A stretch of 37,755 bases of DNA from an uncultured bacterium (GTDB taxonomy: Bacteria; Patescibacteriota; Microgenomatia; UBA1400; PJMF01), in assembly GCA_903959355.1 (NCBI GenBank), contig CAJBWJ010000058.1, forward strand, positions 1 through 37,755, in the 5' to 3' direction. This document shows positions 1 through 37,755 of this stretch, in pieces. Under the pieces are notes generated by a model that was given only the letters and a program-made list of their open reading frames with translations, made no database searches and was not told the DNA's origin. Numbering within the stretch: the stretch's first letter is position 1; every line of letters begins with the position of its first letter. The position numbers and the translations under genes are program-made.

Positions 1-512
1 AATAAAACTGAAACTTGCTTGAAATTCAATTTATTAAAAAATAAAAACACTGACATGCTCGCTCCAAAAACTAAAACTGTTCCAAAATCTGGTTCTAGCA
101 AAATTAAAATAGCTGGCAAAGCAATAATCGCTAAAGTTTGTACTAGTAAAAGCCAGGTGAATTTCTTTTCCTTATTAAAAAAACTGCATAAATAAAGAGC
201 TACTACTGGCACAGCAAGCTGAGACGGCTGAAATTTAAAACCAAAAGGCAGTACGATCCAAGCCGAAATACCTCTGGTAATAGAGCCGTAAACAAGCAAA
301 AAGAGTAACAATAAATTAAGCAATAAATAAGACCACTTAGCTATTTTTAAATGAAACTCAAAAGGTAATTTCCAAGCAATAAAAAATACTAAAAAAGCCA
401 AAGCAAAAGAAATAGTTTGCTTGTATAGAAGTTCAGGAACGATACTGCGCAGAGTCGTCAACGACAAAACTGTAAAAAGAAACAAGATGCCTAATAAAAA
501 ATATTTACGCAT
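1..512 (-). CDS. rodA: SEDS-family peptidoglycan polymerase, probably RodA (5' part; runs off the window start)
   Basis: Not in the ORF track. My translation from ATG at 512: MRKYFLLGILFLFTVLSLTTLRSIVPELLYKQ...RGISAWIVLPFGFKFQPSQLAVP...ILLEPDFGT, open to position 1. Hydrophobic, with SEDS motifs W-I...QPS and PDFGT. A separate ftsW lies in the dcw cluster. Confidence 0.8.
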   Translation of the reverse strand, partial: MRKYFLLGILFLFTVLSLTTLRSIVPELLYKQTISFALAFLVFFIAWKLPFEFHLKIAKWSYLLLNLLLLFLLVYGSITRGISAWIVLPFGFKFQPSQLAVPVVALYLCSFFNKEKKFTWLLLVQTLAIIALPAILILLEPDFGTVLVFGASMSVFLFFNKLNFKQVSVL

Positions 513-536
513 AAACCTTGGCTTAGTTTAGACCAA

Positions 537-1298
537 TTATGACAAACTTTCAAAATATTCTGCCAAGCCATCGTTTTTAACATCACCTATAATTTGATCG
601 GCTAATTCTTTCAGATCAGGAACAGCATTGCCCATGGCTATTTTGAGTCCAACTCCAGCAAATAAATGAAAATCATTATTACCATCACCAACGCCAATTG
701 AATTATTTTTACTGACGGCAGTTTTCTCCAAAAGAATCGCTATGGCATGTTCTTTGGTAGCCTGAGCGTTGGTTATGTGCAAATCACGACAGCCTTTAAT
801 CTTGTCGAAGACCATCGTGCAAATAACATTTGGTATTTGAGAAATTTTTTCTTGAATAATAAAGGCTATTTTCTCTGGAACAAAAACTTGCTCTAAAAAA
901 TAAACTTCTTCTGGTAAAACAAAAGTGTCTGCAGATAAACCACCATTGAAGTAATCATCTTCGCTGTAGTCGTTGCACAAAATCTTGTACTTCGAATACT
1001 CAGACATGATTTGTAAAATTTGTTTGGCTGCTGCTTTTTCAATATTATGTTGCCAGATAATTTCACCAGTTTTTGGTAAACAAATCCTCGTTCCACCAGA
1101 AATGACGCAAGGATCTTCTAACTCTAAATCTTGTAATAAATCTTTAGCAAAAGTCCAAGACCTGCCAGTCGCAGCACAAATAAAATAACGATCTTCTAAA
1201 TTTCTAATCGCTTCTTTTAATCTTTGGCTGGCTAACTTCTGATCTGGAGAATCAATAGCTGTACCATCTAGATCGATAATGATGGCTTTATTCTTCAT
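537..1298 (-). CDS. Cof-like HAD-superfamily hydrolase (subfamily IIB)
   Basis: Motif I DLDGT, motif II ATGR, conserved K in ATKEHA, motif IV GDGNND, AMGNA. Start overlaps the ileS stop (ATGA). Confidence 0.9.
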   Translation of the reverse strand: MKNKAIIIDLDGTAIDSPDQKLASQRLKEAIRNLEDRYFICAATGRSWTFAKDLLQDLELEDPCVISGGTRICLPKTGEIIWQHNIEKAAAKQILQIMSEYSKYKILCNDYSEDDYFNGGLSADTFVLPEEVYFLEQVFVPEKIAFIIQEKISQIPNVICTMVFDKIKGCRDLHITNAQATKEHAIAILLEKTAVSKNNSIGVGDGNNDFHLFAGVGLKIAMGNAVPDLKELADQIIGDVKNDGLAEYFESLS

Positions 1299-4147
1299 AT
1301 TTTAAGCTTAGCTATTTCACCAGCAACGATTTTAGTATTCGTTTTCTCTTCAATTTCTTGTTTAAAAGCTTCTGGATAGTTCGGTAATTCGACTTCAACA
1401 ATTTTATTCATATCCAAAAGAGCCTCTTTGCGTAAATCTTGAATTTGACGAATTATTTCTCTGGCTTCACCTTCAGCTCTGAGTTCATCGGTCAAATTGA
1501 AATCATAATCCACTCTTAAATCACCAGAGTTATCTAGCCATTCAATTTTTTTGACATTGAGCTCCATCAGAAGAAGTGCTTCTAACTCGTCGCGATATTC
1601 AAGCTCAGCAAAACCACTTACTTTCAAACTAGCTAAAGGCTGACGAGCCTTAAGCTGCTTCTCTCGACGCAAGCTATGACCAAGTTCAACAATCTTACGA
1701 GCCAAATCCATGGCAGTTTCTAATTTTTGATCATGAAATTTTTCCTGATATTCTGGGAAAGCTTGCAAGTGAATAGAATTTTCTTCACTAATCATATTGT
1801 GATGAATCAGTTCGGTAAAAAATGGCACTATCGGCGCAAAAGCCTTAGCCAATTCATAAATCACCGTCGCAAAAACTTGACTAACTTCTTGATTGTCGCT
1901 CGCTTTAAGGCGCTCGCGACTCAAACGCAAATACCAAGTCGACAATTCATCGATGAATGGAGCCAATAAGCGACTGGCCTTCATCACATCATAATTATCG
2001 AGATTTTGTCTTAGCTCTTCAATGACGCTTTGCAAACGACTCAGAATCCAACGATCAAGTAAATTACTTGGCAATTTGTCGGCAGCTAAGTCGAAGAAAC
2101 CAGCTTTTTGATCACTAAATGATTTATAGAAAGCCAAAACATTCCACCAAATCACAAAAACACGACGACGCAAATTAGCTACGTCTTTCTCGTCAAAATT
2201 AAGAGTTTCTGCCTTAACTGCAGGAGATGACATCATGTACAAACGCAATGCATCAGCTCCATACTTTTCCAAAATTGCTCCTGGCTCTGGATAATTTTTG
2301 AGACGCTTGCTCATTTTTTTACCATCAGATGCCATGATTAAACCAGTGCACATTACATTTTTGAAAGCACTAGTTTCTTTTTCACTACCCAAAGTTAGAG
2401 CAGTTGCCAAAACATGCAAAGTGTAAAACCAACCGCGAGTCTGATCTTGACCCTCAGAAATAAAATCGGCAGGGAAAGAACGCTTAAAAGCTTCTTGATT
2501 GGCAAATGGATAATGCAACTCACCATAAGGCATGGAGCCTGATTCAAACCAACAATCCAAAACTTCAGGAATGTGATGATAAGTTTTGCCGTCTTTTTCA
2601 AAAGTAATTTTATCAACAATGTGTTTGTGCAAATCGCTAACTTTCTGACCAGAAAGAGTTTCTAATTCTTCAATAGAACTGATACAAACAAAATCACCGC
2701 TTTCACTCTCCCAAATTGGTAGAGGAGTGCCCCAATAACGATTGCGAGAAATTGCCCAATCACGAGCACCCTCAAGCCATTTGCCAAAGCGACCATGCTT
2801 GATATGATCAGGCTGCCAATTAACCTTTTCGTTGTTGGCCAAAAGCTGATCTTTGAAGGAGCTGACTTTGACATACCAACTATCAGTAGCGTAATTAAGC
2901 AGAGGAGTATCACAACGCCAACAATGTGGATAACTGTGCTCGATTTTTTTCTTGGCAAAAAGCGTCCCACGAGCGGCTAAATATTTAATAATCTCAACAT
3001 CAGTCATGGTTGGATTATCTTTTGGTTTGACTTCCATCCCAGCAAAATCTGTCACCTCAGCTGTGAAACGACCATCCATACCCACATGTTGCAACAGCTC
3101 AATACCTTCAGCTTTGCCAACTTTATAGTCATCTTCACCAAAAGCTGGAGCAATGTGGACGATGCCAGTACCTTCATCCAAAGTCACAAAATCTTCAGTG
3201 ACAATACGGAAAGCTTTGGCCCAATTAGCAAAATATGGGAAAACTGGAGTGTAGGTCAGGCCAGCTAATTTGGAACCCATAAATGGCTCGCCAACTAATT
3301 CGAAATCTTTATCAACAATTACTTCAGCCAAACGAGTTTTAGAGACAATTATCAAACCCTCTTCGCCAACAATTTTAACCAAAACATATTCAAGATCCGG
3401 ACCAACTGCCAATAGAACATTGCCTGGCAAAGTCCAAGGAGTGGTAGTCCAAGCGACGGCATAGATTTTCTCGCTGGTTTCTACACCAAGAGTGGCGGCA
3501 GCGTTAACCAATTCGAATTTAGCAAAAACAGAAATATCTTTAACATCTTTGTAACCTTGAGTCACTTCAAAATTGGAAAGCGGAGTTCCACAACGAGGAC
3601 AGATGTGCATGGACTTATGGCTTTTGTAAATCAGGCCCTTATCCCAAAGCTTACGGAAAACCCACCAGACGGTTTCCATGAATTCTTTATCCATAGTTTT
3701 GTAGGCGTGATCCATGTCAATCCAGCGACCAATACGACGAATGGTGGTTTTCCACTCCTCGGCATATGTCAGAACAGTTTGACGACATGCTTCGTTAAAT
3801 TTATCCACACCATAGGTCTCAATGTCTTTTTTGCTATCAAGATTGAGTTGTTTTTCGATGATATTTTCGACTGGTAGACCATGACAATCCCAACCCCAAA
3901 CACGGCGAACTTTCTTGCCCAGCATGGTCTGATAACGAGGAATTAAATCCTTGATAATAGACTGCATTAAATGACCATAATGAGGCAAACCAGTGGCAAA
4001 TGGAGGACCATCATAGAAAGAGAATGAATTATCTTCGCTTCTTTGATTGACTGATTTCTGGAAGGTTTGATCTTGATCCCAAAAGGCGAGAATTTCTTGT
4101 TCTAATTCTGGAAAATTTGGTACTTGTCTAAAATCTTTGATTTTCAT
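1295..4147 (-). CDS. ileS: Isoleucyl-tRNA synthetase, type 2 (IleRS2)
   Basis: DGPPFATGLPHYGH (HIGH), GWDCHGLP, WTTTPWTLP editing domain, GTGIVHIAP, DWAISRNRYWG, EGQDQTRGWF, KMSKRLKNY. SD AAGGA at 4156-4152. Confidence 0.97.
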   Translation of the reverse strand: MKIKDFRQVPNFPELEQEILAFWDQDQTFQKSVNQRSEDNSFSFYDGPPFATGLPHYGHLMQSIIKDLIPRYQTMLGKKVRRVWGWDCHGLPVENIIEKQLNLDSKKDIETYGVDKFNEACRQTVLTYAEEWKTTIRRIGRWIDMDHAYKTMDKEFMETVWWVFRKLWDKGLIYKSHKSMHICPRCGTPLSNFEVTQGYKDVKDISVFAKFELVNAAATLGVETSEKIYAVAWTTTPWTLPGNVLLAVGPDLEYVLVKIVGEEGLIIVSKTRLAEVIVDKDFELVGEPFMGSKLAGLTYTPVFPYFANWAKAFRIVTEDFVTLDEGTGIVHIAPAFGEDDYKVGKAEGIELLQHVGMDGRFTAEVTDFAGMEVKPKDNPTMTDVEIIKYLAARGTLFAKKKIEHSYPHCWRCDTPLLNYATDSWYVKVSSFKDQLLANNEKVNWQPDHIKHGRFGKWLEGARDWAISRNRYWGTPLPIWESESGDFVCISSIEELETLSGQKVSDLHKHIVDKITFEKDGKTYHHIPEVLDCWFESGSMPYGELHYPFANQEAFKRSFPADFISEGQDQTRGWFYTLHVLATALTLGSEKETSAFKNVMCTGLIMASDGKKMSKRLKNYPEPGAILEKYGADALRLYMMSSPAVKAETLNFDEKDVANLRRRVFVIWWNVLAFYKSFSDQKAGFFDLAADKLPSNLLDRWILSRLQSVIEELRQNLDNYDVMKASRLLAPFIDELSTWYLRLSRERLKASDNQEVSQVFATVIYELAKAFAPIVPFFTELIHHNMISEENSIHLQAFPEYQEKFHDQKLETAMDLARKIVELGHSLRREKQLKARQPLASLKVSGFAELEYRDELEALLLMELNVKKIEWLDNSGDLRVDYDFNLTDELRAEGEAREIIRQIQDLRKEALLDMNKIVEVELPNYPEAFKQEIEEKTNTKIVAGEIAKLKI

Positions 4148-4173
4148 TGTTTCCTTATATATTTTTTTGCTAC

Positions 4174-4222
4174 AAAAAAAGCCTGCCTAAAAACGAACCA
4201 AAAGTGTCGTTTCTAAGCAGGC
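4174..4222 (-). terminator. Intrinsic terminator (attenuator) of the ileS T-box leader
   Basis: 16-bp stem GCCUGCUUAGAAACGA / UCGUUUUUAGGCAGGC (two G-U pairs), 10-nt loop, followed by U7. Its 5' GCCU is shared with antiterminator helix A1. Confidence 0.9.
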
Positions 4223-4366
4223 TTATCTTATAGAAGATAAAGGTACCAGCCTTGCTAATACTTAATTTAAGTGATTACGGACTCACCCGGCTTGGTCTAA
4301 TCAATTCTTGCTTTAAGACAAGAAAATTTCTTCAAGCACCTTGCCATTGATAGTGGCTAAAACGGT
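4174..4366 (-). ncRNA. T-box riboswitch (tRNA-Ile sensing) leader of ileS with ultrashort Stem I
   Basis: Minus strand: Stem I ACC..GCCA-CU(AUC)AA-UGGC..GGU (4366-4338); Stem II GCUUG-AAGAA...AUUAGAC-CAAGC (4337-4290); Stem IIA/B CGGG-UGAG-UCCG-UAA-UCAC (4289-4271); antiterminator AGGC-UGGUACC-U-UUAUCUU/AAGAUAA-GCCU (4252-4219); overlapping terminator. Confidence 0.88.
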
Positions 4367-4383
4367 TTTAATTTAACAAAGGA

Positions 4384-4392
4384 ATTATAGCA
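4384..4392 (-). promoter_or_regulatory. Extended -10 sigma70 promoter of the ileS leader
   Basis: TG-C-TATAAT on the minus strand, 17 nt upstream of Stem I. Confidence 0.75.
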
Positions 4393-4422
4393 CAAAGATA
4401 GCTCACTAAACTAAATTTAAAA

Positions 4423-4866
4423 TCATCCGACTTGCTTTGCAACAGTAGTATGCGCTTCTAACAAAATCGGTTTATTTTCCCTAGAAATTAATTTCAATTG
4501 TATCTGTACCCGGCCAGAATTAAAGACAACCTGAACTTCTTCAGATTCCAGTGGCCATTTGATAGTTTGCTGCACTGTTTGATGAGAGTGAACCGCATTG
4601 TTGAAACTAATAGCTAAGCTTTCGCTTTCTGATTCTAAATAAAAAGACAGTCCTCCCACAAGTTCTCTTCCACGTAAGTTCCAAACCTTATTATCAAAAG
4701 CCATTTCTTTTCTAAAGAAATATTCATCTTTAATAACTGGGCTTTCTTCTTCTTTTTTTCCCGTTAATAGAGCCTTGATTTTAGTGCCAATGGCACGCGT
4801 TTTCTCTGGGATATAATCAAAAATTACTTCTGCTATATCATCAATTACGTCTCCTTCTCTTTTCAT
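4423..4866 (-). CDS. Hypothetical protein (147 aa)
   Basis: ATG with strong SD (AGGAG), 20 nt after the ftsZ stop; fills the intergenic space; no motif recognised. Confidence 0.7.
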   Translation of the reverse strand: MKREGDVIDDIAEVIFDYIPEKTRAIGTKIKALLTGKKEEESPVIKDEYFFRKEMAFDNKVWNLRGRELVGGLSFYLESESESLAISFNNAVHSHQTVQQTIKWPLESEEVQVVFNSGRVQIQLKLISRENKPILLEAHTTVAKQVG

Positions 4867-4886
4867 GTTCTTAATCTCCTATATCC

Positions 4887-6188
4887 CTATCTATCTCTCA
4901 AAAAAGCTGGCACATCAAATTCAGCAAATTCATCATCGCTGTCGATGTCTTCTTTTTTGTCACTCTTGTCATCACGCTTTTGTTCTTCTTTTTTCTTCAA
5001 GTTAAAGAGAGCAGAGCGAACGAAAGGATTGTGACTTTCTTGTGGCTCTTCTTTTTTAGGCTTAGCCGGCATGATTTGAGGCTGAGTAAAACCACTTGGA
5101 GCACGGTCAATTTTATCTTCCTCTTCATCTTCTTCATTTTGCTTACTGTAATTAGCGGTTGGACCAGTCATTTTACGACGAGATTCTCTGCCATAAGCCC
5201 CGAACATAGCTCTAGGACCAGAACCTGGATAATTGTCACCAAAACCAGTGGCAATGACGCTAATCTTGATCTTAGAACCCATGTTTTCGTCAATCGTAGC
5301 GCCAAAAATGACGTTAGCATCTGGATCGGAGCTGTCAGCAATCACTGAAGAAGCATCGGAAACTTCGCTCATGGTCATATCTGGACCACCAGTAATGTTG
5401 TAAAGAATACCCTTGGCCCCATCGATGGAAACTTCCAAAAGTGGGGAAGAAACAGCCATACGAGCAGCAGTCACAGCGCGATCTTCTCCAGAAGCCTCAC
5501 CAATACCCATCAAAGCTGAACCGGAATCAATCATGATAGTTTTTACATCAGCAAAATCAACATTTATCATGCCTGGAACAGTGATTAAATCGGAAATACC
5601 TTTGACACCCTGGCCGAGAACATTGTCAGCCAAACGGAAAGCATCGATAAAAGTCATTTTTTTATCGACTACTTCAAGTAAACGTTGGTTTGGAATCACA
5701 ATTAAAGTGTCGACAGTATCACCAAGAGCTTCAATGCCTTCGTCAGCGGTCTGCATGCGACGAATGCCTTCAAAAGCAAATGGTTTGGTGACCACGGCTA
5801 CAGTCAAAGCACCAGCTTCTTTGGCAATTTCAGCGATGATAGGGGCCGCACCAGTACCAGTGCCACCACCCATACCAGCAGTAATGAAAACCATATCAGT
5901 ATCGAAAAGCAGATCCTTAAGCTTCTCGCGACTCTCTTCAGCAGCAGTGCGACCAACTTCTGGATCAGCACCAGCACCAAGACCACGAGTAAAATTGCTA
6001 CCAATTTGCATTTTAGTTTCAGCTTTGGAAGTTAAAAGTGCTTGAGCATCAGTATTAACAGTGATAAATTCCACACCACTAATTTGTCTAGATAGGACCA
6101 TGGAATTGACAGCATTGCTACCGCCACCACCAACACCAATGACTTTGATTTTGGCAAAAGTTGTATTTGAAGGTTTAACGAGTCCCAT
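4887..6188 (-). CDS. ftsZ: Cell division GTPase FtsZ
   Basis: [17 protein letters not shown], tubulin signature [10 protein letters not shown]7 loop INVDFAD, C-terminal peptide DVPAFLR. Confidence 0.98.
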
Positions 6189-6246
6189 ATTTTTAAGGCT
6201 TTCTTAGCAGGTGTTTATAGCAAGATATCAAACTACAACATAAAAA

Positions 6247-7557
6247 TCAAGGCAAAATTGTTTTAGTAGTTTTTTTAATCTTATCGATAATATTTTTAAA
6301 CAAATCTTTTGGTAAGAGTGACTTCCAATCAAAATCTTCGCTGACCGTCGCTACATTACCTTGCTTAAGTGCATAATCTAATAAACCAACTGCTACAGCA
6401 AAATTTGGTTTTTTAATATCTTCGGTTAAGCCTTCAATGTCCTCAGGAGAAGCCAGACGAACTGGCAAATTACTAACTTTTTTGGCGACTTCAACTAGAG
6501 AAGCCGTCATCGCTCCACCGCCAGTTAAAATTAGACCAGCTGGCACTTTATTGCCAGAAAGCAAATCTGCTTTGTCTAATTCTTGCATGACTAAACGGAA
6601 AATTTCTCTAATTCGAGGCTCCATGATGCCGCTGATCAAAGTTTTTTTGGATAAAAAATCATTATGAGCAATGCCAACAGTTTCTGGATCTATGGAATCA
6701 AGTTTTCTTTTTCTCTTAGTAAAGTCGGCTTTTGATTCACCAGGACTTGGTCTCATATCATCTGAACCATTGTCGGTTAAATAAAGCTTAAGTTTCTCAG
6801 CATCATCCATCGGAATACGACAACCTAGAGCGATATCTTGAGTAATATGCTTGGCACCAATTGGCAAAACAGCGGAAAATTCTAAAGCACCTTCAACATA
6901 AGCTGTAATGCTGGTAGTGCCCGCACCAATATCAACTAGAACAGCACCCAATTCTTTTTCTGTCTCTGTTAAAGCTATTTGTGAAGCTGCTAGGGCAGAG
7001 AAGACAAAAGCGTCGACCTTAACCCCCATATCGCTAATGCATTTTTCTAGATTACGCATCGCGGTAGTTAAACCAGTTATGATATGGGCTTCTGCTTCCA
7101 AACGCACGCCGGTCATGCCAACTGGATCTTTGACTCCATCTTGAGAATCAACTTTAAAATCTTTAGGAATAACATGAATAATTTCTCGATCAGTAGGCAT
7201 TGAAACAGCTCTAGCTGCCTCAATTACTCGGTCAACATCACTGCGCACGATTTCTTGATCAGCTGAAGCGACAGCCACAACTCCTTTGGAATTTTTATAT
7301 TTAATGTGAACTCCAGAGATAGAGACTACGGCACTCTTGACACTAAAACCGGCCATACGCTCTGCAGAATCCAAGCCTTGAGTGACAGTATTTAAAACCT
7401 GCTCAAGATCAATAATCATGCTGCGTTTCATACCTCTACTAGGAACCACAGAAAACCCAAGCACTTGCAGTTTTCCAAGTTCAGTTACTCTAGAAATTAG
7501 AGTTGTACACTTATCACTTCCTAAATCAATGGCTGCAATTATTTGTTCTTTACTCAT
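6247..7557 (-). CDS. ftsA: Cell division protein FtsA
   Basis: IDLGSDK, DGVKDPVGMTGVRLE, VDIGAGTT, ILTGGGA actin-fold motifs; directly upstream of ftsZ. Confidence 0.95.
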   Translation of the reverse strand: MSKEQIIAAIDLGSDKCTTLISRVTELGKLQVLGFSVVPSRGMKRSMIIDLEQVLNTVTQGLDSAERMAGFSVKSAVVSISGVHIKYKNSKGVVAVASADQEIVRSDVDRVIEAARAVSMPTDREIIHVIPKDFKVDSQDGVKDPVGMTGVRLEAEAHIITGLTTAMRNLEKCISDMGVKVDAFVFSALAASQIALTETEKELGAVLVDIGAGTTSITAYVEGALEFSAVLPIGAKHITQDIALGCRIPMDDAEKLKLYLTDNGSDDMRPSPGESKADFTKRKRKLDSIDPETVGIAHNDFLSKKTLISGIMEPRIREIFRLVMQELDKADLLSGNKVPAGLILTGGGAMTASLVEVAKKVSNLPVRLASPEDIEGLTEDIKKPNFAVAVGLLDYALKQGNVATVSEDFDWKSLLPKDLFKNIIDKIKKTTKTILP

Positions 7558-7613
7558 AACTTTTATTCCACAAGAAATCTAACATAGACTATACAAAATT
7601 TTGGAGACAATGT

Positions 7614-8306
7614 CTATTCTTTGAGCACTGGTAAATTAAAACGCATGTCGAGAATTTTTTTGGTTGCCAAAATGTTTTTGATTTCTTCTTGTTTTAAAAC
7701 TAAAGAGAGGCGCTCCATTTGATAATCAAAGTCTTTGCTGTCATCAAGAATAACTTCAATTTCTTTTAGAAAAATATGAATTTCTTGATTATTTTGCCAA
7801 ACAATTTTATTTGTTTCGATTTGATGTTTCTTTAAAGCTTGGCTTAAACTCAGAAATTTTTGATGATAAGCGTCATCAAGATAACCGCGGCTCACTAAAG
7901 AAGGATCTCCCATAAATTCAATTGTCGGCAAATTTAAACGATCTTGGTCATTTTTTAGTTTATTATTTTGATTGAGTAAATAGCGATCTTGACCAACAAT
8001 TAGTCTATAGTCTGGCAATTTAGCCAAGAGAGATAGATTGATATTTCCTGATAAAGTTTTATTAATTTTTTGATATTGATAAACCTGACCGTATTGTTCG
8101 GTCGCTAATAAATCTTCCCAAATTTGATCATTTTCAAAATCAGTAAAAAATAAAGATTTACCTTTGAAACGCGCACTTATTTTTTCACAGACACCGCTTT
8201 CAATAGAAGCATTTTCTATGAAACAATTAATTTTTCTTAAAATAAAAACAAACTTAAATAGTAAAAATAAAATTACAAAAAAAATAAAGAAGCGCAAAAT
8301 TTTCAC
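7614..8306 (-). CDS. ftsQ: Divergent FtsQ/DivIB-like bitopic membrane protein
   Basis: N-terminal TM helix, C-terminal ILDMRF resembling the FtsQ Y-I-D-L-R motif, and canonical position between murG and ftsA. Confidence 0.65.
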   Translation of the reverse strand: MKILRFFIFFVILFLLFKFVFILRKINCFIENASIESGVCEKISARFKGKSLFFTDFENDQIWEDLLATEQYGQVYQYQKINKTLSGNINLSLLAKLPDYRLIVGQDRYLLNQNNKLKNDQDRLNLPTIEFMGDPSLVSRGYLDDAYHQKFLSLSQALKKHQIETNKIVWQNNQEIHIFLKEIEVILDDSKDFDYQMERLSLVLKQEEIKNILATKKILDMRFNLPVLKE

Positions 8307-8311
8307 AAAGT

Positions 8312-9433
8312 TTATTTTTCTTTATAAGCCAGGATTAAAAGCTGATAAAGTTTGGCGCTACCATCCTGACGAAGTTGGTTCTTGGCCAAACTAAGGCGCA
8401 TATCTTTGTAGTTTTTTTCTAGATGATCGATGCTATCTAACAAAGTTGTGGAGCTCAAATATTTTTGCTGCAAAACTAGAGCTCCATTAATTTTCTGCAT
8501 CGTCAAAGCATTGGCTAATTGTTCATTTTGATAAGTATTTGGCAAAGGAACCAAGATTGCTGGAAGTGGGGCAAGAGACAGTTCTAAAACTGCATTGGCT
8601 CCAGATCTAGAAATGGCAAATTTAGCGTGTTGGTAAATCCAAAATAAATCTTCACCGTCAATCCATTCTTTAATGAAATATTTTTCTCTTAATTCTTTTG
8701 ACAAAGCTTTCTTTTTTTGCTCCAGCTCTTTAAATGAATCTTTAATTTTATTAGCTCTACCACATTGATGAACAATATAATAATTTGGCAGTAATTTTTC
8801 TAAATTATCTCCAATTAAATCATTGATGATAAAAGATCCTTGATTGCCACCCATAACTAGTAAAATATTTTTTGCTTCTGCTGGCAGCCATCCTGGTCTT
8901 TTAAGATCTTTGGCAAAAATCCTAGATCTGACTGGATTGCCAGTGACAACAAAATCTTTTCTTTTTAAATAAAGATTAGTTTCCTGATAAGAAATGGCAA
9001 CTTTGGAAGCAATTGTAGAAATAAATTGGTTAGCTTTACCCATTACCACTGTCTGTTCATGAGTAACCACAGGAATTCTCAAACTCTTAGCGGCAATAGC
9101 GAATGGTACTGCCAAATAAGAACCAAAGGAAAGAAAAAGATCTATTTTTTCATTAATTAGAATTTTTCTAGCCAAAGCAACTGTTTTTGGAAAAGCCAAA
9201 AAAGTACCAATCTTAGCTAAAAAAGAATAATTAACAAATTTAAAAGCCGCAAAAGGAATAAATTTTATTTTTCTTTTTTCTACCTCTTCTTTTTCAACAG
9301 CTTTTTGACCAAGTTTTTCCTGACTATATAAACGACCAACAAATAAAAGTTCATGCTCTGGATGACTAGCTTGAATGAAATCAATCATTGCGAGAGCAGG
9401 AGTTAAATGGGCACCGCTTAATAAAATTCTCAT
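8312..9433 (-). CDS. murG: UDP-GlcNAc:lipid I GlcNAc transferase MurG
   Basis: GAHLTPALA, FGSYLAVP, HEQT, TGNPVR, GGNQGS, SRSGA, ILVP...EQLANA (GT28). Confidence 0.92.
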   Translation of the reverse strand: MRILLSGAHLTPALAMIDFIQASHPEHELLFVGRLYSQEKLGQKAVEKEEVEKRKIKFIPFAAFKFVNYSFLAKIGTFLAFPKTVALARKILINEKIDLFLSFGSYLAVPFAIAAKSLRIPVVTHEQTVVMGKANQFISTIASKVAISYQETNLYLKRKDFVVTGNPVRSRIFAKDLKRPGWLPAEAKNILLVMGGNQGSFIINDLIGDNLEKLLPNYYIVHQCGRANKIKDSFKELEQKKKALSKELREKYFIKEWIDGEDLFWIYQHAKFAISRSGANAVLELSLAPLPAILVPLPNTYQNEQLANALTMQKINGALVLQQKYLSSTTLLDSIDHLEKNYKDMRLSLAKNQLRQDGSAKLYQLLILAYKEK

Positions 9434-9451
9434 ATTTAAGACAAAATAAAT

Positions 9452-10525
9452 TTACTTTTTAATCTTAGCATGTGAAGCAATCGAGAGTAAAACACCACTT
9501 GCAAAAAATGACATTAAAAGTGAAGAACCACCTTGAGAAAAGAATGGCAAAGGCATGCCACTTAATGGTAACAGTACCACCACAGCTGATAAATTAAATG
9601 ATAATTGAATAGCTATCCATGCCAAAATTCCGTAATAAAGCAAATGTTCATATTTAGTTAACACTTTATCTTTGACCATTAAATTGGCAAAAATAAAATA
9701 AAAAATAAACAAGCAAATAATTACAAAAGAACCAACAAAACCGACTTCTTCGGCCACAATAGCAAAGATTGAATCGCTACTTGCTTCCGGCACATAGGAA
9801 TATTTTTGCTGAGAATTACCGATACCTCTACCAAACCAAGAACCACCGCCTAGAGCCAAAGTAATTTGGCGCACATGATAAGAGTCTCCTTGAATATTTT
9901 CTTCTGGATTTAGAAAAGTTGTTAAGCGCTCTCTTCTATATGGACTAAATAAAACAACCAAGAGTGCAAGTAAAAAGCCTCCACCAAATAAAATTGATAA
10001 AAATTTTATTTTGCCTCCCGCTAAAAAATACATGATAATGCTACTCGCTACCAAAACCATCAATGAACCAAAATCAGGCTGAAGCAAAACTAAAAGTACT
10101 GGCCAAAATAAAAAAAATAAAAAACTACTTAGATCTAATTTCTTTGCTAAAAGATAAGCATAAAAATTAATCAAAACAAATTTAAAAACTTCTACCGTTT
10201 GAAGAGTTCCAAAAGGTAAAATAATCCAGCGACGAGCACCATTTAATTTAAGACCTATACCTGGAATTAAGGTTAGAATTAACAACAAAATCGCCAAAAT
10301 ATAAAATGGTAAAGCATATTTTTCAAAAAATTTAACTTTGATTTTGCTTGTCAAAAATAGAACTATAAAAGATAAAAAAAGCCAAATCCCTTGTTGTCTA
10401 AAAAAATAATATTGATGACCAAATAATTTAAAACTTTCAACCGTAGAAGCTTCGAAAACAAAAAAAAGACCAATTAAGGAAAGAGAGAAAATTAAGCCAA
10501 GAAAAAATTTAGAAGGCGATGACAT
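9452..10525 (-). CDS. ftsW: SEDS peptidoglycan polymerase FtsW
   Basis: GARRWI, LLQPDFGS, GRGIGNSQQK, PEASSDSIFAIVAEE (catalytic Asp), GMPLPFFSQGGSS. Start moved from 10570 (overlaps mraY) to ATG 10525. Confidence 0.93.
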   Translation of the reverse strand: MSSPSKFFLGLIFSLSLIGLFFVFEASTVESFKLFGHQYYFFRQQGIWLFLSFIVLFLTSKIKVKFFEKYALPFYILAILLLILTLIPGIGLKLNGARRWIILPFGTLQTVEVFKFVLINFYAYLLAKKLDLSSFLFFLFWPVLLVLLQPDFGSLMVLVASSIIMYFLAGGKIKFLSILFGGGFLLALLVVLFSPYRRERLTTFLNPEENIQGDSYHVRQITLALGGGSWFGRGIGNSQQKYSYVPEASSDSIFAIVAEEVGFVGSFVIICLFIFYFIFANLMVKDKVLTKYEHLLYYGILAWIAIQLSFNLSAVVVLLPLSGMPLPFFSQGGSSLLMSFFASGVLLSIASHAKIKK

Positions 10526-10544
10526 ATTCAAGTTAAGAGCACAA

Positions 10545-11588
10545 TTAAATAACTGCCAACCATACTCCAAAAATCGTCAGCATGATTTGAATTAGCCAAG
10601 CTCTTTGAACAATTTTTGGCTCAGCCCAGCCTCTTTCTTGGAAAGTTAAATGAAGAGGAGCGGCAGGCATAAGTTTCTTTTTTAAATATTTTTTGGAAAG
10701 CAATTGAATAAAAGAACTAGATATCTCAATCACAAAAATAAAACCAATGATTAAAAGCGCTAAAACCTTGCCAAGCAATAATCCAATCACTGCCAAAGTT
10801 GCTCCAAAAGCCATTGAGCCAACATCACCCATAAAAATTCTGGCTGGAAAAACATTAAAGTAAAGAAAAGAAATTAAAGATCCTATCCAAAGAGCTATAA
10901 AAACTGAGAGAGGAATATCCAAAATTGTGGAAGATAAAACCCATAAACCAAATAAAGAAAACATCAAAAGTCCCGCAGCTAAACCATCAAGACCGTCAGT
11001 AATATTAACTGCATTAGCAAAAGCCACGATCACAAAAGCTGCAAAAGGAATATATAAATATCCCAAATTAATCGTACCTACAAAAGGAATGTGCAAGATA
11101 GAAATTCCTAATTGAAAATAAATCATGCAAGCAATAACCACTGCCAAAATGACCTGCAAAATCAATTTTTGACGCATACGAAGACCAAAAAATTTACTAT
11201 CGTCAAAACGAAAAAACTTCTTTATATCATCATAAAGTCCCAAGATAGCAAAAGATAGAAAAGTAAAAAACAAAACATTAATTTCTGCCTGACTATTGCG
11301 ATGGATGCTAGTGATCTCAATTCCAAAATAGCTAAGAGCTGGAATCATTAAAGCAAAGAACAAAGACACCATAATAACAACTAATAAACCGCCGCCAACT
11401 GGCACACCAGCTTTATCAGCATGAAATTTGTCAAAAATAGGAGTTCTTTTGCCAAAAGCATCCAGAGTTTCTTGGTTGGCACGACGAAAACGTAATTTAT
11501 AAAGCAAATTAATAAATGGCACCACAGCGCTACTTGTCAGAGTAAAAGAGAAAATTAAAATACCGAGAAAAAGTGCTAATGATCCCAT
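10545..11588 (-). CDS. mraY: Phospho-MurNAc-pentapeptide transferase MraY
   Basis: PVGGG, GLYDD, NAVNITDGLDGLA, FMGDVGS, APLH motifs. Confidence 0.93.
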   Translation of the reverse strand: MGSLALFLGILIFSFTLTSSAVVPFINLLYKLRFRRANQETLDAFGKRTPIFDKFHADKAGVPVGGGLLVVIMVSLFFALMIPALSYFGIEITSIHRNSQAEINVLFFTFLSFAILGLYDDIKKFFRFDDSKFFGLRMRQKLILQVILAVVIACMIYFQLGISILHIPFVGTINLGYLYIPFAAFVIVAFANAVNITDGLDGLAAGLLMFSLFGLWVLSSTILDIPLSVFIALWIGSLISFLYFNVFPARIFMGDVGSMAFGATLAVIGLLLGKVLALLIIGFIFVIEISSSFIQLLSKKYLKKKLMPAAPLHLTFQERGWAEPKIVQRAWLIQIMLTIFGVWLAVI

Positions 11589-11598
11589 AGAATTCTTT

Positions 11599-12924
11599 CT
11601 ATATAACTCTTTCTATCTTAGCACCCATGAGAATCAATTTCTCATCTATTTTCTGGTAACCACGCTCTACTTGTTCGATATTATGTAAAATTGTTTTACC
11701 CTTAGCGCCAATTGCTGCCAGAAGAATTGTGGCTCCAGCTCGTAAATCATGAATGGTAAATTCGCCACCCGTAAAATTGGTTGGTCCAAATATCTTAATA
11801 GCATGACGGTCACTCTCACGATGATCCTGCCAATTAAAATTATAGAAAGCATCAGGATTTTTGACAGTTGGATTGAAGTATTCAATCTTAGCGCCCATTG
11901 TTCTTAAATCTTCAACATATTGGAAACGATTTTGCATTACCGTCTCGTGAATAATACTTTCACCATTGCACTGGCAAAGCAGAGTTGCAAAAAGAGGCTG
12001 CCAATCAGTCATAAAACCAGGATGAATTTCTGTTTCTAGATCAGTAGCACTCATCGGGCCTTTATAATAAAAACGAATTCCATAATCACCGATTTCATAA
12101 CCAGCACCAATTTCATCTAATTTGTCTAGAAAAGCCTTAAGATCCTTCTGCCTGGCATTTTCTACAACGATATCGCCCTTAGTGGCAATTGCGGCACAAG
12201 CATAGCTAACTGCTTCGTTACGATCTGGCATAATTTTATGAATTGCTCCATCAAGTTTTTCAACACCCTCAATTTCAATTTTACGGAAAGAGCGGCGGCG
12301 GATTTTGGCCCCCATTTGATTAAGGAAAGAAATTAGGTCATCGATTTCTGGTTCTTCGGCAGCATTTTCCAAAATAGTTTTACCTTTGGCCAAAACCGCC
12401 GCCATAATCAAAGTTTCTGTTCCAGTGTGAGTATTTTTTTCAAAACGATAAGTACAACCTCTAAGCTCTTTGCAGGTGGCCTTAAGCATTCCGTCTTCCT
12501 GAACAAACTTGGCTCCCATCATTTCTAGTCCCATCATGTGACGCTCCAGAGGGCGTTTGCCAATTTTATCTCCACCAGGAAGTGGTACTTCGGCATGACC
12601 AAATTTGGCCAAAAGAACTGGAATAAACAGAGTAGAGGCACGAGATTGCTCGCCATGCTTAGCTTGGACAGCATGAAAACGAAAGTTGCGAGTGTCAATA
12701 AAAAAGGTACGTTCGCCCACACGATAAGCTTTAGCGCCTAGTTCATTGATAATTTGAGCAACTAAATCAACATCGGAAATATCTGGTAAATTAAGCAAGC
12801 GACTTTCTTTGCTTCCGAGAAGCGCCGCAATCATGAGTTTATAAGAAGCATTTTTGGCTCCACCAACTCTAACTGAGCCATAAAGTGGAGTACCTCCAGT
12901 AACTACAAAACTTGCCTTGTCCAT
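11599..12924 (-). CDS. murA: UDP-GlcNAc enolpyruvyl transferase MurA (Asp at the catalytic Cys position)
   Basis: GAKNA, RAS, LPGGDKIGKRP, NAAEEPEI, PGFMTDWQ, DLRAG, RGY motifs. Confidence 0.95.
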   Translation of the reverse strand: MDKASFVVTGGTPLYGSVRVGGAKNASYKLMIAALLGSKESRLLNLPDISDVDLVAQIINELGAKAYRVGERTFFIDTRNFRFHAVQAKHGEQSRASTLFIPVLLAKFGHAEVPLPGGDKIGKRPLERHMMGLEMMGAKFVQEDGMLKATCKELRGCTYRFEKNTHTGTETLIMAAVLAKGKTILENAAEEPEIDDLISFLNQMGAKIRRRSFRKIEIEGVEKLDGAIHKIMPDRNEAVSYACAAIATKGDIVVENARQKDLKAFLDKLDEIGAGYEIGDYGIRFYYKGPMSATDLETEIHPGFMTDWQPLFATLLCQCNGESIIHETVMQNRFQYVEDLRTMGAKIEYFNPTVKNPDAFYNFNWQDHRESDRHAIKIFGPTNFTGGEFTIHDLRAGATILLAAIGAKGKTILHNIEQVERGYQKIDEKLILMGAKIERVI

Positions 12925-12942
12925 AAGCTATTTTCTTTCTAT

Positions 12943-13905
12943 TTACCTTAAATAAAAAACTTCTTCTTTTAGAATAACATTAAATTTTTCTAAAACTATA
13001 GATTTAACTTTTTCGATTAAAGTTACTACATCTTTTGCTTTGCCATGACCAAGATTCACAAAAAAAGCAGCATGCTTTTCACTGACTTGAATATCTCCTT
13101 CTTTAGTTCCTTTCAAACCTGCCTGTTCGATTAAAAAACCTGCTGGAACAAACTGTACTTCCGCAAATTGTGGAAAGATTTTTTTTAGATGCTCATCATT
13201 GGGAGGATTTTGAAAAACACAGCCACAACTTGGCAAATCCAGTGGTTGTGTGAGAGAGCGTTTCTCAATTGAAGCTGCAACTTTTTGCTTGACCTCATCT
13301 GGAGATGATTTCTTTAACGCAAAAAACGCAGAAAATATAAGAAGGTTTTTATTCTTTTGAAAAACTGATTGCTCATAAGCAAATTCACATTTTTCACGTG
13401 TTAATAGAACAATTTCTTCTTTTTCCAGATCAAAAGTTTCTACTTGCTCGATACTGTCACCAATTAAATCTTTAAGATAATGAGCATTATTGTAGATAGC
13501 TCCACCAAGAACTCCTGGAACACCAATGAAACCCTCTAGGCCTCCACCTCCAAGAGCGGCAACTTTGCCAACGAGAGCAGAGGTTTTTATTCCTGCATCA
13601 GCTTGAATAAGTAATTTATCTTCTGCCTCTGAAACAATTTTTAATTCAGCAAAATCCAAGCTAAGCACCAAACCTTTTACGCCTTCGTCAGCGATGATGA
13701 CATTGCTAGAGCCGCCTAAAATACTAAATCTAATATTTTCTTTTTTGCAAAAAAGTAATAAATCAATTGCTTCTTGACGATTTTTTGCAGAATAAAAAAC
13801 TTCGGCATTACCGCCTATTTTGAAATAACTCTTTTGATCAAGAGAAAAATCAAACAAGAAATTAAATGAAGGAAAATGTTGTCTAAAAAGTTGTTCTAGA
13901 TTCAT
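12943..13905 (-). CDS. murB: UDP-N-acetylenolpyruvoylglucosamine reductase MurB
   Basis: FKIGG, LGGSSNV, GVPGVLGGA, PSCGCVFQNP, SEKHAAFFVN, EEV. ATG 13905 preferred because ATG 13917 lies within the putative -10. Confidence 0.93.
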   Translation of the reverse strand: MNLEQLFRQHFPSFNFLFDFSLDQKSYFKIGGNAEVFYSAKNRQEAIDLLLFCKKENIRFSILGGSSNVIIADEGVKGLVLSLDFAELKIVSEAEDKLLIQADAGIKTSALVGKVAALGGGGLEGFIGVPGVLGGAIYNNAHYLKDLIGDSIEQVETFDLEKEEIVLLTREKCEFAYEQSVFQKNKNLLIFSAFFALKKSSPDEVKQKVAASIEKRSLTQPLDLPSCGCVFQNPPNDEHLKKIFPQFAEVQFVPAGFLIEQAGLKGTKEGDIQVSEKHAAFFVNLGHGKAKDVVTLIEKVKSIVLEKFNVILKEEVFYLR

Positions 13906-13915
13906 AATCTCCACC

Positions 13916-13924
13916 ATTCTAACA
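13916..13924 (-). promoter_or_regulatory. Extended -10 promoter of the murB...ftsZ cluster
   Basis: TG-T-TAGAAT, 10 nt before ATG 13905. Confidence 0.55.
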
Positions 13925-13950
13925 CGAGAGTGCTCCTTAAAAACAAGGTT

Positions 13951-13956
13951 TATAAT
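13951..13956 (+). promoter_or_regulatory. -10 element for probable leaderless truB
   Basis: TATAAT exactly 6 nt before the in-frame GTG at 13963. Confidence 0.55.
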
Positions 13957-13962
13957 GACCTT

Positions 13963-14661
13963 GTGTTAAATATAAAACCAGGTATTTATCTAGTAGATAA
14001 GCCAAGTGGTCCAAGTAGTCACGATATTGTCAATTATTTCAGGAAAAAAAGCGGAATTAAAAGAGTTGGTCATTGCGGCACTCTCGATCCGCTCGCTTCA
14101 GGCTTATTAATCATTCTTGTGAGTCGAGAATATACCAGAAAACAGACTCTTTATTTAAAAAAAGATAAAGAGTATCTGGTGGAAGCTGTGCTAGGCATCG
14201 AAACCGATAGTTATGATCAAACTGGCCGCATTGTTAAAGAAATCCCTTGGGAAAAACTCAAAGAAATAAATAAAAAAGACTTGCAAAAAATTTTGCCAGA
14301 ATTTAAAGGTCAAATCGAACAAACAGTTCCTATCTTTTCCGCTGTCAAAATTAAAGGTCAAAAACTCTATCAAAAAGCCAGAAGAGGAGAGCTTGTCAAT
14401 TTACCAAGCCGCTTAATTGAAATTAAAAAATTAACTCTTAAAAAATTTCAAAAAGACGTCTCAAAGCAAAAAATTAATTTTGAATTATTAGTAAATTGCT
14501 CAAGTGGAACCTACATTCGATCTCTTATTCATGATCTGGGTAAAAAATTAGGCTGTGGAGCAACAGTAACTGTTTTGCGTCGCACTAAAATAGATAAATT
14601 TAGCGTGAAAAAAGCAAATAAATTATTACTTAGTGAATTTAAAATGGACTGGGATAACTAG
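13963..14661 (+). CDS. truB: tRNA pseudouridine-55 synthase TruB (short form)
   Basis: DKPSGPSSHD, GHCGTLDPLASG (catalytic Asp), KEY, PIFSAVK, CSSGTYIRSL. Start probably GTG 13963 rather than 13930. Confidence 0.95.
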   Translation: MLNIKPGIYLVDKPSGPSSHDIVNYFRKKSGIKRVGHCGTLDPLASGLLIILVSREYTRKQTLYLKKDKEYLVEAVLGIETDSYDQTGRIVKEIPWEKLKEINKKDLQKILPEFKGQIEQTVPIFSAVKIKGQKLYQKARRGELVNLPSRLIEIKKLTLKKFQKDVSKQKINFELLVNCSSGTYIRSLIHDLGKKLGCGATVTVLRRTKIDKFSVKKANKLLLSEFKMDWDN

Positions 14662-15226
14662 ACTTACCAATTGGACTGATGGCGGCAGGCGGCCAGTATC
14701 TAAAAAAGACTCTGCCGACAATTTCATCCTTGGTAATTGCTCCCCAAGCTCTAGAATCACTAGAGTAAGGTCTGTTGTCACCAGAAACAAAATACTCATT
14801 TGGACCCAAGTAAACACCCTTACCTTTAGTAGCATTACCAGGCATAATTGCGTAATCGCTTGGAATGTATGGCTCTGGCAATTTTCCACCGTTTACCCAA
14901 ACAGCGTTTTCTTTAACTTCAACTGTATCTCCAGGAACGCCAAGCACTCTTTTAATAAAATCACAACCAGTTCCTTCTGGACAGTTGGCAGCTGGCGGAG
15001 CGTGAAAAACAACTACTTCGCCTCTTTGAGGATCTCTCATCTTAAAAGTCACTTTATCAGTTAAAACATGTTCGCCACTTTGAAAATTTGGTACCATCGA
15101 TTGACCATTAACTTGGTGAGGTTGCAGAAAAAACAAATAAACCACTAAAAAAATAGAAAAAGAAATTGCCATTGTTTCTATTAGATCGAGGAAAGTAGCG
15201 CCAATCTTCTCCATAGGATTACTCAT
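14639..15226 (-). CDS. lepB: Signal peptidase I
   Basis: TM helix, GQSMVPN (catalytic Ser), FIKRVLG (catalytic Lys), GDNRPYSSDSRAWG. Start is 15226 or 15214; 15238 overlaps the putative -10. Confidence 0.95.
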   Translation of the reverse strand: MSNPMEKIGATFLDLIETMAISFSIFLVVYLFFLQPHQVNGQSMVPNFQSGEHVLTDKVTFKMRDPQRGEVVVFHAPPAANCPEGTGCDFIKRVLGVPGDTVEVKENAVWVNGGKLPEPYIPSDYAIMPGNATKGKGVYLGPNEYFVSGDNRPYSSDSRAWGAITKDEIVGRVFFRYWPPAAISPIGKSSYPSPF

Positions 15227-15236
15227 AACAGAGGAC

Positions 15237-15290
15237 ATGTTACTACTTTTTGAAGGCAGCTTGCAAGCAGCAGCGTCTTTAACCTACAAT
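15237..15290. promoter_or_regulatory. Bidirectional promoter with a shared palindromic -35
   Basis: TTGCAA at 15261-15266; on +, 18 nt then TACAAT (15285-15290); on -, 18 nt then TAACAT (15242-15237). Confidence 0.55.
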
Positions 15291-15297
15291 ATAAAAT

Positions 15298-16521
15298 GTG
15301 AGCTATCAAAAACACGCTATCGCTGGCTTTAGCTGGCAAACTTTGGAAAAACTTTTTACAACAGGTTTGAGTTTTTTAAAGATTTTTATCTTGGCCAGAT
15401 TACTTGGTCCAGAGCAATTTGGACTTTTTTCTCTAGTAATGATTGCGCTTGGCACTACAGAAAGTATCACTCAAACTGGTGTTAATATCACCATGCTGCA
15501 ATCTAAACAACCAATTAAATATTTTCTAGACACAGCTTTTGTAATTTCCATCATTAGAGGTTTCCTAATTGGTTCACTGATGATTTTGATAGGCTATTTG
15601 ATGGCTAATTATTACAATGAACCAAGTTTATTTCCAATGATTGCTGTTGTTGCGCTTGTGCCAATCATTAAAGGCTTTATTAATCCTGCTATTGTTAGTT
15701 GGCAAAAAAGTTTTCAATTTTCTAAAGACAGCCTTTACGCTTCGCTGCGTTTAACTGTAGAAACAATTGCGCAAATTGTTTTAGCCTTCACAATTCATTC
15801 AGTCTGGGCCTTGTGTCTTGGAGTCATCGTTGGGGCTCTTTTTGAAGTAATCTTATCCTTCCTAATGTTAAAAGAAAAACCAGTTTTTCATTATATAAAA
15901 AGTAGAGGAGAAGCTATTTTTAAAAATGCTAAATGGCTTAGTTTAAGTAGTCTCTTGAGTTATTTGAATGACAATATTGATGATTTTTTACTTGGCAAAA
16001 TTGTCGGCACTTATAAATTGGGTATCTATCACAATGCTTATGCCTTAAGTCATAAGGCTAATTATGAACTATCAAAATCAGCCTATCATGGAGTGATCCC
16101 TATCTTTACCAAGATGACAGAAGATCATGAAAAAGCACGTCTCAGAAGAGCTTTTTATAAATCTATGATTTCTACTTTAATTATAGTTTCTCTAGTTTCC
16201 TTACCTTTAATATTTTTTCCAAAGCTTTTAGTCAGCATATTGCTTGGAGAACAATGGCTTGAAGCAGTAGATATTCTTAGAATTTTAACTTTTGCCGGAC
16301 TCGTACACACTGTGGCCAATGTCAGCTATGCCTTAATCATAGCCAAGAAAAAATATCTTTATTTGAATCTACACATGATTACTTCTTTAGTTTTAATGGT
16401 TGCTGGAATTGTTTTATTTGGCAAAAGCTATGGCCTGATTGGAGCGGTTTCTGGAATTTTACTTGCCAGAAGCATTGCTCTGCCAATTGCTCTTTTAGGA
16501 GCTAAAAAAAGTTTAGAATAA
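15298..16521 (+). CDS. Oligosaccharide flippase (Wzx/PST family, MOP superfamily)
   Basis: ILARLLGPEQFGLF, DDFLLGKIVG..LGIYHNAY, LLGEQW motifs; many TM helices. Confidence 0.88.
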   Translation: MSYQKHAIAGFSWQTLEKLFTTGLSFLKIFILARLLGPEQFGLFSLVMIALGTTESITQTGVNITMLQSKQPIKYFLDTAFVISIIRGFLIGSLMILIGYLMANYYNEPSLFPMIAVVALVPIIKGFINPAIVSWQKSFQFSKDSLYASLRLTVETIAQIVLAFTIHSVWALCLGVIVGALFEVILSFLMLKEKPVFHYIKSRGEAIFKNAKWLSLSSLLSYLNDNIDDFLLGKIVGTYKLGIYHNAYALSHKANYELSKSAYHGVIPIFTKMTEDHEKARLRRAFYKSMISTLIIVSLVSLPLIFFPKLLVSILLGEQWLEAVDILRILTFAGLVHTVANVSYALIIAKKKYLYLNLHMITSLVLMVAGIVLFGKSYGLIGAVSGILLARSIALPIALLGAKKSLE

Positions 16522-16522
16522 T

Positions 16523-17635
16523 ATGAAATTTTTCTTGATTGCTTTAGTTTTTTTACTTTCACTTGGACAGCTACAAAGAATTCAGCTCACAAATAGCATT
16601 GCTTTTTATTTGCATGATTTGCTCATCATTGGTTTTCTACTTAAAGAACTTTTTACTGCAATCGTGCAAAGAAAAAAAATTATAGAATATTTAAAAAAAA
16701 TAAAAATTTTTCAAAAAAAAATACTTTTAGTTTTTTTAATAATGGTTTTTCTATCTTGGATGATAACTTTTGTGGAAGGACGCTTTGATTTTAAAGCAAT
16801 TTTATATTTAGCTCGTTTAATCAGCTATGTGGTCTTTGTTTTTCTAGTTCAAAAGAAGCTAAAAAACAAAAGTTGGTTGTGGAGACTAGTCTCTTTTAAC
16901 ATTCTTTTAGTTGGATTTTTACAATATTTATTCTTGCCAGACTTGCGTTTTTTAATTTATGAAGGTTATGACGATCATTTCTATAGATTGGTCAGCACTA
17001 TCATGGATCCTGCTTTTACTGGTCTTATTTTTGTTTTTAATTTGAATTATTACCTGTGGCAAAAGAAAAGAAATTGGGCCTTAATTGCACTCTTCGCAAC
17101 AGGCTTACTTCTAACTTATTCCAGGTCTTCGTATTTGGCCTTTTTGCTCAGTAGTTTATTTTTATTTTTTTCTGATAGAAATTCTGCCAAAAAAGCGATT
17201 CTATCTATTCTCATTTGTTTCTTTATTAGCTTGCCATTTTTGCCAAAGCAAAGTGGAGGAGATGGAGTTGACTTACTTCGCACCAGTTCTACCGTAGCTA
17301 TAATTAGCAATGATCAAGAAATTCTAAAAGAGATAAAAGGTGTGGAGTGGCTCTTTGGGAAAGGTCTATTTATCCCAAGTCAAAATAGACAAACTACTCT
17401 AAACATTCCGACTCATTCTCATTTTGCTGACAATCTCTTCGTTTTCATCATCAGTAATCTCGGAATTATTGGCAGCATAACATTGATTATTTTGATTTGG
17501 GAAACTTTAAAACTTGGTAAAAAGCAGAATGCAGTGTTACTAATTAGTTTGATAACTAACGCAATGTTTAACAACAATCTTACCCAAAGTTTTGTGGTCT
17601 TAATTTTTCTTGGATTTTGTCTGTCAGAAGATTAG
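16523..17635 (+). CDS. O-antigen ligase / Wzy_C-like polytopic membrane protein
   Basis: R-LVSTIMDP, LLLTYSRSSY, LFGKG, H...DN motifs typical of WaaL/Wzy-like proteins; 1 nt after the flippase. Confidence 0.75.
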   Translation: MKFFLIALVFLLSLGQLQRIQLTNSIAFYLHDLLIIGFLLKELFTAIVQRKKIIEYLKKIKIFQKKILLVFLIMVFLSWMITFVEGRFDFKAILYLARLISYVVFVFLVQKKLKNKSWLWRLVSFNILLVGFLQYLFLPDLRFLIYEGYDDHFYRLVSTIMDPAFTGLIFVFNLNYYLWQKKRNWALIALFATGLLLTYSRSSYLAFLLSSLFLFFSDRNSAKKAILSILICFFISLPFLPKQSGGDGVDLLRTSSTVAIISNDQEILKEIKGVEWLFGKGLFIPSQNRQTTLNIPTHSHFADNLFVFIISNLGIIGSITLIILIWETLKLGKKQNAVLLISLITNAMFNNNLTQSFVVLIFLGFCLSED

Positions 17636-18396
17636 AGTTTGAATTCAACCTCAATTTTACGCTCCGTTTTATTGGTAGCTTTATCAGTTACTATGAAATT
17701 AAGTTCGTTTTTACCTTCAGCTAAATAATAGTTACTAGAAAAATTACCATCTTTATCAGCTAAAACTAAGCGGTCATTAATCATAACTTTAGCCTCGGCT
17801 TCAGTTTTACCTTTAATAGTAACTGTGCGATTTTTCTTTAATTCAATGACGCTACCATCTTTTGGTTCTTCAATATCCAGATTTGGAGCTTGTGAATCTC
17901 GCTCAACTAAATAGGTTTTAGTTTTTAAAGATTCATTACCAGCTTCATCAATACCATAAATGGCTATTTCATTTTTGCCTTCAGCAAGAGCTAGTTCATG
18001 TTCGAACTGTCCATCGTCAGCCACCTGAATCTCAGCTGTGTTAACCGAATCAACTAAAAAAACTACTTTACTTTTTGACTCAGCAAAACCACGTAAATTA
18101 AGACTGGCTGAATAAGTAGCTTCAACTGGGTTGCTAGATAAAATAGGGACCTGTGGAGGCACAGTGTCTTTTTCCACAAAAGGAGATTCTTTATCAATCA
18201 CAGCAAAAAAAAGTCTAATCAAATTTGGCATAATCAAAAAGATAAAAAGAAGAAGAATAACAATGCCAAAAAAAAGATAATAAAAAGTTTGTTTTTCTAT
18301 TTTGCTTTTTTCTTTTTTTGCCAAACGAGAAGAAGCTAAACCTTTTTTATCGTTTTTACTTTGATAGATAGAAGAATAATTACGAGACTTGAACAT
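17632..18396 (-). CDS. Membrane-anchored protein with two Ig-like beta-sandwich domains
   Basis: Basic N-terminus, one TM helix, two repeats (DTVPP...DDGQF...LAEGKNEI...DEAGN / DSQAP...DKDGNF...LAEGKNEL...DKATN). Confidence 0.8.
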   Translation of the reverse strand: MFKSRNYSSIYQSKNDKKGLASSRLAKKEKSKIEKQTFYYLFFGIVILLLFIFLIMPNLIRLFFAVIDKESPFVEKDTVPPQVPILSSNPVEATYSASLNLRGFAESKSKVVFLVDSVNTAEIQVADDGQFEHELALAEGKNEIAIYGIDEAGNESLKTKTYLVERDSQAPNLDIEEPKDGSVIELKKNRTVTIKGKTEAEAKVMINDRLVLADKDGNFSSNYYLAEGKNELNFIVTDKATNKTERKIEVEFKL

Positions 18397-18429
18397 AGGT
18401 CTTTTCCTATATTTATATTACTACTTTTG

Positions 18430-18502
18430 AGCCAAAGGTGGGGATCGAACCCACGACCTACGGTTTACGATACCGTTGCTCTACCAGCTGAGCTACTTTG
18501 GC
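18430..18502 (-). tRNA. tRNA-Thr(CGT)
   Basis: GCCAAAG acceptor, TAGCTCAGCTGGTAGAGC D-arm, ACGGT-AT CGT AA-ACCGT anticodon arm, GTTCGAT T-loop; CCA not encoded. Confidence 0.95.
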
Positions 18503-18554
18503 GTTTAGTTGTTTCCAATTTTACTACAAAATATTGTTACTAAAAATAAATCTG

Positions 18555-18625
18555 AGCGACCGAAGGGAGTCGAACCCTTATCTCAAACTTGGGAAGTTCG
18601 CATTCTACCGCTGAACTACGGTCGC
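18555..18625 (-). tRNA. tRNA-Gly(CCC)
   Basis: GCGACCG acceptor, CGAAC-TT CCC AA-GTTTG anticodon arm, GTTCGAC, U73; CCA not encoded. TATAAT upstream at 18642-18637. Confidence 0.95.
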
Positions 18626-18677
18626 TAATTAACAAGATTATAAACCAAAATCAATATTTATGAGTTAAAATTGCAAA

Positions 18678-18902
18678 ATGAAAGAGACTCTGCGAGTATC
18701 AAAGAAAAAAGATAGAGATGGTAAAAAAAGTGCTCAGGAGCATTTTGGGAGTGAAGCTTGGCCAGAGCAAAGATCGCATAAACATGTAACACTTCAACAC
18801 TCAGAAACTAACGAAATAATTTACGTAACACAAAAAGATAAAGGTCAAAAAATACTTCAACTATTGCAAAAAAGTTGGGAGATAATCACAAGGATAGATT
18901 GA
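18678..18902 (+). CDS. Hypothetical small protein (74 aa)
   Basis: TAAAAT (18666-18671) 6 nt before the ATG and a terminator just after the stop; fills the gap between two tRNAs. Confidence 0.55.
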   Translation: MKETLRVSKKKDRDGKKSAQEHFGSEAWPEQRSHKHVTLQHSETNEIIYVTQKDKGQKILQLLQKSWEIITRID

Positions 18903-18922
18903 AATTTGAGACCATCAAGAAT

Positions 18923-18950
18923 AAAAAAACGCCAGAATTGGCGTTTATTT
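18923..18950. terminator. Bidirectional intrinsic terminator
   Basis: AAACGCCA-GAAT-TGGCGTTT hairpin; U7 on the minus strand (after tRNA-Asp) and a T-rich tail on the plus strand. Confidence 0.8.
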
Positions 18951-18956
18951 ATTTTG

Positions 18957-19029
18957 CGACCTCGATCGGGATCGAACCGACGATCTTCTCCGTGACAGGG
19001 AGACATGTTAACCACTACACCACGAGGCC
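18957..19029 (-). tRNA. tRNA-Asp(GTC)
   Basis: GGCCTCG acceptor, TCTCC-CT GTC AC-GGAGA anticodon arm, GTTCGAT, G73; CCA not encoded. Confidence 0.95.
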
Positions 19030-19046
19030 ATTTTCTCGAAGACCCT

Positions 19047-19075
19047 ATTATAAACAATAAACATTTCTTTGTCAG
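19047..19075 (-). promoter_or_regulatory. sigma70 promoter of tRNA-Asp
   Basis: CTGACA-17 nt-TATAAT. Confidence 0.7.
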
Positions 19076-19096
19076 TAGTTACTTTGAGTGAGTAAA

Positions 19097-19105
19097 TGCT
19101 ATAAT
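19097..19105 (+). promoter_or_regulatory. Extended -10 promoter of lemA-htpX
   Basis: TG-C-TATAAT, overlapping the ORF-track ATG 19104. Confidence 0.65.
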
Positions 19106-19139
19106 GAAATCTCTAATTAACATCTACTCAAAGGACCAT

Positions 19140-19721
19140 ATGATGATTCCATTCATTGTTATCTTAGCTCTCGTCGTCTTCTATGTAATTGGTGTTTATA
19201 ATTCCCTTCAAACCCTCAAGACTCAAATTGTTGCCAGCATCCAAGAAATTGGCAATCAATTGAAGCGTCAAGCAGGCCTTATTCCAAATTTGGAAGTTGC
19301 TGTCAAAGGTCAACTTAAGCACGAACAAGGCATTTACAAAATGCTAACTGAAGCTCGTCAATCAGTCGCCAAAGCCGATTCTTCAGGATCTGCCAAGGAT
19401 ATTGATAAAGCAGTTGCCAGTATTCAAAATTTAATCCCACAAATTCAAGTGGTGGTTGAGAGTAATCCAGAATTAAAGGCCAATGAAGCTATTACTAAGT
19501 TCATGGATGAATTAACTGACACTGCAGATAAATTGACCTATGCTCGTCGTAGCGTCATCGATCTGTCTCAAGATTTCAATGAAAAATTAGTGGTTTTTCC
19601 TTCCAATATGATTGCCAATATGTTTGGCTTTAAAGAAGAAAAAGGCATTGTAACTTCATCGACCGGTGCACACATGGAAGTTAGCAGTGAAGAAGAAAAA
19701 AGCCCCAAGGTTAATCTCTAA
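19140..19721 (+). CDS. lemA: LemA family protein
   Basis: N-terminal TM, YNSL, LKRQAGLIPNL, ESNPELKAN, FPSNMIANMFGF. Start 19140 or 19143, after SD AAGGA. Confidence 0.93.
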   Translation: MMIPFIVILALVVFYVIGVYNSLQTLKTQIVASIQEIGNQLKRQAGLIPNLEVAVKGQLKHEQGIYKMLTEARQSVAKADSSGSAKDIDKAVASIQNLIPQIQVVVESNPELKANEAITKFMDELTDTADKLTYARRSVIDLSQDFNEKLVVFPSNMIANMFGFKEEKGIVTSSTGAHMEVSSEEEKSPKVNL

Positions 19722-19732
19722 CATTAACGCCT

Positions 19733-20650
19733 ATGACTCATTACCAGTTAGTTGCAAAAAATAAGCAACGATCTTTTTTGATCATAACTTTATTTATTGC
19801 TTTCATTGTTGGAGCAACTTATGTCATGGCCAAAGGTTTTGGCTATTCGCTAAGTTTGGTCGGCTGGGCTTTGATTCTATCTGGAATCACTTCATTTTTT
19901 AGCTATTATTACTCTGACAAAATTATCCTAGGTATTTCTGGCGCTAAAGAAGCCAAAAGAAGCGAATTCTTTGATTTCTACACCGTCACTGAAAACATTT
20001 GCTTGGGCCAAAAAATGCCAGTCCCTAAACTTTACGTCATCGAAGATTCAGCCATGAATGCTTTTGCCACCGGCCGAGATCCAGAACATGCTGTGGTCTG
20101 CGCTACTACTGGTTTGCTTAGTCGTCTTAATCGCAGTGAAATTGAAGCAGTTGTCGCTCATGAACTAAGTCATGTTAGAAATTACGACATCTTACTTATG
20201 TCGATTGTTTCAATTTTAGTTGGTTTTATCGCTTTGCTCGCAGATTGGATGATTAGAATGTCTTTTTGGGGTGGTGGCAGAAAAAAAAGTGATAACGATG
20301 GCGATAATCAAATGGGAGCAGTTATCGCTATTTTGGCAATTGCTCTCGCTATCCTTTCACCATTTGTTGCTCAACTTATTCAGCTAGCTATTTCTCGCCG
20401 CAGAGAATTTTTAGCCGATGCTAGTGGAGTAGAAATGACCAAAAATCCAGAGGGTTTGATCAAAGCTTTGAGCAAAATTTCTATGGATACCGAACCTCTT
20501 GAAGCAGCTAATAAAGCCACTGCTCATCTTTACATTAGCGACCCACTTAAAAATACTAAAGGAGCCATCCACACTTTTGCTAAGCTTTTTAACACACATC
20601 CACCAGTAGAAGAAAGAATAGCAATTTTAAGAGAAATGAGTCGAAAGTAA
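19733..20650 (+). CDS. htpX: Zinc metalloprotease HtpX (M48)
   Basis: NAFATG, AHELSH (HExxH), SRRREFLAD, THPP..ERI; usual pairing with lemA. Confidence 0.95.
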   Translation: MTHYQLVAKNKQRSFLIITLFIAFIVGATYVMAKGFGYSLSLVGWALILSGITSFFSYYYSDKIILGISGAKEAKRSEFFDFYTVTENICLGQKMPVPKLYVIEDSAMNAFATGRDPEHAVVCATTGLLSRLNRSEIEAVVAHELSHVRNYDILLMSIVSILVGFIALLADWMIRMSFWGGGRKKSDNDGDNQMGAVIAILAIALAILSPFVAQLIQLAISRRREFLADASGVEMTKNPEGLIKALSKISMDTEPLEAANKATAHLYISDPLKNTKGAIHTFAKLFNTHPPVEERIAILREMSRK

Positions 20651-20662
20651 GCACATAAAATG

Positions 20663-20671
20663 TGTTAAACT
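20663..20671 (+). promoter_or_regulatory. Extended -10 promoter candidate for gatCAB
   Basis: TG-T-TAAACT, 24 nt before the gatC ATG. Confidence 0.45.
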
Positions 20672-20695
20672 AAGCAGCTAGATCTATTACAAAAT

Positions 20696-21001
20696 ATGTC
20701 AGTCAACAATACACAAGTCAAACACATTGCCGCATTGGCCAATATCCCAGTTAGTGAAGAAGAAAGCCAAGAATTAGCTGAAGCTTTTACAGAAACTTTA
20801 GTTGTCGTCGATCGTCTCAGAAAAGCTGACGCTGGTAAAACAGCGATTACTCACCAGGTGACTGGTTTCAAAAATATTCTTCGTGAAGACATCGTTAAAG
20901 AAGAACAGAGTTTCACTCAAGAAGAAGCTCTCGCTAATGCTAAATCTACTTATAAAGGTTTTTTTGTCGTCCCTTACGTTTTACAAAACAAGGATAATTA
21001 A
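20696..21001 (+). CDS. gatC: Asp/Glu-tRNA amidotransferase subunit C
   Basis: VKHIAALANI, LRED, ALANA...GFFVVP; precedes gatA. Confidence 0.92.
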   Translation: MSVNNTQVKHIAALANIPVSEEESQELAEAFTETLVVVDRLRKADAGKTAITHQVTGFKNILREDIVKEEQSFTQEEALANAKSTYKGFFVVPYVLQNKDN

Positions 21002-21003
21002 AC

Positions 21004-22386
21004 ATGAAATTAAATGAACTTACTCTAAAAGAGAGTATCGACGCGCTAGATAAAAAAGAAGTCAAAATTGAAGAAATTTACCAAGACATCGACAAGGTTT
21101 ATCAAGCTAAAAATGAAGATCTAAACATTTATTTAAGTGTCGATGCAGATGCTCTCAAAAAAGCTAAAGAAGCTTCCAAAAAACCACTTCGTGGCCTACC
21201 GATTGCCGTCAAAGACAACTTTTGTACCATAGGACTACCAACTACCGCTTCATCCAATGTTCTCGATGGCTTTATGCCACAATATGAATCAACTGTCACT
21301 AAAAGATTGAAAGAAAATGGCGGCATCGTTTATGGCAAAACCAATATGGACGCTTGGGCTCATGGTTCTTCCACTGAAACTAGTGATTTTGGCCGTACTC
21401 TTAATCCTCGTAATATAGAACATCTGCCAGGTGGATCTTCTGGTGGTAGTGCAGCTGCCATTGCTGCTGATATGAGCATCGCTGCCATTGGTAGTGAAAC
21501 TGCTGGCTCTATTAGACAGCCGGCTGCCTGGTGTGGAACTGTTGGACTCAAACCAAGTTACGGCAGAGTTAGTCGTTTTGGCGTAGTTTCCATGGCTTCT
21601 TCTACTGATAGTCCTGGTCCTTTGACCAAAACTGTCGAAGATGCTTGTATTTTGCTTAACTCTTTTGCTGGTCCTGACGAAAGAGACGCTACCTGCAACA
21701 AAGAAAAAGCTCCTGATTTTACTAGTTTTCTAGGTCAGAGTATTAAGGGTTTAAAGATTGGTGTCATCTATCAAGATGTCAAAGAAATTGGTGAAACCAA
21801 CGATAAATTACTCCAAGAGTTAAATATTCTCAAAGAATTAGGCGCAGAAGTTGAAATCGTTAAAGCCATGGATCCTCATCATGCCATTGGTGTTTACACT
21901 GTGGTGCAGAGAGCTGAAGTTAGCAGTAATCTCGCTAGATATGATGGTATTCGCTATGGCGAAGATCGCAGTCACTTCGGTGATGAAAGTAAACGTCGTA
22001 TCATGCTTGGCACTTATACTTTGACTAAGGGTCATGCTGATCAATATTACAATTTAGCTCAAAAAGTTCGTACTCTTTATCTAGAAAACTATAAAGAACT
22101 ATTTAAAAAATATGACATTTTAGTTGCTCCAACTTCACCTTCTTTTGCCAAAAAAATTGGCGCTTCTTTCGAATCATCGATGTTTGGTGAATTGGAAGAT
22201 ATGTTAGTCGAAGCTAGTTCAGTCTCAGGACTTCCTGGCATCAATGTGCCTTTTTATCATGATGAAAAAACTAATCTCTATCTCGGTGCTAATTTTATTG
22301 CCCCAATGTGGAGAGAAGATTCAATCATCAAAGTCGCTGATGCTTTTGAAAAAAACACTAAGTGGAATTCATGGAGAAATAAATAA
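21004..22386 (+). CDS. gatA: Asp/Glu-tRNA amidotransferase subunit A
   Basis: Amidase signature AVKDN, GGSSGGS, GSETAGSIRQPA; SSNLARYDGIRYG; RRIMLGT. Confidence 0.96.
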   Translation: MKLNELTLKESIDALDKKEVKIEEIYQDIDKVYQAKNEDLNIYLSVDADALKKAKEASKKPLRGLPIAVKDNFCTIGLPTTASSNVLDGFMPQYESTVTKRLKENGGIVYGKTNMDAWAHGSSTETSDFGRTLNPRNIEHLPGGSSGGSAAAIAADMSIAAIGSETAGSIRQPAAWCGTVGLKPSYGRVSRFGVVSMASSTDSPGPLTKTVEDACILLNSFAGPDERDATCNKEKAPDFTSFLGQSIKGLKIGVIYQDVKEIGETNDKLLQELNILKELGAEVEIVKAMDPHHAIGVYTVVQRAEVSSNLARYDGIRYGEDRSHFGDESKRRIMLGTYTLTKGHADQYYNLAQKVRTLYLENYKELFKKYDILVAPTSPSFAKKIGASFESSMFGELEDMLVEASSVSGLPGINVPFYHDEKTNLYLGANFIAPMWREDSIIKVADAFEKNTKWNSWRNK

Positions 22387-23726
22387 TGCCATACAAACTC
22401 GTTTGTGGACTAGAAGTTCACGCTGAAGTTAAAACAGCTTCCAAAATGTTTTGTTCCTGCAAAAACGATCCTTTTGGTGCTATTCAACCAAATATTCACA
22501 CCTGTCCAGTTTGTCTAGGTATGCCAGGAGGATTGCCTGTCGCCAATCGCAAAGCTATTGAATTAACCATTAAGCTCGGCTTAGCTCTTAATTGTAAAAT
22601 TAATCTTTTTTCCAAATTTGATCGCAAAAACTACTTTTATCCAGATCTGGCCAAGGGTTATCAGATTAGCCAATACGACATTCCTTTTTGTCATGATGGT
22701 TATATTGATACCAGTGAGGGTAGGGTAGGCATTCACCGTATCCATCTAGAAGAAGACACCGCCAAACTTTCTCATCAAGAAATTGATTTAGATGGCGACG
22801 GAAAAGTAGAAAAAGTCACCCTAATTGATTTCAATCGTAGCAGTGTTCCTTTAGTCGAAGTCGTCACTGAAGCAGATATTAAATCAGCCACCCAGGCCAA
22901 AGAATATGGCCAAAAGTTGCGTCAAATCATGCGTTATTTAGACATTGCTGATTGTGACATGGAAAAAGGCGGTATGCGCCTAGAAGCCAATATTTCTCTT
23001 CGCAAAGAAGGTCGCACTGGTCTTCCTGATTACAAAGTAGAGTGCAAAAATATTAACTCTTTTAAATTTTTAGAGGCTGCTATCCATTTCGAAATTGAAC
23101 GTCAAACAGAAGTTTTGCAAAACGGTGGCACGCCAATTCAAGAAACTCGTGGTTACAATTCCACCACTGGTAAAACATTTCCTCAACGCACTAAAGAAGA
23201 CGCAGCTGACTACAGATACTTCCCAGATCCAGATCTGCCACCAATCGAATTTACTGCTGAGCAAATTGAGGCAATTCGTGGCGAAATTGGAGAATTACCA
23301 GAAGCCAAAGCTGCTCGTTTCATCAAAGAATTCAATCTCAATGAAAAAAGCACCCGCGAACTCACTGCTAATAATAAAAAGTCGGTTTTCTTTGAAGAAA
23401 TTCTTTCTACTGCTAAAAAAGAAAGTTTAGATTCTCAAAAACTAGTAAACAGCTTACTTAATAAAAAATTTGAATTTTCTTTTGACGAAAAAGCTTCTGC
23501 TATTATTGAAAAATTCAAAGCTTCTTCTACAAGCGAAACAATTGATGATGGTGAACTAAAAAGCGTCATTAATAAAGTTTTAGCAGCCAATCAAGATGCG
23601 GTCGAAAAATATAAACTCGGCAAAACTGCTGTCGCTGGATTTCTAATTGGCCAGGTGATGAGAGAACTTGGCAAAAAAGTTGATATCAACTTGGTTAGAG
23701 AAAAGTTGATTTCTTTACTCGACTAG
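22386..23726 (+). CDS. gatB: Asp/Glu-tRNA amidotransferase subunit B
   Basis: GLEVH, CPVCLGMPG, RKNYFYPDL, HLEED, KNINSF, QETR, YRYFPDPDL, GQVMR. Confidence 0.96.
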   Translation: MPYKLVCGLEVHAEVKTASKMFCSCKNDPFGAIQPNIHTCPVCLGMPGGLPVANRKAIELTIKLGLALNCKINLFSKFDRKNYFYPDLAKGYQISQYDIPFCHDGYIDTSEGRVGIHRIHLEEDTAKLSHQEIDLDGDGKVEKVTLIDFNRSSVPLVEVVTEADIKSATQAKEYGQKLRQIMRYLDIADCDMEKGGMRLEANISLRKEGRTGLPDYKVECKNINSFKFLEAAIHFEIERQTEVLQNGGTPIQETRGYNSTTGKTFPQRTKEDAADYRYFPDPDLPPIEFTAEQIEAIRGEIGELPEAKAARFIKEFNLNEKSTRELTANNKKSVFFEEILSTAKKESLDSQKLVNSLLNKKFEFSFDEKASAIIEKFKASSTSETIDDGELKSVINKVLAANQDAVEKYKLGKTAVAGFLIGQVMRELGKKVDINLVREKLISLLD

Positions 23727-23730
23727 AAGT

Positions 23731-23768
23731 TTGACATTACTTGATGTGGGAGTTACAATTTCGTAACT
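23731..23768 (+). promoter_or_regulatory. Near-consensus sigma70 promoter with overlapping inverted repeat
   Basis: TTGACA (23731-23736), 17 nt, TACAAT (23754-23759); AGTTAC-N6-GTAACT at 23751-23768. Confidence 0.75.
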
Positions 23769-23796
23769 TATTATAACTGCCTAAGAAAAGATTATT

Positions 23797-24033
23797 ATGG
23801 GAAAACCAGAAATTAAAGCAGCTCCGGAAGATGGATTTATAGCTGAAATCGCGGAGATATTAAATTCCAAAACATTACCTTTTGATGTAACTGATCTTGT
23901 TAAAAAATACTTGACATCTTCGACACTAATGAAACTAAATGATGCTATAAGATTTTGCTGTTCCAAAAATATGAGTCGCCCAAGCATTATGGCTACAGAT
24001 GGTAATAAAAAATACATGCTATCGAATCATTAG
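23797..24033 (+). CDS. Hypothetical small protein (78 aa)
   Basis: ATG downstream of a strong promoter, co-oriented with its neighbours; no motif recognised. Confidence 0.55.
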   Translation: MGKPEIKAAPEDGFIAEIAEILNSKTLPFDVTDLVKKYLTSSTLMKLNDAIRFCCSKNMSRPSIMATDGNKKYMLSNH

Positions 24034-24067
24034 TTCTAAAAACTAATTTTACAAATCTCTTCATTAA

Positions 24068-24105
24068 TGTTAGACTTTTCCAGAGGTTAGTTAAGCCTAA
24101 CCCTG
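24068..24105 (+). promoter_or_regulatory. Extended -10 candidate and 5' UTR hairpin of dnaE
   Basis: TG-T-TAGACT (24068-24076), then CAG-A-GGTTAG-ttaagc-CTAACC-CTG (24081-24105). Confidence 0.45.
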
Positions 24106-24114
24106 TTGAATTTT

Positions 24115-27100
24115 ATGTCTAAGCAAGATTTCGTTCATCTACATGTCCACACCGAATATTCGATGTTGGATGGCCTTAGTAAACTTCCTGATTTAATTAA
24201 AAAAGTTAAAAGTCTGGGTCAGACAGCCATCGCTATTACCGATCATGGCAATATGCACGGCAACATCGCTTTTTATAATGAATGCAAAAAAGAAGGTGTT
24301 AAAGCTATTATTGGCACTGAGCTTTATGTAGCCAAAAATTCTCGTTTCGATAAACAAATTCGTATGGGCGCTGATCAATTTCATTTGACTCTTTTGGCTC
24401 AAAATTATGTTGGTTATAAGAATTTGATGAAAATGGTCACCATTGCTAATTTTGAAGGTTTTTCTTACAAGCCTCGTGTCGATGATGAAATCTTAGAAAA
24501 ATATAACGAAGGAGTAATTCTACTTAGTGGCTGTATGAGCAGCCAAGCTAATCGTCTGTTAATGGATAATAAAGATGAAAAAGCTTTAGAAATATTTAAA
24601 AAATACAAGAAAATTTTTAAAGATCGTTTTTACGTTGAAATTCAAAATCACCCACATATTCCTGAAGAAAAAATCTTACGCGAAAAATTAATCCAAATTG
24701 CTCGTCAACTAGATTTACCGCTCGTTGCTACCAATGACGCTCATTACTTAGAAGCAGCAGATGCTGAAGCTCAAGATGCTCTTTTATGCGTACAAACTCG
24801 CCGTCTTATTTCTGATGAAAAGAGAATGAAGATGATTGATAAGCCAGATTTTTATCTCAAATCCACTGAGGAAATGACTGAACTTTTTACAGATGTACCT
24901 GAAGCAATTGAAAACACTGTCAAAATTGCCAATAGCTGCGAACTTGAAATTCCAACCGGTAAATTAATTTTTCCAAGTTACGAACTGCCAAAAGGCGAGA
25001 CTTACGAGTCTTATTTACATAAATTAAGTTTCGAAGGCGCAAAGAAAAAATATGGTGAGATCACTCCAGAAGTTGAAAAACGTCTTGAATATGAAATTGG
25101 CATTATTAATGGTAAAGGCTATCCAGCTTACTTTTTAATCACTCAAGATTTTGTGAACTGGGCCAAAAATCAAGGTATTGCCGTAGGTCCAGGTAGAGGT
25201 AGTGCGGCTGGTTCCATTGTTTCTTATTCACTCAATATTACAACTCTTGATCCACTGGAGCACGGCTTGCCTTTTGAAAGATTTTTAAATCCAGAACGTC
25301 CAACACCTCCTGATATTGATATGGATTTTGCTGATATTAAGCGTGATGAAGTTATTAATTATGTGGCCAAAAAATATGGTGACGACCATGTGGCTGCGGT
25401 GATTACTTTTGGAAGAATGGAATCTAGAGTTGCCATTCGCGATATCGGTCGTGTGCTTGGCATGGCCTATGAAGATCCTGATCGCGTGGCCAAATTGATT
25501 CCAAATGAACCAGGCAAAAAAGTTTCCATTAAATCGGCTATCGAAACTATTCCTGAATTAGCTAGTCTTTATAAACAAGATAAATTTAAACGTCTGATGG
25601 ATTTAGCTTCCAAAGTGGAAGGTACGATTCGTCATTCTGGTATGCACGCCTGTGCCATTATCATCGCTGATAAGTCTCTAGATAATTACACTCCAATTCA
25701 AAAAGATTCTCGCTCCGGCAAAACACTCACTCAATTAGATATGTATTCGATGGACTGTAACATTGATGATAATGCCGTTGGTTTGTTGAAGTTTGATTTT
25801 TTAGGTTTACGCAATCTGTCTATCATTCAGGAAAGTTTGAAATTAATTAAAAAATATAAACACCAAGATATTGAAATCGACAAAATTCCAATTGATGATA
25901 AAAAAACTTTTGAACTTTTAGCTTCTGGTGAAACCACTGGTGTCTTCCAGCTCGAATCGGCTGGCATGCGTCGCGTAGCTAAGTCACTCAAACCTTCTGC
26001 TTTCTCAGATATTACTGCTATGGTGGCTCTGTATCGTCCTGGTCCAATGGATCTTATTCCGCGTTTCATCGAAGGCAAACACAATCCTGACTCAATTGAA
26101 TATCCTCACGACTCACTCAAACCATTTTTGAAAGAAACTTATGGCATCATGGTTTACCAAGAGCAGATCTTGGAAATTGTCCATTTTATGGCTGGTTACA
26201 CTATGGGTGAAGCAGATATGTTGCGTCGTGCCATTGGTAAGAAAAAGAAAAAAATCCTTGATAAAAATAAGAGTCGCTTTATCGAAGAATCAGTCAAAAA
26301 TGGTTATGAAAAAGCCACTGTTGAAAAGATTTGGGGTTTCATTGAAGCTTTTGCAAACTATGGTTTTAACAAAGCTCATGCGGCTTCTTACGCCATGATT
26401 GCTTATCAAACCGCTTGGCTTAAATCTAATTTTCCAGTCGAATACATGACTGCTTTGATGAGTGTGGAGTCAAATTCTCATGGCATGAATCGTGATGAAA
26501 AAATTTCCGTCGCCATTGAAAACTGTCGTAAAATGGGTATCAAAATTCTCGCTCCAGACATCAATCTTTCTGGTCAAGACTTTACCATTGAAGATGACAA
26601 TACTTCTAAAGAAAATATGGCTATTCGCTTTGGCCTAACCGCTATTAAGCATGTCGGCAAAGCTTCCATCGAAAATATTTTAGAAACTCGTCAAAAAGAA
26701 AAGAAATTCACTTCTTTTACTCATTTTATTCAATCTACAGATGGCCGCAAAGTTAACAAAACCACCTTAGAATGTTTGATTAAAGTCGGTGCTATGGATC
26801 GTTTTGCAACCAGAGCATCAATGCTCGAAAATTTAGAAAGTATCCGTCAAACTGCCAGTCAATTTCAATCAGAAGTAGACGGCCAAGATCATTTATTTGC
26901 CGATGTTGGTGAAAAAAGTACTGAAATTAAAGATAGCTTTCCAAAACTAAAAGAATATCCTGAAGCTGAGCTTCTATCTTTTGAAAAAGAATTACTTGGC
27001 TTATATCTAACTGATCATCCACTGGCTGATGCGCTTAATTTGGTCAATAAAAGATCTAACATGAGAATTGGCGAGCTTGATCCAGAATTCAGTCAAGATC

Positions 27101-27573
27101 AAGTCTTTTTGTTTGGTGGACTGCTTAGTCGCTTCAAAGAAATCATGACTAAAAAGGGCCAAAAAATGGCTTTTGCCACACTGGAAGATCAATCTGGCAA
27201 AGCTGAATTAATTATTTTCCCTCGTACTTATCAAGAGCTTGGTTTTCAATTGGAACAAGATCAGGTAGTTCTGGTACGCGGCAAAGTTCAACACGAAGAA
27301 GAAGAATTTAAAATTATTGCTGAAAAAATTATTATTCCAAAAGACGAAGAAGTAGAATTTTCTCGTGGTCAGGATTTTCAAGAAATCTTTGTGCCACGTA
27401 AAACTTCAGCAGAAACTCTCAAAAAACTTGGAGTTCTTTTAAAGTCCAATCTAGGTAATGAAAAAATTGTCATCGTCATTCCAAATGACACTAAAGCCGA
27501 AAGAATTGTGCTACCTTACAAAGTCAATTATGATGAAGTGTTGATAAAAAAAATTGAAGACATTTTGACTTAA
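24115..27573 (+). CDS. dnaE: DNA polymerase III alpha subunit
   Basis: PHP motifs HLHVH, TDH, TNDAHY; GPGRGSAAGS; PDIDMD; KFDFLGL; YGFNKAH; OB fold. ATG 24115 preferred to TTG 24106. No intein evident. Confidence 0.97.
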   Translation: MSKQDFVHLHVHTEYSMLDGLSKLPDLIKKVKSLGQTAIAITDHGNMHGNIAFYNECKKEGVKAIIGTELYVAKNSRFDKQIRMGADQFHLTLLAQNYVGYKNLMKMVTIANFEGFSYKPRVDDEILEKYNEGVILLSGCMSSQANRLLMDNKDEKALEIFKKYKKIFKDRFYVEIQNHPHIPEEKILREKLIQIARQLDLPLVATNDAHYLEAADAEAQDALLCVQTRRLISDEKRMKMIDKPDFYLKSTEEMTELFTDVPEAIENTVKIANSCELEIPTGKLIFPSYELPKGETYESYLHKLSFEGAKKKYGEITPEVEKRLEYEIGIINGKGYPAYFLITQDFVNWAKNQGIAVGPGRGSAAGSIVSYSLNITTLDPLEHGLPFERFLNPERPTPPDIDMDFADIKRDEVINYVAKKYGDDHVAAVITFGRMESRVAIRDIGRVLGMAYEDPDRVAKLIPNEPGKKVSIKSAIETIPELASLYKQDKFKRLMDLASKVEGTIRHSGMHACAIIIADKSLDNYTPIQKDSRSGKTLTQLDMYSMDCNIDDNAVGLLKFDFLGLRNLSIIQESLKLIKKYKHQDIEIDKIPIDDKKTFELLASGETTGVFQLESAGMRRVAKSLKPSAFSDITAMVALYRPGPMDLIPRFIEGKHNPDSIEYPHDSLKPFLKETYGIMVYQEQILEIVHFMAGYTMGEADMLRRAIGKKKKKILDKNKSRFIEESVKNGYEKATVEKIWGFIEAFANYGFNKAHAASYAMIAYQTAWLKSNFPVEYMTALMSVESNSHGMNRDEKISVAIENCRKMGIKILAPDINLSGQDFTIEDDNTSKENMAIRFGLTAIKHVGKASIENILETRQKEKKFTSFTHFIQSTDGRKVNKTTLECLIKVGAMDRFATRASMLENLESIRQTASQFQSEVDGQDHLFADVGEKSTEIKDSFPKLKEYPEAELLSFEKELLGLYLTDHPLADALNLVNKRSNMRIGELDPEFSQDQVFLFGGLLSRFKEIMTKKGQKMAFATLEDQSGKAELIIFPRTYQELGFQLEQDQVVLVRGKVQHEEEEFKIIAEKIIIPKDEEVEFSRGQDFQEIFVPRKTSAETLKKLGVLLKSNLGNEKIVIVIPNDTKAERIVLPYKVNYDEVLIKKIEDILT

Positions 27574-27599
27574 AAACTGAAGTTTGTAAATAAATTTTT

Positions 27600-28451
27600 A
27601 TGCCTGCCAACTATCAATCCATCAGTAAAGCTGCTTGGCAAATTCGCCGCGATCTTCTAACCATGATTTATGAAGCACAAAGTGGCCATCCTGCTAGTTC
27701 CTTAGGCATGGCAGATATTTTTGCAGCACTTTTTATTGGCAAAATTTTACGTCACGACTGCAAAAGACCAGACTGGGATAAAAGAGATTATTTTTTTCTA
27801 AGCAACGGTCACATTAGTCCAGTTTTTTACGCAACTTTGGCTCGTGATGGTTATTTTCCAAAAGAAGAACTTAAAACTTTTCGTCAAATTAATTCTCGTT
27901 TGCAGGGACATCCGCATTTTGCTTCTGATCCTAAAGAAAAATTGCCTGGTATAGAAAACAGCTCTGGCCCTCTAGGCCAAGGCTTGTCACAAGCTGCTGG
28001 TATGGCAATTGCATTAAAAATGGAGCAAAAAAGTAATAAAGTTTTCTGCATGATGAGCGATGGAGAACAACAAGAAGGACAAATTTGGGAAGCTTATCAA
28101 TTTATTACTCATCATCATTTAAACAATTTAATCAGTATTATTGATTGTAATAATATTCAAATTTCTGGCACAATCAAAAAAACATTGTCTCTTGGAAATT
28201 TAAAACTTAAATTAATGAGTTTTGGTTTTAAAGTTTTAGAACTAAATGCTCATGATTTAACCGATATTTTTGACAAATTAGAATCAGCAAAAAATGAATC
28301 TAAACAACCAGTAATAATTTTGGCAAATAGCATTCCTGGCAAAGGCGTCTCCTTCATGGAAAATGATTATAAATGGCATGGAAAAGCTCCAAGTGAAAGT
28401 GAATTCCATCAAGCCATTAATGAATTAAATATCAAGGAAAAAGAGCTGTGA
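27600..28451 (+). CDS. Transketolase, N-terminal subunit
   Basis: SGHPASSL, RDYFFLSNGH, LQGHP, GPLGQG, TPP motif SDGEQQEG...NN, WHGKAP. Confidence 0.93.
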   Translation: MPANYQSISKAAWQIRRDLLTMIYEAQSGHPASSLGMADIFAALFIGKILRHDCKRPDWDKRDYFFLSNGHISPVFYATLARDGYFPKEELKTFRQINSRLQGHPHFASDPKEKLPGIENSSGPLGQGLSQAAGMAIALKMEQKSNKVFCMMSDGEQQEGQIWEAYQFITHHHLNNLISIIDCNNIQISGTIKKTLSLGNLKLKLMSFGFKVLELNAHDLTDIFDKLESAKNESKQPVIILANSIPGKGVSFMENDYKWHGKAPSESEFHQAINELNIKEKEL

Positions 28452-29428
28452 ATAACGAAGAATTAGCTACAAGAGATGGATTTGGTAAAGCCATATTTGA
28501 GCTTGGTCAAAGCAATGAGCAAATAGTGGTTTTATGTGCTGATCTAAGTGAATCAATAAAATTAAATAAATTCAAAGAAAACTTTCCAGATCGTTTCATA
28601 GAATGTGGCGTGGCTGAACAAAATATGATGGGAGTGGGAGCTGGTCTTGCACTAGCCGGAAAAATTCCTTTTATTGCTAGTTTTGCTGTTTTTAATCCAG
28701 GTCGTAATTTAGATCAACTAAGATTAGCTGTTTACAGTGGTTTAAATATTAAAGTTATTGGGGCTCACGCAGGACTCAGTACTGGCGAAGATGGCGCCAC
28801 TCATCAAGCTTTAGAAGATTTAGGAATCGCTTGCGCTTTGCCAAAAATGACTGTCATCGTTCCTGCTGACAGCGAACAAGCTGAAATCTTAACCAAGCAA
28901 ATTGCTGTTCATAATGGACCATGCTATTTGCGACTTGGTAGAAAAAAATTGGCAGCAATTAGTAGCTTCGTTCATCTACCAGAAACAAAAATTGGTAAAG
29001 CTCAAATTTTAAAAGAAGGTAAAGATTTAAGTATTTTTGCCTGTGGCTTAATGGTTCAAGAAGCTCTTAAGGCTGCTAACGAATTAGAAAAAATGGGTTT
29101 ACATGTAGAAGTCATTAATTTGCACACCCTCAAACCTCTTGATGAGGAAAGCATTATTAAGAGTATTGCTAAAACTGGAGCAGCTATTGTCGCCAGTGAA
29201 CATGAAATTAATTCTGGCTTAAATAGTCTGGTTATTCAAACCATTGCCAAAGCAGCTGGCAATCAATTACAAAAACCAATCGCCGTCGAAAGTATAGGTA
29301 TGGAAAATACTTTTGGTGAATCAGGTAAAGATGAAGAACTACTTCGCAAATATGGCTTAGATTATTTAGGTATAATCAAAAAAATAAAATTAGTTTTAGA
29401 GAAAAAGAAAAAAATTGAATATCTTTAA
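28448..29428 (+). CDS. Transketolase, C-terminal subunit
   Basis: ADL, ECGVAEQNM, GEDGATHQ, YLRLGR, LKPLD, EH, FGESG; 4-bp overlap with the N-terminal subunit gene. Confidence 0.93.
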   Translation: MNNEELATRDGFGKAIFELGQSNEQIVVLCADLSESIKLNKFKENFPDRFIECGVAEQNMMGVGAGLALAGKIPFIASFAVFNPGRNLDQLRLAVYSGLNIKVIGAHAGLSTGEDGATHQALEDLGIACALPKMTVIVPADSEQAEILTKQIAVHNGPCYLRLGRKKLAAISSFVHLPETKIGKAQILKEGKDLSIFACGLMVQEALKAANELEKMGLHVEVINLHTLKPLDEESIIKSIAKTGAAIVASEHEINSGLNSLVIQTIAKAAGNQLQKPIAVESIGMENTFGESGKDEELLRKYGLDYLGIIKKIKLVLEKKKKIEYL

Positions 29429-29772
29429 ACAGGAAAAGATGGAATTTCCTCTTCAGTAAGTTCTTGAATAAATTTAGCAAGAAATACGTATTTTGTTGCT
29501 AAATCCAAATAATTTTTTTCCAATTCTGATTTCTCAGCAGCATCTGAAAGAATTGCTATAAATTTTAAAACTTTTTGGACTATTTCTTTTCCAGGTTTAT
29601 TATCATCACCAAATTTAGCTAATATAATTTCCCTCTGAATCTCAGAAAATTTTTCATCAAGCTCTTTAATAATAAAAAGAACTTCTTCTTCAGAAAGTTT
29701 TTCCTCCTCTTTTACTTGATCATCGTTCGCATCAGGTTTAACTTCTTCTGTTAATATCATGAAGTCTTTCAC
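29425..29772 (-). CDS. Hypothetical acidic helical protein (111-115 aa)
   Basis: ORF fills the gap after mutM; preceded by TG-G-TATATT (29797-29789). Start is GTG 29772 or ATG 29760. Confidence 0.6.
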   Translation of the reverse strand: MKDFMILTEEVKPDANDDQVKEEEKLSEEEVLFIIKELDEKFSEIQREIILAKFGDDNKPGKEIVQKVLKFIAILSDAAEKSELEKNYLDLATKYVFLAKFIQELTEEEIPSFPV

Positions 29773-29808
29773 TAACTTGTACTAAATAAATATACCATTT
29801 AAAAAAAA

Positions 29809-30672
29809 TTAAATAGATTGGCAAACTGGGCAGAAAAAAGTTCCACGACCACCTTGTTTAATTTTTGAAATTTTAGCTCCACATTTTAAACATGGCTTAG
29901 CATCACGACCATAAACTTTGAGTTCATTTTGAAAACCACCGGCAAAGCCGTCCACGCCGACATATTTACCATCAAAAGTTGTACCACCGAGTTCCGTAGA
30001 GCGCTCAATAATTTCTTGCATTGCCTTTAGTAATTTAGCCATTTCTTTTTTATTAATTTCTTTGGCGCTTTTTGTCGGATTAATGCCAACCATAAACAAT
30101 GATTCGCTGGCATAAATATTACCAACTCCACAAATAACCGCGTTATCCATAATAAATTGTTTGATCGGAATTTGGCGTTTTTTGGCAGCGCTAAGTAAAT
30201 AATCAACAGTTAAACCAGGATCATTAATGTCTGGACCATATTTGGTAAATTCTTTATAAACATCTTCTTTGAGGGGCGAGCGAATCCAACCGAAGACACG
30301 CATGTCGTTAAAAAAGAGACGCGAGCCGTCAGTAAAACTAAAAATTACTCGAGTATGTTTGGCCGGCAGATTATTAACCCAATCAGCTGAGGGATGACCG
30401 CCGCCAGCTCTTTGACCGTCAGTATCAATAAAAATTAATTGACCAGTCATCTTCAAATGAATTAAGAAATCGCGTTTGCCACTTAAAACAATTTGTAAAA
30501 TTTTGGCTCGACGTTTAACTTCTAAAACGGTTTGCTCCAAAATTTCAGCTCCAATAGTAGGGAAGGCTAAAAAACTTTTCTCACGCAAAACTTCAATCGT
30601 TTTAATTTGGCGATCTTGCAAAACCACATTGAGTTTGCGACGAATGGACTCAACTTCTGGAAGTTCTGGCAT
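29809..30672 (-). CDS. mutM: Formamidopyrimidine-DNA glycosylase
   Basis: MPELPEVE, RRAK, HLKMTG, GVGNIYASE, C4 zinc finger CLKC...CPVCQ. Confidence 0.97.
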   Translation of the reverse strand: MPELPEVESIRRKLNVVLQDRQIKTIEVLREKSFLAFPTIGAEILEQTVLEVKRRAKILQIVLSGKRDFLIHLKMTGQLIFIDTDGQRAGGGHPSADWVNNLPAKHTRVIFSFTDGSRLFFNDMRVFGWIRSPLKEDVYKEFTKYGPDINDPGLTVDYLLSAAKKRQIPIKQFIMDNAVICGVGNIYASESLFMVGINPTKSAKEINKKEMAKLLKAMQEIIERSTELGGTTFDGKYVGVDGFAGGFQNELKVYGRDAKPCLKCGAKISKIKQGGRGTFFCPVCQSI

Positions 30673-30681
30673 AGTATTTAG

Positions 30682-33600
30682 CTAAGCTTGGTGAGATGGA
30701 GAATTAATTAATCCACATTTCTTATACTTTAGTCCAGATCCACAAGGACATAAATCATTGCGACCTACTTTAGCATATTTATCAGTTGACTGATTTAAAT
30801 TCCTACCAACATTGCTAGAAGAACCACCACCCATTTTGCCAAGAGCTGCTGCGAGATCGCTGGTTTTGCCAGAGCCACCATTGCCTCTATTAGAATTGCC
30901 ACTGCCTGCATTCTCTTGACGACGCTCAACTTGGACAGCCTGGCCTAAACTAGGAGTCGATTCAGAAGGAGCTTGCAAATTAATTTTCTCTGGCATGGTT
31001 GATCTTTGCATCATTGGCTGAACGCGGAAAATACGCGCTGCAATGGTACTTTCAACACCAGCAATCAAATCTTCAAACATAATGAAAGCTTCTTTTTTAT
31101 ATTCAGCTAGCACAGTGTTTTTGTCACCGCGCAACCAAATACCTTCACGCAAATCTTCTACAGCGTCCAAATGATCCATCCACTTTTCATCAATGGTAGA
31201 AAGAACAACATATTTTTCTAACTCACGCATAATCGCTTCACCAAGACTTTTTTCTCTAGATTCATAAGTTTTATTAATGATGTCCATTAATTCTTCGCTG
31301 ATTTCTTCAGTATTGGATAATTTACTAAGCTTAGTAGCCAATCTAGTCTGAGAAGCATCATCAAAAGGAATAATTCTGACAAATTCTTTGCTAATAGCAT
31401 CAAATTCTTCTTGTGTAAATTTCTCAGGAGCTCGAAGTGTTACCAAGCCAGTGATTTCATTACTTAGATAGTCCATGATTTGATCCTTGAGAGTGATCTT
31501 TTTGCCTGCCTCATCGACCATAACCGTTGCCAATTTATCATCAGAGCCTTTATTTGATTTAACTTCAACAGTGCCAGCTTCAAGTAAACGGCGGCGGCGT
31601 TTGTAGATAATTTCGCGATGCTTATTCATGACATCATCAAATTCAACCAAGCGCTTACGTTGATCAAAAAAGAAAGTTTCTACTTTGACTTGGGCTGATT
31701 CAATAGCTTTACTAACCATTGGGTTTTCGATGGCTTGATCTTCATCAATCTTCAAGAAATCCATGACTTTGGCAATTTGCTCACCACCAAAAATACGCAT
31801 AATCTCATCATCAAGAGCAACAAAAAATTGTGAAGTACCAGGATCACCTTGACGACCAGAACGACCACGGAGCTGATTATCTATACGGCGAGATTCATGA
31901 CGTTCAGTGGCGACAATGGCCAAACCACCGACAGAAACCACATCATCATGATCAGCTTGCCATTTTTCGAGAGCAGTAGCGTAAGCGTCTAAATCGTAGT
32001 TAGCAGGATTAATAGAAGTTGGCAAACCAAGTTTTTCATATTTTTTGGCTAAGACTACACGCTTTTTAGAACGTTCTTCTTTTAAGAAATCCTTTAGTTC
32101 TGGCTTAGCACCACCGAGAACAATATCCACACCACGACCAGCAATATTGGTAGCCACGGTAATGGCACCTCTTCGCCCTGCATCAGCAATGATAAAAGCT
32201 TCTTTTTCATGATTTTTAGCATTAAGCACTTGATGAGTAATATTTTTACGCTTGAGAAAATTAGCCACAATTTGGTTATGTTCAATTGAACGAGTACCAA
32301 TCAAAACTGGACGGCCAGCGGCGTGAATTTCTTCTACAGCTTTAACAATTGAGGAATATTTGGCAGCAGTATTTTTGTAAACCTGATCTGGCAAATCTTG
32401 ACGAACCACTGGCTGATTAGTAGGAATAGCCAAAACATCGACATGATAAATTTGGTTAAATTCTTCAGCTTCAGTCAGTGCTGTTCCAGTCATACCAGAG
32501 AGTTTTTGGTACATACGGAAATAGTTCTGCAAAGAAACAGTGGCTAGAGTACGAGATTCTTGTTGAATCGGCACTCCTTCTTTAGCTTCAATGGCTTGGT
32601 GCAGACCATCACTGTAACGACGACCAAACATCAAACGACCAGTGTGCTCATCGACGATGACCACTTGATTGTCTTTGACAATATATTCTTTGTCGCGACG
32701 ATAAAGAGTTGAAGCTTTAAGGGATGATTCGACGTGATGAATAGTATCAAAACTTTCTTCGTAAAGATTTTTAACACCCAATTTAGCCTCAATACGCTTG
32801 ACGCCTAAATCGGTGAGAGTAGCAGTTTTGGACTTTTCATCTAATTTAAAATCTTGATCGATGACCAAAGAGCGAACCATCTTGGCATATTCAAAATATT
32901 TATCAGTTGGTTCACTGTCAGGAGCAGAAATGATCAGAGGCGTACGAGCTTCATCAATCAAAATAGAGTCAGCCTCGTCAACAATAGCAAAATAATGAGG
33001 CATGCTTTGACGCTGGACCATTTGATCCAAACTCTGAACCATATTGTCGCGCAAATAATCAAAACCAAATTCATTATTGGTACCATAAGTAATATCGGCT
33101 AAATATGCATCCTGACGAGCAATTTCTTCAAAATGTTCGAGACGCTCGTCGCCACGCTCCTCGCTATCAATATTAGGATTATAAAGACGAGCATGATCGT
33201 GAACGATAACAGCAGCTTTCAAACCCAAGAAATGATAAAGCGGACCCATCCAACCAAGACCAATTTCTGAAAGATAATCGTTAACGGTAATCAGCTGTAC
33301 ACTTTTACCTAGCAAAGCATTGAGATAGAGCGGACAGGTAACAGTGAGAGTTTTACCTTCACCAGTTTTTTGCTCAGTAATATTACCATCATTAAGCGCT
33401 ACACCAGCCAAAAGCTGGACGTCAAAATGACGCATACCGAGAATACGACGAGAGGCTTCGCGCACAGTGGCGTAGGCTTCTGGCAAAATTTCATTAAGGA
33501 CAGCTTGTTCTTTTTCTTTGAGATTTTCTGCACTTACATTAGCTACGGCTTCAGAAATAATGGTTTTAAATTTATCAGTTTGAGCGGCTAAATCAGCATC

Positions 33601-33711
33601 ACTTAATTCCTGCATGGCAGGCTCAAAAGCATTGATTTGATCAACCACTAGCTGGTATTTTTTAATTTTCTTGGCTTCTTCATCAAATAAATTCTTAAAA
33701 AATTTAAACAT
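30682..33711 (-). CDS. secA: Preprotein translocase ATPase SecA
   Basis: KTGEGKT, TVNDYL, DEADSILIDEARTPLIIS, TNIAGRGVDI, RIDNQLRGRSGRQGD, C-terminal GRNDLCPCGSG. Confidence 0.98.
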   Translation of the reverse strand: MFKFFKNLFDEEAKKIKKYQLVVDQINAFEPAMQELSDADLAAQTDKFKTIISEAVANVSAENLKEKEQAVLNEILPEAYATVREASRRILGMRHFDVQLLAGVALNDGNITEQKTGEGKTLTVTCPLYLNALLGKSVQLITVNDYLSEIGLGWMGPLYHFLGLKAAVIVHDHARLYNPNIDSEERGDERLEHFEEIARQDAYLADITYGTNNEFGFDYLRDNMVQSLDQMVQRQSMPHYFAIVDEADSILIDEARTPLIISAPDSEPTDKYFEYAKMVRSLVIDQDFKLDEKSKTATLTDLGVKRIEAKLGVKNLYEESFDTIHHVESSLKASTLYRRDKEYIVKDNQVVIVDEHTGRLMFGRRYSDGLHQAIEAKEGVPIQQESRTLATVSLQNYFRMYQKLSGMTGTALTEAEEFNQIYHVDVLAIPTNQPVVRQDLPDQVYKNTAAKYSSIVKAVEEIHAAGRPVLIGTRSIEHNQIVANFLKRKNITHQVLNAKNHEKEAFIIADAGRRGAITVATNIAGRGVDIVLGGAKPELKDFLKEERSKKRVVLAKKYEKLGLPTSINPANYDLDAYATALEKWQADHDDVVSVGGLAIVATERHESRRIDNQLRGRSGRQGDPGTSQFFVALDDEIMRIFGGEQIAKVMDFLKIDEDQAIENPMVSKAIESAQVKVETFFFDQRKRLVEFDDVMNKHREIIYKRRRRLLEAGTVEVKSNKGSDDKLATVMVDEAGKKITLKDQIMDYLSNEITGLVTLRAPEKFTQEEFDAISKEFVRIIPFDDASQTRLATKLSKLSNTEEISEELMDIINKTYESREKSLGEAIMRELEKYVVLSTIDEKWMDHLDAVEDLREGIWLRGDKNTVLAEYKKEAFIMFEDLIAGVESTIAARIFRVQPMMQRSTMPEKINLQAPSESTPSLGQAVQVERRQENAGSGNSNRGNGGSGKTSDLAAALGKMGGGSSSNVGRNLNQSTDKYAKVGRNDLCPCGSGLKYKKCGLINSPSHQA

Positions 33712-33737
33712 AGGATCCTACTTATATCATTTATTTT

Positions 33738-34994
33738 CTAGATCATAAATGGGCGCAAAACCTCTGGAATCTCCACTGATCCATCAGCCTTCTGATAATT
33801 TTCAATCACAGCTGCGAGCAAACGAGGTGAAGCTGCGACAGTGTTGTTTAAGGTATAGACAAATTTAGTACTGCCATCCTTAGCTTGATAGCGAATATTT
33901 AAGCGGCGAGCCTGGAAGTCATTAAAATAACTAGCCGAGTGAGTTTCGCGATATTTACTTTGACCAGGGAACCAAGTCTCGATGTCATATTTTTTACGCT
34001 GGCCTGCACCCATGTCACCAGAGCACATCAGTAAAACTTGATATGGCAAATTCAAACCCTTGAGCAATTCCTCGGAATAACCAAGCATTTGTTCGTGCCA
34101 CTTACGAGTTTCTTCTTCGTCGGCCACGGTTAAAACGACTTGCTCAACTTTGTTAAATTGATGAACGCGAATAATACCTTTGGTGTCTTTGCCGTAAGAA
34201 CCGACTTCGCGACGGAAACATGGAGAAATACCACAAATCTTGATTGGTAAATCTTTTTCACGAAGTAATTCGCCACCATAATAAGAGGTAAGAGCCACTT
34301 CTGCAGTGCCAGCCAAAATTTGGCCGTCTTGAGTGTAATAATGATCTTCAGCACCCCAAGGGAAATAACCGGTGCCAAACATGGCTTCTTTGTTGACTAA
34401 GATTGGAGCGGACATGGCGGTAAAGCCATACTTCTTCATGATCGAAAGAGCATAGAGCATCAGGGCTTGCTCAAGAAAAAGTGCATCGTTCTTGAGGAAA
34501 TAACCTCTGAAGCCAGCAATTTTGGTGGCACGATCAGTGTCGAGCCAATCCAAATTTTTCATCACTTCTTCGTGAGTTTTAGGAGTGAAATCAAATTCAC
34601 GTTTGTTGCCTTCTTGTCTAACGACTTGATTGAAAGATTCATCTTTGCCAATTGGCACGTCAGCAGCTGGAACGTTAGGAACGCCACTAGCTAATTCTAC
34701 AAATTTTTCGTTGATTTCTTTGTCTTTTGGTTCGAGTTCTTTGAGTTTAGTTTTGATGGTTTTACCATTTTCAACTAAATCAGCACTTGGGCGACCACCT
34801 TCGGCGACCATTTTTTTAATGGCATCAGCGTTGGTATTTGCCTCAGTGCGCAAGGCGTCCATCTCTTTCTGCAAAGCACGGCGCTCTTCGTCCACAGCAA
34901 GTAATTGATCAATAATAGAGGAGTCAAGATTTTTATTGACGCAGGCTTCTTTGACCTGATCCTTATTTTGTCTGACAAAATTAATGTCTAGCAT
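33738..34994 (-). CDS. serS: Seryl-tRNA synthetase
   Basis: N-terminal coiled coil, GTAEV, CFRREVG, RVHQFNKVE, LNNT...RLL. Confidence 0.97.
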   Translation of the reverse strand: MLDINFVRQNKDQVKEACVNKNLDSSIIDQLLAVDEERRALQKEMDALRTEANTNADAIKKMVAEGGRPSADLVENGKTIKTKLKELEPKDKEINEKFVELASGVPNVPAADVPIGKDESFNQVVRQEGNKREFDFTPKTHEEVMKNLDWLDTDRATKIAGFRGYFLKNDALFLEQALMLYALSIMKKYGFTAMSAPILVNKEAMFGTGYFPWGAEDHYYTQDGQILAGTAEVALTSYYGGELLREKDLPIKICGISPCFRREVGSYGKDTKGIIRVHQFNKVEQVVLTVADEEETRKWHEQMLGYSEELLKGLNLPYQVLLMCSGDMGAGQRKKYDIETWFPGQSKYRETHSASYFNDFQARRLNIRYQAKDGSTKFVYTLNNTVAASPRLLAAVIENYQKADGSVEIPEVLRPFMI

Positions 34995-35011
34995 AAAAAT
35001 TGATTCCTTTG

Positions 35012-35545
35012 CTAAATTTGCGCAAATACTTTAATTAAAAATTCAATGTGCTCATCAGGACTTTTACCAATTAGCTCAAAACCCAGTACGATGTCTTCAC
35101 GACTAACATTGGCCGCAAAAGATTTATCTTTGATTTTTTTCTTAACTGATTTGCTTTCCATATCGGCAAAACGATTTGGACGCATTAGTGAGACTGCATT
35201 CATTAAACCACTTAATTCGTCACAAGCAAAAAGATACTTGTCTAGCAAGCTTTCTGCTTTAGCACCAGTTCTACCTGGAGCATGAGCGAGAATGGCTTGT
35301 TTCATTTCATCTGGATATTCACCAAAAAACTCAGTGACAGCCTTCATTGGATGTTCATCTGGATATTTCTCCCAGTCGAGATCGTGGAGTAGACCAGTGG
35401 CATACCACAAATCCACATCTTGATCGAGAAACTTAGCATAAGCTTCGAGAGCCGCAGCCACCATACGAGAGTGACGAAGCAAAGCTTCATTTTCCATGTA
35501 TTTGCTAAGTAAATTTTGACTAGCTTCGCGACTTGGTAAACTCAT
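35012..35545 (-). CDS. HD-domain metal-dependent phosphohydrolase
   Basis: H...GLLHDLD...HP...ILAH...ACDEL metal-ligand pattern. Confidence 0.88.
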   Translation of the reverse strand: MSLPSREASQNLLSKYMENEALLRHSRMVAAALEAYAKFLDQDVDLWYATGLLHDLDWEKYPDEHPMKAVTEFFGEYPDEMKQAILAHAPGRTGAKAESLLDKYLFACDELSGLMNAVSLMRPNRFADMESKSVKKKIKDKSFAANVSREDIVLGFELIGKSPDEHIEFLIKVFAQI

Positions 35546-35547
35546 GA

Positions 35548-37197
35548 TTAGATTCCTTCGAAACGACTCTTTAATAAATCTGCGCTAGTTGCTTGGAGCA
35601 ACCAAGCAGCTCTTGGACCAGCTTTTTTGCCAAGTAACATTAAATAAATACTCTCAAAAGCTTTTCTTGGCCCAATGCCATCTTTGGATAATTCAAAAAT
35701 TTGTTGTTGAAGATCTGCTGGAGCTAAATCTTTTTTCTCTGCCAACATTACTTGTAGTTCTTTGAGAAAAGTTTTTTGATCGTCACTTAAAGTTTTAGCT
35801 TCAGGTGGCAACGCTACTTTTGGACGAAGTTGATATTCAGCCGGCGCATAATTAGCCAGCCAAATTTCAGCATAAGCCATGCGCTCTTTGAGCAAGGCTT
35901 TTTCTAGATCATCGAGAGGTGCATCTTTGACTTTGGCAAATTCTTCCAATAAATCTTTGTCTGGATATTGCATCCACATAGCGACATCGCGGAATCTTGG
36001 CAAGAAAGATTTCTCTTGAGTCTTAGCCACTTGAGCTAAAACAAAAGCGCGAGCTAATCTCTCATCGCCTTCTTCTTGACCCCAAGCAATTCTGGCACCC
36101 TGATCATATTCATCAAACAGATCTGGAATAGCCATAGTACTTGGATCAAAATCGATGACTTGAGCATAATTACGACTAGCAAAAAGGAAACGGCCGACCG
36201 CTGGAGGGAAAAGCTTGGTAAATTCACGAGCGCTAGTACCGACACCTTTACTCGAACTCATTTTGGCACCACGAATCAAAATCCATTCATAAGGAATATT
36301 GAAAGGCACTGGAATTTTGAAAACTTGCTCACATTCAGCATTAGCCATATCTCTAGAACCACCAGCACTAGAATGATCTTTGCCAGCGCCTTCAACATTA
36401 ACACCCATGGCAGTCCAATGAGCTGGCCAATCGACCTTCCAAAGTAGCTTACCAGTGCCACCGAATGGACTGATTTTGGCCTTATGACCGCAACCTTTGG
36501 CCCATGTGACTTTATTTTCTTGACACTCAAAAGTAACCTCTGTACCATCCCAGTCAGTAACTAGGGTAGTACCGAGTTTGCCACATTTTGGACAAATGAC
36601 TTGGAAAGGATACCAGTTTTCTGGCAGCTGATACTTAGCCACATCTTGATAGATTTTACGCATCGGCTCGACACTATTGAGAGCCAAACGAATAATCTCG
36701 TCCATTTTTCCAGATTGATAAAGCTCATGACTCCAGATAATTTCTTGGGAACAACCAAGAGTACGAAAGGCGTGAATAAAATCAAAAGCATAGATTTCAG
36801 CGAAATTCTTGGCATTCTTGAGGTCGGCTAATTCAGCCTCTGAAGCTTGAGTCAAATCACTACCACATTTATCTAGATCTGGTTTTGGAATTTGAAAAAG
36901 AGGCTTGCCCATATGCTCGGCAAAAACGCTCTCATCTAGATAAGCTGGCAAGCCGTCCATTGGATCCATGTCATTAAAAACATAAGTATTCTCGGCTGCG
37001 ACGCCACGCTCGCGTAGCACCTGAGCGACAAGATCATGAAGTAACACGCCACGTAAAGCACCAGTATGCACACGACCAGAAGGAGTTTTCATATCATCAA
37101 CATGCAAGTTGGCGATGCCATTTTTCTCTTGCCACTTGAGGATGCCGTCTACCACTTTATCTAGCCAATGTTTACTCTGTGCCATTTGTTTTTGCAT
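35548..37197 (-). CDS. lysS: Class I lysyl-tRNA synthetase
   Basis: TPSGRVHTG, DMDPMD, CPKCGK, GKLLWKVDWPAHW, EGAGKDH, KMSSSKG, GPR. Start is ATG 37197 or 37185; TTG 37212 overlaps a TATAAT at 37217-37212. Confidence 0.95.
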   Translation of the reverse strand: MQKQMAQSKHWLDKVVDGILKWQEKNGIANLHVDDMKTPSGRVHTGALRGVLLHDLVAQVLRERGVAAENTYVFNDMDPMDGLPAYLDESVFAEHMGKPLFQIPKPDLDKCGSDLTQASEAELADLKNAKNFAEIYAFDFIHAFRTLGCSQEIIWSHELYQSGKMDEIIRLALNSVEPMRKIYQDVAKYQLPENWYPFQVICPKCGKLGTTLVTDWDGTEVTFECQENKVTWAKGCGHKAKISPFGGTGKLLWKVDWPAHWTAMGVNVEGAGKDHSSAGGSRDMANAECEQVFKIPVPFNIPYEWILIRGAKMSSSKGVGTSAREFTKLFPPAVGRFLFASRNYAQVIDFDPSTMAIPDLFDEYDQGARIAWGQEEGDERLARAFVLAQVAKTQEKSFLPRFRDVAMWMQYPDKDLLEEFAKVKDAPLDDLEKALLKERMAYAEIWLANYAPAEYQLRPKVALPPEAKTLSDDQKTFLKELQVMLAEKKDLAPADLQQQIFELSKDGIGPRKAFESIYLMLLGKKAGPRAAWLLQATSADLLKSRFEGI

Positions 37198-37234
37198 AAA
37201 ATATAGTTCCAATTATACTCGATAAGTATAACCT

Positions 37235-37262
37235 AAAAACCCCGCTTTTGGCGGGGTTTTTC
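37235..37262 (-). terminator. Intrinsic terminator downstream of greA
   Basis: AAAAACCCCGC-CAAAA-GCGGGGTTTTT; symmetric A/T tails. Confidence 0.88.
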
Positions 37263-37278
37263 TTGTTTCTTTTAATTT

Positions 37279-37749
37279 TTACTTAATTTCTAAGATTTTG
37301 TAAGTGATTTGTCCCGCCGGGGTTTTCACTTCTACATTGTCGCCCTTACTCTTCTTGAGCAAAGCTTTGCCGACTGGTGATTCGATGGAAATTTTGCCTT
37401 CGGCTGGATTTGATTCGTATTCACCACTCATTTGATAAGTAATTTTTTTATCTTTACCAACTATTTCTAGTTTGACGACTGAACCAAGAGAAATAACTCC
37501 GGTACTAGTTTTGACTGAAGCGGTAACTTTGGTATTAAGAAGAATTTCTTCAATTGAATTGATACGAGCCTGCAACATATCTCTCTCGTCTCTAGCGCTG
37601 TGGTAATCAGCGTTTTCAGAAAGATCGCCTTGCTCTCTAGCATTAGAAATGCGTTCAATAACTTTAGGTATTTTTACATTTTTAAGTTCCTGGAGTTCTT
37701 GTTGGAGCTCTTCGAAACCGGTCTGAGTAATAGTGATTGTATCTGACAT
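37279..37749 (-). CDS. greA: Transcription elongation factor GreA
   Basis: AREQGDLSENADY, ISIESPVGKALL, TPAG. Confidence 0.97.
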   Translation of the reverse strand: MSDTITITQTGFEELQQELQELKNVKIPKVIERISNAREQGDLSENADYHSARDERDMLQARINSIEEILLNTKVTASVKTSTGVISLGSVVKLEIVGKDKKITYQMSGEYESNPAEGKISIESPVGKALLKKSKGDNVEVKTPAGQITYKILEIK

Positions 37750-37755
37750 AACAGT

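Follow-up and report, generated by a model that had tools for sequence, protein, structure and literature searches.

A compact, terminator-linked T-box candidate upstream of ileS in a Patescibacteriota genome

The ileS leader described here is very probably a T-box riboswitch that acts by transcription attenuation. T-boxes are a model for RNA reading another RNA, and this one joins an ultrashort Stem I, carrying an isoleucine codon, to an intrinsic terminator. The reading is carried by the anatomy of the leader, its conservation and covariation among relatives, the fit of its codon and its UGGN motif to tRNA, and the mutual exclusion of its two alternative folds.

The leader was first described in a sequence-only reading of the DNA. 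That description placed a promoter, an ultrashort Stem I, a Stem II with an S-turn-like loop, a Stem IIA/B pseudoknot, a tiny Stem III, an antiterminator and a terminator in front of ileS in a CPR-like genome. The coordinates given for these parts were all correct when checked on the minus strand. All four of its core claims survived testing: that this is a T-box, that the apical loop of an ultrashort Stem I carries the Ile specifier, that the platform is a transcriptional terminator, and that the genome belongs to the CPR. Stem III and the register of the pseudoknot had to be revised, as detailed below.

Results

Genomic context

The window, by which we mean the whole stretch of DNA that was analyzed, is 37,755 nt long (contig CAJBWJ010000058.1, positions 1-37,755, assembly GCA_903959355.1). 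It comes from an uncultured bacterium with a genome of 864 kb, placed by GTDB in Patescibacteriota; Microgenomatia; UBA1400; PJMF01. The regulated gene, ileS (1295-4147, 950 aa), is on the minus strand, as are all the leader elements. It was identified by the Pfam domains tRNA-synt_1 and Anticodon_1 and by NCBIfam TIGR00392, which scored 917.8 bits against a cut-off of 621.4. The ATG is at 4147 and a Shine-Dalgarno (SD) sequence, AAGGA, was read at 4156-4152. A gap of 275 nt, which contains the T-box element, lies between ileS and a 147-aa ORF (4423-4866) matching no known family; this upstream ORF ends 57 nt before Stem I. By IleRS, the nearest named relative was Candidatus Pacebacteria UBA6180 (88% identity), and the next were Paceibacterota, Woesebacteria, Uhrbacteria, Magasanikbacteria, Moraniibacteriota and records named "Patescibacteria group". 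These Pacebacteria, Paceibacterota and Patescibacteria MAGs bear out the description of the host as CPR-like.

Comparison with related leaders

The UGGUACC heptamer is a weak signal when taken alone, with five strand-matches at three places in the window, and the aptamer half by itself folds no better than shuffled sequences (z -1.05). Because motif and aptamer fold alone are near chance, the case for a T-box rests on comparison. The N-terminal 300 residues of IleRS were searched in 60 relatives, and a match was found in 60 of 61 genomes. UGGNACC was present upstream of ileS at 22 of the best 30 loci. Of the remaining eight loci, two are truncated where the contig stops, three have a tRNA gene on the upstream side and three lack the motif.

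A covariance model of Patescibacteria ileS leaders had been proposed as a check on the original description. The model, R1, was built from 21 complete related ileS leaders and has 158 positions and 25 pairs; one row whose 5' part was lost at the contig end (L019) and two with no or short upstream DNA (L015, L022) were left out of the first alignment. The 21 aligned leaders have the same parts, and their helices visibly compensate. R1 matched the host genome at a single site, that of the window, and the ileS copy is the only one of the compact module that this genome keeps. Within the order, 111 of 151 genomes showed the same architecture at E ≤1e-3; among the 124 of good quality the count was 91, and 69 of 95 genera and 18 of 19 families were represented. 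In an even sample of the phylum, 34 of 151 genomes matched at E ≤1e-5. Among named public records, 22 of 80 ileS loci matched. Twenty matches from beyond the ileS search were tested, of which 19 precede a synthetase gene; the twentieth (L064) lies in a valS cluster with a longer ORF. By NCBIfam, the genes that follow R1 matches are argS, cysS, aspS (two types), serS, trpS, valS and ileS. The compact module is the general T-box form of the order, serving at least seven synthetase genes, rather than one specific to ileS.

Pairing was counted on 77 matches aligned to the model. Paired letters filled 90.9% of 1917 cells. Sliding the partners by 1-3 columns lowered this to 30-44%, and shuffles gave 64.9%. 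Compensatory changes on both sides were seen in 26 of the 28 pairs. These counts come from an alignment that was fitted to our own structure model and so is biased toward that structure. Despite this fitting, the contrast with the slid controls and the variety of pair types speak for a real covariation signal.

Promoter and Stem I

An extended -10 element, TG-C-TATAAT, is read at 4392-4384 (TG at 4392-4391, then C, then TATAAT at 4389-4384), and transcription would probably start a few bases 3' of this box. A simple sigma-70 consensus scan did not list the extended -10 box, and no good -35 is found there. Of 77 related leaders, 65 have a -10-like hexamer no more than 40 nt upstream of the element, compared to 11 of 55 for a control window placed at 100-140 nt upstream. 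The promoter was thus placed correctly by the original description, and hexamers of this type recur at the same spot in relatives. Stem I follows the -10 box at a distance of 18 nt, and the -10-like hexamer is so near the element on its upstream side that a long Stem I has no room.

Stem I (4366-4338) is 29 nt long and is defined by sequence and covariation. It consists of a lower helix, ACC/GGU, a K-turn-like internal loop and an upper helix, GCCA/UGGC. The internal loop is at the right place for a K-turn, with UA/AA in the window and GA/GA in many relatives. The 7-nt apical loop, CUAUCAA, presents the specifier AUC at 4351-4349, followed by A. Across the 77 leaders the lower helix is 89.1% paired and the upper helix 91.3%, and all seven pairs show changes on both sides. 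By eye, AUC was found in the Stem I loop of 51 of 53 ileS leaders, the other two (L070, L079) having no clear AUC hairpin. The count from an automatic hairpin picker was 44 of 53, with a wrong hairpin chosen in several leaders. When related leaders were aligned to the Rfam model RF00230, 73-74 positions of the distal Stem I were replaced by 4-6 nt, and the window element likewise lacks a long Stem I with a distal loop and an AG bulge. Coordinates, covariation, promoter spacing and the deletion of the distal Stem I relative to RF00230 all agree with the ultrashort Stem I, with AUC in its apical loop, that had been described.

Stem II, the pseudoknot and the linker

Stem II (4337-4290), also defined by sequence and covariation, has the base helix GCUUG/CAAGC and an S-turn-like internal loop formed by two purine-rich strands, AAGAA (4332-4328) and AUUAGAC (4301-4295). 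The base helix is 97.4% paired in the 77 leaders, with compensatory change in five of five pairs. Within the 21 leaders, the GAA and UAGA positions of the S-turn are invariant, including U71, A72 and A74 (window 4299, 4298 and 4296) on one side and A41 and A42 (4329 and 4328) on the other. Stem II with its S-turn-like loop was confirmed.

The Stem IIA/B pseudoknot (4289-4270) was assigned by covariation. Stem IIA pairs CGG with CCG (4289-4287 with 4280-4278) and is paired in 99.6% of cells among the 77 leaders. Stem IIB pairs AGU at 4283-4281 with ACU at 4272-4270, and this register, AG(U/C)/(A/G)CU, is 76.8% paired, with two of three pairs compensatory. It agrees with published work on the ileS T-box of M. 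tuberculosis, in which three bases of the linker pair with the loop (PMC11297988). The original description was right that Stem IIA/B is present, and the pseudoknot covaries, but the register that it gave, GUGA/UCAC, was rejected: it is 57.2% paired, and its middle G-C pair occurs in 8 of 75 rows.

A purine-rich single-stranded linker, UAAAUUAAGUAUU, follows at 4269-4257, and no hairpin lies between it and helix A1 of the antiterminator. The tiny Stem III proposed earlier, CUUAA-A-UUAAG, was discarded. Its pairing is below the level of shuffles (42.0% of cells compared to 45.0%), and it overlaps both the pseudoknot strand and the conserved single-stranded AAUUAAGUA linker. In 51 of the 77 leaders, the AAGUA linker reaches helix A1 within 8 nt and there is no Stem III. 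Stem III is absent from the window element, rather than tiny.

Antiterminator and terminator

The antiterminator (4256-4216) was defined by folding and covariation. Helix A1 has the core GGC/GCC and can be extended to AGCA-GGC/GCC-UGCU; the bulge UGGUACC is at 4248-4242, and helix A2 is UUAUCUU/AAGAUAA. As proposed from the sequence, this region forms an antiterminator with a UGGUACC bulge: it folds alone into the expected shape at -10.7 kcal/mol, and its helices covary, A1 being 86.6% and A2 90.2% paired in the 77 leaders, with nine of ten pairs compensatory. At the A2 pair adjacent to the bulge, 66 rows have letters; 40 of them show U-A, 22 show C-G and only one shows U-G.

The intrinsic terminator (4222-4174), found by folding, is a hairpin of 16-17 bp (4222-4207 with 4196-4181) followed by U7 (4180-4174). 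It has an energy of -28.8 kcal/mol (z -8.0), and none of 200 shuffles folds as well. Its energy and that of the antiterminator are within the ranges given for T-boxes in the TBDB description. The terminator 5' arm begins with the 3' strand of A1 (4222-4216) and, therefore, antiterminator and terminator are mutually exclusive. A consensus terminator scan missed the terminator, the loop of which exceeds 8 nt, and its listing on the minus strand was a spurious hairpin inside the antiterminator. Among the relatives, 72 of 77 leaders have a U run of at least five within 80 nt on the 3' side. In 55 of the 77, a hairpin of -8 kcal/mol or lower abuts the U tract, and 47 of these 55 overlap the A1 3' strand; the terminator finder used for this count begins past the bulge and misses platforms whose 5' arm lies upstream, which were inspected by folding.

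The exclusive terminator had been described as ending before an unsequestered SD, and this was also found. U7 comes directly after the terminator helix, the last base of which is 4181. The SD at 4156-4152 lies outside this helix and at least 17 nt away, and no conserved helix covers the SD. This bears on one alternative explanation, in which the same T-box acts mainly on translation and the hairpin is a sequestrator or stability element. The decoding module is of the type described for translational ileS T-boxes in the published accounts, one distant relative (L109) without a U run has an SD directly after the antiterminator, and a fold of the full leader pairs the SD, AAGGAA, with UUCCUU at 4383-4378. 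However, UUCCUU adjoins the -10 box and is probably 5' of the transcript start. The placement of U7 right after the hairpin, the uncovered SD further on and the U tracts in 72 of 77 relatives also argue against this explanation, which we consider very unlikely. Transcription attenuation remains the preferred reading of the platform.

Fit to tRNA

Specifier, discriminator and downstream gene had been said to agree on Ile, and the host tRNA complement supports this. Its tRNA-Ile(GAU) has A73 and no encoded CCA, and matches both AUC and UGGU in front of a gene that is ileS. In the host tRNAs, N73 is A for Ile, Val and Arg, G for Asp, Ser and Trp, and U for Cys. The variable base of UGGN in the related leaders was U for Ile (49 of 53), Val (seven of eight) and Arg (one of one), C for Asp (five of five), Ser (five of five) and Trp (one of one), and A for the one Cys leader. 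The AUC loop and the UGGN bulge, loss of which in homologues the sequence-only reading had named as evidence against itself, are therefore both conserved in ileS leaders. Overall, UGGN fits the N73 of the cognate tRNA class in 69 of 74 typed leaders, and the other five are three ileS leaders with C and two leaders without the exact motif.

The three UGGC ileS leaders (L021, L059, L075) are misfits, as tRNA-Ile(GAU) has A73 in their genomes, G019, G107 and G067; in genome G099 it likewise has A73. One more UGGC leader (L050, genome G037) is on a contig without a downstream ORF, and a search of its 88%-complete genome gave no tRNA-Ile match. The codons in the Stem I loop also track the synthetase, with GUC for Val, GAC for Asp, AGC or UCC for Ser, UGG for Trp, UGC for Cys and CGC for Arg. 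In two aspS leaders (L071, L078), GAC is at the very start of the model match.

Searches with Rfam and remaining explanations

A weak score with RF00230, together with a good 5' match to the TBDB translational ileS model, had been named as support for the original description. At the gathering cut-off of 93 bits RF00230 had no match in the window, and a search of the leader (4100-4480) at E up to 10 gave no T-box match. Over the whole 864-kb genome the best RF00230 score was 11.3 bits and was not at the leader. Chance hairpin matches to other Rfam models in the window searches, such as mir-559 and STnc370, were not T-boxes and were set aside. When 20 related leaders were searched permissively, 11 matched from end to end with 25.7-59.7 bits (E down to 1.7e-10). 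The weak, sub-threshold scores were thus seen in 11 of 20 relatives, but the window leader itself gave no match at all. Through an independent model, these matches tie the related leaders to the T-box family. None of the 20 reached the gathering cut-off and, therefore, pipelines based on Rfam leave such leaders unannotated. According to the description of TBDB (PMC7778990), its translational model was applied to Actinobacteria and, in addition, to those class I hits whose Stem I is truncated. Leaders missed by RF00230 would not have come in by that path.

The blindness of RF00230 to the element would fit with a decayed T-box remnant, whose hairpin is a constitutive attenuator or the terminator of the upstream gene (4423-4866). 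The missing distal Stem I, Stem III and G-U sensor pair and the reduced genome (864 kb) would fit as well. Compensatory change in 26 of 28 pairs, however, is not expected under decay, and the codon and UGGN are still matched to seven synthetases across the order and the phylum. A constitutive 16-bp terminator would also be harmful before an essential single-copy gene. We regard decay as even less probable than an action mainly on translation. Least credible of all is a chance resemblance to a T-box in a leader of another type, such as an attenuator mediated by a leader peptide or a protein. In its favor are the three places at which UGGUACC is found in the window and an aptamer z of only -1.05. 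Against it, related leaders match RF00230 along all of the model but the distal Stem I, the only short ORF read in the leader (AUG at 4347) has a single Ile codon, and codon and discriminator both fit the tRNA.

Discussion

Proposed mechanism

For a T-box acting by transcription attenuation, tRNA binding, charge sensing and termination itself can be sketched on the pattern of characterized T-boxes. Transcription would start just after the TGCTATAAT box, and the nascent leader would fold into a compact decoding module made up of Stem I with AUC, Stem II and the IIA/B pseudoknot. This module would bind the anticodon of tRNA-Ile(GAU), with the Stem II S-turn backing the codon-anticodon helix. If the tRNA is uncharged, its 3' ACCA could pair with UGGU of the bulge and stabilize A1 and A2. 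The A1 3' strand would then be locked and the terminator blocked, and RNA polymerase would continue into ileS. With charged tRNA, or with none, the much more stable terminator would be expected to form and transcription to stop at U7.

Relation to known T-boxes

The window element can be compared, by published descriptions, with the actinobacterial ileS T-boxes of Mycobacterium tuberculosis and Nocardia farcinica ("class II" in TBDB), for which the structures PDB 6UFG and 6UFM are cited in PMC7583486. The regulated gene is the same, and both have AUC in the apical loop of a short Stem I, as well as a Stem II S-turn, a IIA/B pseudoknot and a UGGN discriminator. The actinobacterial Stem I has a K-turn-type base, where the window element has its K-turn-like internal loop. 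PMC7583486 assigns the ultrashort Stem I to T-boxes that act on translation, most of them from Actinobacteria. The output differs: here it is an intrinsic terminator with U7, whereas the actinobacterial ileS T-boxes have a Shine-Dalgarno sequestrator. Further differences are that the element described here has no Stem III, is hosted by Patescibacteria and belongs to a module that also precedes other synthetase genes. The same account presents Stem III as integral and indispensable to the discriminator and to binding of the tRNA 3' end, and the G-U wobble at the base of A2 as the main steric sensor (PMC7583486).

With the transcriptional T-boxes of Firmicutes (RF00230; Bacillus subtilis tyrS type), the element has in common an antiterminator that shares its 3' strand with a stronger terminator and a U tract, as well as Stem II, IIA/B and the core GG-UGGUACC. 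Unlike in those T-boxes, about 73 distal Stem I positions, which provide stacking on the tRNA elbow, and Stem III are missing. The glyQS T-boxes are described as another naturally reduced transcriptional type (PMC11297988, PMC7583486). They keep the long Stem I and Stem III and lose Stem II and IIA/B, and the window element is reduced in the opposite way.

The combination of a compact Stem I with a terminator is treated as atypical in T-box reviews. A search of the full-text literature for T-boxes paired with Patescibacteria or CPR lineage names found no paper, although another paper or a database table may already list such elements. The initial suggestion of a possible undescribed subclass needs to be widened in that the form is not ileS-specific and precedes at least seven synthetase genes.

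Implications

A broader proposal is that Patescibacteria hold a phylum-wide class of minimal terminating T-boxes, in front of at least seven synthetase genes, that work without elbow contact, Stem III or the G-U sensor. We put this forward tentatively, as a possibility with somewhat less than an even chance of being correct. The rule in the field is that transcriptional switches need a long Stem I for quick capture of the tRNA, and that Stem III holds the tRNA 3' end and inspects it. A large natural set of terminator T-boxes that lack both a long Stem I and Stem III, here spanning 111 of 151 genomes in the order and 34 of 151 across the phylum, would test this rule directly. If these elements do tell charged from uncharged tRNA while transcription is under way, the parts held to be required for kinetic capture and for sensing of the aminoacyl group would be dispensable. 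Such T-boxes would also show that bacteria with reduced genomes still regulate synthetase genes through tRNA charging. They also expose a gap in annotation, with terminator T-boxes of this type missed by standard methods. With Stem I through the antiterminator taking up only about 150 nt, such a T-box would suit structural and synthetic work.

Another possibility is that the missing parts are replaced by a protein, by a slow or pausing polymerase, or by a different sensing geometry. The last of these is hinted at by variant platforms in distant relatives. In some of these, the UGGNACC bulge is itself the 5' arm of the terminator and, in others, an outer helix is formed around the antiterminator.

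Terminator and expression platform variants among related leaders

Two further arrangements of the predicted terminator were found among the Patescibacteria leaders related to the ileS T-box. In the discriminator regions of eight phylum-level relatives (L093, L092, L098, L100, L102, L101, L105 and L108), an outer helix is followed by a U tract. The 5' arm of this helix lies upstream of antiterminator helix A1 and, therefore, the predicted terminator surrounds the entire antiterminator and does not compete with the 3' strand of A1. In L073, L074, L069, L075, L064, L028 and L099, the UGGNACC bulge is itself the terminator 5' arm, and its partner is a downstream GGGUGCU-like strand ahead of the U tract. 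In leaders of this kind, the tRNA 3' end would thus directly block the terminator.

One ileS leader of the same type (L109:1501-1646, minus strand) is possibly a translational version inside the same phylum, since no U run was seen in the leader or the downstream region and an AGGAG Shine-Dalgarno (SD) sequence lies immediately 3' of the antiterminator. In the window, a predicted fold of the whole leader pairs UUCCUU (4378-4383) with the ileS SD, AAGGAA (4151-4156, minus strand). UUCCUU directly follows the -10 box and probably precedes the point where the transcript begins; were it transcribed, this pairing would add a translational layer.

A leader with the AUC loop and UGGUACC was also found before an ORF other than ileS (L103:1501-1659, minus strand). 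The 185-aa ORF that takes the place of ileS downstream of it (L103:931-1485) matched no family in an NCBIfam search.

IleRS, its upstream genes and the tRNA-Ile set

The IleRS encoded in the window (1295-4147) carries a DUF5915 domain at its C-terminal end, and the MupA and MupB models score it at about 700 bits, far under their cut-offs. Judged from these sequence matches, the enzyme looks like the eukaryote-like type of IleRS. Upstream of the leader, on the minus strand, are an ORF of 147 aa with no Pfam family (4423-4866) and then ftsZ (4887-6188). The ileS promoter falls within the 57 nt that follow the 147-aa ORF.

Besides tRNA-Ile(GAU), the same genome encodes a tRNA-Ile(UAU) (contig C77:2918-2992), and just two of its tRNAs have a CAU anticodon. 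The presence of the UAU species, together with this small CAU set, suggests that AUA is decoded without a lysidine-modified tRNA. The AUC specifier of the T-box would sense the GAU species only.
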